A stretch of 64,000 bases of DNA from a virus, in IMG/VR virus record IMGVR_UViG_3300031965_000002, positions 2,082 through 66,081 of that record. One strand, 5' to 3'. The translations under genes were made by a program, and so were the position numbers. Shown piece after piece: positions 1 through 64,000 of this stretch. How positions within the stretch are numbered: the stretch's first letter is position 1; each line of letters opens with the position of its first letter. The notes under the pieces are model-generated. The model searched no databases, was not told where the DNA came from, and was given only the letters and a program-made list of their open reading frames with translations.

Positions 1-254
1 ATTGAGGATGGATACAGCGATGAATTGGACAGCTCAGAACAATTGGCCTAATCCTTGCAGAAATAGAGGCTTATGTTAGCGAGTTTTCCGACCCACATAT
101 GACTCGGGCACTTAGCTATACTATCGACTGCCAGACGATTCAGAGCATACGCCAAGCGTATCGGTTCAGCTACCATCGCACATAGCGAAGTGGCTGCAAG
201 ATGCGGTTGAGAAGGCGGGCACTTCGCCGTCCGATTTTGAGTAGAAAGGATGCC

Positions 255-437
255 ATGAGCAACATAGACGAGCGAATCCGAGAAGCCGTTAAAGAACTTC
301 CGCTGGCGGCTATCATGCACGGAAACAAGATAACGATCGCAGACGATGTGAGTCATATCTTGGGCGAAACTGTTACCTATCAACAGGTAGAAGAAGCTCT
401 CAACACTCCACATAGTAATCGAGAGAAAGGCCATTAG
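255..437 (+). CDS. Small hypothetical protein, early-type array
   Basis: ORF 201..437; GAAAGGA at 244-250 places the start at ATG 255; stop abuts the next gene at 440. Confidence 0.6.
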   Translation: MSNIDERIREAVKELPLAAIMHGNKITIADDVSHILGETVTYQQVEEALNTPHSNREKGH

Positions 438-439
438 TT

Positions 440-1132
440 ATGAGCAACACCAACCCCAAGCCGTTTTCCGCCGACCGTTTCACTGATACGCAGTTTTACA
501 CTGCAAAGGACAAAGCAGACTTTGGGAATAATCTTGTCAAGTTTATTCTCAATGGCTTTCAATGGAAAGACTTCAGCGATTCCCTTTACAAGCGGTTGAG
601 CAACTGTTTCATGCACATTGCGCACTTCAACCGTCGCGGATTCTTCGACAATTGGTTCAGCGACCCGAATCAAATTCTTGAATGGACTGATTATATCAGG
701 GCAGCGCATCCTATCGGTTCGGCGTCGCACACTTTTAGCGACTTGGAGCGAGAGTTTCAATCGTGGATGATTCGCAACTGGGACCTTATTTCTGATGTCA
801 TTGCGAGTAAGAAAAGCGATGAGAAGAAAATCGTCGATGCAAAGGGCAGTACGGTAGACTTTGCTATTGTCGCAATCAGCGACAACACCGGCGACTTTGG
901 GCACAAGCGTCATATCCTCGTTGGTCGTAACGGCGTTGCGTTCAGTGGCGACCGCCAGCCCTCGTATCACTCTCCTGGAAATAGAGACCTGAAAGTGGGC
1001 GAACAGTTTTCTTGGGAAGTGGATGCCAGCGGTATGCCCATTGAGAGAACCAAATGGTTCGAGATTTCATCGAGACTTCCCCAAGCCCCACCACAAGCCG
1101 TTATTGACGAAGCATTCGCAGTATCATCGTGA
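440..1132 (+). CDS. Hypothetical protein (230 aa)
   Basis: Long ORF co-oriented with the array; contains LYKRLSNCFMHIAHFNRRGFF, which resembles a hypothetical family I recall from phage and bacterial sequences; followed by a CCCCC-GTAA-GGGGG hairpin. Confidence 0.75.
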   Translation: MSNTNPKPFSADRFTDTQFYTAKDKADFGNNLVKFILNGFQWKDFSDSLYKRLSNCFMHIAHFNRRGFFDNWFSDPNQILEWTDYIRAAHPIGSASHTFSDLEREFQSWMIRNWDLISDVIASKKSDEKKIVDAKGSTVDFAIVAISDNTGDFGHKRHILVGRNGVAFSGDRQPSYHSPGNRDLKVGEQFSWEVDASGMPIERTKWFEISSRLPQAPPQAVIDEAFAVSS

Positions 1133-1238
1133 CTCCTTTCAACCCCCGTAAGGGGGCTATCATGCTAAAGATGGGTGCAAGGGTTGAGCCACATAGCACG
1201 GTTTCTTCGTGCCGAGGCATAACGAAAGGAACAATACA

Positions 1239-1583
1239 ATGCCAATCGAATCACATGAAGGCGGCGGAATAACAATCACGGGCAATGGAGACCTGCCCAA
1301 CGGCGGACTCAGTTTCTACACGCTCATCACGGCTCACAGCGCTATGAAGATGCATGTGGAGAGTGGTGGACGCATGAGGTTGACGAGAATGGCGACCCCC
1401 GCGAACATCCGTGCCGTCCTCAACAGCAACTATCCCAACCGTCCCGATGGAGAGTTTAAGGGAAAAACGGCCAAGACCCTTCTCAAGGAAATCATAGCCG
1501 AGGTTCAACGACAGCAAGACCTCCATAAGGCAGCCGATCCCAATTTCCAGAACGAGGCGTTCGACCGCATCCTCAACCAGTGA
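1239..1583 (+). CDS. Hypothetical protein, cassette after repeat 1
   Basis: GAAAGGA RBS then ATG at 1239 (MPIESHEGG...), within ORF 1209..1583. Confidence 0.7.
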   Translation: MPIESHEGGGITITGNGDLPNGGLSFYTLITAHSAMKMHVESGGRMRLTRMATPANIRAVLNSNYPNRPDGEFKGKTAKTLLKEIIAEVQRQQDLHKAADPNFQNEAFDRILNQ

Positions 1584-1588
1584 ATCAT

Positions 1589-1618
1589 GAACCCCTCAAT
1601 CGAGGGGTTCTTTTTATT
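1589..1618 (+). terminator. Intrinsic terminator
   Basis: GAACCCCTC-AATC-GAGGGGTTC followed by TTTTTATTT, directly after the stop at 1583. Confidence 0.85.
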
Positions 1619-1697
1619 TCCGTGCATACGAAAGATGGGTGCAGTTCCACATACAAGAAACTCCGAGCGTCAACACACAACGAAAGGAGCATCAGAC

Positions 1698-2100
1698 ATG
1701 AAAAAAAGCAGAAGTCAATAGCATCGCAACCGAGGTCTTGAACATTCTCCGTGAGGCACAGAAGCAGGGCAAGCTGCAGGAGTATGACATCGCCCGTGCT
1801 GGCGGAACCTTCAACGAAGTGGGGTTCAAGATGAAGGTCAGCATCACGAAGAGACGCACCGATGCCGACCGCGCCCGGGTCGCATCAACCTCGACGACTG
1901 AGGTTGTTACGAGAGGTCTCGCAACACCAGGAACCCCCGTCATCTGCCGGATTCGTGGCGGAGCCGCCCAGCGCGGCGAAATCGTCAAGGCCAACCGCAC
2001 GCGGTATGTCGTCAAGGGCATCGGTGGCAAGTATGACGGACAGGAGTTTACCTTTCCATTCATGGGGACTCGACTCGATACAACCCCCGCGACCGCATGA
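1698..2100 (+). pseudogene. Cassette gene frameshifted by one extra A in an A7 run just after the start codon
   Basis: GAAAGGAG RBS, ATG at 1698, then A7 (1701-1707). With A6 it reads MKKAEVNSIATEVLNILREAQ... into ORF 1738..2100; as given it stops after 7 codons. Confidence 0.65.
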
Positions 2101-2172
2101 GCCAAACCCCTGCAAGGGGGATGGCGTAGAAAAGATGGGTGCAATTCCACATACGCAAATTTCTATTGACCG

Positions 2173-2970
2173 ATGACTATGAAAACAGCATTCCTACCAT
2201 CGTTCGACATCTGCAACATCCATGACCGAAAACTGACGGTTGATCTGCTTCTCATTGAGGCGCGGAACGGCAACCGAGAAGTTTTCTTCTATCTGCCGGG
2301 CACGACCGAACACGCCGATGAGATTCCTACTCAAATCGACGAGTTTGAGTTTGAGACAGAGGAAATAGATGCGTGGTGGGAGCACGCCGCACCATACATG
2401 AAGGAATCACAATGTGTTTGTGAGTCCTGTACGACCGACCCCGGCGGCAACTGCGTAAACTGTGGGCTGCCTGCTGGTCCCGTCACGAATCTCGACAAAC
2501 TACTCGAACTCGTGGCAAATCTTGTTCGTGCAGACGAGCAGCGAGAGGATACGAGTTTCGCCGCCCGAGCCATTCGCGAGTATTTCGTGGATACGCTCAA
2601 GCGTCCTGACCCGCTCGGACTCATCCCATCAGATATGCCCTCACAAAATGAAGTGGTACTCTTGGGCGATTTCGTCGGAGATTGGCCCTGTGGACAAGAC
2701 AACGAGGGGCATGAAGCTGAATACGCATACAAGGGTCATAACTATATCATTGGACACGATGATAGTGGTTCATGGTTCTATCGCAAGGACGACACGGACG
2801 AAAAGAACCTTGCTCGCCTAGAATACTTGCGAGGCGAACTACGAGCCGAACGAATCAGTTGTGAGGAACTCGTTGAACTTCAAGACCTTATTCCATGGAT
2901 TAGCAAGGATGATACAGAACTATTGGAAGCCGCTGGTGTTCCCGAGAATAAAGAAAGCAAGGAAACATAA
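2173..2970 (+). CDS. Hypothetical multi-module protein with a Cys cluster
   Basis: 265 aa ORF after repeat 3; CVCESC...CVNCG cluster; distinct C-terminal module RLEYLRGELRAERIS...LLEAAGVPE. Confidence 0.75.
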   Translation: MTMKTAFLPSFDICNIHDRKLTVDLLLIEARNGNREVFFYLPGTTEHADEIPTQIDEFEFETEEIDAWWEHAAPYMKESQCVCESCTTDPGGNCVNCGLPAGPVTNLDKLLELVANLVRADEQREDTSFAARAIREYFVDTLKRPDPLGLIPSDMPSQNEVVLLGDFVGDWPCGQDNEGHEAEYAYKGHNYIIGHDDSGSWFYRKDDTDEKNLARLEYLRGELRAERISCEELVELQDLIPWISKDDTELLEAAGVPENKESKET

Positions 2971-3128
2971 CCGAACGGCTTAACGAACTCGGTATTGACA
3001 AATCCCAGCCCATGCGATAACCCCAACTACCGACGACTATGTTCGTTGGTAATTTTTGCGCGTAGAAAAAATGGGTGCTAGCCACATACTGCTGCGCGCT
3101 GCTATCATTCACTGATTGGAGAGCAACG

Positions 3129-3425
3129 ATGCAAGTCAAGCAAGCCGTAGATTTAACCGAGCAGTTCTTGCGCAAGGTCGTTGGACCTGGCGCATTACAA
3201 CGAATGACCCCTGAACCATGCCCCGAAGGAACCTTCATTGGTCAATACATTAGCAAGGTTCAATGCTACAATGTTGCTATCAAGCCCACGCACGATAGTC
3301 AAGGTACGCCCTTTATCGCCGTACATATTCAGACGGCAGACGATGCTAAGAAGGGAAGCGGAGACTGGCGCATCTATAGCGATGCAAGCGACTATGATAT
3401 GCCCCGCCAAGTTCTACACCCCTAA
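3129..3425 (+). CDS. Hypothetical protein, cassette after repeat 4
   Basis: GGAGAG RBS then ATG at 3129, within ORF 3075..3425; 40 nt after the repeat. Confidence 0.65.
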   Translation: MQVKQAVDLTEQFLRKVVGPGALQRMTPEPCPEGTFIGQYISKVQCYNVAIKPTHDSQGTPFIAVHIQTADDAKKGSGDWRIYSDASDYDMPRQVLHP

Positions 3426-3472
3426 TCCACATACGAATACCTGCCCGTTCCGTAGATTGAAAGGAGCAACAA

Positions 3473-3820
3473 ATGTGCGAAGGCCACCACTACAACGGGC
3501 ACCTTATCGACATCTGGGAAGAGCGTGAGGACGACAACACCAAGTTGTTCCATGATGTGTTCCCGCCCGGTTCGTGGACCGGCAAGGGCGAAGTCACGGG
3601 CCGCAACTGCCGCGACTGCAAGACTCTCGACCTATCACCGTACGGAACCGATGACCTTTCGCTCTGCGCCGCGATGATTGACCTCGGATTTCCCACCCGT
3701 GAGGATGTGCTGCCCAATGGCAGCGTTGGGCCTCTCCGACACGAGGATGTAGAAACCCTCTGGCAAGCCAAGTTCGGCGATAAACCGATGCCGACGATGG
3801 CCGACATCACCCGCCTCTAA
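3473..3820 (+). CDS. Hypothetical protein
   Basis: GAAAGGAG RBS before ATG 3473; stop followed by a CCGCC-GAAA-GGCGG hairpin. Confidence 0.7.
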   Translation: MCEGHHYNGHLIDIWEEREDDNTKLFHDVFPPGSWTGKGEVTGRNCRDCKTLDLSPYGTDDLSLCAAMIDLGFPTREDVLPNGSVGPLRHEDVETLWQAKFGDKPMPTMADITRL

Positions 3821-3914
3821 CCAATGGAGCCGCCGAAAGGCGGAGGCCATACAGAAGATGCATACAGAAGATGGGTGCAACACCACATAGCTACCAGTTT
3901 TAGCGTCTTTAAGC

Positions 3915-4082
3915 ATGGACACCGATAACCTCAAGTTTGAAGTTCTCCAGCTTCGGCAGCGAATCGAGCGAATCGTCCGGCGTCGGGGGATTATCGAGTC
4001 GTATCTATCTATCCGTGCGGTCGCCATTCTTAGCGTTCGTGTTCGGTTGCTTGAGGTTCAAATCAGGAAGGGCAACACATGA
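3915..4082 (+). CDS. Small basic hypothetical protein (55 aa, below the ORF-track cutoff)
   Basis: Manual translation MDTDNLKFEVLQLRQRIERIVRRRG...KGNT*; ATGA overlap with the start at 4079; no clear RBS. Confidence 0.45.
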   Translation: MDTDNLKFEVLQLRQRIERIVRRRGIIESYLSIRAVAILSVRVRLLEVQIRKGNT

Positions 4083-4411
4083 AAAGCGTAAACGGCAAGC
4101 TCGGAAACATGCGGAAGGCGGTCGATTGGACCGTTTACCCCCAGAATTACAATACAAGCAAAAGCGAGACAACGGGCGCTCAAACGCTTTTCATTCAGAG
4201 CGACAAACGCGCCTGCGCCATCAATGTCGAGACCGGCAAGGGGATGCTGAGCAACGGGCGAGGACACCCCGGATTCCATTCGACGCTGGCATCGCTCGGA
4301 GCCAAAGAAATCGATGTGCCCCGCGAGTTCATCGACGAGTGTTTGGAAGCTGAACCCAAGAGCGGCGACACTATCGGGCGAGCGGGCACCGTAGTCGTCC
4401 GCATCGCATAA
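4079..4411 (+). CDS. Hypothetical protein
   Basis: AGGAAGG RBS; 110 aa ORF ending just before the ATGCCCC-GCGA-GGGGTAT hairpin. Confidence 0.75.
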   Translation: MKSVNGKLGNMRKAVDWTVYPQNYNTSKSETTGAQTLFIQSDKRACAINVETGKGMLSNGRGHPGFHSTLASLGAKEIDVPREFIDECLEAEPKSGDTIGRAGTVVVRIA

Positions 4412-4504
4412 CCAATGCCCCGCGAGGGGTATCCTCTACAAAAGATGGGTGCTAGAACACATACAATTCTGGCGGCAAACCATTCACTGAAAGGAACGCA
4501 AATC

Positions 4505-4762
4505 ATGACCACACGAATCACGATTGATACCGATGAACGATTCGCGCCCGGCTGCTTTATTCTCTGCCAAGTGGATGCCCAAGATAACTGGGATACGCGC
4601 GACGAATCAAAGACCATTCTTGTTCAGCGAGACACGGATTTTCCAGCGATGGCGCGAAACTTCGGTTGGACGGGCACTGACTCGGACATTGAGGGAGCCG
4701 TTGATTTCCTCAATGACACAGCGCCCGGCGAAATCATCGACGACCCCGGCTATTTCGATTGA
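4505..4762 (+). CDS. Acidic hypothetical protein, cassette after repeat 6
   Basis: GAAAGGA RBS then ATG at 4505, within ORF 4415..4762; followed by a TGCCC-TTCG-GGGCA hairpin. Confidence 0.7.
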   Translation: MTTRITIDTDERFAPGCFILCQVDAQDNWDTRDESKTILVQRDTDFPAMARNFGWTGTDSDIEGAVDFLNDTAPGEIIDDPGYFD

Positions 4763-4851
4763 GCCGTGCCCTTCGGGGCAGGATCTACAGAAGATGGGTG
4801 CATCTCCACATACGGCAACAACGGGCGGCCATGCGATGAAAGGAACAAACC

Positions 4852-5277
4852 ATGCCAGAGACAGTCAAATTCAAGTATCGCGCTACTTATCTCATGGTAG
4901 ACGCGGAAGAGGACAAATACGAAAATGGATGCGAACCAGAGACCAGCGTCTGTAAAGTTTCTCAAAGAGTCTATACAGAGGCCGACACACTCAAGGGCTT
5001 GATTGAAAATCTTGCGCATGAATGGGGGCTCAATGACAATCCCAGCGAAGGCTGGATTTTGATGCGCGATGAAAATACAGATAAGGTTCGCATCATCTAC
5101 CAGCAAATAGAGAACGCGGACGGCATGGCCATGAGCGACACGGAGAAAAAGCGATGGAAGAAGGGCGAGATTAAGATGTGGCTCGCGGACTACTCATTTA
5201 CTGTTGAGAAGGTTCCCGTCGAGACAATTAGCATCGACGACGACGAGGCCGCCAGCATCGGACTGGAAGTTAGTTGA
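4852..5277 (+). CDS. Acidic hypothetical protein, cassette after repeat 7
   Basis: GAAAGGA RBS; 141 aa ORF; followed by a TCCCC-AAAA-GGGGA hairpin. Confidence 0.75.
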   Translation: MPETVKFKYRATYLMVDAEEDKYENGCEPETSVCKVSQRVYTEADTLKGLIENLAHEWGLNDNPSEGWILMRDENTDKVRIIYQQIENADGMAMSDTEKKRWKKGEIKMWLADYSFTVEKVPVETISIDDDEAASIGLEVS

Positions 5278-5372
5278 CACAAAACTCCCCAAAAGGGGAA
5301 GCGTTCATAGAAGATGGGTGCAACTACACATACGATAGTTGCAGATGGTCAAGCGTTGAAAGGATGAAAGCC

Positions 5373-5795
5373 ATGACAATCACACGCGACGACCTGAGCC
5401 CATTCGCACGCGGATACATCGCCGCTATGCTATTCAGCACGAACGATGAATCTGATCCGTCCGGCGGCGAGCCGATGGATGCCAACTATGATATTGAGGA
5501 TTTCGTCCCCGAAGCCCTCCATCGCATCGTAGATGACTGCAACGCCTTTGTTGCGGCGAATGAGGCACGATATGCCGACGCTGAAGATGAATCATGCTCG
5601 GATGGCGTTTGGACGGGCGAAGAATCGGCGGGTTACGATTTCTGGATGACGCGCAACGGGCTTGGCGTTGGATTCTGGGAACGCGAACGGGAAGACAAGT
5701 ACGGCAAGGCAAACGCGGAAGCCATGCACGAATACAGCAAGGCCACCGGCGAATGTCACCCCTACATCGGGGACAATGGCAAGGTTTACATCTAA
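5373..5795 (+). CDS. Phage-type hypothetical protein, cassette after repeat 8
   Basis: GAAAGGA RBS then ATG at 5373; motif AGYDFWMTRNGLGVGFW resembles a phage hypothetical family I recall (not verified by search). Confidence 0.75.
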   Translation: MTITRDDLSPFARGYIAAMLFSTNDESDPSGGEPMDANYDIEDFVPEALHRIVDDCNAFVAANEARYADAEDESCSDGVWTGEESAGYDFWMTRNGLGVGFWEREREDKYGKANAEAMHEYSKATGECHPYIGDNGKVYI

Positions 5796-6013
5796 GACAC
5801 GGCCCCCTTGAGGAAGGGGCCGCAGCCCAAAGAAGATGGGTGCTAATTGGGGTAGCCCCGCCATACTCCCTATTAATAATCTAGGGACTCCCACCGCTCC
5901 AGGGGATACCTTAGAGGCATCTCCTGCTCGCTTTCTTCGAGGGCAACCGAGAAGCTGCTCGCTTTCTCTCTTCGGTCAAAGGATGTCACCAGATTTTTGA
6001 CGAACTTAGATTT

Positions 6014-6154
6014 ATGGGACTCGATTTGAACGATACGAATATTGGCCACTGGTTCACCAGATTTTACAACCGCAACAAGCGGACCATCGCGATGCTCGGA
6101 GCTTGCCTTTCGGTTATCGCCGCTATCATCACAATAATCATGCGACTTTTTTGA
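6014..6154 (+). CDS. Putative small membrane protein (46 aa)
   Basis: Manual translation MGLDLNDTNIGHWFTRFYNRNKRTIAMLGACLSVIAAIITIIMRLF*, with a hydrophobic C-terminal helix; no clear RBS. Confidence 0.4.
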   Translation: MGLDLNDTNIGHWFTRFYNRNKRTIAMLGACLSVIAAIITIIMRLF

Positions 6155-6309
6155 CGCCGCAGACTCCCTCCCCCCCCTAAAAAGAGGTAGGGACTCCTAG
6201 ATTTTTAAAAGAGCAAAAGGCCCGGAAAATTCCGGAAATAAAAAATCGACCAGAAAAAACGATACCTGGCGGAATCGCAGCAAGCTGCTTATAATAAAAA
6301 CGATATAGA

Positions 6310-6342
6310 AAAAACTCACTCAAAAAATGCGAGTGAGTTTTT
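6310..6342. terminator. Bidirectional terminator-like hairpin between convergent blocks
   Basis: AAAAACTCACTC (6310-6321) and GAGTGAGTTTTT (6331-6342) form a perfect 12 bp inverted repeat with A/T tails. Confidence 0.8.
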
Positions 6343-6366
6343 AATTTTGTAATCAAGATTAAGGCC

Positions 6367-8940
6367 TTAAACTACTCTTAGCTTAATCTTTGTTGTTCGA
6401 CTCTTGATATTTGGATTGTTTTTATGAAATATTCTTGCCTTGATAATGGTGTTATCGCTGCCCGTTAAATTTCTATTAATAACTATCGGTCCTGAATATA
6501 ATTTGCTTGTACTTTTAGGCACTGTATTGTTGGTTGTGTAGCGTATCTCGTAATCGCTACCAACACTATCAAATATTATACTGCTGCCCAATGATATATC
6601 AATAGTTGATAAAGTTGTTTCGGTTGTTGAGTCATTTTGGATTGATAATGCCGGTCTTACACCCGCGACCGACAATCTTGGAGATAATTGAGCAGCAGGA
6701 GCTATGGTGGGCCGTAGCGTTCGCACGGTGCCTCCAGTATCGTCAGTATCTTCGGGGGCAACAGATGGCGACTCTAATAATATGCCTGCGACTAAGCCAC
6801 CATAATCTGCTGAATTAAGATTTGTTGCTTCATATTGGGTACGAAGATAACTGGAGGCAGGGTCAATAATATCAATCGTAGCCATTGTTCCTGCGATAAC
6901 GCCTGCCGCAAGCGTATCAACCAGATCATCAAGGTCGGTGTATCCATTGTCCACGGCCCAATCGCTGACCTGCTCGCCGATGCCAATGATGCCAGGATCT
7001 TCGAAGATATTGCCTGATGCTGTTGATCCAGTAACCTGATTGAGGGCAGATTCGAACGCTGCAATAGTGCTGAGAGCAGTACCTTCATCCTCATAGAAGT
7101 TGGTCTCTGAACCGCCGACGCGATAGACATTGTTGCGGGTTACATTACCGTCGATACGGCCTGCCGTCTCGCCGTTCTCCCATGTATCATAGTCTGTTTC
7201 CAGAGCATTACGGGTAGAACCAGTAACACCAGATCCGATAAGGAACACATTACGGTCAATGAGTAGGTTATGATGTCCCTTACTTTTTGTCGATGTGGTA
7301 AGGAAGTCATCATTGTTTGCTATCTCAAAACGAATACCGCGCTGACCTGTAGTAGTTGTGGCATTAAATACGCATGTATTGTTCAGAATATTATTGTTCC
7401 AACCGTCTCGTGTATATCCATTCGAAGAGCCTGGCTCATTACGAACTATGAAACCATGGGAAATAATATCTTGCTCAGAGTAAAGTAAATTATCCTTAAC
7501 AGTGCTGTCATAGCATTGTCCCATTACTACAAGTATTACTTGATTTGTGAGAGGGTTACCCATATCCGTAATGACGTTACGTTTAACAGTGACCCATTTT
7601 GAATACGATCCATCAGCGTTAGCAATGTTCGGATATTCTCCAGTTTCGGTATCCTCTGTACGATCGACCTGAACACCAGCCGCAACCTCACCATTGGAAT
7701 TCAACTCAGCCACCATTTGACAGCGAGTGTATAAGTTGTCTCGAATGGATACACCCCAGCAAGCATCTACCTTCACACCATTACCTGAGCAATAGTCAAT
7801 CGTATTGTGGGCAAACAGTAAATCACTATATGATTTAGGATAGGCAACATGATCCAGTATACCGCCGCCAACATCGCTGAACACACAATTAATTATAGAC
7901 CATTCGCGGAAAGTAAAGTCATCAAAATCGCTTGACCCTTGCATGAATGATTCTGCATTGGAGTTTAAGCCAACACAGTTATCGAACACGACTCTTTCGG
8001 TTAGCCGTACTTGAGTTCCTGTTTGGTCTGGTGTCGTTGCTACACGATCAATGGTACAGCGGTAGAAGTAAATGTTTTGCATCAAGCCATCAGAACCAAC
8101 TAATCTATTGAAGTCAATAGATGTATTACTTGCCACTCTCATATCCAAATGACTTACCCAAACATAGCTATCTGTAGCACCCGTTCTGAAGTTCATAACA
8201 CGGCTACCCTCAGAACCAACAGCAGACGGTTGAAAGATAGGATCAGCTCCTGCTCCATATGCGGTGAACACGAACGGATTGGAAGACGTTCCACCTCGTT
8301 CGGGTAATATGCGTTGACCAGCCGCGAAATTTGTAGTACCATCAAAAGTTTCGCCACGTTTGAATAACATCATTGCGGGAGTACCAGTGGGCACTACGGT
8401 CATGGCTGCTGCAATGGTTGCGTATGCTACGACCGCACCATCTGGGCTATCAGGGTTTGCGCCAACCTCTGCATCTGTTTTCAGATAATAACCTGCATTA
8501 CTATTGACCGCTGCCGCATTCGTATCATTGCCTAATGTTGGGTCTACATACACAATACGGTGCGTGTCGCCGATTAATTCGCCAACACTATCAACAGAAT
8601 AGGATTGGTTGGTTACAGCGAGATCGGTGCTTGTCGCGTTCGTGCGGGTTCCATCTGAAGTTAGCGAAGCAGGAATAGTTACTGTGATAGTTTCACCGAA
8701 TTTAATCTGTCGAGAAAGACGAAAACAAATTTTGAACTGATTATTAGTTAAATCAACGAAAGGGTATTTATCTTCGAATTCAACTTCGAGCACTGTTACT
8801 GCCCCACCCGAAGCAGTTATAACAATATTATCGAGTAGGTCTGTATCTATTGTCGCAGGCTGAGTCAATGTTCCGGTACTTGGGTCCAATAATAAATACA
8901 TCATGATCCCGGAAGTATGAATACGAGCAGAATTAGCCAT
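6367..8940 (-). CDS. Large parallel beta-helix protein (possible depolymerase or virion protein) with a C-terminal FN3/chitobiase-like domain
   Basis: 857 aa; repeated N/C-rich beta-strand turns (IINCVFSDV, FAHNTIDYC, IRDNLYTRC, ILNNTCVF); C-terminal EIRYTTNNTVPKSTSKLYSGPIVI. Confidence 0.7.
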   Translation of the reverse strand: MANSARIHTSGIMMYLLLDPSTGTLTQPATIDTDLLDNIVITASGGAVTVLEVEFEDKYPFVDLTNNQFKICFRLSRQIKFGETITVTIPASLTSDGTRTNATSTDLAVTNQSYSVDSVGELIGDTHRIVYVDPTLGNDTNAAAVNSNAGYYLKTDAEVGANPDSPDGAVVAYATIAAAMTVVPTGTPAMMLFKRGETFDGTTNFAAGQRILPERGGTSSNPFVFTAYGAGADPIFQPSAVGSEGSRVMNFRTGATDSYVWVSHLDMRVASNTSIDFNRLVGSDGLMQNIYFYRCTIDRVATTPDQTGTQVRLTERVVFDNCVGLNSNAESFMQGSSDFDDFTFREWSIINCVFSDVGGGILDHVAYPKSYSDLLFAHNTIDYCSGNGVKVDACWGVSIRDNLYTRCQMVAELNSNGEVAAGVQVDRTEDTETGEYPNIANADGSYSKWVTVKRNVITDMGNPLTNQVILVVMGQCYDSTVKDNLLYSEQDIISHGFIVRNEPGSSNGYTRDGWNNNILNNTCVFNATTTTGQRGIRFEIANNDDFLTTSTKSKGHHNLLIDRNVFLIGSGVTGSTRNALETDYDTWENGETAGRIDGNVTRNNVYRVGGSETNFYEDEGTALSTIAAFESALNQVTGSTASGNIFEDPGIIGIGEQVSDWAVDNGYTDLDDLVDTLAAGVIAGTMATIDIIDPASSYLRTQYEATNLNSADYGGLVAGILLESPSVAPEDTDDTGGTVRTLRPTIAPAAQLSPRLSVAGVRPALSIQNDSTTETTLSTIDISLGSSIIFDSVGSDYEIRYTTNNTVPKSTSKLYSGPIVINRNLTGSDNTIIKARIFHKNNPNIKSRTTKIKLRVV

Positions 8941-9382
8941 TAACGCACCTCTTTCGTTATATTGTCGCGTAAGACTACTTCATATTTGCTCAGTTGTCCT
9001 AATCCTGAAAATATGCCTAATACCGTGCTCGATACAATTGATGTTATAGCTGCTATTGTCATAAATTCTCCATAAATATAAAGCCACAGTCTTAACTTTA
9101 AAAATAATGAAGAATCAATAAAACTCCTTGTTTTATAATTTCTTATGTTGAAGTCATAAATAGCTAAATAATCAATAATATATACAATGCCTAACAGATA
9201 GCGAATATTGAGTAATTCGCGAACGCTTTGCATGTTTGCATGAAGGAACAGGATAAAATAACAAAAAGAAAACCCGGTATTGGCGAGGATTTCGTATAGA
9301 GAAGAGCGCAAGATCAATACTAGGAAAGTAGATTTTACTAAACCCTTACATCGCACACACCCAAACGTAACCAGGAGATACA

Positions 9383-10435
9383 ATGTCAGACTTCAGACTC
9401 GACCGCAAAACAGCGGCCCTACCTCGCAACACGGTCTTCAATATCGAAAGCCTAGAAGAACTAGAAAGCTATCAGGCAGATAGGTCAGAACCGCCAAAAA
9501 ACGCGCAAAGCAGAAAAATATTGCTCGCGATGCCAGGTAAGATAGAAAACCAACAAGCTCTATGGGCAGAAATAGAAAAGAATAAAAAGGTCGCAGAGAA
9601 CATAGATATCGTGTTCCAGGCCAATGCATATCATAGATGGAACAGCCTTTATCCAAACGAGTTGCTCAAAACATACACGGGAAGAGAGCAAGACATAGCG
9701 GTTGATCAGTTCAACGCCACGAACGGCCGGTACACGAACCTCAATTGGTTTCCCAAAACGCCAACGCATGGATACCTTGACTACGAGCCGAAGCATGTAG
9801 ACCCCGTAACGGGCAGAGCAAACACCTGGCAGTATGAGAAGATACAAAACGGATACAGCGATAATGATAAACTGGTTCTCAATCTACTCTACAGGGGAAC
9901 TCAGATGGCCGTCAACGCACAGCAGTCAATCGGCATGAAACTCACGACATATCGTGTCCCCATCCTCAGCGACCGTGCCGTCACAAAAGAAAAGGCAGCA
10001 AGGCAGGTTGAATCGTCCAAACCATTTTCGGAGATGCAGGACTGGATATGGATGGACTGCTATTGGAGAAGCGCAGACGCTATCGATGAATCAAACATCG
10101 AGAACTACAAGAACAGACTCAGAACACATTATCGAGCGCTCACGCAGCTAGGTAAACCAGTCATACCGTTCATCGACCCAATATATACTCATATCGAAGG
10201 AAAGGACGGGACAGGTTTCGGGCCCGAGAAGGCGAAAGGATATTATCAGGCGTCGCTCAACACGTTCGACGAACTTGGCATCACGACATTCGGCATATGG
10301 ACAAACATGAGAACAGACGAGGGCGTCGCCAGTCACGTAGAGAATATAGTCGCGGGTCTCGATGTCTTTGAAGCATTCCTGGACAATGAAACAAAGAAAA
10401 CAAATTGGAAAGATATTGCCGAAGGAACGAACTAA
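9383..10435 (+). CDS. Hypothetical protein, possible glycoside-hydrolase-like TIM barrel
   Basis: 350 aa; AGGAG RBS; aromatic-rich alternating beta/alpha pattern (GYLDYEP, WIWMDCY, PVIPFIDP). Fold is inference only. Confidence 0.6.
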   Translation: MSDFRLDRKTAALPRNTVFNIESLEELESYQADRSEPPKNAQSRKILLAMPGKIENQQALWAEIEKNKKVAENIDIVFQANAYHRWNSLYPNELLKTYTGREQDIAVDQFNATNGRYTNLNWFPKTPTHGYLDYEPKHVDPVTGRANTWQYEKIQNGYSDNDKLVLNLLYRGTQMAVNAQQSIGMKLTTYRVPILSDRAVTKEKAARQVESSKPFSEMQDWIWMDCYWRSADAIDESNIENYKNRLRTHYRALTQLGKPVIPFIDPIYTHIEGKDGTGFGPEKAKGYYQASLNTFDELGITTFGIWTNMRTDEGVASHVENIVAGLDVFEAFLDNETKKTNWKDIAEGTN

Positions 10436-10933
10436 ATGCAAACATACTTTCGACTCATAGAATCCCAGAGAGGGCCGAGAGGCCTCGAACTCACCAACGA
10501 AGAGAAGAGGCAAATGGTACGGATGTACCAAGAGGGAAAAAGCCTAAGAGAAATAGGTTTCAACTTTCACGGCTTATCGCCCAAGTATGTAAGCACGTTG
10601 CTTAGGCAGCAGGGGATAGAAATGAGGCCGAGAGGATGGCCCAGGGGCAAGCCCTTCGTATCGGATTTCAACAAAGGAAACAAGATAAACGAGCAAATCA
10701 AGGATGAAGTCGTAAGGCTTTATATCGAACACAACCTCAATCAAGAGGCGGTTGCAAGAGAAACGGCCATCTCGCCGCAGTCGGTCCTGAACATCCTGCG
10801 AGAGCGTGGCATACAGGTGAACAGGCAAGGAACGGACAGAACGAGAGGCGAAATAGGAAACTACAACGTCAACCAGGATATCTTTCCAAAATCAGCAAGC
10901 AATCTGGCATGGAAACTGTTACAGGAAGAATAA
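10436..10933 (+). CDS. Tandem helix-turn-helix DNA-binding protein
   Basis: Two HTH-like segments: MYQEGKSLREIG...VSTLLRQQGI and LYIEHNLNQEAVARETAISPQSVLNILRERGI. Confidence 0.7.
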   Translation: MQTYFRLIESQRGPRGLELTNEEKRQMVRMYQEGKSLREIGFNFHGLSPKYVSTLLRQQGIEMRPRGWPRGKPFVSDFNKGNKINEQIKDEVVRLYIEHNLNQEAVARETAISPQSVLNILRERGIQVNRQGTDRTRGEIGNYNVNQDIFPKSASNLAWKLLQEE

Positions 10934-10970
10934 AAATCGCACAAAAGAAACAAAGAAATAGCCCCTGGCT

Positions 10971-11960
10971 TTAGCCTTGGGCCTTCTTTGCATTTCGCAA
11001 GAGAACCGTCCATCGTTCACGCATATCCATTAACAAAGCCTTGCGACAGACGATAAAGTCGCGGGTTTCCCTAATGTGAGAGATCCTGCGTTGTTTCTCT
11101 TCTTCCAATAGTTTCAGGTAAGCGTCATCCTGCATACGCTGCGGACACTGCCCATCATGCATGGGACTGAACTTATCGAGGCGAATCCTTTCCCATGCAA
11201 CAGTCGTTTCGCGGACTTCCCAAATCTTGGTGAGGTCGCAGTTCGCCAACCGCATGTCCATGCCTGGGATGGCGTGGGGGTCTTTGGGCGATATGTAATC
11301 GATATATTTGCCAAGAACATGCGCAACTCGCGTGCGACGAGTCACAAAAGCCTCTATCTTGTCTGGGTCCGAGCAGATGTTGGCCCATTCGGTATAGCTG
11401 ATGATGCCGTTTGCTTGTTCGGCGAACTCGCTGGCAAGTTCATGGATGGCGACGGTCATCGGGATTCTTGGGCCACAAGGAATCTTCTTGGGAACGCTCG
11501 CCTTGTTGAGTCTGCGGCGCTTGAGGGTCACGCACCAACGGGAACACCCGACTTGCTCGGCGATCTCGCAGTTGGGGCGGTTCCAATCAATTCTTGACCA
11601 ATCGTATCGGTCTTCCTGTTTGCGCGTTTTTCTTTTTATTTGGTACCCGAACTCTTTGGCTCGGGCGTAGGCGACTCCCCGCGAGCAGGCGGACAGGTTC
11701 ATGATGTCATCGAGCGTAAGCGGCTCCTTGCCTTCGAGGTTCGCAAAGAACTGTTCCCAGAAGGACAGCTTGCGGTTCTTCGGCTTGTAACCGTGTTTGC
11801 GTGTGAGGGCGGCAGCCGTGGAATAGTTCACGTTAAGCCTGTCGGCTATCTGCTCGATCGTGAGACCTGGTCCCAAGTCACGGAGAGCAAGGCGTCGCCT
11901 TGCTTGAAGGTCTGTTTCACGGAGGGCAAGACGCCGCTTTGTTTGAAGGTCTATGGTCAT
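10971..11960 (-). CDS. Multi-HTH DNA-binding protein
   Basis: GLTIEQIADRLNVNYSTAAALTRK and NCEIAEQVGCSRWCVTLKRR HTH patterns; basic protein. Confidence 0.65.
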   Translation of the reverse strand: MTIDLQTKRRLALRETDLQARRRLALRDLGPGLTIEQIADRLNVNYSTAAALTRKHGYKPKNRKLSFWEQFFANLEGKEPLTLDDIMNLSACSRGVAYARAKEFGYQIKRKTRKQEDRYDWSRIDWNRPNCEIAEQVGCSRWCVTLKRRRLNKASVPKKIPCGPRIPMTVAIHELASEFAEQANGIISYTEWANICSDPDKIEAFVTRRTRVAHVLGKYIDYISPKDPHAIPGMDMRLANCDLTKIWEVRETTVAWERIRLDKFSPMHDGQCPQRMQDDAYLKLLEEEKQRRISHIRETRDFIVCRKALLMDMRERWTVLLRNAKKAQG

Positions 11961-11968
11961 GCCCGATT

Positions 11969-12895
11969 CTAGTCTCTTGGGTTAAGGTGTTCAAGTGGGT
12001 TTTCGCGTATTTTGTTCAAAAAAATAGACCCTGATGATCTTTGCATGTTTTCAAACCTGTTGCGAAACTTTTTGACCGTTTGTATGACGAATTTTTCTGA
12101 ACGGCCTATTCTCCGCTCTATTTCTGCTTTGCTATAGCCCTCGAACAGGAGTCGAAGGGCTATTTTTCTTTCTTGCGACATGCTCTTTGTTATACAGTCT
12201 ATGTATTCAAGCGTATCAATCTCGTTGTATGGTCTTTCTTTGTATATGCCGCCGTTGTAGTTCCGAAGAATACCGTTGCTCCATGCAGCGAACCAGGGTT
12301 CCCTGAACATTGGCAAAGGCGTAACAACAATGCCTCGTCTTTTTCTTTTTGCTACATCGGTCTTTCGGATGCGTTGCTCTCGTGCATATATGAGGACAAT
12401 TTGGTCGGCAGATAGTTTTTTACCGTTGCGTATTTTGTAACTTTCTTTTACTTTTTCTATGTACCTTGATGAAAGTATGACCGACGATGGAAATAGCGAG
12501 CAGGTATCTTGTACGTACGTTCTAAGCCTCGCCCATACAGCGATTCCCACGAGAGACTGTATTTCAAACGGCCTTTTTCCAAGATGTTTGTCTATGATGG
12601 CAAGCGTCGTAAGGTGGGCTTCTGCGAGGAAGTCTTCGACGTCCATTGGCGTGACGAGGCCTGACGTGGCGGGGTAGCCCCGAAAGAACCTGCGGGCAAC
12701 CTTCTCTGCTCGTGGCCTTAAAAGATCGAAGGCTTCGTGTCTGCTTGTTTTGGTGATGGCTTCGTTTGACTTCATGTAGATTGGTGTGAATATCTGGTAT
12801 GTACTTGTGGGGCCATAAAAAAAATCGAGTCGGCGAGGCGAGCCACGGCACGAGCGAGTAAAAGCTCTTATGGGCGGGTATTCGGTATTAAGCAT
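11969..12895 (-). CDS. Divergent sigma70-family-like factor
   Basis: Region-2-like AEKVARRF...VEDFLAEAHLTTLAII and region-4-like RKIALRLLFEGYSKAEIERRIGRSEKFVIQ. Confidence 0.55.
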   Translation of the reverse strand: MLNTEYPPIRAFTRSCRGSPRRLDFFYGPTSTYQIFTPIYMKSNEAITKTSRHEAFDLLRPRAEKVARRFFRGYPATSGLVTPMDVEDFLAEAHLTTLAIIDKHLGKRPFEIQSLVGIAVWARLRTYVQDTCSLFPSSVILSSRYIEKVKESYKIRNGKKLSADQIVLIYAREQRIRKTDVAKRKRRGIVVTPLPMFREPWFAAWSNGILRNYNGGIYKERPYNEIDTLEYIDCITKSMSQERKIALRLLFEGYSKAEIERRIGRSEKFVIQTVKKFRNRFENMQRSSGSIFLNKIRENPLEHLNPRD

Positions 12896-12951
12896 TATTC
12901 ATAATGATACATTTCTTTCTAGTTATTTCCTGCGTGTAACCTTCTTCCGTC

Positions 12952-13296
12952 TTACTCTTTGAGCCAGCCCTGTTTTCTCGCCCAAAATCGAGTAAAAATA
13001 CTCGATGCTGCCTCTTCGATTATCCACTCTCTGAAAAGAGTCCTTAAACGAGCCGTTTCTAGGCCCAAATGGTCGAAAATATCTAACAAACGGGCATGAT
13101 GCTCGGGGAAAGGCGTAGAAAATTCAAAATCGATGATATGCTTGATTTCGCCAATTTTCAGGTTATCTGCGTAATAGTCATTGGCCATTTCAAGCATTCT
13201 AGCGCATTCTTTCTGGTAATTGTGAAACACGATCGGTTCATCCTCAGAATAAGCCACGGTCATGCCTCTGCGTTTTCTAGTTGCCTTCGTGCGCAT
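12952..13296 (-). CDS. Hypothetical protein
   Basis: 114 aa ORF co-oriented with the sigma-like gene; true start probably the internal Met (MTVAYSED). Confidence 0.55.
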   Translation of the reverse strand: MRTKATRKRRGMTVAYSEDEPIVFHNYQKECARMLEMANDYYADNLKIGEIKHIIDFEFSTPFPEHHARLLDIFDHLGLETARLRTLFREWIIEEAASSIFTRFWARKQGWLKE

Positions 13297-13337
13297 AGCT
13301 ATATGATATCTGAAAGTTATTTCACTTGATTACGAAC

Positions 13338-13365
13338 AAGGTTTTCATCTATTTTGTGTCGAAAA
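13338..13365 (+). promoter_or_regulatory. Putative sigma28-like promoter
   Basis: AAGG-N16-GTCGAAAA, 24 nt upstream of ATG 13389. Confidence 0.45.
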
Positions 13366-13388
13366 GATAATCACGGGATGGCAGGTCT

Positions 13389-14450
13389 ATGAACAAAAAC
13401 GACGCACAGATTTTGGTTTGGAAGCATCATGTCGCAAGGCATTTTATAGAAAAACCATCTCTAAAGATAGGGAACGGAGTCGGTCGCGGCGGTACTGTTT
13501 TCTTTAGTTTCGATCAAATGAAGAACTGGTTTCGCAAAAACACGAGCGAAGAGTATTATGTTGCTCCTATTTTGATATCTCGCAAAAACCTAACTAGACC
13601 TTCTGAGGGAGATGACAGCATCATGGCAGACAGTCTTGTTACGACAAAGAGTATTGGCCCTTTCGAGTCTGTATTGTATTGGGAGAAAAATAAAGATAAT
13701 CTTTGCAAGGCATCTTTGTCCTCCGTAAAGATATCTCAGCAAGACAAGGTTCTTTATATTATGCGCGGAATTTCTGGTTCTGGCAAATCTACGCTTGCCA
13801 GGCAGCTTGGCGAGGGAGGCGATGTGTTTTCCACGGACGACTTCTTCATGGTCAACGGCGAGTATCAGTTCGACCGCGATTTTATGAGCGAGGCTCACTT
13901 CTGGAATCAAACCCGTGCGATTGAGGCAATGGACAAGGGTATATCTCCCATCGTGATTGACAATACGAACGTAGAAGCCTGGGAGCCCAAGTTTTATGTA
14001 AAAGAAGCAATGAAGAGAGGATATCGGGTTGAAATCAAAGAATCGCAAACGCCTTGGAGGTTTGACGCCAATGAGCTTGCTCGAAGAAATACTCACGAAG
14101 TTCCTCTCGATGTTATCCAAGGAATGATTGATAAATGGCATCCTGATATGACCGTTGATGATATTCTTAGCGCAGAGAAGCCAAAACTATCAAGCTCAAG
14201 GGGTAAAACAGTGAAAAGTAACTGGTATAAAAATCTAAAGCAATCAAATCGTTTCAATACTTTTCCACGCATGCAAGAGCAAGACAAAGCATCTATTGTT
14301 CAAATGATTAAAGGCCTTGGCAGCAGTCGTGGCGTGAGCGAAGGAACACAGGAAAGTATAATCAACGAAGTTATGTCTAAACTCAACATGGGATATGATG
14401 TCGAATCGGTTCGTGATTGGGCGAGAACAGCCGTTCAGCAAGCTGCTTAG
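13389..14450 (+). CDS. AAA_33 / N4BP2-like P-loop kinase domain protein
   Basis: LYIMRGISGSGKSTLARQL Walker A, VFSTDDFF, AHFWNQTRA, IVIDNTN, RRNTHEVP. Confidence 0.85.
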   Translation: MNKNDAQILVWKHHVARHFIEKPSLKIGNGVGRGGTVFFSFDQMKNWFRKNTSEEYYVAPILISRKNLTRPSEGDDSIMADSLVTTKSIGPFESVLYWEKNKDNLCKASLSSVKISQQDKVLYIMRGISGSGKSTLARQLGEGGDVFSTDDFFMVNGEYQFDRDFMSEAHFWNQTRAIEAMDKGISPIVIDNTNVEAWEPKFYVKEAMKRGYRVEIKESQTPWRFDANELARRNTHEVPLDVIQGMIDKWHPDMTVDDILSAEKPKLSSSRGKTVKSNWYKNLKQSNRFNTFPRMQEQDKASIVQMIKGLGSSRGVSEGTQESIINEVMSKLNMGYDVESVRDWARTAVQQAA

Positions 14451-14457
14451 GATATGC

Positions 14458-15132
14458 ATGAACTGGTATCAATTAATAAAGTTTGCTCAAGTTCGTGGAG
14501 AGTTTTGGCTCGATGACTCAGGCTATGCGCAAGAGGCAAGCGGAGACGGAGACTACAATCACGAGGGCTATGTCATGGCTACTATTCTTGGCAAATATGA
14601 CCTCGATTGGGAAAATGGCGGAGTTTATTTACAGACTTCACAGGGTCTTGAAGAATTTATAGATAGTAGATGGCAAGATATAGTTGAATATGCTGTTACC
14701 CAAGGCTGGATTAATCAACAGCAAGCTTACGAGGCCACGAATAATCCACAGGCAGAGCTTTCTCCTGGCAAGCCGTATAGAGAAGCGATAATCTATGAGT
14801 TCACTCCTCGTGACGCAGTCATGATGGAAGGCGGAACTCCAGAGGAAGCGGAAGTGGCTTCAGTCACCGGCGACGCTCGTCTCTTTGCGCAGAAAAACTG
14901 GGGCTGGACAAGAGTGGAAGGCAACAACCTGGAAACATGGGATGTAGACCATAGCAGTCTCAAGAACATAGCAGATGGCCTATATAGCGCATATGGAGAT
15001 GATGTTGACAGTACAAAGTTTACATTGTTCCTACATAAAACAAAGCAGTGGTATCAGGATTTGCCGTTTGATACGTTCCAAGAAGGCAATATGTTGTTTA
15101 TGAGACGCAATCAGTTCTTGGGGTGGGGGTAA
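14458..15132 (+). CDS. Acidic hypothetical protein with an MNWY leader
   Basis: Start MNWYQLIKFAQ at 14458, within ORF 14395..15132, just after the upstream stop at 14450. Confidence 0.75.
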   Translation: MNWYQLIKFAQVRGEFWLDDSGYAQEASGDGDYNHEGYVMATILGKYDLDWENGGVYLQTSQGLEEFIDSRWQDIVEYAVTQGWINQQQAYEATNNPQAELSPGKPYREAIIYEFTPRDAVMMEGGTPEEAEVASVTGDARLFAQKNWGWTRVEGNNLETWDVDHSSLKNIADGLYSAYGDDVDSTKFTLFLHKTKQWYQDLPFDTFQEGNMLFMRRNQFLGWG

Positions 15133-15341
15133 TGAACTGGTATAAAAAAGCACAGCTTGACCTTCTTGTGGTTGATAACAATCAGCCACACAAAAACAAG
15201 ATCAACTTGCATCTTAATCGTGCAATGAGAGACATTAGCAGCGCTCTTGGTCAATCAAGAGATAACGAGCAACAAAAGAAGCTCAAGCATGCTCTCAAGC
15301 AGATTAGTCAGGCTCAGAGGAAGATAGACTTTGCAATATGA
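15132..15341 (+). CDS. Small hypothetical protein with an MNWYKKAQ leader
   Basis: TAATG overlap with the upstream stop and ATGA overlap with the downstream gene. Confidence 0.7.
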   Translation: MNWYKKAQLDLLVVDNNQPHKNKINLHLNRAMRDISSALGQSRDNEQQKKLKHALKQISQAQRKIDFAI

Positions 15342-17371
15342 GATATCTACTCATAGGCAACGGGCCGTCCGTCCTGGACCAAGAACTAGGCTCTGTCATA
15401 GATGACTTTGACGGGCTTGTTATTCGTTTCAATGACTATAGAACGGAAGGATGGGAACGATACGCTGGTTCGCGAACGGATGTATGGTGGACTACGATAT
15501 TCTATCCCCACCCACATAAGTTAAAAGCTGAATATCACGAAATCTTCTTTGTTACAAATGACGCCGGAGAAAGGCAAGATGATTATAATCAGCTTAGAGC
15601 TTATTTCTCTGATATAAAGTGGACCGTTAACACAGAGGTTATCGAAAAACTTGGAGGACAGTTTGAGTATCTTGCATTTGGTAAGGCTTCCTCGACTGGC
15701 GCGATATGTACTGCTAGCTTAGTTGCTCAAGGACATGAAGTATGGCTTTATGGTTTTGATTGTTTCAATCCTGACACTTTGCATCACTACTATTTTACTC
15801 CTGGAGCCTTTAATGATAAACAGAAAGAAATATGCTCTCATAGTCCTGAGTTTGAGAAGCTATTCTTCTCCCATTTGCGAAAACTTAATAAAGTATTTGA
15901 CCTAGACAGAAATGCTCCTCAAGAAACTATTGAGCCACCTAATAAAGAGGAAATACAGGAATCAATACCATTCTTTCGTGGAACGGGTCGTTATTTTCTT
16001 TTGGTCGGTAATGGGCCTTCTGCTGTTCACAAAAAAGCAGGAGAACTGATAGATAGTTTTGATGGGACGGTAGTCCGTTTCAACAACTATCATATTGATG
16101 GCTATGAAGATTTTGTGGGAAGCAGAACAGATATATGGGCAACATGCAAAGAGATGCACAAGCCCAATACAGCTAAAATCATACTTTTTGTAACCAGTAG
16201 CAAATCAAAACTTAGTGACATAGCCTATGCTCGAATCAAGAATATGAATCCCAAAAAACTGGTTATCCCTATTGCGAAGGAAGAGATTCATCGCATATCT
16301 AAATATGAGTATAACTTTCTCGGAGATGACGGGGCAAACTCAACAGGAGCCGCTGTTGCCAATTTGCTAACAGGTCTTGGTCACAAAATCTATCTTTATG
16401 GGTTTGATCATTTTAGTAAATCTGTTCATCATTACGGAGATGGGGTACCCCTTGTCGCCATGCATAGCGAGGAACGAGAAAAGAACTTATTTGATTCGCT
16501 TGAAAGCCAGGGAAAAGCTGTTCGCTTTGCTTCTCATTTACCCAAAGAAAGAGAACATCCACTAGTTCATATTATTATCCCGAAGCATTTTAAAGATGAG
16601 GACAAGGCAAGAGGAATTTTTGGAAACCATCATATTACTAACTCAGTTGCAGAATCAATTGAGTTGTATGAAAAACTAAAAAGCAAAAACAAGGAAGTGT
16701 GGATTGTAGGTCAGTCAGATATTGCTCACTTTCTTAATTTAGCCATGCAAAATGAATGTTTTTTCTACAAGTATTTTACGACCTATTTTCATGTCCCCTC
16801 TAAACGGGTTATCCCAAACAGTTACAAGTTTCAATATTGGCATGCATACGTCGCAGATAGATGCGAAAATAAAAGCGTTCTTCTTATTGGCAAGGGATTG
16901 GCTCATGCCAAGCAAACTTTCGAACAATATGGTGTTTCTATAGTTGAAACATGCGACCCATACAAGAATGACTCATTGCTTGTCTATAATAAAAACAGCT
17001 TTGATGTTGTTGTTTCGATAGGTTTTCCTAGTTATTTATGCAATGATTTGCTTATTCGTGATTATGGTCACAAGATTGCTCGACATGCCGTTTATATTGG
17101 CTGCTACAATTCGTCTGCCATAGAGATACCCATAGATAACAAAGCTAGACTTTTATCTGGTAACAAGTTCTGGAATAGTTGGGCTCTCGATGAACTTTGG
17201 TCTGGCAAAGCATACGAAGCTTTTAATGCTAAGCCGCATCTTGAGAGAAGAACGCAAGGCATTTTTTCCTATGGCAACAACTCTTACCTAGAAAGAGGTC
17301 TTGGGAATCTTCGAGAATATAACGGCAAACCGTATGACCCAGAGTTTTGGCTGGGTGTTCGTTACATATAA
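15338..17371 (+). CDS. Protein with two tandem GT29 (sialyltransferase-like) domains and a C-terminal domain
   Basis: YLLIGNGPS...IDDFDGLVIRFND...AGSRTD and FLLVGNGPS...IDSFDGTVVRFNN...VGSRTD (sialylmotif-L-like), each followed by STG...YGFD...HHY. Confidence 0.8.
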   Translation: MRYLLIGNGPSVLDQELGSVIDDFDGLVIRFNDYRTEGWERYAGSRTDVWWTTIFYPHPHKLKAEYHEIFFVTNDAGERQDDYNQLRAYFSDIKWTVNTEVIEKLGGQFEYLAFGKASSTGAICTASLVAQGHEVWLYGFDCFNPDTLHHYYFTPGAFNDKQKEICSHSPEFEKLFFSHLRKLNKVFDLDRNAPQETIEPPNKEEIQESIPFFRGTGRYFLLVGNGPSAVHKKAGELIDSFDGTVVRFNNYHIDGYEDFVGSRTDIWATCKEMHKPNTAKIILFVTSSKSKLSDIAYARIKNMNPKKLVIPIAKEEIHRISKYEYNFLGDDGANSTGAAVANLLTGLGHKIYLYGFDHFSKSVHHYGDGVPLVAMHSEEREKNLFDSLESQGKAVRFASHLPKEREHPLVHIIIPKHFKDEDKARGIFGNHHITNSVAESIELYEKLKSKNKEVWIVGQSDIAHFLNLAMQNECFFYKYFTTYFHVPSKRVIPNSYKFQYWHAYVADRCENKSVLLIGKGLAHAKQTFEQYGVSIVETCDPYKNDSLLVYNKNSFDVVVSIGFPSYLCNDLLIRDYGHKIARHAVYIGCYNSSAIEIPIDNKARLLSGNKFWNSWALDELWSGKAYEAFNAKPHLERRTQGIFSYGNNSYLERGLGNLREYNGKPYDPEFWLGVRYI

Positions 17372-17579
17372 AACAGCCCCGCCCATCGTCTGGCGAGGCT
17401 GCCCTCCGAAGAGGTAGCGGGAAGAATGGGGCGACATAAATCGTCCCATGGATATTATCGTCTTTGTGATTATCTTTCTTTACTAAAATTATTCTGCCAA
17501 AAACCGAAAGGGATGGTTGCCTCTAGTAAGGTAGTACAGTAATTATATCTAATCAATTAAAAACAGGAGATAAAAAACA

Positions 17580-18884
17580 GTGTCTAGAGACCTTATTATA
17601 TATCTTGAAAAACGGCCTGATTTACTGACAGAAATGACCAAACTGCTCAAGCCTTATACGCAATTTGATCTTTCAGAGCCATCGCCATCCATAGATAGAA
17701 AAGTCCGCTTCTTTAGCTGGAGCTTTGGTCCTGACGAAAATCAGTGGCATCTTACCTATCAGTGGATTATAAATAACTCATCGTGGCACACGCCTGTTAG
17801 GGCATCCGAAGCGGCTGCTAAACGTTTTGCGTCTATGAATGAGGGCGACAGATGTCTATTCATCTGGAAACCCAATGAAAGCTACGGTTATGAGCCTGTT
17901 ATAAGTAATAGCGAATTGTACAAAATGCTGACCAAAGGTCCAGATTTTAGTTCTAAAGCCTGGTTTATTGAATTCTTTGCTCATCTCAAAGAGCTGGGTG
18001 CGGAGCCAGATGCTATTATTTTGGATTATGAAGGTGGTCCTATTCTTTGGAACATTAATGACGATATCAAGGCTGAACAAATGTCACTCATTCTCAAGGA
18101 CCCTGATGCTTTAAAAAATCTACCCGAAATATTTTGGGACATTGAACCTGATAATATTCGAGGAGGAGCAGGCGCTCTGCGCAATACTTTGCATAATGAA
18201 TGGCAGAAATGGGCAAAACCATTTATTGCAGAAACAATGAAGAAACTTATCTACGATGCTTATTTTGAGATTTACGGTAAAGAGATTCCATTCTCTAATT
18301 ATGCTTATCAAGAAGTATCATTTCCGTATACAATGCAATATGGAGCCATACAAGATTATTCGACTTCGGAAATAGGCTATTCGGCACCTGTTAACTACAT
18401 GCTTTCTCGCGAACATAGATGGAGCGAAAAAGTTGCCGCCTGGCGAAACGGAGAGAGAAAGCATCCTCGTTGGGGTGTTTTTATCGACCGCATCAATAAG
18501 TGTCGTTCGGCAGCCAATGTCAATGGAGGCGACCATGTAATGCCATGGATTGCCCCTCTTGGCTATCAGCACCTAGATAATAAATGGAACCTTGCGCCTG
18601 ATTTTTTAGATGTTGAGCTATTAAAGCACTGTATTGCCATAGGATGTAATAAGTTCAACTACTGGAATCCTGGGCCTCCAACACAATTCCCTGATAATAC
18701 TCGTCAGCGAAGCGATATTATCTATGCAAATACCATTACGTTCATGCAGGACTTTGCTCTGCAAGAAAAGGCGGGAGACTTTGAGCCTGTCGATAGAGAC
18801 GCTGATATCGTAGAAACCCTTGGTCTCAAGACTACTTATGAAGACTTCGAGGCGACAGGTATTGACCCGAAAGATTTCGGCTAA
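17580..18884 (+). CDS. Hypothetical protein, possible TIM-barrel hydrolase
   Basis: 434 aa; AGGAG RBS with GTG start; IILDYEG, FSNY and VMPWIAP motifs; Trp/Tyr-rich. Confidence 0.65.
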   Translation: MSRDLIIYLEKRPDLLTEMTKLLKPYTQFDLSEPSPSIDRKVRFFSWSFGPDENQWHLTYQWIINNSSWHTPVRASEAAAKRFASMNEGDRCLFIWKPNESYGYEPVISNSELYKMLTKGPDFSSKAWFIEFFAHLKELGAEPDAIILDYEGGPILWNINDDIKAEQMSLILKDPDALKNLPEIFWDIEPDNIRGGAGALRNTLHNEWQKWAKPFIAETMKKLIYDAYFEIYGKEIPFSNYAYQEVSFPYTMQYGAIQDYSTSEIGYSAPVNYMLSREHRWSEKVAAWRNGERKHPRWGVFIDRINKCRSAANVNGGDHVMPWIAPLGYQHLDNKWNLAPDFLDVELLKHCIAIGCNKFNYWNPGPPTQFPDNTRQRSDIIYANTITFMQDFALQEKAGDFEPVDRDADIVETLGLKTTYEDFEATGIDPKDFG

Positions 18885-18894
18885 TTGCCGATAA
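18869..18894 (+). promoter_or_regulatory. Putative sigma28-like promoter
   Basis: Exact GCCGATAA at 18887-18894 with GAAAG upstream, in front of the GT32 array. Confidence 0.5.
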
Positions 18895-18901
18895 GTAGGG
18901 C

Positions 18902-19672
18902 ATGAATACCATACCCAAGGTCTTTCATCAAATCTGGATAGGGACTGAGGACTCTGTCCCCGTAAGCTATAAAATCCTCAGGGACCACACTCTAAACTTG
19001 CATCCTGATTGGGATTACAAGCTGTGGCTCCCTGAGGACTTTTTGCCGCTCATTAACCAAGACTCCTATGACTACTACAAAGCGGCGATGTATCGCGCCG
19101 ATGTCGCTCGCTATGAGATTATGGCGCTCAACGGCGGAGTTTATCTTGATTGGGATTTTTATATCTTTCGCAATATCGAACCTCTCATTCGCGAAACAGA
19201 TAACTTTATTATCGCAGAACCAATGGATTTACCAGTTAACTCTGTATTCGGTCTAAGTCCTAATCATTGGTTTGCTTGGCGGCTTGTCCGAGAGCTTCGT
19301 TGCAGCGCGATCACGGAACGAACACGGCTAATGGGTGGGGCAAAAAATCCTCTTCATGGCGTTGGAGCCCGGTATTTTAGCAAGCAAGTTCTTGAATGCG
19401 AAGACCGTCTCAATATTCTTCCTCGCTCCGTGTTTACTCCGTATTCGTATTCATATTTCAAGTGTGGCCGTTGGGACTATCGACCTGTTCGAGGCGGATA
19501 TGGAATCCATCTTTGGAACTCAACATCAACCCCGACTATCTTCAGCCATTTTGTCAGACAGCTTGATGAAAGCAAAAACTACAAAGACGAACTTGATGCT
19601 GAAACCCGATTGTTGGAAGAAAAAGAGGCAGCCAACAAACAGCTAGAACTTAGAAGAGGCGAGCGTGAATAG
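18902..19672 (+). CDS. GT32 DXD glycosyltransferase, copy 1
   Basis: IPKVFHQIW...HPDWDYKLW...RADVARYEI...GGVYLDWD. Confidence 0.9.
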   Translation: MNTIPKVFHQIWIGTEDSVPVSYKILRDHTLNLHPDWDYKLWLPEDFLPLINQDSYDYYKAAMYRADVARYEIMALNGGVYLDWDFYIFRNIEPLIRETDNFIIAEPMDLPVNSVFGLSPNHWFAWRLVRELRCSAITERTRLMGGAKNPLHGVGARYFSKQVLECEDRLNILPRSVFTPYSYSYFKCGRWDYRPVRGGYGIHLWNSTSTPTIFSHFVRQLDESKNYKDELDAETRLLEEKEAANKQLELRRGERE

Positions 19673-20213
19673 TATACCCAAAATCATCCATATCTATGAA
19701 AATAGTGACGGCATGTCCGAATATGCTCAGAGAGCGGCTATTTTGCATCCTGAGTGGGAAATAATAGCCTGGGACTGCTTCGATTCGTTCGAAGCAGTCA
19801 ACTGTCATTTGGTCAATGAAAATCTACACGACAGGCACATGCTCGCCTTGATGAAGATGGAGATTCTCTGCTATTACGGCGGCGTATGGCTTGGCGACTC
19901 TATCTCCCTTAGTAAGCCTATTGATATCTTACTAGAGAACACAGACCATATTTTGCTTGAGGCCTCACGGAAAAGTATTGACCCAGATTTTATGGCATTC
20001 AAACCCAATCATCGTGTCTTATGGCAATATCTATGGAAGATACAACCAAGATATTTTGGCTCACAGGATGAAGGCTGGGCGTTCGATTACAAGTTTATTC
20101 GGGAAATTGCTGAAGATTTTATACGCTATCCTCTTATTCTTCCTTCTGATTGTTTCTCAAAGAATGACGACGTAACTTCTATGTCATGTTTTGGTCAAAA
20201 GGTTTTATCATGA
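19665..20213 (+). CDS. GT32-like glycosyltransferase, copy 2 (DXD degenerate)
   Basis: IPKIIHIY...HPEWEI...MKMEILCYYGGVWLGDS; shorter than its paralogs. Confidence 0.75.
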   Translation: MNSIPKIIHIYENSDGMSEYAQRAAILHPEWEIIAWDCFDSFEAVNCHLVNENLHDRHMLALMKMEILCYYGGVWLGDSISLSKPIDILLENTDHILLEASRKSIDPDFMAFKPNHRVLWQYLWKIQPRYFGSQDEGWAFDYKFIREIAEDFIRYPLILPSDCFSKNDDVTSMSCFGQKVLS

Positions 20214-20941
20214 ACAGCATACCCAAAATAATCCATCAAATTTGGATCGGAGATGAAAGCAAAATACCCGCCTCGTGTCTTGTTTTTCGTGATCATATGC
20301 TTAATCTTCATCCTGATTGGGAATACAGGCTGTGGACTCAAGAGAATATACCAGAACTTATCAATCAAGAAATCTTTGATACCCTTCAGAGTCATGTTGT
20401 GTTTCAGTCAGATATAGCTCGTTATGAGATTATGGCGCATCATGGTGGCGTATATATGGACTGGGATATATGTCTAACCAAGCCAATTGATGAACTTACT
20501 GAGGGAACAGACCACTTCTTTATCGAAGAAAACGGACTGAACATTACGAACTCTATTTATGGCGTATGCCAGAATCATTGGTTTTCTTGGAAAATAGTAA
20601 GGGAGTCGCAGCAAAGCTTCAAGCGGTATTTTAACTCAGAATTGTTTTACTACCCCTACAAGAACTATCTTGTTAGTGTGGGGGCTATTTTCTTCAGCGA
20701 TCTTGTTCTTAGCGCAGCGAAAAAAGTTCCGCTAAACATACTGCCCTGGCAGCTTTTCAATCCGTTTAAACCAGTTGAGTTTAGGCGAGTCAACCCCGAC
20801 CCGGATATTCCACCCTATTCATTTGGGATGCATACTTATAACAGCGTTGTTGACCAAACGACAATTGGGGCTCATAGGCGATTGCCCGAATACGAAAAGC
20901 ACAAAAGTCTCGACGAGAAACAGAAGGCTGAGGGCGTATAA
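20210..20941 (+). CDS. GT32 DXD glycosyltransferase, copy 3
   Basis: IPKIIHQIW...HPDWEYRLW...QSDIARYEI...GGVYMDWD; start at 20210 overlaps the upstream stop. Confidence 0.9.
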   Translation: MNSIPKIIHQIWIGDESKIPASCLVFRDHMLNLHPDWEYRLWTQENIPELINQEIFDTLQSHVVFQSDIARYEIMAHHGGVYMDWDICLTKPIDELTEGTDHFFIEENGLNITNSIYGVCQNHWFSWKIVRESQQSFKRYFNSELFYYPYKNYLVSVGAIFFSDLVLSAAKKVPLNILPWQLFNPFKPVEFRRVNPDPDIPPYSFGMHTYNSVVDQTTIGAHRRLPEYEKHKSLDEKQKAEGV

Positions 20942-21615
20942 TGCAGAGCATCCCCAAAATAATCCATCAAATTTGGTATCAGGGCGAAGAGGAGATGCCC
21001 GAATGCTATCATTATTTTGCAAAGCATCTCAAAGAGCTTCATCCTGACTGGGAGTACAAACTGTGGACAGCGGAAAATATGATTCCGCTCATCAATCAGA
21101 AGATACACGATGATCAACCTAGATACTTGTTCAAGTCCAACATCTCTCGCTTTGAAATACTAGCTAGATATGGCGGCGTTTACATCGATTCAGATTTCTT
21201 GATTCTCAAGAATCTTGAACCGCTCATGCAGAATACCGACCATGTTTTGTTGGGGCATTTTCGTAAAGGAATGTTTCAGGTTTGTAATGGTTTTGTCGGA
21301 GCCACACCTAATCATCCATTATGCTGGCAAATGGTCCGTGGCCTCGCAAATCGATCGCGAGAGTTTGTTGGGCAAAACCGATTTGCAAACTGTATCCCGT
21401 ATTTTGATGACACAGTAAAGCAAGTCGTGCCCGAACCACTCATCATACCAATGGAACTATTTTTCCCTGTCGATGCAAATTTTGTCATGGACAAACAATC
21501 CGAGTACTCAGGAATGCACTATGCCACGCATATGTTCAACAACAGGCATGATGGAGAGGGCGTCATAGCTCATAAAAAGCTTCCCTGCTACTTGCGAGAG
21601 CCTTCTTACGAGTGA
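20941..21615 (+). CDS. GT32 DXD glycosyltransferase, copy 4
   Basis: IPKIIHQIW...HPDWEYKLW...KSNISRFEIL...GGVYIDSD. Confidence 0.9.
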   Translation: MQSIPKIIHQIWYQGEEEMPECYHYFAKHLKELHPDWEYKLWTAENMIPLINQKIHDDQPRYLFKSNISRFEILARYGGVYIDSDFLILKNLEPLMQNTDHVLLGHFRKGMFQVCNGFVGATPNHPLCWQMVRGLANRSREFVGQNRFANCIPYFDDTVKQVVPEPLIIPMELFFPVDANFVMDKQSEYSGMHYATHMFNNRHDGEGVIAHKKLPCYLREPSYE

Positions 21616-21668
21616 AAATATCAACCCGTATACTAGGCCTAGGATAGTCGCGATAGTGGAGGTCAGGT

Positions 21669-21965
21669 ATGCCGTTTTATATGCTGATAGGTGGATTGAT
21701 TCTGATTGTTGGTGGTTTCTTCGTTTTGGCAATGATCGAACAAGAGATGCCATCAATCAAAAAGGCAATTGGCAAAATGTTCCAATCGCGTATTGAACTC
21801 AAAAAAGCAAAGATTGAACTGGCTCGCCGTAAACTTGAAATCGAACATAAAGAGCGCATGGCCGTGTGGAAGGGTATTGACGACGAGCCTCAACCAATCA
21901 AGGGAACCGAACCTGTCCCTTTAAAACCCAAGCAATTTGAAGATGATGAGCAGGTAACAACATGA
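21669..21965 (+). CDS. Small membrane-anchored coiled-coil protein
   Basis: N-terminal hydrophobic helix LIGGLILIVGGFFVLAMI; GGAGG RBS. Confidence 0.7.
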   Translation: MPFYMLIGGLILIVGGFFVLAMIEQEMPSIKKAIGKMFQSRIELKKAKIELARRKLEIEHKERMAVWKGIDDEPQPIKGTEPVPLKPKQFEDDEQVTT

Positions 21966-22013
21966 CGTTTTTTTATACATGCAGGTGAATATCTGGTTCC
22001 CTACAATGGCATA

Positions 22014-22862
22014 ATGTTCAGTCTCGCTCTTGCAGAGAAGCATCGTAAAGAACAAATCGTTCGAGCAGCGCTCGCTGGTCGTCCTATCGCTCTAATTGCA
22101 AAGGACTTCTCTGTTACTGAGCGATGGGTTAGACAGACTTGCAAAGATGCTGATGTTTCGATGCGAGACATTAAAGCCGCGCGTGAGCGACGGGTAGCTG
22201 ACTGCGTTCAAAAAGGTATGACTCGTGCCGAAATCGAAAGCGAATATGGTGTAAACCTGTCGTTTATTCGAGCGGCATGCGAAAAGTATGGTGTGACCTT
22301 CGAGCCTTTGGGCCTCAATACGGATAGATCATTGAAAATTCTCTCTCTTCTGTGTAATACAGATAGAAGTTTGGCCGATATTGCATCTACGGAAGGTGTT
22401 TCGGAGAAAACGGTTAGCGACCTGCATATCAAAGCCATTCGACATGGTTTGCCAATCAAACAAAGGGAATTCAGAAGAAGAGAAGAAACACTAAAGATGA
22501 AGGTGGGATTGAGCTTTGAAAATACCATTGAAGCTTTTCCAGACCTCTTCAGATTGATTACAGGAAGGATTCGTGATGTCGCAGAACTCCATATTCTCAT
22601 TTCTGGACAATGGGATGATATTGCTACAGTCGAAGCTCGACTCAGCAGTCTCCAAATTGGATATGATTGCGTCGCTCATGTCGGCGACAACCCCAAATAT
22701 ATCGAGGAACAGGATATCAAAATCGTCATCTCCGATGATGACTCGCTCTTCTGTTCGCTCCCCAAAGAAATCATCGTTCTCAAACTCCGAGAATCTGGTA
22801 ACTTCGATTTTGAAGACGCTAAGTGGGTCTACCTCAAAGATCACGGCGTCACAGTTGATTGA
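22014..22862 (+). CDS. Multi-HTH protein
   Basis: Three HTH-like repeats: PIALIAKDFSVTERWVRQ, MTRAEIESEYGVNLSFIR, SLADIASTEGVSEKTVSD. Confidence 0.7.
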   Translation: MFSLALAEKHRKEQIVRAALAGRPIALIAKDFSVTERWVRQTCKDADVSMRDIKAARERRVADCVQKGMTRAEIESEYGVNLSFIRAACEKYGVTFEPLGLNTDRSLKILSLLCNTDRSLADIASTEGVSEKTVSDLHIKAIRHGLPIKQREFRRREETLKMKVGLSFENTIEAFPDLFRLITGRIRDVAELHILISGQWDDIATVEARLSSLQIGYDCVAHVGDNPKYIEEQDIKIVISDDDSLFCSLPKEIIVLKLRESGNFDFEDAKWVYLKDHGVTVD

Positions 22863-22905
22863 GTGCTATCCCGACTTTGATAAAAACTGGACCTGCCCTA
22901 AGACA

Positions 22906-23439
22906 ATGGGCTACCTTACTGTCGAAGTTATCCGTATACCGTTTGACCAGCTTTCTTCGATGCCCAACGCAACGTCCGATCCTGTTATCGCGGTTGAAGG
23001 CGAAAAAAATCTCAACAAAGTTCCCGGCATTATACTGCTTTCAATGAAAGATGCGTTCAGTTCCGTTTCTGAGTTCCTCTTCCAATCTCCGCTCAAGTGG
23101 AGTAAAAAAAAGAGCGATGAGACACTAACGAAGATCATCAAGAAGGTCCAATCGCAGACTGACTGGACCTGGAACGAGGCTTTGTTTGCCATTTTCGTTC
23201 GAGACTTCATCTATCCCGGCATTGAAAAAGGTCTCGCAGTAACACCGAGCGGCCTTGAGGACACTCTTCGTCTCTATATCACAATTGGAGATGATCTTCG
23301 CTTCGCTTCGTTTCCTTATCACTCTCCAAGCCTCGTGCTTGGTGAGGTCATTTCCTATCCGCCTACAGACGGCACTATCGGTGATGGATATAACGATGGC
23401 TACCCTCCGGGCGACTACGATCTCGGAGGACCAGGATAA
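22906..23439 (+). CDS. Hypothetical protein
   Basis: 3' part of ORF 22573..23439; start placed at MGYLTVEV to avoid a long overlap with the HTH gene; start uncertain. Confidence 0.55.
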   Translation: MGYLTVEVIRIPFDQLSSMPNATSDPVIAVEGEKNLNKVPGIILLSMKDAFSSVSEFLFQSPLKWSKKKSDETLTKIIKKVQSQTDWTWNEALFAIFVRDFIYPGIEKGLAVTPSGLEDTLRLYITIGDDLRFASFPYHSPSLVLGEVISYPPTDGTIGDGYNDGYPPGDYDLGGPG

Positions 23440-23735
23440 GACAATTCTTACTCAAGGACGATAAGTGGGCATATTTAGTAGTCTTGCCAAAAAGTGCGAT
23501 AAGAAATCGACAAATATGCTCGATGTCGCAGATTTAAGCAATATTTGCGCTAAGCACTTGCTCAACTCGGCTGGCGCTGTTAGTCTTGGAATATACGCTT
23601 GCACTGATTTTGATGACAATAGCGACTCTCCACTTGGTTTTTTGGCGACCTTTTAGGCGCTGCCTGCGTATCATGGGTAGGTCATGCAGGCACAATGGGT
23701 TATTTCGCCCATTTTACCACATACAGAAGACCGAT

Positions 23736-23808
23736 GGCCCCGTAGTTCAAATGGATGAACGTCAAGCTGTATAGTTTGAATACGGGGCTCGAATCCCCCA
23801 CGGGGTTT
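23736..23808 (+). tRNA. Non-canonical or degenerate tRNA-like element, GTA (Tyr) anticodon candidate
   Basis: Acceptor GGCCCCG/CGGGGTT, TA, D arm GTTC-AAATGGAT-GAAC, anticodon stem TCAAG/TTTGA with an 8-nt loop CTGTATAG, T arm GGGG-CTCGAAT-CCCC; no encoded CCA and no long variable arm. Confidence 0.55.
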
Positions 23809-23827
23809 TTATTACGAGGATTTTCAC

Positions 23828-25783
23828 ATGAACCGTCTTGCTTCTATCGCCGTTTTGATCAGCGTCGCATCATTTTCTCATGCGCAGTCTGACATCTCTT
23901 CGCGAAAAATGTCTTCTCGTATTGCGCATTCTGGAGCTATCGTGACAACCAGTTGCGAAACTATCGATGGTATCGATGTGTTTGGCACAAGCTTCAAGAC
24001 CATTTCCAAAAATGGTCATATTGTCCATAGTGGACAAACTGTTGCTCGTAGACCTGATATTCAGGTACCTCGACATAACCATGATTTCTCTACGATGATT
24101 TTTGAAGCTGAGACTGGCATTACAGCAAGCGAGGTTGTTTACTCGAACGCCGTTTACTTCGAGCATGACGGAGAACTCAAACCCTCAACTCATGTTCAAG
24201 TCTTTGATGGCAAGTATACTCACACGCTCATCGTTGAACAGGATACTTACGAGATTCTGCTTAAAATTGATGAGACCGTTGCGTGTATGCATCAACCGGA
24301 TCCGGTAGATGTGATTTCTGATAGCTTCGATAACTCGATTCCCTCGGTCAGGTTCCGTCGTTGGGTTGATGATAGCCCGTTTCCTGGATCGCCTCATCCG
24401 ACAGGTATGGCGGATGCATGGCAGGCACCTTTTATGTCTCACAGTGTAATTATGAACCCTCGCAATCTTGCAAGTCCTCGCGGTTGGACTTTTCCGCCCG
24501 CTGAATACTTGACAGGAAACAATATTCGCGCAGAGACTTACGGCGTCAATAATCAGAACATTCCTAATGGACCTGTCTTTGCATCGAATGCATACACGAA
24601 CCCGATTCAGTTCGAGCATTACTACCGCCTCGATTACGATTGGACTTCTGCGGATTTTCAGACTCTCAAGACAGCGGCAACCAATGCATTTGTTGTAGGA
24701 AACTTATATCATGATTGGATTTGGGGTTATGGTTTTCGTGAAGGAGATGGAAACTTTCAAGAAGAGAACTATAACCGTGGCGGCGTGGGCGGCGACTCTA
24801 TTTTAGCCTATACTGAATACAATTCTGTTGGTTACATCAACAATGCGTTCTTTTCAGGTACACATATTGATGGAACGCCAGCCGCAGTGATTTTGTGGCC
24901 CTTCCGCTATTCGCTAAATGGCCCTGACCGTCATAGTGGATTCGATAATCAGCTTTGTGTTCACGAATATCAACATGGCACAACTCGCCGTCTTATCGGA
25001 GACATGAATTACGAATGGATTCAGGTTGCAGGCGTTAGCGAGTGTATGAGTGACCTTGTAAGCCTGATTTACAATAATGTTGACCGTGGCGAACTGAATC
25101 GTGATGATGTCATTGGCTTTGGCGGCTGGCTTGCATACAAACTTGGTGGCTCGCTAGATTTTGAGGATAACTACTACTTCGGTATTCGCCCTTACCCCAT
25201 CAATGTCAACCTTAATCCCATGACGCTTCTTTATACGGATATCAATGGAGGCTGGGAGTTTCCCGATGACGATTATCCTCGTGCGCCTCGAATCATCAAC
25301 TACAGCGGCCATTATGTCGGTCAGGTTCCTTTGATTGCCTTATGGGAAGTCTATCATGAGTTCATCGAAGATTACGGATTCAGAGATGGTACAGACAAGT
25401 TTATGCTTCTTGTCGTCGATGCCTTGCGAGTCATCAATCCCAACCCTAGTCTTGAAAACCTCAGAGATGCATTTGTTCTTGCCGATGAACTCTTGAGCAA
25501 CGGAGAGCATCGGACTCGCATTTGGGCCGCTTTTGCTCGTCGCGGCATGGGCGAGGGCTTTTCGATTGATGAGCAGCTTGATTCTCCGCTTATTCGCGGC
25601 GTAACCGAAAGTCATGCCACTCCTAATTGGGCTGACTATAATCAGGACGGCATTAGAGATATTGGCGATATCCAATCTTTCATCATTGACTTTTATCTCA
25701 GGAGTATGCGTGCCGACCTGAATTTGGATAACACACTGAATATCCAAGATGTCTTGGATTGGCTTGAACTTTGGAATAATTGA
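23828..25783 (+). CDS. Secreted M36 (fungalysin-family) metallopeptidase with a C-terminal GC-type dockerin-like domain
   Basis: Signal peptide; AATNAFVVGNLYHD, GFREGDGNFQEENY, NNAFF, HEYQH, GVSECMSD; C-terminal ADYNQDGIRDIGD...ADLNLDNTLNIQDVLDWL. Confidence 0.88.
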   Translation: MNRLASIAVLISVASFSHAQSDISSRKMSSRIAHSGAIVTTSCETIDGIDVFGTSFKTISKNGHIVHSGQTVARRPDIQVPRHNHDFSTMIFEAETGITASEVVYSNAVYFEHDGELKPSTHVQVFDGKYTHTLIVEQDTYEILLKIDETVACMHQPDPVDVISDSFDNSIPSVRFRRWVDDSPFPGSPHPTGMADAWQAPFMSHSVIMNPRNLASPRGWTFPPAEYLTGNNIRAETYGVNNQNIPNGPVFASNAYTNPIQFEHYYRLDYDWTSADFQTLKTAATNAFVVGNLYHDWIWGYGFREGDGNFQEENYNRGGVGGDSILAYTEYNSVGYINNAFFSGTHIDGTPAAVILWPFRYSLNGPDRHSGFDNQLCVHEYQHGTTRRLIGDMNYEWIQVAGVSECMSDLVSLIYNNVDRGELNRDDVIGFGGWLAYKLGGSLDFEDNYYFGIRPYPINVNLNPMTLLYTDINGGWEFPDDDYPRAPRIINYSGHYVGQVPLIALWEVYHEFIEDYGFRDGTDKFMLLVVDALRVINPNPSLENLRDAFVLADELLSNGEHRTRIWAAFARRGMGEGFSIDEQLDSPLIRGVTESHATPNWADYNQDGIRDIGDIQSFIIDFYLRSMRADLNLDNTLNIQDVLDWLELWNN

Positions 25784-26574
25784 TGCATCAGAAGATTGAG
25801 AACACAGAATTCTGGCATGAGACTGACCTGCTTACGCGGGTTGGTTCTCGCTTATATGGTTGCGCAAATACTGACTCCGATGATGACCTTCGTGGCTTTG
25901 TGGTTGAACCTGCTGAATACCTTTTGGGTCGCGAGAAATTTGAACAGCACGAAGACAAAGTGACTGACCTTGTTATCTGGGGTGTTCAGAAGTTCTTCCA
26001 CGGACTGACAAAAGGGTCACCAAACGTCTTCGAGATCCTGTTTGTACCTGATGAGTTTGTCATCAGCGCAACCGACCGTGGCCGCGAGGTTTTGCGTCGG
26101 CGCGATATCTTTGTCTGCATGGGATCAGTCATCCCTATCCGTGGTCTTGCTCACGCAGAATGGCTCAAGGCTCAATTGAAGACGAAGAACAAAGAGACAG
26201 GCAAGGTCTACCACAGCAAGCGAGTTGTAGGAGCCAAGAGGAAGACTTCTCACGCGGAGCATGGCTACAGCGTCAAGAATGCTTACCATGCCATCCGTCT
26301 ACTCAACCAGGGCCTTGAGCTTGTTCAGGAAGGCCGCATCACCTTCCCTCGCCCTGAAGCCGATTTCTTGCGAAGCATCCGCAATGGAGAGGTCCAGTTT
26401 GAACAGCTTGAGCTTGAATATGATCGCCTTGATACTCGGTTGAGCGAACTGATTGAACAGTCACCTTTGCGTCGTTTTCCTGACCGGAAGGTAATTGATG
26501 AACTTTACTACGACATCACAGGCGATGTGATTGTCGATTTTTTGAAAAGCCGTTATGCGAATACTGTTTCTTGA
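25780..26574 (+). CDS. Pol-beta superfamily nucleotidyltransferase (RlaP/Nuc-transf-like)
   Basis: GSRLYG...DSDDDLRG motif, KGSPNVFEILF, KNAYHAIRLL...PRPEADFLRSIRNG. Confidence 0.85.
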   Translation: MMHQKIENTEFWHETDLLTRVGSRLYGCANTDSDDDLRGFVVEPAEYLLGREKFEQHEDKVTDLVIWGVQKFFHGLTKGSPNVFEILFVPDEFVISATDRGREVLRRRDIFVCMGSVIPIRGLAHAEWLKAQLKTKNKETGKVYHSKRVVGAKRKTSHAEHGYSVKNAYHAIRLLNQGLELVQEGRITFPRPEADFLRSIRNGEVQFEQLELEYDRLDTRLSELIEQSPLRRFPDRKVIDELYYDITGDVIVDFLKSRYANTVS

Positions 26575-26953
26575 TGATAATTTGTTGCGACACCAGATTT
26601 TTCGTCGCAACAGCATTGGTTATTCTGTAGATGCTGTTCATACGGCGCAAGAGGCGATGGAGTGTCTGCTTGATGAAAAGAAAGAATATGATCTTATCAT
26701 GCTGGATCATGATCTCGATGCTGCAACTGAGAATCAGTTGAATGACGACGAGGAAGATGGTCGATATGTAGTAAGAAAGCTTGTCGAATCGGGCAGACAC
26801 AAAGATGTAACAATCGTCATTCACTCGCTCAATGCTGATGGCCGTAAGAATATGAAAGCCATGCTAGACGATGCAGGCTATTCAATAGTTCATGATTTGC
26901 CCTTCGCTTGGGAGCGATTTGAGAAGACAGAGAACGGATGCAGTTTTAAATGA
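26555..26953 (+). CDS. Stand-alone receiver-like domain (cyclic-phosphate-processing receiver-like)
   Basis: RILFLDD...YDLIMLDHDL...IVIHSLN; no output domain. Confidence 0.8.
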   Translation: MRILFLDDNLLRHQIFRRNSIGYSVDAVHTAQEAMECLLDEKKEYDLIMLDHDLDAATENQLNDDEEDGRYVVRKLVESGRHKDVTIVIHSLNADGRKNMKAMLDDAGYSIVHDLPFAWERFEKTENGCSFK

Positions 26954-27828
26954 AAGTCAAGAGCCTTGAGCTAGAACACTTTTGCGGCTACGAACATGCA
27001 ATATTTGATTTCAATGACCAATTGAACGCTTTTTTTGGACCGAATGGTTGTGGAAAATCTACCGCGCTTGAGGCTCTTCGTATCATCGGGAATCTTAACC
27101 GTATCACTGAGCGAGAGAATGATCTGTTTTTTCGTAAGTTGACGTATCATACTGATTATGACCCGTCTCTTCCTCACTTTTCGATAAGCGAGCAATCTCT
27201 TCGGATCAAAGCTATATTTGATGTTGATGGCGAAGAAAAAGTGTGCGAGATTACCAGCAAAGGTGTTGTTGAGGGTGGTAATTTTGATGGTATACTTCGC
27301 AAAGAAATAACAGGAAACAATGATATACTGTTTGTTGATGCCGACAATCAGTCAAACATTCAAAAGTTTCAGTTACCTGATAAAGCAAGAGAGAAATTTC
27401 TTGAGATAGCCCCTATTGTTTATGGATACGATGTATCGTTAGGAAAAGATGTAATAACAAAAGAAGGAGATATAGAGGAAATTTACTGGCAGGATATTGT
27501 TATACAAAAAGGGAAGACCCGCGTTCATTATAAATCGATGTCTGCGGGTGAAAAAAAAGTAGCTACACTACTCCGTAGTCTCTGTAATCCATTTCTTGTC
27601 CGAAATGCTACAATCCTACTTGTGGACAATATCGAGATGCACGTCTACTTTGAGCGTCACGGATGTATGCTCGACCGTATACTTGAAATATTGCCTAATA
27701 AACAGTTCATTGTAACGACTCATTCAGGCGATATGCTGAGACACATCCGAACATCGTATGGAGAGCAATGCCTCTTCAATGTTCCTACAATCAAAGGCGA
27801 ACCAATGAATAATGAGAGACCATTATGA
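26950..27828 (+). CDS. ABC/SMC-type ATPase
   Basis: Walker A GPNGCGKST, signature MSAGEKK, Walker B LLVDNIE, H-loop TTHS. Confidence 0.85.
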   Translation: MKVKSLELEHFCGYEHAIFDFNDQLNAFFGPNGCGKSTALEALRIIGNLNRITERENDLFFRKLTYHTDYDPSLPHFSISEQSLRIKAIFDVDGEEKVCEITSKGVVEGGNFDGILRKEITGNNDILFVDADNQSNIQKFQLPDKAREKFLEIAPIVYGYDVSLGKDVITKEGDIEEIYWQDIVIQKGKTRVHYKSMSAGEKKVATLLRSLCNPFLVRNATILLVDNIEMHVYFERHGCMLDRILEILPNKQFIVTTHSGDMLRHIRTSYGEQCLFNVPTIKGEPMNNERPL

Positions 27829-29102
27829 TCTTTAACAGCCCTATTCTACAAGACCTTGAATGGCGAGGACTTATTGCTCAATCCACCGATGCAAATGCGC
27901 TCGATGATTATCTCTGTGAAGATGGAGCTACTGTTTACTGTGGATTTGATGCAACATCGGACAGTCTAACAATCGGTAATCTTGTTGCGCTCATGACGTT
28001 GTTTAGGTTCCGAATGCATGGAATCAGAACTATTGTTCTACTTGGCGAGGCTACGGCTCTCATCGGAGACCCTTCTTTCCGCGATAGCGAAAGAGATGAG
28101 TGCGGTCGCACAGTTATTCTGCATAATGTTCATAACTTTGAACAACAGGTTCGAAAAGTCTTCGGCACACAAGAAGAGCCCCGCGACCTCTTGATTCGTG
28201 GCAATGCGCAGACATTCGACCGAATGAGCTACACGAACTTCATGATGGAGATTGGACGTCATGTGTGCATTAATGATATGCTGCGCCGTGAATCCATGAA
28301 ACAGCGACAAGACAGTGGTTTGACCTTTGCTGAGCTTGGCTACATGGTCATGCAGTCTCTTGATTTTGATGAACTTTGGCGTACTGAAGGATGTCGTGTT
28401 CAAATCGGAGGGAATGATCAATGGGGTAATATCTGCGCAGGCATTGACCTGGTTCGAAAGAGACATCAGCCTGAGCATCCTGCTCTTGGCATGACTGTTC
28501 CTCTGCTTACCCGTGCAGATGGTTCTAAGATTGGCAAGTCATCAGGTGCAACTGTCTGGTTGAGCGAAGAGAAAACCTCTCCTTGGGAGTTCTTCAACTA
28601 CTGGATCAATTTGTCAGATGAAGAAGCGATTCAGCATGCGAAATGGTTCTTGCCTCTCAATATAGAGGCAACCCGTTCAATTCTTGATGCAGCGGCAGAC
28701 TCGGATGACCCTCGCTCGCTTCAGAAGAGTCTTGCGAGACAGATAACTTCGCTGCTTCATGGAGACGAGACCATGCAGCGATGTCGTCGTGTTTCTGATG
28801 CATTGTTCAACAATGACATCCAAGAACTCGATGATAATGATATCGCCACGCTCAATGGTCATATTCCTACGGTTAAAATTAGCCGTGAACATCTCGATAC
28901 CATTACAGGTATGTTGCTTGAGGCGAAGGTTGCAGCCAGCAAAAGAGATGCACGAACGCTTCTTGATCAGGGAGCTATCTCAATTAATGGCCGTCTCGTG
29001 AGGTCCGTTGAAGACTTCTCGGCTAAAAACCTGCATCTTGACAAGTTTGCTTTGATTCGTCGCGGAAAAAAGAACTGGCATCTCGCCGTTGTGGAGGAAT
29101 GA
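27825..29102 (+). CDS. tyrS: Tyrosyl-tRNA synthetase
   Basis: YCGFDATSDSLTIGN, GEATALIGDPS, MQSLDF, QIGGNDQWGNI, KIGKS, C-terminal S4 domain. Confidence 0.95.
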   Translation: MIFNSPILQDLEWRGLIAQSTDANALDDYLCEDGATVYCGFDATSDSLTIGNLVALMTLFRFRMHGIRTIVLLGEATALIGDPSFRDSERDECGRTVILHNVHNFEQQVRKVFGTQEEPRDLLIRGNAQTFDRMSYTNFMMEIGRHVCINDMLRRESMKQRQDSGLTFAELGYMVMQSLDFDELWRTEGCRVQIGGNDQWGNICAGIDLVRKRHQPEHPALGMTVPLLTRADGSKIGKSSGATVWLSEEKTSPWEFFNYWINLSDEEAIQHAKWFLPLNIEATRSILDAAADSDDPRSLQKSLARQITSLLHGDETMQRCRRVSDALFNNDIQELDDNDIATLNGHIPTVKISREHLDTITGMLLEAKVAASKRDARTLLDQGAISINGRLVRSVEDFSAKNLHLDKFALIRRGKKNWHLAVVEE

Positions 29103-29103
29103 A

Positions 29104-29421
29104 ATGAAAAAGGGCTTCTCATTCATCGAATTACTGGTTATTATCGCGATTATTGCATTGCTTATCGGCATCTTGATGCCTGCTCTTGGCAAAGCCAAGA
29201 AACGAGCGAATGATGTAAAAGCAAAAAATGAGCAACAGGAACTTCTTCATAATGAGGAGAAACAAAAAGAGTTTATCAACGGTATTAGATATATCATCGA
29301 TCCAAAGACCGGGGTCATTTTTGCTATTATGCCCGATGGAACCGCGCTCATCGTTCCCTTAGATCAGTACGATAATGTTTGGGGGCAGATTGAGAATATA
29401 GATGAATGGGAGGGTGATTAA
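29104..29421 (+). CDS. Prepilin-type N-terminal cleavage/methylation domain protein (short pseudopilin-like)
   Basis: MKKG|FSFIELLVIIAIIALLIGILMPALGKAK: class III signal with G-1, F+1, E+5. Confidence 0.85.
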   Translation: MKKGFSFIELLVIIAIIALLIGILMPALGKAKKRANDVKAKNEQQELLHNEEKQKEFINGIRYIIDPKTGVIFAIMPDGTALIVPLDQYDNVWGQIENIDEWEGD

Positions 29422-29424
29422 AAT

Positions 29425-30042
29425 ATGTCAAACGACAGGAAAGACGAACTACATAGTATTATACAAGACGGCGTAGAAGATAGAATCAACGCGATAAGCG
29501 AGTTTTTCTCTGCCGCTACAGAAATATCTATAGAACCATGTCAACAATCAACAAACAGCCCAGATATATGGGTTATCTTGTTGAGAGATAGTGGTCACAA
29601 TAAGCCACAAAATATCATGGTATTCTTTGAATATTCTGAAGAGCAAGCCAAGATTGCCGCCCGCCAGCTAGCTCTTATATTTACTGCTTTTGGCTATGAA
29701 ATAGTCGAAAACAGTAAGAGTATAGATTTTTCGGAAGAGGAACAAGATCGCATCAATGAAATGGGCGAGTTTTTTTTGCAGAGCCAGGTATTAACATCTA
29801 GTTTTGCCGTCAATGAAGATTCATGGATGATTATTCTTTCATCTGATATTCTTCAGAAACAACTTGAGGTCATGCGCCTTGATAAATCATCGAAGATGTC
29901 TGTGGTCTTTGCTGAAAAATGCCTAGGCCTTTTCCTGGCGTCACAAGACAAAAGTCTAACGCTTGCTGATGGAACCGAAATCAACCTGTATGGCTGCGCT
30001 GTCTATGGCGAGTTTGAGGCCGACCCCGACGAGGAAAACTAA
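29425..30042 (+). CDS. Acidic hypothetical protein
   Basis: 205 aa ORF in a tightly packed operon. Confidence 0.7.
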   Translation: MSNDRKDELHSIIQDGVEDRINAISEFFSAATEISIEPCQQSTNSPDIWVILLRDSGHNKPQNIMVFFEYSEEQAKIAARQLALIFTAFGYEIVENSKSIDFSEEEQDRINEMGEFFLQSQVLTSSFAVNEDSWMIILSSDILQKQLEVMRLDKSSKMSVVFAEKCLGLFLASQDKSLTLADGTEINLYGCAVYGEFEADPDEEN

Positions 30043-30824
30043 TGTCTCTTCGAGTTGGTTTTGTTGCGGGAACAGTAAGAACAGGCACTACTCTTCTATC
30101 TCGATTAATAGCCGAGCATCCTCAATGTGTTTCGTTCAGGGAGATGCATGTTTCTCGAATTATCAATGCAGCCGAGCTAAATAGGCATGTCAAGAATGCC
30201 CTTGCTGCCGGATTTTCGCGGCAGGAAATAAAATTACTAGGCCAAAAACTAAAGCTTTTTGAACCATCAACCATGGAGACCTGGCTCAAAATTGCTGGCA
30301 TTATTGCTCAAGAAAAATACGACAAACCTTTTGCTGATGTTGTTGTTGAAAAAGATCCAGAACTCTTCTTGGAGACCGCGAATATTCCCTGGATACTTGA
30401 TTACCCTACGATATATACGGTCAGAAATCCGCGTGGCATCCTTGATGCTCAAAACCTCTCTATAGGTAAAGAATGGAGAAAGCGAGCCCTCAGAGAAGCT
30501 ATATTTGCCTTCAATAATATAAATCAACACCTTAGTCACCCCTCTCTTCTTGTTGTTAGATATGAAGATTTATTGCTTCATACGAAAAAAACCATGAAAA
30601 GGGTTTTTGAGCATTTAGAGGTAGATATACCGGATATTGGCAAAATAAACCAGCTTAACGCTTTACAATATCTAAGCGCACAGAAGAAGTCTATGGAAAA
30701 TGTCGATATTACAAGAGCAACTGCCTGGGTGGGTAATGAAGAACTTGAATCTATATACACAATTGTCTCCGAGCATATTGGACAAAAAAACGTCACAGCC
30801 TATGAGAATGCCTTCGGATATTAG
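30042..30824 (+). CDS. Sulfotransferase
   Basis: FVAGTVRTGTTLLSRLIAEHP (5'-PSB loop), VRNPR, VVRYEDL. Confidence 0.85.
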   Translation: MSLRVGFVAGTVRTGTTLLSRLIAEHPQCVSFREMHVSRIINAAELNRHVKNALAAGFSRQEIKLLGQKLKLFEPSTMETWLKIAGIIAQEKYDKPFADVVVEKDPELFLETANIPWILDYPTIYTVRNPRGILDAQNLSIGKEWRKRALREAIFAFNNINQHLSHPSLLVVRYEDLLLHTKKTMKRVFEHLEVDIPDIGKINQLNALQYLSAQKKSMENVDITRATAWVGNEELESIYTIVSEHIGQKNVTAYENAFGY

Positions 30825-31245
30825 TAAGCTACTAAAAGACAGACAGCCTATGTCTTGGCTTACTTGCCTGAATGCAATAGGCTCGGTTCAATCTCATGAA
30901 TGGGTTAGGCGTTTCGACCATGAATATAAATCTACATTCATACCTATTCCAGATGATATTATTTTTGTTATGCATACGATAAGAAGCGGATCACTTGGCG
31001 TAATCAAAGGTAAAGATTTAACAGCATTGCAGGGCAATCTATTTACCGCAAATCTTGAACAACAAACATATGGAAATACAGATGCCGAAAAAACCGTGAA
31101 GCGACTTATTAATGCCTTTATAAGCGTGTTTGGTATAATGGATATACAAGTTCATGTAATCAAAAGACCCCTCAGATCAACAGGTGAGGTTTTATTATCA
31201 GCAGCCGTAATTTCAAAAGGCGAAATCATCCCGAGAAGGGATTGA
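30802..31245 (+). CDS. Hypothetical protein
   Basis: 3' part of ORF 30700..31245; start uncertain. Confidence 0.55.
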   Translation: MRMPSDISKLLKDRQPMSWLTCLNAIGSVQSHEWVRRFDHEYKSTFIPIPDDIIFVMHTIRSGSLGVIKGKDLTALQGNLFTANLEQQTYGNTDAEKTVKRLINAFISVFGIMDIQVHVIKRPLRSTGEVLLSAAVISKGEIIPRRD

Positions 31246-31661
31246 CAGGTGAAGAAATTCGCTTGCGAAAAGAACGACAGTCTCGATACAATAGAGAGTG
31301 GCTGGTCGTCCTTGGCTACGTTCGCGAATGGAAAGAACCTTGCATTACTGTTTATTCAAACGAAGTTGAAAAGTTTGGCAACATAACCCTGAAGAAAAAA
31401 CATAAAGCAGTTATGGTTGTTGAGGGCAGGGAACCTTTGAGTTACTCGATCCTGTATAACACTGATACCTTTATTTTCCCTCATATGCTCAACCTGCTAC
31501 TATTTCAAACCGTGGAGCAGCTTCATGGTTTTGTCGATATAATTGCGAACAAGTATCGGGAAGAGACTGGGTTTCTCGATGTCAAAGTCATCGTGGAAAA
31601 GAAGACGACCACGGAGAATTGCGAGAGCTGTACAGCTATAATATTTGTGCATGAGGCTTGA
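31242..31661 (+). CDS. Hypothetical protein
   Basis: 139 aa ORF overlapping the upstream stop. Confidence 0.6.
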   Translation: MTGEEIRLRKERQSRYNREWLVVLGYVREWKEPCITVYSNEVEKFGNITLKKKHKAVMVVEGREPLSYSILYNTDTFIFPHMLNLLLFQTVEQLHGFVDIIANKYREETGFLDVKVIVEKKTTTENCESCTAIIFVHEA

Positions 31662-31665
31662 ATAA

Positions 31666-32364
31666 ATGAACGAGCGATTGAAACAGTTTGATTATTACTT
31701 CCTTCGGGCTATCAATCGAAGACTGCCTGAATCGAAGCATATTAAGAATGAAGCAGGAGGGGTTCTTGAAAGATTGATTGAAGCCTACGGCACTCCTGTT
31801 TTTGGAAATACGCCTCGCTCATATCATACCTTTGAACACGTTCTTGATTGCATTCAGTCACTCATTGAACACCGCGACCATCTCGGGCTTTCTGAAGAAG
31901 CTTTTGATACCCTGGTCGTTGCGCTTGCGTATCACGATATTGTTTATGATACAAATAATACAAGCTCCATTGATACAAACGAGTATTTGAGCGCTGAGTT
32001 TGCGAAGCATGAGCTTATCGCCCTTGACCTCGATGACGGATTCATTGAAAAGGTTCATTTGCTTATCCGTCAAACAGATCACAAAGATCTGCTTCATCCG
32101 AATTATCTCTGCTCGGTTATCCGTGACATTGATTTGTACGGAATAGCAGCCGATTATGAGATTTTCGCTGAGCGGTCTATCCAGGTTCGTGCTGAGTATT
32201 CGCAGTATGATATGGAGACCTTTACTAAAGGTCGTATCGAGTTCATGGAAAAACTCATTGCAGATAATAAGTTGTTTTATACCGACTACTTTAGCAAGCT
32301 TTTGACCGAAAAAGCCACTGATAACGTCAAGCGGCATCTTGAAGAGTTGAAAACTACGACCTAA
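31666..32364 (+). CDS. HD-superfamily metal-dependent phosphohydrolase
   Basis: RSYHTFEH, LAYHDIVYD, NEYLSA, TDH, DIDL. Confidence 0.85.
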   Translation: MNERLKQFDYYFLRAINRRLPESKHIKNEAGGVLERLIEAYGTPVFGNTPRSYHTFEHVLDCIQSLIEHRDHLGLSEEAFDTLVVALAYHDIVYDTNNTSSIDTNEYLSAEFAKHELIALDLDDGFIEKVHLLIRQTDHKDLLHPNYLCSVIRDIDLYGIAADYEIFAERSIQVRAEYSQYDMETFTKGRIEFMEKLIADNKLFYTDYFSKLLTEKATDNVKRHLEELKTTT

Positions 32365-32731
32365 AAACCCCTATAAAACAAGGGTGAAATGGTATAAGAC
32401 TGTTTTATTAGTTACTAACTGAACTTATTATAATAAAATAACCTAATAAATAGCTTATCCTGGGTGGCTTTGAGCCTCTATTTGCAAAATCCTCGACTCA
32501 TACTATAAATCTTCCTGTCAAAGAAGAGGGCTATACCACTATATGTTGTGGTTATTAGTTCAATGAGCCACTAATCAGTCGAGAATTACGCAAAATTGGC
32601 TAATTTCTTTTTATAATAATATAACTATAAATAACTAGAACTAGGTATTTGCCGAATTCCTGACTATCCAACCATATTTTACTAACATATCCCTAATATA
32701 ATAGCTTTTTGCAAAGTTTTCGGTCGAGGAC

Positions 32732-32760
32732 TTGACAAATATGGCATAAAATGGCATTAT
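32732..32760 (+). promoter_or_regulatory. Sigma70-type promoter in an AT-rich intergenic region
   Basis: TTGACA (32732-32737)-N17-CATTAT (32755-32760). Confidence 0.55.
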
Positions 32761-32878
32761 AAACTCAATTTATTATTAAATAAGTTACGATTTATATGGA
32801 GCGGGCGAGAAAACCTCCATGCTTGTCGTGGAGGATGAATCGCCATATGAGAGAATAAGCAAATATTTTCCAATTAAC

Positions 32879-32907
32879 TAAAGGATTTACAGAAGTAATG
32901 TCGAAAC
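32879..32907 (+). promoter_or_regulatory. Putative sigma28-like promoter inside IS element 1
   Basis: TAAAGG-N15-GTCGAAAC, 10 nt before the tnpB ATG. Confidence 0.55.
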
Positions 32908-32916
32908 TATAAATAT

Positions 32917-34080
32917 ATGATACAAAAAGGTTTCAAATATCGAATCTACCCAAACCAAGAACAAGAGCAAAAAATTGCCCAACACCTTGGTTGCGTTAGA
33001 TATATCTATAACAAAGCCCTTGAAACTAAAGTCAAACATTATGAGAAAACAGGCAAAAGTCTTTCCTGCTTTGAACTTACTACAGGTTTGCTTAAGCAGG
33101 AAAAAGCAGAACATGAGTGGTTAAAAGGACCATATTCCCAATGTCTACAAATGAGCCTAAGAAATCTTGATAATGCTTTTACTAGATTCTTTAAGCAAAA
33201 GAAAGGCTTCCCTAAGTTCAAAGCTAAACATGACTCAAAACAGTCGTGCCAGTTCCCACAACATGTGAAGATAGACTTTGAAAACAGCAAAATATGCCTT
33301 CCTAAAATCGGTTGGATAAAAACAAAGCTCTCTAGACAATTCAATGGAAAAGTAAAAACTACTACATTATCAAGAACGTCAACAGGTAAATATTTTGTAT
33401 CTATTCTCGTTGAAACAAATGAAGAAATAAAACTCAAGAAACCTGTTCGAAAAGAAACATCAGTAGGAATTGATTTAGGAATCAAATCTTACATTGTTAC
33501 CTCAGACGGCGAAGAAATTCAGTACCCGAAGTTTCTCAGACAATCTATTGATAGATTAAAAATACTGCAAAGCAGAGCTTCGAAACACCCAAAAGGTGGG
33601 GTGAGGCGTCGTAGAGCAATACGTAAAGTTGCTAGACTTCATGAGAAGATAAGAAACCAAAGGCATGACTGGTTGCATAAATTGTCAACTAAACTCATCA
33701 GCGATAACCAAACTGTATGTTTAGAAGATTTAAATGTATCAAGCATGCTGAAGAACCATTGTCTTGCTCAGAGCATTTCTGATTGTTCTTGGGGAACCTT
33801 TGTAGAATTCCTCCAGTACAAGGCAGAATGGTATGGAGTCAACATCCTTAAGATTGGAAGGTTTGAACCTTCTTCTAAAATGTGTTCTTGTTGTGGTTGT
33901 ATGAAGAAAGATTTGAATCTTTCTGATAGGAAATGGTATTGCGAAGAATGCGGAGTTCTTCACGATAGAGATGTGAATGCAGCTTTGAATATCAAGAAGT
34001 TTGCATTGTTAAAACAGAATTCAGGGTCGGGACGACCCGGTGAGCTACAGAGTGCTAATACGTCAACGTTGGTTGAGTAA
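32917..34080 (+). CDS. tnpB: TnpB RNA-guided endonuclease
   Basis: KGFKYRIYPN N-terminal HTH, RuvC motifs VGIDLG / CLEDL / DRDVNAA, zinc finger CSCC...CEEC. Confidence 0.95.
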   Translation: MIQKGFKYRIYPNQEQEQKIAQHLGCVRYIYNKALETKVKHYEKTGKSLSCFELTTGLLKQEKAEHEWLKGPYSQCLQMSLRNLDNAFTRFFKQKKGFPKFKAKHDSKQSCQFPQHVKIDFENSKICLPKIGWIKTKLSRQFNGKVKTTTLSRTSTGKYFVSILVETNEEIKLKKPVRKETSVGIDLGIKSYIVTSDGEEIQYPKFLRQSIDRLKILQSRASKHPKGGVRRRRAIRKVARLHEKIRNQRHDWLHKLSTKLISDNQTVCLEDLNVSSMLKNHCLAQSISDCSWGTFVEFLQYKAEWYGVNILKIGRFEPSSKMCSCCGCMKKDLNLSDRKWYCEECGVLHDRDVNAALNIKKFALLKQNSGSGRPGELQSANTSTLVE

Positions 34081-34130
34081 ATATCTGTGGAATCCCCCAT
34101 GCTTGTCATGGGGGAGGTTCAATGCCATTA

Positions 34131-34355
34131 CTAGCAATCCAGATTACTAAAGTCATCTGGATCAGGCTCATCAGGCACTTCTTCGGGTTTGACAAGCGAG
34201 TCTTGACTGGGGGTTGCGAGGCGATTTAGTGCCTCAACTGCGCGGAAATGCCTGTTGTAATCGCTCCAACAGCCGCTTGGATTAGAGAGCTTGTTTACGA
34301 GTATTGCTGATAATATTTCCCTGGGTATGTCTGCCATATTTATTAGTTCACCCAT
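34131..34355 (-). CDS. Small hypothetical protein
   Basis: 74 aa ORF with an acidic tail, ending 8 nt outside the IS right end. Confidence 0.45.
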   Translation of the reverse strand: MGELINMADIPREILSAILVNKLSNPSGCWSDYNRHFRAVEALNRLATPSQDSLVKPEEVPDEPDPDDFSNLDC

Positions 34356-34621
34356 TTAGTATCCAAGTCCTTGTTGAGTGAAAGTCCGAGTATGCCATTC
34401 TCGGTAGGCCGATTCTCTAGATACATAGCGATATCAGGAATCGTCTCTCTAGTATCGCGAACTGTAAAGCGGGTTGAGACCAACAATGGTGTGTTACGAA
34501 CCAAACTGGACTGCTTGTTCATTAGCATCCGCCATCTTTGCGGAAAATGAAAGGTTCTCGCGAGAGAACAGTGCGCTATATGCTTGGACGATTCAAGTGT
34601 GGCGTCTTCCTGTCTGTACAT
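34343..34621 (-). CDS. Small hypothetical protein
   Basis: 92 aa ORF overlapping the next minus-strand ORF; start uncertain. Confidence 0.4.
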   Translation of the reverse strand: MYRQEDATLESSKHIAHCSLARTFHFPQRWRMLMNKQSSLVRNTPLLVSTRFTVRDTRETIPDIAMYLENRPTENGILGLSLNKDLDTKWVN

Positions 34622-35090
34622 TCAGACTAGCCCCGTAAGAACTTCTGGCAACTCTTCATTCTTACGGTAAAGCGAAAAGAAGCGGTGACTGGCTGAAAGC
34701 TGGGCAAAACCGACTAGAAAAAATCAGGCCCAGCACCTTGCTTCTTTTGAACAAGGGGGATTCTTCAGCCATTCCGCGCTCTCTTTTTAGGTTTGTGCGA
34801 TTGGCTGAAGAGTTGTCCCCTGCTAAGAGATTTAGTTCTTTGGGTAGTTTGAAAACAAAAAACTGGATGGATTTGCTCTGAACTGGATCGCGGAGCGAGA
34901 CAGTTGCGGAACGAAGTGACGCTTACTCCATTTGCTATTAGAACAACGGAACAAATGAATAAGCGATGTCAAAGACGTTTGACATCTACCAGCCTGAAGC
35001 AAATGCTCCGACAATGGGAGGATCTATCTGTATATAATCAAGAGGAATATTCGAACAGTTCGATGAAATATAGACTTGGAGGATACCTAC

Positions 35091-35300
35091 ATGGCAGAAG
35101 AACAGTTTGACAAGCAATACGGAATCGATAGACGAACAAAAGTTCGGGGACCAGGAAGCAATTCCCCTGATGCGATTGATTGGGATGCTCTTATTATCGC
35201 AGGTCTAGGACAAGCGAATAGGACAAATCAACCGGAGCAAACAATTCTCGGTCTAGCAAATCGACAACAGACTAATACCAAACAACCACCGACTCAATAA
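35091..35300 (+). CDS. Small Q/N-rich hypothetical protein
   Basis: GGAGGA RBS then ATG at 35091, within ORF 35076..35300. Confidence 0.5.
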   Translation: MAEEQFDKQYGIDRRTKVRGPGSNSPDAIDWDALIIAGLGQANRTNQPEQTILGLANRQQTNTKQPPTQ

Positions 35301-35372
35301 CCACATACAATAGGCTTGTGGTCTCGTATCTCTGTCAGGTGAACATTCGTTCGTCTACGATATGAGGACACT

Positions 35373-37289
35373 ATGAGTCAAGAAATCGAACAGCTTGTCG
35401 AAACTCTTCAAACTGCCTGTGACGAATATTATCTCCACGGCAGGTCATTTTTGTCTGATGTCGAGTATGACAGACTTGTCGAGAGATTGGAAGAATTAGA
35501 TCGCGAACATCCGTTTCTTTTGTCTGTTGGAACAGCTACGCCTACAGATTCAGCGCTGACAAAAGTTCAGCATGAAATACCGATGGGTTCTCTCAAGAAG
35601 ATTACCCACGACGAAGGACCGAAAGCATTCGCCACCTGGCTCAAGAGTATCGAGCATGTTGCAGGTCAAAATCCTCAACTGTCTGTTCAGCACAAGCTTG
35701 ATGGCTCAAGCATCGCTCTGACATACAAGGATGGTCGCCTTGTTCGCGCTACTACTCGTGGCGATGGTACGGAAGGCGAAGATGTCACACACAACATTGT
35801 CAAGGCACGACAAGTTCCTTTGACTATCTCTCAAAAAGGCACGGTGCATGTGCGCGGAGAAATCATTCTCCCGCTTGTCATCTGGCAGAAACATCTGTCT
35901 GAAGAAACAGCCAATCCTCGTAACGCTGGCGCTGGTCTCGTTCGTCGAACAGATGGACGAAACGCTAGCTTGTTGCATTTTTTTGCCTTTGACCTTGTTA
36001 TTGAAGACAGCGTGCCAATTAGTTCTGTGCAACAGCAAATCGCAAGTTTGGAGGCTCTTGGGTTTAGAGCCGTTGAGACTCATGTTTTGAATCCTGATGC
36101 GGTCCAGCCCTTCGTAGAGAAGGTAAATCAGGACCGACCGAACCTTGAGTATGAAATCGATGGACTGGTGGTCAAGGTTGACAGTATTGACCACCAGAAT
36201 AATCTCGGAGAAAACAAAGGATTCCCTTATTGGGCTCGCGCATGGAAACTGCCTGCTATGGGTGGTCACACTGTTCTTGAGGATGTAACTTGGAACTTGC
36301 GGACTCGTGGCATGCTGGCTCCTACTGCCCATGTTAAACCTGTTGCTGTTGGTGGCGTGACTATTACCAACGTGACTCTTCATAATGTTGCAGAAATCGA
36401 ACGTCTTGGTGTTAAGATCGGCGATACCGTTGAGGTCATCCGCGCAGGCGATGTTATTCCCAAGATTGTTCGCGTTGTCAAGAAAGCCGACAACCGTCGA
36501 GATTTTGTTCCAGCAGAGTTCAATGGCAATAGGACTTTCCGAAAAGGTCCCATTCTTTATATGGAGAACTGGGAAGGTACGGATGACATCAAAAAGCACC
36601 GCGTTCGTAAGTGGATTCAGAAGCGCAACATTCTGAACATTGGCGACTCGGTTCTTGACTCATTGTGGGAAGCTAATGTTGTTCGCAGTATTTTTGACCT
36701 TTATTTTTTGACCATCGATAAATTTAAACAAGCAGGGGTTGGAGAGGGCATTGCTCGTCGTATTCTGCCCGAGATTGATAAGTCTCGGAAGTGTTCGATG
36801 GTTGATCTTGTCGGCTCCTTGAGTATTGACCTGCTTGGTCGTCGTCAGGCTGAGATTATCTGGCGAGAGCTTGATGTCTCTACCTACGACGATTGGCGGT
36901 CGTTGACTCTTGCCCGTCTTTCTGCCGCGCCAGGTTTCGGAGAAACAAAAGCCGGTCGTATCGCAGTAGGCCTCATCAACCACTTCGATGAAATCAAGGC
37001 GCTTCACGACATCTTCGATATCGATACGACACGGGCACCTAAGCAGCCGAGGGGCAAATCTTCAGGTAAGCTTGGTGGGAAATCGTTCTGTTTTACGGGT
37101 AAGATGTCTCGCCCGCGCGCAGAGCTTGAGTCAAAGGTCTCTGCCAGTGGCGGAGCCGTTGCGAGCGTGAGCAAAGGTCTCGACTACCTCGTTATTGCTG
37201 ACCCCTTGAGCGAGTCTAGCAAGGCTGTCAAAGCTCGCAAGCTTGGCGTCAAATTGATCTCCGAAGATGAGTTTATGAGCATGGTGTAG
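35373..37289 (+). CDS. ligA: NAD-dependent DNA ligase
   Basis: YDRL, HEIPMGSL, KLDGSS, TRGDG.EGEDVT, VRGE, NPRN, EIDGLVVK, RAGDVIP, HhH region, C-terminal BRCT (FCFTG). Confidence 0.95.
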   Translation: MSQEIEQLVETLQTACDEYYLHGRSFLSDVEYDRLVERLEELDREHPFLLSVGTATPTDSALTKVQHEIPMGSLKKITHDEGPKAFATWLKSIEHVAGQNPQLSVQHKLDGSSIALTYKDGRLVRATTRGDGTEGEDVTHNIVKARQVPLTISQKGTVHVRGEIILPLVIWQKHLSEETANPRNAGAGLVRRTDGRNASLLHFFAFDLVIEDSVPISSVQQQIASLEALGFRAVETHVLNPDAVQPFVEKVNQDRPNLEYEIDGLVVKVDSIDHQNNLGENKGFPYWARAWKLPAMGGHTVLEDVTWNLRTRGMLAPTAHVKPVAVGGVTITNVTLHNVAEIERLGVKIGDTVEVIRAGDVIPKIVRVVKKADNRRDFVPAEFNGNRTFRKGPILYMENWEGTDDIKKHRVRKWIQKRNILNIGDSVLDSLWEANVVRSIFDLYFLTIDKFKQAGVGEGIARRILPEIDKSRKCSMVDLVGSLSIDLLGRRQAEIIWRELDVSTYDDWRSLTLARLSAAPGFGETKAGRIAVGLINHFDEIKALHDIFDIDTTRAPKQPRGKSSGKLGGKSFCFTGKMSRPRAELESKVSASGGAVASVSKGLDYLVIADPLSESSKAVKARKLGVKLISEDEFMSMV

Positions 37290-37339
37290 CTCAGTAAAAC
37301 AAAAGGATAGAGGCTGAAGGCCTTTTATAGTGTGTGCGG

Positions 37340-37564
37340 ATGAAAAAAGAAATCAGAAACGTTTGTGATCTCAAAGAGCGAATGAAAGATGGTGGATATT
37401 ATCATAGCGAGAGCTTTGATGTATGGTACCGTACTCCTGTGCCAGATTTCGATTATGCTACTCCCAAAGAAATGATGGATAACACTGACTATAAGCAATT
37501 GAGTAAGTTGATGAATTGGATTGAAGCAGGCAATCTCAGCATAAAAGCAAGTCTCAACCATTGA
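37340..37564 (+). CDS. Small hypothetical protein
   Basis: ORF 37334..37564 downstream of ligA. Confidence 0.5.
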   Translation: MKKEIRNVCDLKERMKDGGYYHSESFDVWYRTPVPDFDYATPKEMMDNTDYKQLSKLMNWIEAGNLSIKASLNH

Positions 37565-37886
37565 GCCCCCGCTCTTCACTTGAACTGTAGGGACGAAAGT
37601 TTTTTCTGTTTCCATGAAGGTGAAGTAAAGGCTCAGTATAGTCTACTTGACGAAAGGAAGAATATATTGCAAGAAGGAGTTAGCCTATGTGGTGACGTAT
37701 TCAAAATTAATGATTTAATGCTATTGTCAGATGATCTTACAGTACGCCTCCTGTGAAGGAAAAACCAAAGCGCAGCTTTTACTCGTAGATAAAAAATAAG
37801 AAGAGTATCTGCCCCGGCAAACATTGATAGCCTAGCCGTGCAACTCGGCCAAGCAGGCAGCGTGATCTGGAATCAAAACTGTATAC

Positions 37887-37921
37887 TATAACGGCCCTAT
37901 TCGTGGGGCCGTTATATTTTT
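37887..37921 (+). terminator. Intrinsic terminator
   Basis: TATAACGGCCC-N8-GGGCCGTTATA followed by TTTTT. Confidence 0.75.
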
Positions 37922-38114
37922 AGGCTATGTTAAGTAGAAGATATTTTCGTCACAAGACAAAAAATCTGCCTTCTTTTCGAGCTTCTTTTCGAGAATAGCA
38001 GGATTAGATTGAATAGCCTTTTTCACTCTTGTTTTTATGCTCCCAGTCCTTGGTGAAATAGTTGTAAACAGAGTCGCATACAGTCGATACTGTAGTAGAT
38101 ATTGGAGGAATCAT

Positions 38115-38450
38115 ATGGATTTTATATCTGAAGAAAAGGCAGAGATGTGTGCCGTGTCAGGACTTATTGAGTTTTCCAGAGTCTATGAAGAGCGATTTGT
38201 TATTGGCGAAGTAGATGAGACAGAAGCCTGTGATTACCGTGCTAAACTCGTTGAGGGGTTACTCTGGGTTATTTATAAAGAGCGTCGTGGAGAAGTACCG
38301 ATTTCAACTCCTGATGCCACAATGTCTAACCGGGAACTTATTGATTTTATTCATGACGAGGCCCTTTCTTACTATAATCAAGAGAATCCACTTTATTTAT
38401 CTGAATCTTGGGACGGGAAATATAATATAGCCGAAGACGACATTTTCTAA
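38115..38450 (+). CDS. Acidic hypothetical protein
   Basis: GGAGGA RBS then ATG at 38115, within ORF 38037..38450. Confidence 0.65.
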   Translation: MDFISEEKAEMCAVSGLIEFSRVYEERFVIGEVDETEACDYRAKLVEGLLWVIYKERRGEVPISTPDATMSNRELIDFIHDEALSYYNQENPLYLSESWDGKYNIAEDDIF

Positions 38451-38507
38451 ACAATAGCAAGGAACTCCTATCAAAATCTTGGTAAAAGAAACAATAGGAG
38501 TATTCGT

Positions 38508-38768
38508 ATGACTTGGTATCGCGAAATCAAAGCACAGTTAGCAAATGAGTCAATGGAACCTCAGATTGAGGCTCTAGACGATAGAACTGAGCGTTATCGC
38601 GGTGTTATGGTCTACGAAGTTAATGTTCCTGTAAATCCCGACCAGAACCTAGAACAAGAGACCGCAAATGAAGCAGCACGAGAGCTTTACCAGAGAATAT
38701 GGAGACTCGTTGGTGATAACGTTCCTAACTACGATATGCCAAACAAAGCTCCTATTGGTCGATTCTAA
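38508..38768 (+). CDS. Small hypothetical protein with an MTWY...IKAQ leader
   Basis: AGGAG RBS; begins MTWYREIKAQ. Confidence 0.7.
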   Translation: MTWYREIKAQLANESMEPQIEALDDRTERYRGVMVYEVNVPVNPDQNLEQETANEAARELYQRIWRLVGDNVPNYDMPNKAPIGRF

Positions 38769-39439
38769 GGCTCAACAATAATCAGCGCTTCAAAGGCTCG
38801 GTCGATTACTTCATTCTTTTTTGACAGCTTGCTGGCAATCTTGCGAACGCTCTGAGATGAAAATTCATGAGTCGATGCCCTATATGCTTGCTTAGGACTC
38901 CGGTTTATAGGGACTCTCGCGACAACTTTGTTTGCCATATTCATTGCTCTTACAATCTCCATGAACGGGCAATAGCTATATTCAAGGTAATCAAAGAAAA
39001 AGACAATATTGAACCGATTATCCTGTGGAATATTTTTCATCGAGCCGTAAATAAACTTGTCGTTTCCGTTTTCGCGAAATTGTTTGTGAGTCGTTAAACC
39101 CGTATAGTCGTAAATTTCCAGGTAGTCACCAAGGCTCCCATCTATGGCATCTGCTTCGAGTATGCGATTTCCTTTATTGGCATATTGCTTAATCGTTACG
39201 CTCCGTTCTCTGTTTTCGTTCTTGCGTCTTTCAAAAAATGATTGCGTGGGTGAGTTCTGGACAAACTCACGGTTTACTTTTTCCATTCGCATAAGATACC
39301 GCCGCCGTTGCTCAATTATCTTTATTTCATCGAATCCATTGAATACGTGATGACATCTTTGACATTGCAGATACAGGTAAAAGTGTATCCTAAGGTCTTT
39401 TGTATTTTTGCTTTTACAAATGGGACACTGATTAGTCAC
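38765..39439 (-). CDS. Zinc-ribbon plus SAM-methyltransferase-like protein
   Basis: CPICK...CQRC followed by RILEADAIDGSLG and FNIVFFFDYLEY...VARVP; start moved to GTG 39439 (uncertain). Confidence 0.55.
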   Translation of the reverse strand: MTNQCPICKSKNTKDLRIHFYLYLQCQRCHHVFNGFDEIKIIEQRRRYLMRMEKVNREFVQNSPTQSFFERRKNENRERSVTIKQYANKGNRILEADAIDGSLGDYLEIYDYTGLTTHKQFRENGNDKFIYGSMKNIPQDNRFNIVFFFDYLEYSYCPFMEIVRAMNMANKVVARVPINRSPKQAYRASTHEFSSQSVRKIASKLSKKNEVIDRAFEALIIVEP

Positions 39440-39453
39440 AACGTATATATCGA

Positions 39454-40065
39454 CTAAGAGAGCTTTACGGCATTGCAAAAAATCTCTTCTGAGGAAGCTG
39501 AGGCCATGTACCAGCCAAGAGGACCAGAAGCGACGCAACTGCGAATTTCTTCAGTGTATTGGTCTAGCCAATTTTGTCTTTTAGTGGTCGAGGCTTTGTA
39601 TAGATTTTTGCGTTCGAGATTGAGCTTTTTAGAGACTTTTTCTTCAGCGTCTTTTCTCAGTTCCTTAAACTCTTCAACCGAGTCTGTAACTGGTCCCCAG
39701 TGAAGAAGTTTATCATCCTTAGAGAGAGCCCAATAGTCTACTCTGAATCCTGCACTTTTGATGAATCGCTTCGTGAACGCAACAGCGAGAGGATTGAAGC
39801 CTTCTTCTTCGAGTTCACTTGACTTAATAGAGAAAGGTCCAGTTGGTCCTTTCTCTATTGCCAGAAGGTCGCCCGAGTCAAAATCACAAGTTACTAATAT
39901 GTCGATATCTTTGATGGAAAAAGTTTTGTTTGTAATGTTTTCAGCCAACGAGCCCCAAGCAAATACGCCATTGATGCCATTGAACATAGAAATTTCTGCG
40001 GCTGCTTTTTCTACGCTTGGCAGCACGCTTTCAACTGTTGGCAGGGCTCTTTGGTACCATCTCAT
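39454..40065 (-). CDS. Nucleotidyltransferase-domain protein with an MRWY leader
   Basis: Start MRWYQRA at 40065; GVFAWGSLA...KDIDILV (GS/DxD) and a later VDYW strand. Confidence 0.7.
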   Translation of the reverse strand: MRWYQRALPTVESVLPSVEKAAAEISMFNGINGVFAWGSLAENITNKTFSIKDIDILVTCDFDSGDLLAIEKGPTGPFSIKSSELEEEGFNPLAVAFTKRFIKSAGFRVDYWALSKDDKLLHWGPVTDSVEEFKELRKDAEEKVSKKLNLERKNLYKASTTKRQNWLDQYTEEIRSCVASGPLGWYMASASSEEIFCNAVKLS

Positions 40066-40181
40066 ACTTGATATTTCCCAAAAGATAAAAAAGATACCTT
40101 CTTTCACACGTTTTACAGGATAAATAAAAACTGCAAGTGCTAACTAAGTTTTGTAGTCTATCGACAACACATGGAGTAATT

Positions 40182-40769
40182 ATGACAGCAAAGAAGATCA
40201 GGCCCGATTCATTCCAGCCTACGATTGATATAATCGCCAAGCGACGACCCGTTATTGACGAACTTATTGAAATTATCAAGCAGGAAATACAGATATTAAA
40301 GAGTCACCCACTTTTTCCTCCACCACAACAACTCGTCAACTGGGTTGATGAACACATTCGAGACCATCTCATTGTTCGACGACGATTCGAGTTGTTTACA
40401 AAAAAAATAGAAGGAAAAGACCCTCACAAGTTGACAGAGGGCGAATACAGTAAAATCGATGATGAGTTTATAGAAATTATGAGCATGTGCGCTCGTATCA
40501 CAGACAGATGGAACACAATTAGCGAAGAACTCAATGCCTGGAGAGAAGATTTGGGCCGAATGATAGATATGTTTGTGGATAACTCTATGGAAGATGATAA
40601 AGATGCAGCTTACAAGGATTTTCTAACAACCTACAAGAGTGACGGGTTTGATTTTGGCGACGAAGATTGGCGACATTGTGAGAGCGAAGATGAAGAATGG
40701 AGTGAAGAGTTTGGTACGGATGATTTCTATGTCGATGAGGACGAAGACGAAGATTACGGTTCTGAGTGA
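40182..40769 (+). CDS. Helical hypothetical protein with a very acidic C-terminus
   Basis: GGAG RBS then ATG at 40182; tail ...DDFYVDEDEDEDYGSE. Confidence 0.7.
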   Translation: MTAKKIRPDSFQPTIDIIAKRRPVIDELIEIIKQEIQILKSHPLFPPPQQLVNWVDEHIRDHLIVRRRFELFTKKIEGKDPHKLTEGEYSKIDDEFIEIMSMCARITDRWNTISEELNAWREDLGRMIDMFVDNSMEDDKDAAYKDFLTTYKSDGFDFGDEDWRHCESEDEEWSEEFGTDDFYVDEDEDEDYGSE

Positions 40770-40779
40770 GGTATAATAG

Positions 40780-41568
40780 ATGAAGCAATATCACGATTTA
40801 CTGCAACACGTATTAGATAAAGGAGCGGTCAAGACAGATAGAACAGGCACAGGCACTTTGGCTGTTTTTGGCTACCAAATGCGATTCGATCTAGCTGAAG
40901 GCTTTCCATTACTCACTACAAAAAAGCTTCACACAAGAAGCATTTTTCACGAGTTACTTTGGTTTTTAAAAGGCGACACCAATGTCAAATACTTACAGGA
41001 TAATAGTGTAAGCATCTGGGATGAATGGTGCGACGAGAACGGTAACCTGGGCCCTGTATATGGTCATCAATGGAGGAATTTCGGCGGTGAAGGCGGAACC
41101 GATCAAATCGCAGAAGTTATTCATTCTATCAAGACAAATCCTGATTCACGACGACACTTAGTTACAGCATGGAACCCAAATGATGTATCCAAAATGGCCC
41201 TTCCTCCATGTCATTGCCTGTATCAGTTCTTTGTGGCAGACGGTAAGCTTTCTTGTCAGCTTTACCAGCGAAGTTGTGATGTCTTTCTTGGGGTTCCCTT
41301 TAATATAGCATCATATTCTTTGCTAACGCATATGATTGCTCAGATATGCAATCTTGAGGTTGGTGACTTCATTTGGACAGGTGGCGATGTTCATATATAT
41401 CTAAATCATCTTGAACAAGCTAGGTTGCAACTTACCCGTAAACCTAAACCGTTGCCAAAGATACGACTTAATCCAGATGTTGAGTTTATCGATCGATTCA
41501 CGATTGATAATATAGAGGTCATTGATTATGATCCGTATCCCTCTATCAAAGCTCCTATTGCTATATGA
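40780..41568 (+). CDS. thyA: Thymidylate synthase
   Basis: [57 protein letters not shown]. Confidence 0.97.
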
Positions 41569-42047
41569 TTGAAATAATCGTTGCTGTTTCTGAAAATGGA
41601 GTGATTGGTAAAGAAGATTCTTTGCCATGGAGACAGCGTGCGGATATGCAGCGATTCAAAAATACAACAATGGGCCATCCTGTCATTATGGGTAGAAAAA
41701 CCTACGAATCATTACCTTCTGATTTAGATGGTAGATATCAAATTATTCTTACACGGGATACTGAATATTTTGTTAATGGAGAATCTACTGTAGCGCATAG
41801 CCCGCAAGAATCTCTTGATATTGCTTTAAATATAGATAATACTGTTTTTATTATTGGAGGAGAAGAGATTTATAATCTTTTTCTCGAAAAAGCGGATACC
41901 ATACATCTAACTAGGATATATGCCGATATAGAAGGGGATGCTTATTTTGATGTACCCGAAGGCTGGATACTGGTGGAGGACAATGAGTATCTCCCTGACA
42001 ATAAGAATCAGTATGGCTACAGTTTCCAGATTTACCGAAGAGCTTGA
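41565..42047 (+). CDS. folA: Dihydrofolate reductase
   Basis: [11 protein letters not shown]...[25 protein letters not shown]. Confidence 0.95.
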
Positions 42048-42057
42048 AGGAGCAAAT

Positions 42058-42585
42058 ATGTTTATCCTAGCAGACCTTGAGGCTACATGCTGGGAAAATC
42101 GCAATATGCCAGACTATAACGAAGTCATCGAGATCGGCTTTATTGTTTGTAATATCAAGGGTGATATTCTTGCATCATATGAATCTTTTGTTCGACCAGT
42201 TATTAACCCGAAACTATCTAAGTTTTGCAAGCAGTTAACTGGTATAAAACAAAAAGATGTCGAATCAGCGAGGCTACTTAAGGATGTGGTTACTGGTATA
42301 ACCGTATGGTTTGAGGAGGACTTTGCGATGGATTTACGAAAGGTAACTTGGGCCTCATGGGGAGACTGGGACCCGCTTTGCCTTTTAGGGGATTGCGGAC
42401 GACATAAGATAGAGAGCCCATTCGGAAAACATCTCAATCTACAACAGTTATACGCGGAACTACGCGGCATTACAACGAATCTCAAAGATGCTGTCGAACG
42501 CGAAGGCGGAAAATGGATTGGCCCGAGGCATAGAGCATTGTCTGATGCGACAAACTCAATGACGGTTGCGAAAATTCTTGTATGA
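42058..42585 (+). CDS. DEDDh 3'-5' exonuclease (ERI1-like)
   Basis: DLEATCW, EVIEIG, LTGIKQ, SWGDWD, HRALSDA; GAAGGAG RBS. Confidence 0.9.
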   Translation: MFILADLEATCWENRNMPDYNEVIEIGFIVCNIKGDILASYESFVRPVINPKLSKFCKQLTGIKQKDVESARLLKDVVTGITVWFEEDFAMDLRKVTWASWGDWDPLCLLGDCGRHKIESPFGKHLNLQQLYAELRGITTNLKDAVEREGGKWIGPRHRALSDATNSMTVAKILV

Positions 42586-43721
42586 CTGGACCAAATACCT
42601 CAACAGTTAGAAACTTCGTTGTTGATATTGATCGACGGCCTGTTCAGGTTATCAATGCTTTTGGCGGTAATTGGGGTCAAAACTGTTATCCCGATGAAGA
42701 TTTTTATGGACAACCATGCTGGTTTCGTGGCCCCGATGCTATACAGAATTTAATTGACAGAATAGAGGATTTATATGAATCAGGATGGCGAAGAATATGG
42801 GTCAATAGACCGATGGGTTCGCCTGAGGGTAATTATCTTGTTCCTAGCATGTGTTGGGAAACAATTACAGAAGAAAAACAAGAAGGCGTTCAAACAATCT
42901 TGAAAGACTATCTTGCATCGAGGCCATTATTGAATTTTGGTATCTATATAGGCTATAGACTTACGGCAAATTGTTCTGAATGGCTTATGGTTGATACGAG
43001 ATTGCCAAATTATACAAATAGAGAAGATATACAACAGTTTCATTGCAACTTAAATGAATGGATAAAAGCAGGCGTTAAAGAGATTCATTTTGATGCATCC
43101 GCTGCAACTGTCAACAGAGACAGTTATCCAGCTTTGGTTAGACTTCTTTGGAGTCAGGGCGTGCTTTCTGCGGGCGAGTCTTTTCCAAAGATTAATGTTA
43201 CATTGACTGATGGCCAAGAAGGACGATTGCCTGATCCTGAATATACAGAGTTAGTTCCTTGGTTATTTTTAGAACAACACTTCAATCAGGGCGGACCTAA
43301 TGAGAGATCGTGGCCTTATTGGGAAGTTGATCCTGAAAAAACTATGATGCATGTTTGTTTTCAAGGCAAAGCTAATCAAATAACAAACCAAGATTCACCT
43401 CAAGCAAGGGCTCATATTGACGATTGGATTGCAAGAGGGTTTATACCATGTAGCTGGAACTCAGATTCTTGGTTCAATGATTATATCCTAGCAACTTATA
43501 CAGCAAGCCTTACTTCTACTCAGGGTCCGTCATTTGGTAGAGGCAGATTCATCGCAGGCGACGCAATCATTGAATCTGATGGTTCGATAAATAGAGATTC
43601 CGCAGGAATCTCTTCCGGTAGCTCTACTGGTGGATTAGCCGGAAATAATAGTAGCAATATATCTCTAAAGACTGGTTTTGGACAAACCCAAAGTGGCGAA
43701 CAACAAACTCAAAGTCCCTGA
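42582..43721 (+). CDS. Hypothetical protein, possible TIM-barrel hydrolase with a Ser/Gly-rich tail
   Basis: 379 aa; GWRRIWVNRPMG, FGIYIG, EIHFDAS; low-complexity C-terminus. Confidence 0.65.
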   Translation: MTGPNTSTVRNFVVDIDRRPVQVINAFGGNWGQNCYPDEDFYGQPCWFRGPDAIQNLIDRIEDLYESGWRRIWVNRPMGSPEGNYLVPSMCWETITEEKQEGVQTILKDYLASRPLLNFGIYIGYRLTANCSEWLMVDTRLPNYTNREDIQQFHCNLNEWIKAGVKEIHFDASAATVNRDSYPALVRLLWSQGVLSAGESFPKINVTLTDGQEGRLPDPEYTELVPWLFLEQHFNQGGPNERSWPYWEVDPEKTMMHVCFQGKANQITNQDSPQARAHIDDWIARGFIPCSWNSDSWFNDYILATYTASLTSTQGPSFGRGRFIAGDAIIESDGSINRDSAGISSGSSTGGLAGNNSSNISLKTGFGQTQSGEQQTQSP

Positions 43722-44524
43722 AGCGTTTGAACATGATTCTTTGAGCGATTACCTACTTGTCCATACCATCTTGAGTCAACGAGTTCTTTTGCAGCCTCTC
43801 GGTAGTCTTTCTTTTCAATGGCTGCGAGGAATTTCGGGAAGCGACTTAGGCGGTCTAGTCCCAAGTTATAGGCCATGTCGGTTAAGATGAGTTGAACGGC
43901 GGCAGGTTGCTCGCCAAAAGAACGGAATAATTGTTGAGCATCTCTATTCGCTGTGCGAATATCTTCACGGAAAAGACTAATGGCATCTTTTGCAGAGAGA
44001 GGTTGTTCGCCATTGTAAACAGCATTGAAGTCATAACCGAGATTTTCTATTCTACTCTTAGCATTCGGGTTGCCGAGAAAAAATCCATATCCAATAGACT
44101 TGCTGTCAGCATCAATATATGCGAATAGGCTAGGCTTGCCATTATATGTTTCCCATTGAGCGGTAAACTGTTCTTGGGGAGTTAGCGAAGATGCTTGTTC
44201 TATGAATTCATCGGTATTTGCAGTAGATTGAACTTCTTGATTGACTTGTTGGATTAGCTCAGGCGGAGATTGCTGAATAATGATCTGGGAACCACCGGGT
44301 TGAACAGATTCGATTTGATCGATTATAGATTGCGCCCTGCCTTCGTCTCCGCTTATTTGTTGAGTGGCTTCTTGAGGAGTCACACCTTGAACTCTGACAA
44401 GAATGATAATAGCAGCAGGCACTGTTCCTAAAGCAGCACCGAGCCCGAACCCTTTGGCCCACTCAGCCGCACGATTAGCTGTGCGATAAGTATCTTGTTG
44501 TTTTTGATATTGATACCAGGACAT
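43709..44524 (-). CDS. T4-lysozyme-like (GH24) muramidase with an N-terminal hydrophobic segment
   Basis: WET...YID...SIGYG, LTDMAYNLG..RLSRFPKFLAA...AAKELVDSRWYGQVGNRS; begins MSWY. Confidence 0.85.
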   Translation of the reverse strand: MSWYQYQKQQDTYRTANRAAEWAKGFGLGAALGTVPAAIIILVRVQGVTPQEATQQISGDEGRAQSIIDQIESVQPGGSQIIIQQSPPELIQQVNQEVQSTANTDEFIEQASSLTPQEQFTAQWETYNGKPSLFAYIDADSKSIGYGFFLGNPNAKSRIENLGYDFNAVYNGEQPLSAKDAISLFREDIRTANRDAQQLFRSFGEQPAAVQLILTDMAYNLGLDRLSRFPKFLAAIEKKDYREAAKELVDSRWYGQVGNRSKNHVQTLQGL

Positions 44525-44532
44525 AATGTAGT

Positions 44533-44560
44533 TTTTCGGCTTTCTGGGGTAGTTTCCTTT
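44533..44560 (-). promoter_or_regulatory. Putative sigma28-like promoter of the lysozyme gene
   Basis: On the minus strand: AAAGG-N15-GCCGAAAA, 8 nt before the ATG at 44524. Confidence 0.55.
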
Positions 44561-44604
44561 GAGAGTTTAGTATCGAGTGATTTTTGTAGATAGAAAAGGA
44601 GAAA

Positions 44605-44955
44605 ATGACGATGAGTAAAAGTGTTACTTTGTATGAGGTGGAGAGAATGAATACAGATAGCGAACTAAAAATTCAGGCAATGGAAAACGCTGTTGAGATT
44701 ATTGACAGCATTGTTAAGGCGTCCCACGACCCCGAGGCCATGATTGCAGGCGAAACCCGTAAGGTTTATGAGGAACTAAAGATGTGGGAATGGCTTGAAA
44801 AATACCCTATTGAAGATGAGAAAAATCGTTGGCTTTACGTTACTATGATAGCCCAAACTCAGTACCGTCATTTGAGATGGAAAAAGGATCATCCTGTTAA
44901 AAATAACAAACCAAAGAGTAAATGGGAGAAAGTGGTAGGCAGAGCGACTCACTGA
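44605..44955 (+). CDS. Hypothetical protein
   Basis: AAAGGAG RBS; 116 aa. Confidence 0.7.
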   Translation: MTMSKSVTLYEVERMNTDSELKIQAMENAVEIIDSIVKASHDPEAMIAGETRKVYEELKMWEWLEKYPIEDEKNRWLYVTMIAQTQYRHLRWKKDHPVKNNKPKSKWEKVVGRATH

Positions 44956-45139
44956 ATAGCGTCAGCTTTTTTGGAGACCTCGGAATACGGGGTTATAGGG
45001 TATCTTATCTTCTTGTTTATCACACTATTCCTCATGATTTCGTATTCTCAACTGATTGTTTTCTTTTATCAATTCATCGCATCCGTGACATAGAAGGTTA
45101 TGAGTCTATCTGTGATTATTTAGAAAGTTTCCAGTATTT

Positions 45140-45517
45140 ATGGGATTTGGCGTCGTTCCAATTTTAGCAGTTTTGGCCGCGTTTGGTATTGCTGTCCTTC
45201 TTTTTGAAAAAGGCGAGGATTGGCCTGTAAAGGGAATACGTTCGCGCCTTGAGTCCTTTTTGGGGCTGCTTCATCCAAAAGCAAGAGAAATGTTTGATTG
45301 TCCAGTTTGTACGTCTTTTTGGGCTGCTCTGGTTGTTGATTTATTGATACTTTTCTTGCAAGAAGGAATTTACTTCTTTTGGCCTGTAAGTGGATTTGCG
45401 GCCTGTGCCTTTACTTGGATAGTTTATCTTTTTCTAGAGGCTATTGGTGGCAGCAAGGAAGAGGATACAAATGGCTCTCAAGATGATATCTCTATGGACC
45501 GGAAAGACAACAGTTAG
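45140..45517 (+). CDS. Membrane protein with a CxxC motif (DUF1360-like)
   Basis: Three hydrophobic segments and CPVCTSFW. Confidence 0.65.
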   Translation: MGFGVVPILAVLAAFGIAVLLFEKGEDWPVKGIRSRLESFLGLLHPKAREMFDCPVCTSFWAALVVDLLILFLQEGIYFFWPVSGFAACAFTWIVYLFLEAIGGSKEEDTNGSQDDISMDRKDNS

Positions 45518-46526
45518 AAACTATACCTTAGTTCTCGCAGCTATTGGTTTATCTGCTTATATTTTACATATACCCGGATGCTCTTGGAATAAACGCGACG
45601 TCCAAGTTGATGAATTGCCAGATACTACTGATGAATCTAAAAAGATTAGTGAAATCAGTAGTGATGTTGGAAAAGTCGGCGAACGGCTTGAAGGTCGTGC
45701 TGGTAATATAGAAACTAATACTAATGACGCGAGAGGGATTCTTGATGTGGAGCATCCAGGTTCCCGAAATTCAGTTGAGCCTCAACTAGAAGCGATCGAT
45801 ACCGAGGCGAAGGGGCTGCGTAATGACAGCGCAGAACTTAAGGTAGCTCAAGATCGGTTGACTGATGTTGAAAGTCAGCTTGTACTTGAGCAAGAACGAA
45901 TCAATAGTTTGACCGGCGAGTTCGCAAGCGCTAATTCTAAGATTCAAAATCTAGAAGATGAAAATCGTGAACTTAAAGAAAAAGCCAATCGACTCTTTAA
46001 AGAGAAGATGGCCTGGATTGGTGTTATCTCTGTTTTTGGTATCGGTGTCTCGGTTATGTTGATATTTTTTACGCGAAGCAGTGTCGCCACTATGGTTGCC
46101 CTCGGTTTTGCAGCAACTCTGGGAATTTCGATTGCGGTTTCGCTTTATATGCAATACATCGCCTGGGTGACGATCGCTGTTGTAGCAGTTACAGCAGTTG
46201 GAGTGATAGGCTATCTTGTTTATAGGCAAATAACCGAAAACAAGACAGTGGATGAACTTGTGAGAACAGGAGAAGTGACAAAAGATTACCTTACACAAGA
46301 AGCTCGTGATCATATTTTCGGTCGCGGAGCCGAGCCAGGCGTTGCAGATAATATTCAATCGAAGGGGACAAAAAGACTGGTGCAAGAAATTAGATATTAT
46401 AATACAACGCCTAAGCGTGGCTTCCAGCTTGCTTCTTCAACTGGAAATGGTGTAAGGGTTGACCGTCAGCTAATCGACGGACAGTCATTCACGGTTACCG
46501 AAGACGAGCGTAGTCTAGTTTACTAA
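45471..46526 (+). CDS. Membrane-anchored coiled-coil protein
   Basis: N-terminal hydrophobic helix with a nearby Cys, long heptad region, two further TM helices. Confidence 0.75.
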   Translation: MALKMISLWTGKTTVRNYTLVLAAIGLSAYILHIPGCSWNKRDVQVDELPDTTDESKKISEISSDVGKVGERLEGRAGNIETNTNDARGILDVEHPGSRNSVEPQLEAIDTEAKGLRNDSAELKVAQDRLTDVESQLVLEQERINSLTGEFASANSKIQNLEDENRELKEKANRLFKEKMAWIGVISVFGIGVSVMLIFFTRSSVATMVALGFAATLGISIAVSLYMQYIAWVTIAVVAVTAVGVIGYLVYRQITENKTVDELVRTGEVTKDYLTQEARDHIFGRGAEPGVADNIQSKGTKRLVQEIRYYNTTPKRGFQLASSTGNGVRVDRQLIDGQSFTVTEDERSLVY

Positions 46527-46601
46527 AAGGCTTCAACTTTTTATCTAAAAACACACTGGAAAACATTGGTGGGGCGATATGTACATTGCGATAGGAGCAT
46601 T

Positions 46602-47432
46602 ATGACGACGGACATAAACGACAAAGATGAGAAGATCGTAGAACTCTGGGATGACTTCGATGTAGAAAAGGTCAAAAAAGACAAAGAGGCCAAGTCTTAC
46701 CTAGATGCAAGGAATCGTCTCATAGAAATTTACTATCCAATGGTTTGCCAAATAGCTAAGCGAATGTCTTACAAGCTAAAGGACGTAACTGAGGATGAGT
46801 TATCTTCATTTGGCGTAGACGGCCTTATAGATGCGGTTGAGGGTTTTGATCGTACTATGGACGTCAAGTTTAAGACCTATGCTATGTATCGAATCCGCGG
46901 CGCTATTTTAGATAACATACGCAAGGTTGATTGGGTTCCTCGTTTGGTTCGCAAACGACATTCTGACCTAGAACAAATGCGTCGCAAGTTCGAATCTGAG
47001 TATGGCCGATCGTTGACGGATGGCGAAATGGCTGAGAGAATGGGCTTGACATTAGGTGAGTATGAGGATATCCTACGCCGCTCTACTCCGATAGCCCTTA
47101 TTTCGATGGACTCTCGAAGCCGGGGCGAGCAGGGTCATGAGACAGAAACAATTTCCAACATCGCGACGGCGGAGGAAAAAGAGCCATTGGGCAATATGCT
47201 CAGGGACGAAATGTATAAAAAGCTACTCGGCAAAAACTTTACGCCGTTGGAAAGAAAGATAATCCTCATGCACTACTACGAGGGCTTAACGATGAAAGAC
47301 ATAGCCGATTCAGTCGATTTTTCGGAATCCAGAATCAGTCAGCTACACGGAGACATTATACGCAGATTGAAGAAGAAAATCGATCGTAATCCACAGTATG
47401 CAGAAGACCTGCAAAGAATGCTAAAAGTATAA
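46602..47432 (+). CDS. FliA/WhiG-family (sigma28-like) RNA polymerase sigma factor
   Basis: DELSSFGVDGLIDAVEGFD, FKTYAMYRIRGAILDNIRKVDWVPR, YYEGLTMKDIA...SESRISQLH. Confidence 0.92.
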   Translation: MTTDINDKDEKIVELWDDFDVEKVKKDKEAKSYLDARNRLIEIYYPMVCQIAKRMSYKLKDVTEDELSSFGVDGLIDAVEGFDRTMDVKFKTYAMYRIRGAILDNIRKVDWVPRLVRKRHSDLEQMRRKFESEYGRSLTDGEMAERMGLTLGEYEDILRRSTPIALISMDSRSRGEQGHETETISNIATAEEKEPLGNMLRDEMYKKLLGKNFTPLERKIILMHYYEGLTMKDIADSVDFSESRISQLHGDIIRRLKKKIDRNPQYAEDLQRMLKV

Positions 47433-47441
47433 AGGTACGTC

Positions 47442-47996
47442 ATGTTGAAAGCAATGGTTGGAGACATTACAAAGGTGAAAAATGTGGATGTTATCGTTAA
47501 CGCCGCAAATGGTATCGGTGTAATGGGCGCTGGCGTTGCTGGGGCAATCTCGCGGTCTGGTGGTGAAAAGTGGTCAAATCAAGTGAGGGATTACGCGCGA
47601 GATAATGGCCCCTTCGAAGAGGGTTCTTGCTATTCAAACGATGATGCAGGACTTCTCAAGCGTCGAGGAATCAAGAAGGTTTACCATGCGGTTACAATGA
47701 AATACCCAGGTGGACCGACCAATATTGAGATTGTTCTTGAAGCGGTTCGCTCGACAATTTCAAAGGCACAACAGGAAGGCTATACAAGTATTGTTTTCCC
47801 TGGCTTGGGCACAGGGATTGGAGGATTGGACAAGACTCAAGTCGCTCAGCGGATGGCAACAGAACTACTTCCCTACCAGAAAAGAATGAATATTGCCATC
47901 GTTGATATGAGTCAGGAGTTCGTCAGCGCATTTAGCAAGTCCATAGGACAGGAATCAAAAGGATCAAGAAATGAGACAGGAGACCCACTTAAGTAG
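47442..47996 (+). CDS. Macro domain (ADP-ribose processing) protein
   Basis: GDIT, IVNAANG.G.MGAGVAGAI, VYHAV, FPGLGTGIGG. Confidence 0.92.
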   Translation: MLKAMVGDITKVKNVDVIVNAANGIGVMGAGVAGAISRSGGEKWSNQVRDYARDNGPFEEGSCYSNDDAGLLKRRGIKKVYHAVTMKYPGGPTNIEIVLEAVRSTISKAQQEGYTSIVFPGLGTGIGGLDKTQVAQRMATELLPYQKRMNIAIVDMSQEFVSAFSKSIGQESKGSRNETGDPLK

Positions 47997-48612
47997 ACCA
48001 ACGCTCGTGTTGAACGCGGCATGGAATCCAATCACCATCGCCTCGGTTCGTCATGCAATCTGCAAGGTCACATCGGGTCTCGCGAAGTTTCTTGATACCG
48101 AAAGCTACGTCACCTACGACTTTTGGGAGTGGGCGGAGCTTGACGTTCCTGAAGGGCAGACCGGCATCTCCATGGCGAGAGGCAGGCACTTACGTCTTCC
48201 TGAGGTCATCGTCTTGGAGAAGTTTGACAAATTCCCGCAGAGGTCTGTCAAGTTGACCCGTAGAAATCTGCTGATCCGAGACGGTTTTCGTTGTCAGTAC
48301 ACGGGTAAGAGAGTATCTGGTAGGGATGCAACTCTTGACCACGTTGTTCCGACATCGAAGGGCGGCACGCACACTTGGGACAATCTTGTGATTGCGTCGC
48401 TATCTGCTAACTCAAAGAAAGCCGATAAGACTCTAGAGCAAGCTGGAATGAAGCTCTTGAAGAAGCCCGTGGAACCGAAGTGGAGTCCCGTCTACTCAAA
48501 GTTCTCTCGTGTTTCGTTGAAGGGTTCGCACCCTGATTCATGGACTAAGTTTCTGCCGCAGGAGAGACTCTGGCACCCCGAAGACTACTGGGATGTCGAA
48601 CTCAGTAGGTAA
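47971..48612 (+). CDS. HNH endonuclease
   Basis: TLVLNA, LTRRNLLIRDGFRCQYTG, TLDHVVPTSKGG...WDNLV...NSKKADKT. Confidence 0.9.
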   Translation: MRQETHLSRPTLVLNAAWNPITIASVRHAICKVTSGLAKFLDTESYVTYDFWEWAELDVPEGQTGISMARGRHLRLPEVIVLEKFDKFPQRSVKLTRRNLLIRDGFRCQYTGKRVSGRDATLDHVVPTSKGGTHTWDNLVIASLSANSKKADKTLEQAGMKLLKKPVEPKWSPVYSKFSRVSLKGSHPDSWTKFLPQERLWHPEDYWDVELSR

Positions 48613-48614
48613 TT

Positions 48615-49301
48615 ATGGGCATTCGAAGACACCTGAGATACTCGGAAGTAAGAACCCGTAACTCTATTAAGGGCTGGGGAGATCAGCTCAAAGACATTCC
48701 TGCGTTTGTCTTGGGAAACTCTCCGGCTCTTAATGATGAAGACCTGTCTTCGCTTGAACCATTTGTTACTATTGGACTGAACAGGGCCTTCTATAAAATA
48801 GACCCAACGATATTGTTATGGCAAGATATTGAGCTTTGGTTTACTGAGCGTAAGAAGATATTACGACTCAACGCGATCAAGGTATGTAGAGATACAGCCG
48901 ACCCGCAGAATCGTTTCTTTCATTACAGGCTAAGGCCTGGCAATTTTAGATTGCCAGAGTCTCCTCACAACCTTCATGGTTTTGGAACAACCGGACCCAT
49001 AGGCGTTCAGCTTGCCTATGCGCTCGGTTGTAATCCAATTGTTATTTTAGGTATGGATTGCGTATGTAGAGGTCACTCAACTGACTTCTATGGACGGAAC
49101 AGGCACCATAAGCCACATACGTTAACAAACTGTCGGAAGGGTCTAAAATGGATAAAGAAAGAAGTTGCTTCTAAACGGGAGATTATCAACTGCTCAGCCG
49201 ATAATGAATATTTCAAGTATACGCCGCTCGAAGAAGTTATTGCTCGGTTTACTCCGAAGTATTCACAGAATCGAGGCGTTTGGGCAAGTAAACTCGTATG
49301 A
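48615..49301 (+). CDS. Maf/DUF115 (MptE-like) domain protein, copy 1
   Basis: AFVLGNSPAL, TIGLNR, GTTG...AYALGCNPIVILGMD...DFYG. Confidence 0.75.
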   Translation: MGIRRHLRYSEVRTRNSIKGWGDQLKDIPAFVLGNSPALNDEDLSSLEPFVTIGLNRAFYKIDPTILLWQDIELWFTERKKILRLNAIKVCRDTADPQNRFFHYRLRPGNFRLPESPHNLHGFGTTGPIGVQLAYALGCNPIVILGMDCVCRGHSTDFYGRNRHHKPHTLTNCRKGLKWIKKEVASKREIINCSADNEYFKYTPLEEVIARFTPKYSQNRGVWASKLV

Positions 49302-49954
49302 TGCGTAATTGTCAAAAGTTCCCCGTCGAGAAATGGGTTGACCTATTGAGGGGTGAGCCCGTTTTTATATTAGGCAATTCGCCTTCAATACTTAAGCATG
49401 ACTTGAACCTAATATCAAACTATTTCACTATTGGTATTAACCGCATTTATTTACTTATGGAGCCCACTGTTTTGTTCTGGCAAGATGTGGGACTATATGA
49501 GGACGGCGGAGATAGGCTTGTGGCGGAATGCAACTCGATTAAGCTTTGCAGAGTTCAGTGCGATAAAATTAGACAGTACAACAACTTTGAAGTAACATCA
49601 GGTAAATATAAATTTACAGGTCGAACAAATAAGTATCAGGGCTCAGGTTGCTCGGCGGTGATCGCGTGTCAGTTAGCTCACGCTATGGGTGCTTCTCATA
49701 TTGTTCTTCTGGGATGTGATGGAAAATATGCTCAAGATGGTCGAACAGACTTTTATGGAAAGAATACTCAGCATCGTAGGCATACGGTTCGCAACTTCGA
49801 CAAAGGGTATGACTTTCTCAAGCGAGAGTGTCCCGTCCCAATTGTCAACTGTTCAGAGAATGAAAGATGGCCTAAAGTTTCACTCAAAGATGCAATCGAA
49901 GCTACAAGGCCAGTAGGACGAGCTACGGGGCAATGGTTCGCTAAACTGTGTTGA
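49298..49954 (+). CDS. Maf/DUF115 (MptE-like) domain protein, copy 2
   Basis: VFILGNSPSI, TIGINR, GCSA...AHAMGASHIVLLGCD...DFYG. Confidence 0.75.
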   Translation: MMRNCQKFPVEKWVDLLRGEPVFILGNSPSILKHDLNLISNYFTIGINRIYLLMEPTVLFWQDVGLYEDGGDRLVAECNSIKLCRVQCDKIRQYNNFEVTSGKYKFTGRTNKYQGSGCSAVIACQLAHAMGASHIVLLGCDGKYAQDGRTDFYGKNTQHRRHTVRNFDKGYDFLKRECPVPIVNCSENERWPKVSLKDAIEATRPVGRATGQWFAKLC

Positions 49955-50050
49955 AAGTGCAACAAAATCGAGTAAAATACAGGACGTTAAAACTCAAACA
50001 GAGACGATTTTTCTGTTGAGGATTATCTCCCTTTTAAGGAGCCATACAAA

Positions 50051-51190
50051 ATGGCCGAAAACAAACAACCAACTCAAGAAGCAGAAATAATACCGCTCTA
50101 TGAAAATAAACTTGCTGTACTGAAGGATGGCAGGTTTGAACATGCTGCCATTATATGTCACGATAGCCCTGATCCTGACTGCTTCGCCAGCGCATTAGCA
50201 ATGAAGGCGATCTCTGAATCGTATGGTTTATCAGCAGATATCTACTACGGCGGAGATGTTGGTCACACACAAAATCGAGTAATGGTTAATGTGTTGAACA
50301 TTGTTACCACGAAGCTCGATGCAGAAGAAGATGAAGAAACGACAAGCACCATTGAGGACATCCTTAATGCAAGCTATTTGATCGTTGTTGATACTGCAAA
50401 CTTCGGTAAAGAAAATTGCCGCGCTATAAATAAGTTTGTGAAAGACAAAAGACAACCCGATCTTGTAGTCGATCACCATGAGCATAACCCCAATATTGAA
50501 TGCTCTTATATTCATGAATCAAGGGGTTCATGTTCGACAATCTTTTACCAGATTTTAAAGAGTTACGGTATCACAATCAATAAAACGCTTGCGACAGCCC
50601 TTTATCTCGGAATCAATACGGATACCGCAGATTTGAAGGCAGAAGGCACAACCGATGAAGACAGTGACACGTATCAAGATTTGAAGTCTCTTATTGACCT
50701 TGAGAAGTTCTTGCAGATTTTGAATTACCCTAAGCCGTTGGCTTTGGTTGACCTGAGAAGAAGAGCATACGCAGACCTTGAAGTGACAGGTAATATCGCA
50801 GTTGGAAATGTTGGCGTCATTACGCCTCAACAAAGGTCGCTGATTGGCGAGTTGTGCGAAGAGTTGCTGGAAGTGGAGAGTATTGATACGGCGGTCATTA
50901 TGGCTGTTGTGGATGAAGGAATGAAGAGCGACAAATGGCTTGTTGCTTCGTTTAGGAGCAGTGTGCTTGCGATCAATACCAAGGATTTCATGACAAGCGT
51001 TTTTGGCAAGCGCAACGCGGGCGGAAGAAAAGGCTCGGGTGCGGCACAGATTGCGCTTGATACTATCCATAGAAATGCTCTCGATCAGATTCGTCGTGAT
51101 CATGGCGACAACGGAAAACTCTCACAATATACAGGTTTTCTGTTCCAGGCATATGCAGCGAAGATTAGAGAAGAAAAAGAAAATGTATGA
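50051..51190 (+). CDS. DHH-family phosphoesterase (NrnA/GdpP-like)
   Basis: CHDSPDPDCFAS, VVDT, VDHH, GINTDT, C-terminal SFRS...AGGR. Confidence 0.9.
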   Translation: MAENKQPTQEAEIIPLYENKLAVLKDGRFEHAAIICHDSPDPDCFASALAMKAISESYGLSADIYYGGDVGHTQNRVMVNVLNIVTTKLDAEEDEETTSTIEDILNASYLIVVDTANFGKENCRAINKFVKDKRQPDLVVDHHEHNPNIECSYIHESRGSCSTIFYQILKSYGITINKTLATALYLGINTDTADLKAEGTTDEDSDTYQDLKSLIDLEKFLQILNYPKPLALVDLRRRAYADLEVTGNIAVGNVGVITPQQRSLIGELCEELLEVESIDTAVIMAVVDEGMKSDKWLVASFRSSVLAINTKDFMTSVFGKRNAGGRKGSGAAQIALDTIHRNALDQIRRDHGDNGKLSQYTGFLFQAYAAKIREEKENV

Positions 51191-52647
51191 GCACACGAAG
51201 AAGACGATGGCGACGAGTTGATCGAGAATTAGACAGAATCTTAGAATACGGTGCAAATAAAAGAGGAAATATGAACAAAAAAGAACTGTCTAAAGTTAAA
51301 CTAATAGATTCTACACTTGATCAATATATACTTGCCATGCGGCACGTAGAAGGCGGGTCCGTACAGAGTGAGGCTATACAAGATTTTTTCGGAGATGATA
51401 GTTACGAGAATATTTCAGACAATAGTTTTCATCCATATTCTCATTATAAGCTTCAATGGGTACAGTCTCAATACTTCGAAAAACTAAATATGAAACTAGT
51501 TAAGGCATGCGACTATGGATGCACAGGCGAGCAATCGCCACAGATGATAGATATCGAGCATGAGCCCAATAACATATTCAAGGGGTACAAGCAAGGTTCT
51601 ATATTCTACACATCAGAAGACGGTACAAAGAAAATTGTTATTATAATTCACGAAAGCTACAATTCTAGTGGCTTCACTTATAGTCTCTATCACAACATAG
51701 ACAATGATACTCTTCTAAAAGATTGGATAGATTTAGCTGATAAAAAGAATTTCTATAAAGGCAAGAAGGTAGATGCTTCATGCCGTTTTTTAGAATTAGC
51801 TAACCACTCATGGGAAGATGTTATTCTTCCTGATAAAACATTGGACGTTATTAAAAATAACGTGTTAGATCTTTTTAATTATGCTGATACTTTTCGTAAG
51901 TTCGGCATATCAATGAAGCGAGGTATTATTCTTCACGGTCCTCCAGGAACAGGCAAAACACAGGTATGTAAAGCAATAGCGAATGAAGCTAATGTTTCCG
52001 TTCTTTATGTTTTACCTTCTGATTTTCAGAGCGATCGCGGTGGCGTGCGACGAGTTACTCAGATGGCAAAAGACCTGGCTCCATGCATTCTTATTATAGA
52101 AGATATGGATTGGATCGCAAAGAACCGTCATTCGAGTATGATTGCAGGTTTTACGATGGAACTTATGAACCAGCTTGATGGATTGGAGGAGTTCGGAGAA
52201 ATCGTAACCATTGGAACTACTAATGCTCTTCAAGACCTAGAGAACGCTGTCAAGAATCGACCAGGTCGATTTGACCGAGTAATCGAGATTCCATATCCCA
52301 AGCAAGAGCAAAGGGAAGCAATGATAAAGCTTTTTACTAGCAACTTCACCCTTCGCGATGTCAATATAGAAAAGATCGCAAAAACCTTCGATAATCTCTC
52401 CGGCGCTCATGTTCAAGATATTTGCCAGACTGCGGCTCATTTCGCCGTCAGAGATGGTAGTATAGAATCGAATGACGAAGAACTTATTATCACAGAAGAA
52501 CACTTCAAAAAAGCTTGGAAAGAAGTAAAAGATAAAGATTATTCTTCTTACCAAGAAACTCAATCAATAGAAGGTAGAAAGTCCAATTTTGGCTTCCAGT
52601 CAAGGTCTTTATCCGATTATCTCGATGACGATGATAGCCGTCTTTAA
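51187..52647 (+). CDS. AAA+ ATPase
   Basis: GIILHGPPGTGKT, LIIEDMD, NQLDG, TTN, RPGRFD. Confidence 0.92.
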   Translation: MSTRRRRWRRVDRELDRILEYGANKRGNMNKKELSKVKLIDSTLDQYILAMRHVEGGSVQSEAIQDFFGDDSYENISDNSFHPYSHYKLQWVQSQYFEKLNMKLVKACDYGCTGEQSPQMIDIEHEPNNIFKGYKQGSIFYTSEDGTKKIVIIIHESYNSSGFTYSLYHNIDNDTLLKDWIDLADKKNFYKGKKVDASCRFLELANHSWEDVILPDKTLDVIKNNVLDLFNYADTFRKFGISMKRGIILHGPPGTGKTQVCKAIANEANVSVLYVLPSDFQSDRGGVRRVTQMAKDLAPCILIIEDMDWIAKNRHSSMIAGFTMELMNQLDGLEEFGEIVTIGTTNALQDLENAVKNRPGRFDRVIEIPYPKQEQREAMIKLFTSNFTLRDVNIEKIAKTFDNLSGAHVQDICQTAAHFAVRDGSIESNDEELIITEEHFKKAWKEVKDKDYSSYQETQSIEGRKSNFGFQSRSLSDYLDDDDSRL

Positions 52648-52688
52648 CTCTTACCTATTTTCTAGTAATTTTCTTTGGTGAAGAAGGG

Positions 52689-52715
52689 AAGGTAAGGTTT
52701 TCTGATGGTCGAATA
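52689..52715 (+). promoter_or_regulatory. Putative sigma28-like promoter of nrdJ
   Basis: AAGG-N15-GTCGAATA, about 50 nt before the ATG at 52766. Confidence 0.5.
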
Positions 52716-52765
52716 GTTCTCTTACGACTGATAGTAATGAGACAAGATTAATCGGAGGTTTTTGA

Positions 52766-55700
52766 ATGACTATGTCTACTATTAAAGACGCGATACAGCT
52801 TACAAGAAAAGATACTATAGACTTTTTCGGTGGTGATGAACTCGCCACCGATGTTTTTCTTAAGAAGTATGCCATAACTCGCACTGACGGAACTCTTGAA
52901 GAATACTTGCCGCCTCAAATGTGGGAACGAATGGCACGTGCGGCTTCGTCCGTAGAGAAAGACCAGGACGTTTGGTATCGTAAATTTTATTCAGTGCTAG
53001 AAGGCTGGAAGGCTGTTCCTCAGGGCAGCATTATGTTTGCGCTTGGAAATCCATACCAGCGTTCAAGTTGTTCCAACTGCTTTGTGGCAGGAACCGAAGT
53101 TCTTACCAAGAATGGTCCTAAAGCGATTGAATCGGTCACTACAGATGATTATGTTCTTACTAAATCAGGTGTTTACCATAGGGTAGAGCAGCTTCATATT
53201 AGCGAAATCGAGGACAGAGGGCTTTTTTCTTTTAAAGCATATCGATCTCCCTGGACTTCGTGTACGGGTAATCATTCTTTCTGGTCAATAACTCAAGAGC
53301 AAATTAAGTGGGGAGAAGGGCCATCGTGGAATCCTGTGTCTCATTTGAGACCAGGAGATTATATAGCCATACCAAGGCAGTCTGATTTTTCCAAAAACAG
53401 AGAAACGATTGATTTACATATGGCTGCAAAGCAAGGCCTAAATTCTTATCAATTTGATTCTGTTAGTTATGATATTGTTGAGCAGGCAGGAAAATTTGGA
53501 TTAGTGGCAAACTTTTCCGGCAGAAGAAATGAAAAAGAGTATAAGTCATCAAAATCCCTAAACAAAGTCTCAAAAGGTTTTTATCTGGTTGAAGAATCAG
53601 CCTATATGCTTGGAGTCTGGTTTGGAGATGGCTGTGTTTTTGGTAGAACAAAAGAAGATCCTGCGCCTATGGGTATATCTTTTACCTTTGGGGCTCATGA
53701 AAAAGAAAACTCATACAAAATTAAAGATATCGCTGAAAGATGTTTTGGTCTTGGGGGTAAGATATTAGAAAATAAGAACGATAACACAATCCAGGTTATA
53801 TTTCACAGCAGAGCACTTGGGCTTTCTTTTGAGCATCTTTTTGGAAGAGGCTACGACGGTAAGCGGTTGCCAACTATTTTATACAAAATGCCTAATGAGA
53901 TCGTTTTTGCCTTTCTTCGGGGATTAATTGATTCAGACGGAACAATAACCAAAGATGGCGATATACGAATAGTTCTTAATAATAAGCCGCTTATTAAGCA
54001 GGTTTATCATTTGCTTAGGTCGCGTAGCTATCTGGTTGGTTATGCCGAAAGTGGCTCTTCTGCACGAATAGATTTACCTCGAAACGATGATATAATTGAC
54101 AGTCTCTCAAAGAAATATGCGGACGATAGGCTTCTTGTTGCCGCAAACAAAGAGTCAAGATCACTAAACTCTCTAACCATAGATGAGGCAGTATTTGTCC
54201 GCATAATGGACAAGAAAAAACTCCAACACGAACAAGGAGAAAAAGTATACAACATAGGAGTTGATTCAGATCATTCATATACTGTCCACGGAATGGTGGC
54301 AAAGAATTGCTTTGTAGTGCCTATCCATGAAGACTCGTTGGAGGGCATTTTTAATGCAGCCAAAGAAATGGCGCAGACTTATGCTTATCGCGGTGGCGTA
54401 GGCATAGATATATCACCGTTACGACCGGATGGCGCTGTCGTTTCTAATGCGGCAAGAACGTCAACGGGCGCATGGTCGTTCATGGATTTATATAGCTATA
54501 TAACTAGGCACATTGGTCAGCATGGCCGTCGTGGAGCCTTGATGCTTACCATTAGTGATAGTCATCCTGATTTACTTAAGTTTATAACATCAAAGACAGA
54601 CCTAACAAAGGTCACAGGCGCTAATATTTCTGTCAAGATTAGCAATGCTTTCATGGAGGCAATTGAAAAAGACTTGACATGGAAGATGGAGTTTTCTACC
54701 AGTCACCAAAAGGTTGCGCAGGAAATGTCTGCACGCGAGATTTGGCATACGCTTGTTGAATGCGCTACAAGCACGGCTGAGCCAGGTATTTTATTCTGGG
54801 ACCATATAATAGATGAGTCGCCTTCTGACTGCTATGCTGATGATGGCTTCCGCACAATTTGTACAAACCCCTCGTTTAGATGGGATACCAGGATTGTTAC
54901 AGACAGGGGAGTGATGCTTATTAAAGATATAGCTGAAAAAACCCCGGTATGTAGAGTAAGAAATATCCTTGGAGAGTGGCATGATGCTTTTGCTTTCAAA
55001 TCAGGAGAAAATAAAAGACTATATAAGATTTCGTTTAGCGGAGGAAGGGAAGTTTTCTGTACAGCAGAGCATCAATGGCCAGTTCTGAATACATCTGGCA
55101 ATCTTATAAATCTTCAAACTGGAAAGATAAAGAAAAAGAAGACAGAGACCCTTTCAAGAGGAGATAAGATATACCTACCTGTATTTGATAAGCCCATTGA
55201 CAATAACAACTGTATTTTTACTGAGGAAGACGGATTTGTTTTAGGGTGGTACCTGGGAGACGGATATAAGACCTATCATAAGAGGCATAAATCAGACCAG
55301 TTTGGTTTTGTGTTTGGGCCAGAAGATCAAGAATACAAGATATCTGAGACTGTGTTGTCATATACTAATAGGCATTCAAATTCAATTTGCAACCTAACAC
55401 CGGATCATGGTACCTCAACACAAGCTTATTGTACAAGAGACAAGAAGGTTGTAGGTAAACTAAAGGCAATTGGTTGTGATGATAAAGAAAATGGAATTCC
55501 AGCATCGGTATGGGGCGGAAATGATAGGTTTATTAAAGGATTTTTAGATGGACTATTTAGCGCAGATGGATATGTTTATGTAAAGCCAAATCTTGCTAAT
55601 TGCCAAGTCAAACTTGTTACTAAACATGATAAACTGGCAGATGATCTGGTAAGTCTCCTTATGTTTTATGGGATAAGAGCCACGGTTACCAGAAGCGACA

Positions 55701-57478
55701 AGCCGTCTACTTTTCCAAAAGTTAAATATAATAATTCAGAAAGACTATATCATGATGTGTGTATTTCTGGATATAATGCCTTTTTGTTTGCCAAGACATT
55801 TTCTTTAACGAACCTGTCCAAGCAAAAACGATTGGATGAGATTATTCAATCGGACACAAGTTCATATAAAAAAGAAAGAGTATATCAGGTTGTTACTTCT
55901 GTTGAATCTACAGAGATATTTGAAGACGTGTACGATATCTCTGTAGACGATGAAACACATACATTCCAAATGGAACAAGGTATATCAGGTAACTGTTCCG
56001 AAATCCCACTTCCTGCCTATGATGCCTGTACGCTTCTCTCGATGAACATGACTCGTTATACGCGAAATGATTTCTCCAGAGATGCTTATTTTGATTTTGA
56101 GGCGTTTGCTGAGGACGTAGAGGTTGCTTTGCGTTTCTTGGACAATGTGAAGGAAATTGACCTTGATTTGATGCCTCTTGAGCAGCAGAGAGAGGTCGCG
56201 GCCAAGGGGCGTCGTGTTGGTATGGGAACCAACGGTCTTGGCGATACGCTTGCTAACCTCGGTATCAAGTATGACAGCGACCGTGCGGTTGAGTGGGTAG
56301 ATGAGTTCTACGAGTTTTTTGCGAAGACTGTATATAAGGCATCCGCTGAGCTTGCGAAGGAAAAGGGAGCATTCCCTGTTTTTGATGCAGAGAAAGAGAA
56401 AGACAACCCATTCCTTAAGCGGATTGGTTTTGCCGGTGTTCCTCGTCGCAACATCGCTGCTTTGACTTGTGCGCCTACGGGCTCTCTTTCATGCCTTTGC
56501 CAAACCTCATCCGGCGTTGAGCCTGTCTTCCGTAATTTCTATAGGCGTCGTCGTAAGATTACTCATAACGAAGCTACGGATATACCGCAGGACCATTTGC
56601 ACAAGGATGGTATTGGCGATATTTGGCAAGAATATGATGTTGCTCATCGCAATGTTGAACGATTCTTGGATCGCCGTCACATTTCGCTGAAGAACAAGAA
56701 GGCTGAAGATATTAAGCTCCCCAGCTATTTTGTGGAATCGGATACAATTGATTGGACGATGCGAGTTAAGATTCAGGCTGCGATGCAAAAATGGATTGAC
56801 CACGCTATTTCATCAACGTGCAACCTTCCGAAGGGAACGACTGTTGAGACAGTCAAGAAGGTTTATGAAGAGGCGTTTAAGTCTGGATGTAAGGGCTTTA
56901 CTGTTTATGTAGATGGCTGTCGCGATGGTGTTCTTATTACGAAGGAAGATGCCAAGTCAACTTCGATATCCAAGACCGATGCTCCTAAGCGACCCAAGGA
57001 ACTGGATGCAGATGTTTACCATATTACAGTCAAGGGACAACAATATTTTATTATGGTCGGTCTTCTTGACGGAGAACCATATGAATGCTTTGCTGGCAAG
57101 AATGGTTTTATAGATAACAAAAAGAAACATTGTAAGATTAAAAAGGTCAAGAGAGGTTGCTATCAAGCTATTTTCGACGATGGCGAAGTCATTGAAAATA
57201 TCGCAGACTACATTGAAGATGACGAGGCGGCAATCACAAGACTTATTTCTCTTTCGCTTCGTCATGGAGCAGATATCAAACACTGCGTTGATTCGCTTGA
57301 GCGAGTTCCCGGAGATATGCATAATTTTGCAAGGTCGCTTTCTCGTGCTATCAAGAAATATATTCCTGATGGCACGGAAGTCACAGGTCGAACCTGCGAT
57401 ACTTGTAATGGAGATAATCTTATAAGAGAAGAGGGCTGCATCAGGTGCGCTGATTGTGGATGGGCTGGCTGCGGATAA
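52766..57478 (+). CDS. nrdJ: Class II (B12-dependent) ribonucleotide reductase with two inteins and a C-terminal TSCPD/zinc-ribbon domain
   Basis: After intein removal: SNCFV, RGGVGIDIS.LRP.G, GRRGALM, GANISV, TNPCSEIPL, RRVGMG, APTGSLS, DHAISSTCN; C-terminal CDTC...C..CG. Confidence 0.93.
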   Translation: MTMSTIKDAIQLTRKDTIDFFGGDELATDVFLKKYAITRTDGTLEEYLPPQMWERMARAASSVEKDQDVWYRKFYSVLEGWKAVPQGSIMFALGNPYQRSSCSNCFVAGTEVLTKNGPKAIESVTTDDYVLTKSGVYHRVEQLHISEIEDRGLFSFKAYRSPWTSCTGNHSFWSITQEQIKWGEGPSWNPVSHLRPGDYIAIPRQSDFSKNRETIDLHMAAKQGLNSYQFDSVSYDIVEQAGKFGLVANFSGRRNEKEYKSSKSLNKVSKGFYLVEESAYMLGVWFGDGCVFGRTKEDPAPMGISFTFGAHEKENSYKIKDIAERCFGLGGKILENKNDNTIQVIFHSRALGLSFEHLFGRGYDGKRLPTILYKMPNEIVFAFLRGLIDSDGTITKDGDIRIVLNNKPLIKQVYHLLRSRSYLVGYAESGSSARIDLPRNDDIIDSLSKKYADDRLLVAANKESRSLNSLTIDEAVFVRIMDKKKLQHEQGEKVYNIGVDSDHSYTVHGMVAKNCFVVPIHEDSLEGIFNAAKEMAQTYAYRGGVGIDISPLRPDGAVVSNAARTSTGAWSFMDLYSYITRHIGQHGRRGALMLTISDSHPDLLKFITSKTDLTKVTGANISVKISNAFMEAIEKDLTWKMEFSTSHQKVAQEMSAREIWHTLVECATSTAEPGILFWDHIIDESPSDCYADDGFRTICTNPSFRWDTRIVTDRGVMLIKDIAEKTPVCRVRNILGEWHDAFAFKSGENKRLYKISFSGGREVFCTAEHQWPVLNTSGNLINLQTGKIKKKKTETLSRGDKIYLPVFDKPIDNNNCIFTEEDGFVLGWYLGDGYKTYHKRHKSDQFGFVFGPEDQEYKISETVLSYTNRHSNSICNLTPDHGTSTQAYCTRDKKVVGKLKAIGCDDKENGIPASVWGGNDRFIKGFLDGLFSADGYVYVKPNLANCQVKLVTKHDKLADDLVSLLMFYGIRATVTRSDKPSTFPKVKYNNSERLYHDVCISGYNAFLFAKTFSLTNLSKQKRLDEIIQSDTSSYKKERVYQVVTSVESTEIFEDVYDISVDDETHTFQMEQGISGNCSEIPLPAYDACTLLSMNMTRYTRNDFSRDAYFDFEAFAEDVEVALRFLDNVKEIDLDLMPLEQQREVAAKGRRVGMGTNGLGDTLANLGIKYDSDRAVEWVDEFYEFFAKTVYKASAELAKEKGAFPVFDAEKEKDNPFLKRIGFAGVPRRNIAALTCAPTGSLSCLCQTSSGVEPVFRNFYRRRRKITHNEATDIPQDHLHKDGIGDIWQEYDVAHRNVERFLDRRHISLKNKKAEDIKLPSYFVESDTIDWTMRVKIQAAMQKWIDHAISSTCNLPKGTTVETVKKVYEEAFKSGCKGFTVYVDGCRDGVLITKEDAKSTSISKTDAPKRPKELDADVYHITVKGQQYFIMVGLLDGEPYECFAGKNGFIDNKKKHCKIKKVKRGCYQAIFDDGEVIENIADYIEDDEAAITRLISLSLRHGADIKHCVDSLERVPGDMHNFARSLSRAIKKYIPDGTEVTGRTCDTCNGDNLIREEGCIRCADCGWAGCG
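53078..54307 (+). mobile_element. Intein 1 (410 aa) with LAGLIDADG endonuclease
   Basis: Starts CFVAGTEV, ends HSYTVHGMVAKN, followed by Cys; internal MLGVWFGDG and FLRGLIDSDG. Confidence 0.9.
54872..55993 (+). mobile_element. Intein 2 (374 aa) with LAGLIDADG endonuclease
   Basis: Inserted in TNP|CSE; starts SFRWDTRIVT, ends HTFQMEQGISGN; internal LGWYLGDG and FLDGLFSADG. Confidence 0.9.
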
Positions 57479-57503
57479 TCTCTCGACACCTTTTCATACG
57501 TTT

Positions 57504-57543
57504 GACCCCTGAGAGTGCTATGCTCTTGGGGGTCTTTCTTTTT
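57504..57543 (+). terminator. Intrinsic terminator after nrdJ
   Basis: GACCCCTGAGAG-N7-CTCTTGGGGGTC followed by TTTCTTTTT. Confidence 0.75.
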
Positions 57544-57569
57544 GCCGATAATTTGTTAAAGGAGGAAAT

Positions 57570-58028
57570 ATGTACAAGATAAAAGTCAAAAAACTAGATG
57601 AAGCAGCGATAGTCCCTGAATCAGCAAACGAAACAGACGCAGGATATGACCTAATTGCCATTGACGACGGCACGTTCAAGGAAGATGAGCAGGGCAATAT
57701 TCTCTATATTCAGTACCGCACGGGGATAGCCATTGCGCCACCATCTGGATACCACACTGAGATATTCCCCCGCTCAAGCATCAGCAAGACCCATCTTATG
57801 CTTGCGAACAGTATAGGGCTTGTTGATGAATCTTACCGTGGCGAAATTCTTATAAGATTTAAGGTTATACCATCTGGAATGAAAGTATCTTCGATTATGA
57901 AGTACAACGCAGGAGATAGAATAGCTCAATTGGTTATTCGTAAAACAGAGAAAGCGACTTTTGAGCTTGTGGAAGAACTAAATAAAACCGACAGAGGAGA
58001 AGGTGGTTTTGGATCAACGGGTGAATAG
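57570..58028 (+). CDS. dut: dUTPase
   Basis: AGYDL, PRSS, GLVDESYRGE, RIAQLV, RGEGGFGSTG. Confidence 0.95.
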   Translation: MYKIKVKKLDEAAIVPESANETDAGYDLIAIDDGTFKEDEQGNILYIQYRTGIAIAPPSGYHTEIFPRSSISKTHLMLANSIGLVDESYRGEILIRFKVIPSGMKVSSIMKYNAGDRIAQLVIRKTEKATFELVEELNKTDRGEGGFGSTGE

Positions 58029-58471
58029 ATGTAGGTAAGTTTGTTTATTTTTACTTCATCTAAGGTTCCAATATGGGTATAGTAACTTATTGTAATGGAT
58101 ATAGCAGTGGCTCTCATAAAAAAGTCGAGGTCACTTGTGATTTTCAGGCTTCTTGTAAATGTAAGAAAAAATGGAGTGTCGAATACAGGCTAGCTCATAG
58201 AACAATGAATAATAATGGCGGCAAAATAATATGCCTATTTTGCTCTAGAAGTATAAAAAATTCAGGTCGAAACAATCCTAATTGTATATATTCTATGATA
58301 GATGATAATATGTTTGAATCAGTATTGTCTGAAGAAAAAGCATATTTATTAGGATGGATAGCAAGTGATGGGACCATAACAGATAATTGGATATCTATAG
58401 AACGAAGCAGAGAACCTCTACCCTCGTGGTAGAGGGTGAACGCGACCAATAGTAAAATATTTCAATCTTAC

Positions 58472-58500
58472 TAAAGGATTATCTACAGAAATGCCGAAGA
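58472..58500 (+). promoter_or_regulatory. Putative sigma28-like promoter inside IS element 2
   Basis: TAAAGG-N15-GCCGAAGA, 10 nt before the tnpB ATG; same geometry as in element 1. Confidence 0.55.
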
Positions 58501-58510
58501 TATATGTAGA

Positions 58511-59674
58511 ATGACACTCAAAGCTTTCAAATACAGATTGTACCCGACACCAAACCAAAAGCAACTTCTGGCTCAACACTTCGGACATTGTAGATATGTC
58601 TATAACTGGGGGCTAAATCAAAAACTACAACAATACCAAAAAAAAGGCAAATCAGACTCTTGCATCACGCTCATCAATAAAGTAACAGAACTCAAGAAAC
58701 AATCAGATACGATTTGGCTTAAGGATGTCAACGCTCAAGCTCTACAGATGAGCCTGAGAAATCTTGACAATGCTTTCACCAGGTTTTTCAGAGAAAAGAA
58801 AGGCTTTCCTAAATTTAAGAAACGAAACAATAGACAGTCTTTCCAGTGTCCTCAAGACTGTTCAATTAATTTTGATAACGAACTTCTTGCTATACCTAAG
58901 TTCAAAGGTAAAAACCAAATCAAAATCAGAGTCAGCAGAAGGTTCGAAGGCAAAATCAAGACTGTCACTATCAGTAAAAATCCATCAGGCAAATACTTTG
59001 CTTCTATACTTGTTGAAGTTCCAGAAGAAGTTCCTCAGAAACCTGTTGTTAGAGAAGATGCAACTATTGGTATTGACTTAGGATTAAAAGACTTTGCTAC
59101 TATTTCAACAGGAGAGAAGATTGCTAACCCAAAACACCTCAAGAAGACCTTGAGCAAAGTAAAGTATCAGCACTACAAGTTGTCAAAAACGACAAAAGGA
59201 AGTAAGAGAAGAGAGAAAGCAAGGCGTAATCTTGCTAAAACACATGAAAAGATAAAGAACCAGCGAGATGATTTTTTGCATAAACTTTCGCACAGATTAA
59301 CCCATGACAGCCAAGTGGATACAATTTGTATGGAAGACCTGAATGTTCAGGGTATGCTAAAGAATAATAAGTTATCTCAATCCATTTCTGATGTTTCGTG
59401 GTCAAGATTTGTTGAGTTTCTTAAGTACAAATGCGATTGGTATGGCAAGAACTTGTTCCAGATAGGCAGGTTTGAACCGAGTTCAAAGATGTGTACTTGT
59501 GGTAAACTCAATAATGACTTGAAGTTGAGCGATAGAGAATGGGTTTGTCAGAGTTGCGAAGCAACTCATGACAGGGATGTTTTGGCTGCTCAGAACATTA
59601 AGAGATTTGGGTTGATTAGATTAAATAGTGTACCGTGGGAAGCGCGGGAATCAACGCTCGTGGAGACTGCTTAA
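58511..59674 (+). CDS. tnpB: TnpB RNA-guided endonuclease
   Basis: KAFKYRLYPT, RuvC motifs IGIDLG / CMEDL / DRDVLAA, zinc finger CTC...CQSC. Confidence 0.95.
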   Translation: MTLKAFKYRLYPTPNQKQLLAQHFGHCRYVYNWGLNQKLQQYQKKGKSDSCITLINKVTELKKQSDTIWLKDVNAQALQMSLRNLDNAFTRFFREKKGFPKFKKRNNRQSFQCPQDCSINFDNELLAIPKFKGKNQIKIRVSRRFEGKIKTVTISKNPSGKYFASILVEVPEEVPQKPVVREDATIGIDLGLKDFATISTGEKIANPKHLKKTLSKVKYQHYKLSKTTKGSKRREKARRNLAKTHEKIKNQRDDFLHKLSHRLTHDSQVDTICMEDLNVQGMLKNNKLSQSISDVSWSRFVEFLKYKCDWYGKNLFQIGRFEPSSKMCTCGKLNNDLKLSDREWVCQSCEATHDRDVLAAQNIKRFGLIRLNSVPWEARESTLVETA

Positions 59675-60347
59675 GGTTCATGTTTGCTTTGCAAACAGGT
59701 GAAGCGTCAGCGAAACGAGAATCCCCTACGCTCGTCGTAGGGGTACTTCAAAGAGATTCACAATAAAGATTTGGTCATACTGGGACGCCTAAAAAGCGTT
59801 GTATCGAATGACTTAGTGATTAGACACAGAAAGAATAGGCCATTTAGTATATTGAAAATTAGTTCTAAACAAATATCAAAAGATGTTTGTTCGTTATTTC
59901 ATATAGAACCAGGAGCTAAAGACAGAAAAATATGCTTTCCAGATTTGTCTAGCAAAAAACTACAACTAGCTTTTGTTCGAGGTCTTTTTGATGGAGATGG
60001 AAGCGTTAGTAATCCTTATGGAAGAAAAGAATACAAATATCCAGCATGCTCAATAGCAAGCTATTCGGACGATGTAAAAAAGGCCATTAGAGAGCTGTTT
60101 GATAGCGTAAATGTAACTTCCTCTAAAATAGAGTGGAGTGGAGATGAAGCGATGAAAGTTATGAGCATGATTTATGATGATGCACTATTGTATTTACCTA
60201 GAAAGCGAGAGAGGTTTGAGGTTTGGAAGTGTATAAGATCATTTCGTAAATCCTCTCCCTTCTAAAGGCTACAGGGGCGAAGTTCTTGTAAGATTTAAAG
60301 TTGTACCATCAAAAGGAGATGGGGACTCGGCTCAACAGGAGGCATAA

Positions 60348-60779
60348 ATGAAATACCTATTATCTTCTAGCTACATGCGCAAAGTCGCTGGCGATGCCAA
60401 GACTTATGAGCTAAACGGAAAGCTCAAACAGCAAGATGACGGATATGTATATGTTGATATACTCGATAGCATTATGCAACCGTTTGTTAGTTTGATAGAT
60501 GAAGATGTTGAGAAACCGCCCTCAGATTTGGGCGCTCACATCACGGTTATTTCAGCAGAAGAATGTCCTAGCGAAGAAATATTGGAACTAGGAGAAGATA
60601 TCCCTTTTGTGTTGAAAGGGTTAGAGAAAGTCAATCCCGATGGCTGGGATGAGATGAAGAATGTTTGGTTTCTTAGCCTTGATTCGCCAAGGCTAGAAGA
60701 AATCAGGAAGAACTATGGCTTATCAGCTAAACATAAAGGGCACAACTTTCATATTACAGTTGCAGTTGAGCCTAAATGA
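60348..60779 (+). CDS. 2H phosphoesterase
   Basis: Two HxT motifs, GAHITVIS and NFHITVA, about 80 aa apart; AGGAGG RBS. Confidence 0.8.
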   Translation: MKYLLSSSYMRKVAGDAKTYELNGKLKQQDDGYVYVDILDSIMQPFVSLIDEDVEKPPSDLGAHITVISAEECPSEEILELGEDIPFVLKGLEKVNPDGWDEMKNVWFLSLDSPRLEEIRKNYGLSAKHKGHNFHITVAVEPK

Positions 60780-60788
60780 GCTTAATAG

Positions 60789-62567
60789 ATGGCAGATTTT
60801 GGACCAGAACACGTAGTTGTTGTATATAGAGATACTGACAGCGAAAGCTTAGAGTTTGCGGAACGGTATCAAGAGATACATGGTCTAGCTGACGAACAGT
60901 TGGTCGCTGTCTCATGCTCAAGTAGAGAGGTTCTTGACACCTATACAGATTTTCAAATCGAAGTAGAGAACCCTCTCAAGAGCGCTCTTTCTGATTCTGG
61001 CTCAGACCTTCTTGATAGAACAGTCTATGCATTCGTGCTGATGCCTCGCGTGCCGGGTGGATTCCGCGCAAACGATGAAGTTATATCTGCTACGTCTCGA
61101 CTATCAAGGCTATATAGCTCGTTTGACCCCGGTCTTAATAACCCACTTTATGATCCTAAAGTCTTTCGTCGATACCGTGAGTCAGATACAGATATCGCCT
61201 ACATCTGCTCTCGCTTTGATACCCCCCAAGCCGCGATAACTCGAAACTGGTTTGACAATACACAAACAGCAATCAATCAGCTATTTGTATCTGGTAAATT
61301 CTTCATGGACTCGTATGCTGCTATCTTTGCAAGCGGAGCAGAGCAATACGAGGAAGAGCTTGTCGGTTTTGAAACCGGCTTTATGACAAAGCTTGGTATC
61401 GATACAAGAACCACGGTTAGAGTCGATCCTTATGTTGATCCCATAATTCCTAAACTAAATGATGATTCGTTTTATTGGGGCTGGGGCACAGAGGAGGGCA
61501 GCCTAACTTTCTTCGGAACCTCTACAAATATACGCGGTTTCTTCTATAACGCCGATTTTACTGGCGCAGAAACGATGCGAAATATTGACGCCCGTAACTG
61601 GCCATTGCTTGCGATACGTCAAGGTTACGTTGCGACCGCAGGCGCTATGTCAAACATGAATATTGATGCCTTTTTGAGACCGTTCCCATTGTTCAACGCT
61701 CTGTTTAGAGGCGCAAGAATGGGCGAAGCTATGCTTTACGCTCAACCAAAGTTTGACACGCCTATGGCAATGTTTGGCGACCCACTATTGCGATATACTT
61801 TCCCACTTGCCGTAGATTCAACTACATTTGTAAACGAAAATGTTGCGTGGATTCGTGCAACAGACTGCTGCGCTCAGTCCGTAATAACCATGTTCCGTAA
61901 GAGTAATATCCTTATGGATATGCGAAACGATATTGTGTCAGGCGATGATATCGATGTCCAGCTTGAACTGAGCCGACTTGCAAATAGGCTAGGCAAGACA
62001 TACGAAGACCCAAGTTGGCGGAATGACTACATTAATCTTGTCAGGTCTTTGTTTGACATGGTTGTGCAGCGGAATAAAACGTTTTATCCGGCCCACTATC
62101 CGATTCTTAACGACTATCTTGACGAAACAGATGGCATCATACCTGAAATTATACTTGATGTTTTGGAAGATGAAATATTTAAAGCAACCATTTCAGAAGA
62201 ACATCTATATGAAGAGGGAACTTGGGAGTTTGAGTTTGATCTCGAACATCCCAATGAGGAAGATTTCGCTTTCTATCAGTTTGAACTAGATATTTCAACT
62301 GATATTGATTTCGATGAGAGCGATATTGTTTTGAGCAAGAGAAGCGAAGATTCGGTTCGCGGCTGGTTCCGACAGGACGAAGATGATGTCTATGGGCCGA
62401 TGAATATAAATGGCGTGACTTCCAATTTTGTTGGCAAAAACATAAAATACGTAAACCAGACTGGTGAAAAACTTGAAAGGGGAAAGTTCTATTATTTTCG
62501 AATAAGACAAAAAGACCAGTTGACAACGTATGATTATAGAACTTTTAGAGAAGTTATATATAGATGA
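60789..62567 (+). CDS. TIGR03790-like protein with a C-terminal extension
   Basis: VVVVYRD...SLEFAERY, AFVLMPRVP, CSRFD, YWGWG, VATAGAM, GARMGEA, FGDPL. Confidence 0.7.
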   Translation: MADFGPEHVVVVYRDTDSESLEFAERYQEIHGLADEQLVAVSCSSREVLDTYTDFQIEVENPLKSALSDSGSDLLDRTVYAFVLMPRVPGGFRANDEVISATSRLSRLYSSFDPGLNNPLYDPKVFRRYRESDTDIAYICSRFDTPQAAITRNWFDNTQTAINQLFVSGKFFMDSYAAIFASGAEQYEEELVGFETGFMTKLGIDTRTTVRVDPYVDPIIPKLNDDSFYWGWGTEEGSLTFFGTSTNIRGFFYNADFTGAETMRNIDARNWPLLAIRQGYVATAGAMSNMNIDAFLRPFPLFNALFRGARMGEAMLYAQPKFDTPMAMFGDPLLRYTFPLAVDSTTFVNENVAWIRATDCCAQSVITMFRKSNILMDMRNDIVSGDDIDVQLELSRLANRLGKTYEDPSWRNDYINLVRSLFDMVVQRNKTFYPAHYPILNDYLDETDGIIPEIILDVLEDEIFKATISEEHLYEEGTWEFEFDLEHPNEEDFAFYQFELDISTDIDFDESDIVLSKRSEDSVRGWFRQDEDDVYGPMNINGVTSNFVGKNIKYVNQTGEKLERGKFYYFRIRQKDQLTTYDYRTFREVIYR

Positions 62568-63031
62568 TAGGTACAAAAAATTACAGGATGGTATCAGAGG
62601 TTATTGCCGAATCGCAAGATTTAGCAGGAGACGCTCTGGATAGGCTTCTTTGTATGAGGGAGCACATTGTATCTTCAGAGGTTAACCAATATAATCAATA
62701 TAGAAGACGGTTACTGAATACGCTAGATGGAACATATAACTATGTAGCCGCCAGACACTTTAATCTAAGCAGACAAGTTCAAGATTTTGTTAAAGGCTTA
62801 CAGCAGCATGTCTTAGACAAGTATGGCGCAGATTTCGGCTACCTGACGTTAGACGAGTTTTTGCAAGGACAATATATTCAGGTTCCTCAGACATTTGCAG
62901 CAATATCTAATTTCTTGGGATATACAATTACGGAGGTTGGAGACAAGGCTGCAACATGGGAAGACTTGGATAATGTAAATTGGAACGATCTTAATTTAAG
63001 ATGGGACCGTATAGGCTGGGATAATTTATAA
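62564..63031 (+). CDS. Hypothetical protein
   Basis: 155 aa ORF overlapping the upstream stop; Trp-repeat C-terminus. Confidence 0.7.
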   Translation: MIGTKNYRMVSEVIAESQDLAGDALDRLLCMREHIVSSEVNQYNQYRRRLLNTLDGTYNYVAARHFNLSRQVQDFVKGLQQHVLDKYGADFGYLTLDEFLQGQYIQVPQTFAAISNFLGYTITEVGDKAATWEDLDNVNWNDLNLRWDRIGWDNL

Positions 63032-63037
63032 TGGAGA

Positions 63038-63583
63038 ATGCACATGCCCGCTGATATTTCAGAAAGCACACCAGCAGGGACTTATAAGGATTTGCTGCAT
63101 ATAAATAACAGTGGTAACGGCGCTGATACGTCGCTTCGTACTTTGCGAGATGGAGCCGGCAACGCTACTCCTTTGCAGTTATCAACGAGTAAGGTTGCAT
63201 TTGACGCAGGCGATGGCGTTCTTAGTAATGTAGTTTTGACAGACGTAAAACAGTCCTACAATGATAAAGGTAATATCAATACGTCAGCAGTTGATTTTGA
63301 CCTGAGCGAAGGTAATGTCCAAAAAATGACTATAGACACGAACATTACCAGTATTACCTTTTCAGGCACTCCTACTTCCGGAGATGCTTATGAGCTAACT
63401 CTAATCGTGGAACAAGGTTCGGGTGGCGCGAATACAATAACATGGGGCGGCTCTATTCTTTGGAGCGGAGGAAGTTCTCCAACCGTAACGACCAGTCTTA
63501 GCGCCATTGATATTTTTAAGATGTTCTCTACGGACGGCGGAACGACCTGGTACGCATGGATATTAGGACAGGATTTTAGCTAA
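63038..63583 (+). CDS. Putative virion/tail-associated beta-rich protein
   Basis: FDLSEGNVQKMTI...ITWGGSILWSGGSSPT...IDIFKM...DGGTTW resembles phage tail-accessory modules; start may be 63044. Confidence 0.6.
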   Translation: MHMPADISESTPAGTYKDLLHINNSGNGADTSLRTLRDGAGNATPLQLSTSKVAFDAGDGVLSNVVLTDVKQSYNDKGNINTSAVDFDLSEGNVQKMTIDTNITSITFSGTPTSGDAYELTLIVEQGSGGANTITWGGSILWSGGSSPTVTTSLSAIDIFKMFSTDGGTTWYAWILGQDFS

Positions 63584-64000
63584 TGCCCCCCAAGAAAAAA
63601 GATTCTAAATCATCACAAGCTGAGCTTTCAGACTTTTTGCGCTCACTCAAAAACGACCTCAAGGCGGACAACGTGCGTCGCAAGTTTGGGGGTAAGCTGC
63701 CGAGTATTATTGAATTCGTAGAAGGTGAAAAATGGCTTGGATTCCCCTTCTACACGAATCCAATTCACCTATACCCTATGCAGAAAGTTCTGCTCAAGTG
63801 CTTTTATCGGGGCTCTCCAGGTAATGAAGACCTTAAGCTAACTGAAGCAGAAATTAAACTTATTAAGGATTCCGGCTTAACCGATGTTGAAAACGGTAAT
63901 CTTCTTGAAAAGTGGAGCAAAAACGAAACATTCCGTGAACTTGTGCTTGTATGGGGACGCCGTTGTCTTTCTGAAGACGCAACTATTATCGATCCTGCTA
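63583..64000 (+). CDS. terL: Terminase large subunit, 5' part (runs off the window)
   Basis: Manual translation MPPKKKD...IIEFVEGEKWLG...LYPMQKVLLK...FRELVLVWGRR; open to the window edge, so missing from the ORF track. Confidence 0.75.
   Translation, partial: MPPKKKDSKSSQAELSDFLRSLKNDLKADNVRRKFGGKLPSIIEFVEGEKWLGFPFYTNPIHLYPMQKVLLKCFYRGSPGNEDLKLTEAEIKLIKDSGLTDVENGNLLEKWSKNETFRELVLVWGRRCLSEDATIIDPA
63964..64000 (+). mobile_element. Start of an intein in the terminase Walker A motif
   Basis: GRR is followed by CLSEDATIIDP (intein block A pattern) where S/A-G-K would be expected. Confidence 0.7.

Follow-up and report, generated by a model that had tools for sequence, protein, structure and literature searches.

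A transposase-less IS200/IS605 element within a LAGLIDADG endonuclease gene beside the dUTPase gene of a giant soil phage

The dUTPase locus and its interrupted endonuclease gene

The window analysed here, a DNA stretch of 64,000 nucleotides, lies within a 104-kb linear virus record (21% complete) from soil metagenomes. Its phage is a giant soil phage, or megaphage, of roughly 500 kb that encodes a sigma factor, and it shares the gene order RNR, dUTPase and a gene of 592 aa with a complete 488-kb relative. The RNR gene (52766-57478) contains two LAGLIDADG inteins that are not present in the RNR of this relative (786 aa), and the first of them has weak similarity to the N-terminal region of the endonuclease described below. 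Downstream of RNR are an intact dUTPase gene, a Zn-finger/LAGLIDADG gene split by an insertion sequence (element 2) and a decayed second copy of the dUTPase 3′ half (Table 1). The following 2H phosphoesterase gene (60348-60779) is also optional, as it is found after dUTPase in one relative and is missing in others.

Table 1. Features of the dUTPase locus and of element 1, in window coordinates
Feature	Position	Strand	Remarks
Element 1	32796-34122	+	AAAA guide, TTTAT flank; tnpB 32917-34080
dUTPase gene, intact, 152 aa	57570-58028	+	Pfam dUTPase, E 1.5e-23; 3′ half duplicated downstream
LAGLIDADG gene, 5′ part	58073-58398	+	Four conserved Cys and first LAGLIDADG motif
Insertion motif TCTAT	58394-58398	+	Abuts left end of element 2; in 7/7 other AGAA-guide left ends
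Element 2, transposase-less IS200/IS605 (IS1341-type), 1,353 bp	58399-59751	+	Placed by its ends and a full-length copy elsewhere
Left-end DNA guide and hairpin	58411-58435	+	AGAA (58411-58414), perfect 8-bp hairpin (58415-58435)
Promoter-like motif AAAG..N15-16..GYCGAA, upstream of tnpB	58473-58498	+	Putative; same place in element 1, L100 and L101
tnpB, 387 aa	58511-59674	+	Pfam PF12323, PF01385, PF07282
Predicted omega-RNA scaffold	59590-59751	+	5′ limit approximate; includes right-end features
Predicted RNA guide	59752-59771	+	Right flank in the endonuclease gene; position after TTCAA
LAGLIDADG gene, 3′ part	59752-60265	+	Second motif intact; stop 60263-60265; Pfam LAGLIDADG_3, E 6.5e-7
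Displaced original dUTPase 3′ half, decayed	60264-60347	+	Motif III to ‘VVPS’, ~117-nt internal deletion, frameshifted motif V tail

With element 2 in place, the reading frame of the 5′ part of this gene runs into the element and closes after 119 aa with a stop at 58432. In silico deletion of 58399-59751 yields a single Zn-finger/LAGLIDADG ORF of 279 aa, from 58073 to 60265, exactly as the initial annotation had proposed and with the same junction. Frame restoration alone is weak proof, because about one in three deletions in this neighbourhood would do the same, and because the AGA common to both ends, a microhomology of 3 nt, makes four registers of the junction identical. The boundary is nevertheless fixed by three independent lines of evidence: (i) the junction spacing, 18 residues across it, is exactly the same in 94 of 120 homologues; (ii) P0122, an uninterrupted 279-aa orthologue of the kind that the annotation suggested looking for, can be aligned over its whole length (47% identity) without a gap at this point; and (iii) the right end carries a GAAT guide (59719-59722), a perfect 8-bp hairpin (59723-59743) and a terminal TTCAA (59747-59751). 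The left guide, hairpin and motif likewise fit a start at 58399, in agreement with the earlier argument from the AGAA guide and the junction.

The 3′ part of the gene has 46% identity to residues 113-279 of P0122, whose gene also lies directly 3′ of a dUTPase gene. Of 40 columns conserved in the family, the rejoined protein has retained 39, which indicates that the LAGLIDADG gene was intact when element 2 inserted; element 2 truncated it at codon 109, and the proposal that one selfish nuclease broke another holds in this sense. Both catalytic residues, D99 and D190, are invariant in the family, and the model of P0122 (pLDDT 93) has a two-domain LAGLIDADG nuclease fold that matches bI3, I-Tsp061I and I-AniI in fold comparison. 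With two motifs, acidic catalytic residues and, as modelled on this orthologue, the two-domain fold, the protein is assigned to the LAGLIDADG homing endonucleases, and it was very probably a true homing endonuclease, because its gene is located in a presence/absence cassette in dUTPase. Its other homologues (P0002-P0121) form a large Zn-finger/LAGLIDADG family, most of which carry a C-terminal dUTPase fusion (410-450 aa), and some of which have other tails or are free-standing. A word search for relatives of the C-terminal half recovered only the query itself, and a literature search on the Zn-finger/LAGLIDADG-dUTPase fusion family found nothing relevant.

The displaced dUTPase piece is out of frame and lies directly 3′ of the endonuclease stop, and its own stop abuts the 2H gene. 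Its alignment score is 91, compared with 41 ± 5 (maximum 56) for shuffled sequences. At the locus of P0122 (L081) the corresponding remnant is full length, with a stop and a frameshift. In L081 the conserved Gly of motif III is kept in the stranded remnant (1520-1767) but is Asn in the dUTPase in use (137-616); this could possibly be a recoding to escape the endonuclease. One cassette-free relative has an 83% identical dUTPase gene followed by the 2H gene after 3 nt, and in other cassette-free relatives dUTPase is followed directly by the 592-aa gene. The 488-kb relative had no match to the endonuclease or TnpB of the window. The LAGLIDADG cassette is optional at a single site with empty alleles in relatives, and the order of intact gene, endonuclease ORF and stranded native 3′ part, seen at both the window and L081, corresponds to the mORF-type layout. 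The simplest reading is that the endonuclease belongs to a homing cassette within the dUTPase gene, inserted at motif III together with a replacement 3′ half. The dUTPase gene in use would then be a hybrid of a native 5′ part, extending to about motif III (~57827, an approximate left crossover), and a cassette-borne 3′ half. When compared with the cassette-free locus L185, the remnant and the in-use 3′ part have 39/51 and 37/51 identical nucleotides, respectively; their global alignment scores, obtained against different targets, are 91 and 79. The endonuclease would presumably cleave empty dUTPase alleles. For the family, homing is suggested by the two duplicated loci only, most relatives being dUTPase-fused or at other loci, and our search of the literature on dUTPase homing found no phage case of this kind.

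Element 2, its insertion motif and TnpB specificity

Element 2 contains tnpB as its only gene, with no tnpA inside. Its TnpB features HTH, OrfB and TNB domains, has intact RuvC residues (D189/E275/D356) and zinc-finger cysteines, and matches ISDra2 TnpB at E 2e-69. The dN/dS ratio of 0.04-0.06, estimated with dS near saturation, points to an intact protein under purifying selection. An element at another site (L100, 990-2352) has 80% DNA identity to element 2 over the full length, and two relatives encode 84-86% identical TnpBs at unrelated sites, one of them inside another phage-like gene. The closest cellular TnpBs were only ~50-55% identical and pointed to no host. In L100 and L101 the predicted omega-RNA scaffold region shows conservation as far as the end of the element and not past it; its fold z-score of -1.73 is weak taken alone. 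No TnpA was found in the contig, which belongs to a record only 21% complete so that tnpA may lie outside, or in five complete large phages; mobility would therefore need a transposase in trans, as is required by most such elements (10.1101/2023.03.14.532601). The TnpB domains with the RuvC D-E-D triad, the guide-bearing hairpins, a fixed motif with no target duplication and the missing tnpA together place element 2 among the tnpB-only IS200/IS605 elements, and its insertion, taken alone, is ordinary for a regular member of that family.

The promoter-like motif precedes tnpB in both elements of the window (58473-58498 and 32880-32905) and in L100 and L101, and was not found in six other left ends. 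A further copy at 44560 (minus strand) has a near-identical counterpart in the 488-kb relative. In its loose form the motif was not clearly enriched genome-wide (13 occurrences vs 3-15 in shuffles). It may mark a phage-adapted IS lineage.

To define the insertion motif, AGAA-guide left ends were searched without specifying the flank, and a hairpin was then required. All seven of those with a real hairpin at other loci had TCTAT ending 12-14 nt before the guide, and none of three pattern matches lacking a hairpin did; TCTAT is expected by chance at ~0.6% per locus, although some of the seven are related. The other pairs of guide and motif were AAAA with TTTAT, AAAT with TTTAA and AAAC with TTTAG, a covariation also described for ISGst elements (10.1101/2023.03.14.532601). 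By the guide rule AGAA predicts CTxT and GAAT predicts TCxA, both of which are seen at the ends of element 2. A left end was identified for only 23 of 137 TnpB loci, the strict hairpin finder missed most left ends, and the quick TnpB tree does not separate a single from a repeated origin of TCTAT. Because guide and motif covary across other loci, the insertion motifs of the two elements are taken to have diverged. The contrast of CTAT with TTAT in the initial annotation stands as a difference between the elements, but the conserved motif comprises five bases, TCTAT for element 2 and TTTAT for element 1. Our limited literature search found no description of a TCTAT motif with an AGAA guide, or of CTAT or TCTAT TAMs.

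Element 1 is intergenic, a few bases beyond the stop of a minus-strand gene. Its TnpB (TnpB1) is 52% identical to that of element 2 (TnpB2), and the two are not sisters in the quick tree. Even so, the elements share a 161-nt segment (72% identical) covering the left end, promoter motif and start. The pairing in the window is repeated in L100, a 3.3-kb contig with one AGAA/TCTAT element and, at 3282-3324, the beginning of one of the AAAA/TTTAT kind.

The flank motif is picked by the transposase through pairing with the DNA guide. The annotation had gone further and proposed diverged TAMs for the two TnpBs; their insertion motifs do differ, but different cleavage TAMs are not established by this. 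Divergence of the cleavage TAM is likely from the comparison of the proteins, and we lean somewhat towards a strict difference between TnpB2 and TnpB1. On the one hand, the TnpBs with a TCTAT flank have D, A or S at WED-loop residue 116 (6/6), whereas nine of the ten with T at -4 have H or N there, the sister pair L099/L005 included; this residue aligns with ISDra2 T123/N124 to within one position. The TAM of ISGst2 TnpB, moreover, precisely matches its flank motif (10.1101/2023.03.14.532601). On the other hand, both TnpBs could accept TYTAT, with the C/T difference belonging to the transposase DNA guide only. Such a shared TAM seems the less probable outcome, though a serious one: the position of ISDra2 K76 is Ala75 in TnpB2 and Ser in TnpB1, and K76A/S variants of ISDra2 accept the TYKAT class (PMC13639567). 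The closely related sisters L099 (TCTAT, Ala116) and L005 (TTTAT, His116), which differ in their flanks, are also compatible with it.

Nested insertions and the targets of the guide

We assign a probability of about 80% to two nested insertions in the dUTPase gene, first a LAGLIDADG homing cassette and then a non-autonomous IS605-family element inside it. As its anatomy suggests, a Zn-finger/LAGLIDADG endonuclease would have invaded dUTPase at catalytic motif III, bringing a recoded replacement 3′ half that left dUTPase whole, and the old 3′ half would have been pushed downstream to decay. Element 2 later inserted 3′ of TCTAT in endonuclease codon 109, with no target duplication. A TnpA acting in trans would read the AGAA left guide to select TCTAT, and TnpB with its omega-RNA would use the right flank as guide, following the rule established for ISDra2/ISGst (10.1101/2023.03.14.532601). 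TnpB would then cut copies in which TCTAT is joined to the right flank, namely the scar left by excision or, in a co-infecting sister phage, an intact allele that is nearly identical, and repair from the IS-bearing copy would keep element 2 in place. The site was probably struck by chance, and the phage probably tolerated the insertion since it can do without the endonuclease.

A guide that matches the intact insertion-site gene is the default for all TnpB elements and no sign of a chosen attack. The earlier claim that this guide targets intact endonuclease copies in co-infecting relatives found no support among the sequences searched: the exact junction of an empty allele had no match in viral contigs, the motif with the guide seed (≤2 mismatches in 12) did not occur in the genome or in any fetched locus, and the gene of P0122, the nearest intact orthologue, differs at the insertion site and should escape cutting. 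Among the contigs of three sequencing runs, those of X1 and X2 carry the inserted form, without base differences in the long pieces, and those of X3 span the right junction only. None of the three showed an excision joint, which is not evidence of absence, as contigs drop rare variants.

An active second-order drive, in which homing by TnpB would carry the IS-broken allele into co-infecting phages that have an intact endonuclease, is possible but, in our judgement, unlikely. Three alleles would then form a cycle, in which empty dUTPase alleles are converted by the endonuclease and endonuclease alleles by the IS, to which the empty ones are immune. In its favour, the three allele types all occur among relatives, the TnpB has stayed intact and conserved, the assemblies seen of this phage all have the insertion and none the empty form, and TnpB drive operates in multicopy plasmids (10.1101/2025.02.20.638934). 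Against this, the phages that provided these allele types have diverged too far for this guide to cut them, the assemblies may be one clonal population, and fixation is equally explained by drift. The most elaborate version, a two-tier megaphage drive with a non-transitive cycle, would set a dUTPase-targeting endonuclease with a spare gene tail against empty alleles, and a phage-adapted TnpB element with a phage promoter and a strict TCTAT TAM against the intact endonuclease, whereby the dead allele would actively be spread; we regard it as quite doubtful.

The prevalence of dUTPase fusions in the family raises another reading, that the LAGLIDADG gene had no homing role and either was left over from a LAGLIDADG-dUTPase fusion or was domesticated for DNA binding, with the downstream piece as the broken dUTPase of the fusion. 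This is improbable, since the remnant is of the resident phage dUTPase type rather than of the one found in most family fusions, begins with motif III at each of the two loci and stops precisely where the cassette-free gene does; P0122 shares the 279-aa length and the C-terminus, and both catalytic Asp residues are invariant. Removal of element 2 as a spliced intron, IStron-like, with the endonuclease still produced, is hardly credible: IStrons do exist in the IS605 family (10.1101/2023.11.20.567912) and removal restores the frame exactly, but this is expected of any scarless IS605 insertion, only 112 nt precede tnpB and 77 nt follow it, which leaves no room for a group I intron, the element ends in A rather than the terminal G of IStrons, and Rfam at either threshold gave no intron match, so that neither a group I core at the left end nor any intron that would rescue the gene was recognised.

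Comparison with known systems

The nest is real and well bounded and is made up of two selfish elements of known types, the cassette being a phage variant of a mitochondrial strategy. Elements 1 and 2 provide a natural pair for asking how a TnpB TAM keeps step with the insertion motif, with residue 116 as the candidate, and L005 and L099 provide one for a TAM switch (TTTAT vs TCTAT, His vs Ala at 116). A TnpB strict for TCTAT would widen the choice of target motifs for compact editors. The dUTPase cassette suggests that the ‘replacement gene end’ strategy has a counterpart in phages, in a large and little-described endonuclease family. Should alleles with an intact endonuclease indeed be invaded through TnpB homing, the spread of dead homing genes could be due to drive and not to drift.

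Element 2 resembles ISDra2 (TnpB structures PDB 8H1J, 8BF8, 8EXA) and ISGst2 of G. stearothermophilus (TAM TTTAT; 10.1101/2023.03.14.532601) in its sub-terminal hairpins with 4-nt guides, TTCAA-type right end, lack of target duplication, tnpB alone, intact RuvC, right-flank guide and guide-motif covariation. It differs from them in having TCTAT with an AGAA guide, in its location in a megaphage within the gene of another selfish nuclease, and in its phage-like promoter motif. The cassette is like the mORF hybrids of fungal mitochondria (Allomyces macrogynus atp6; Glomus atp6, atp9, cox2 and nad3; PMC3630166), in which an endonuclease ORF comes with a replacement C-terminal half and the native half is stranded downstream, but it involves a bacteriophage dUTPase and an intein-like LAGLIDADG_3 domain with an N-terminal Zn finger, and most members of its family are fused to dUTPase. 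As in the IS605 TnpB drive of multicopy plasmids, a new insertion would redirect the guide to those copies of its replicon that lack the IS; that drive was shown in the laboratory (10.1101/2025.02.20.638934), whereas here it would act among co-infecting phages and its target is itself a homing gene. Like the IStrons CdiIStron and CboIStron (10.1101/2023.11.20.567912), element 2 is a TnpB element in a reading frame whose removal restores the gene; unlike them, it has no group I intron, and the gene that it interrupts is truncated.
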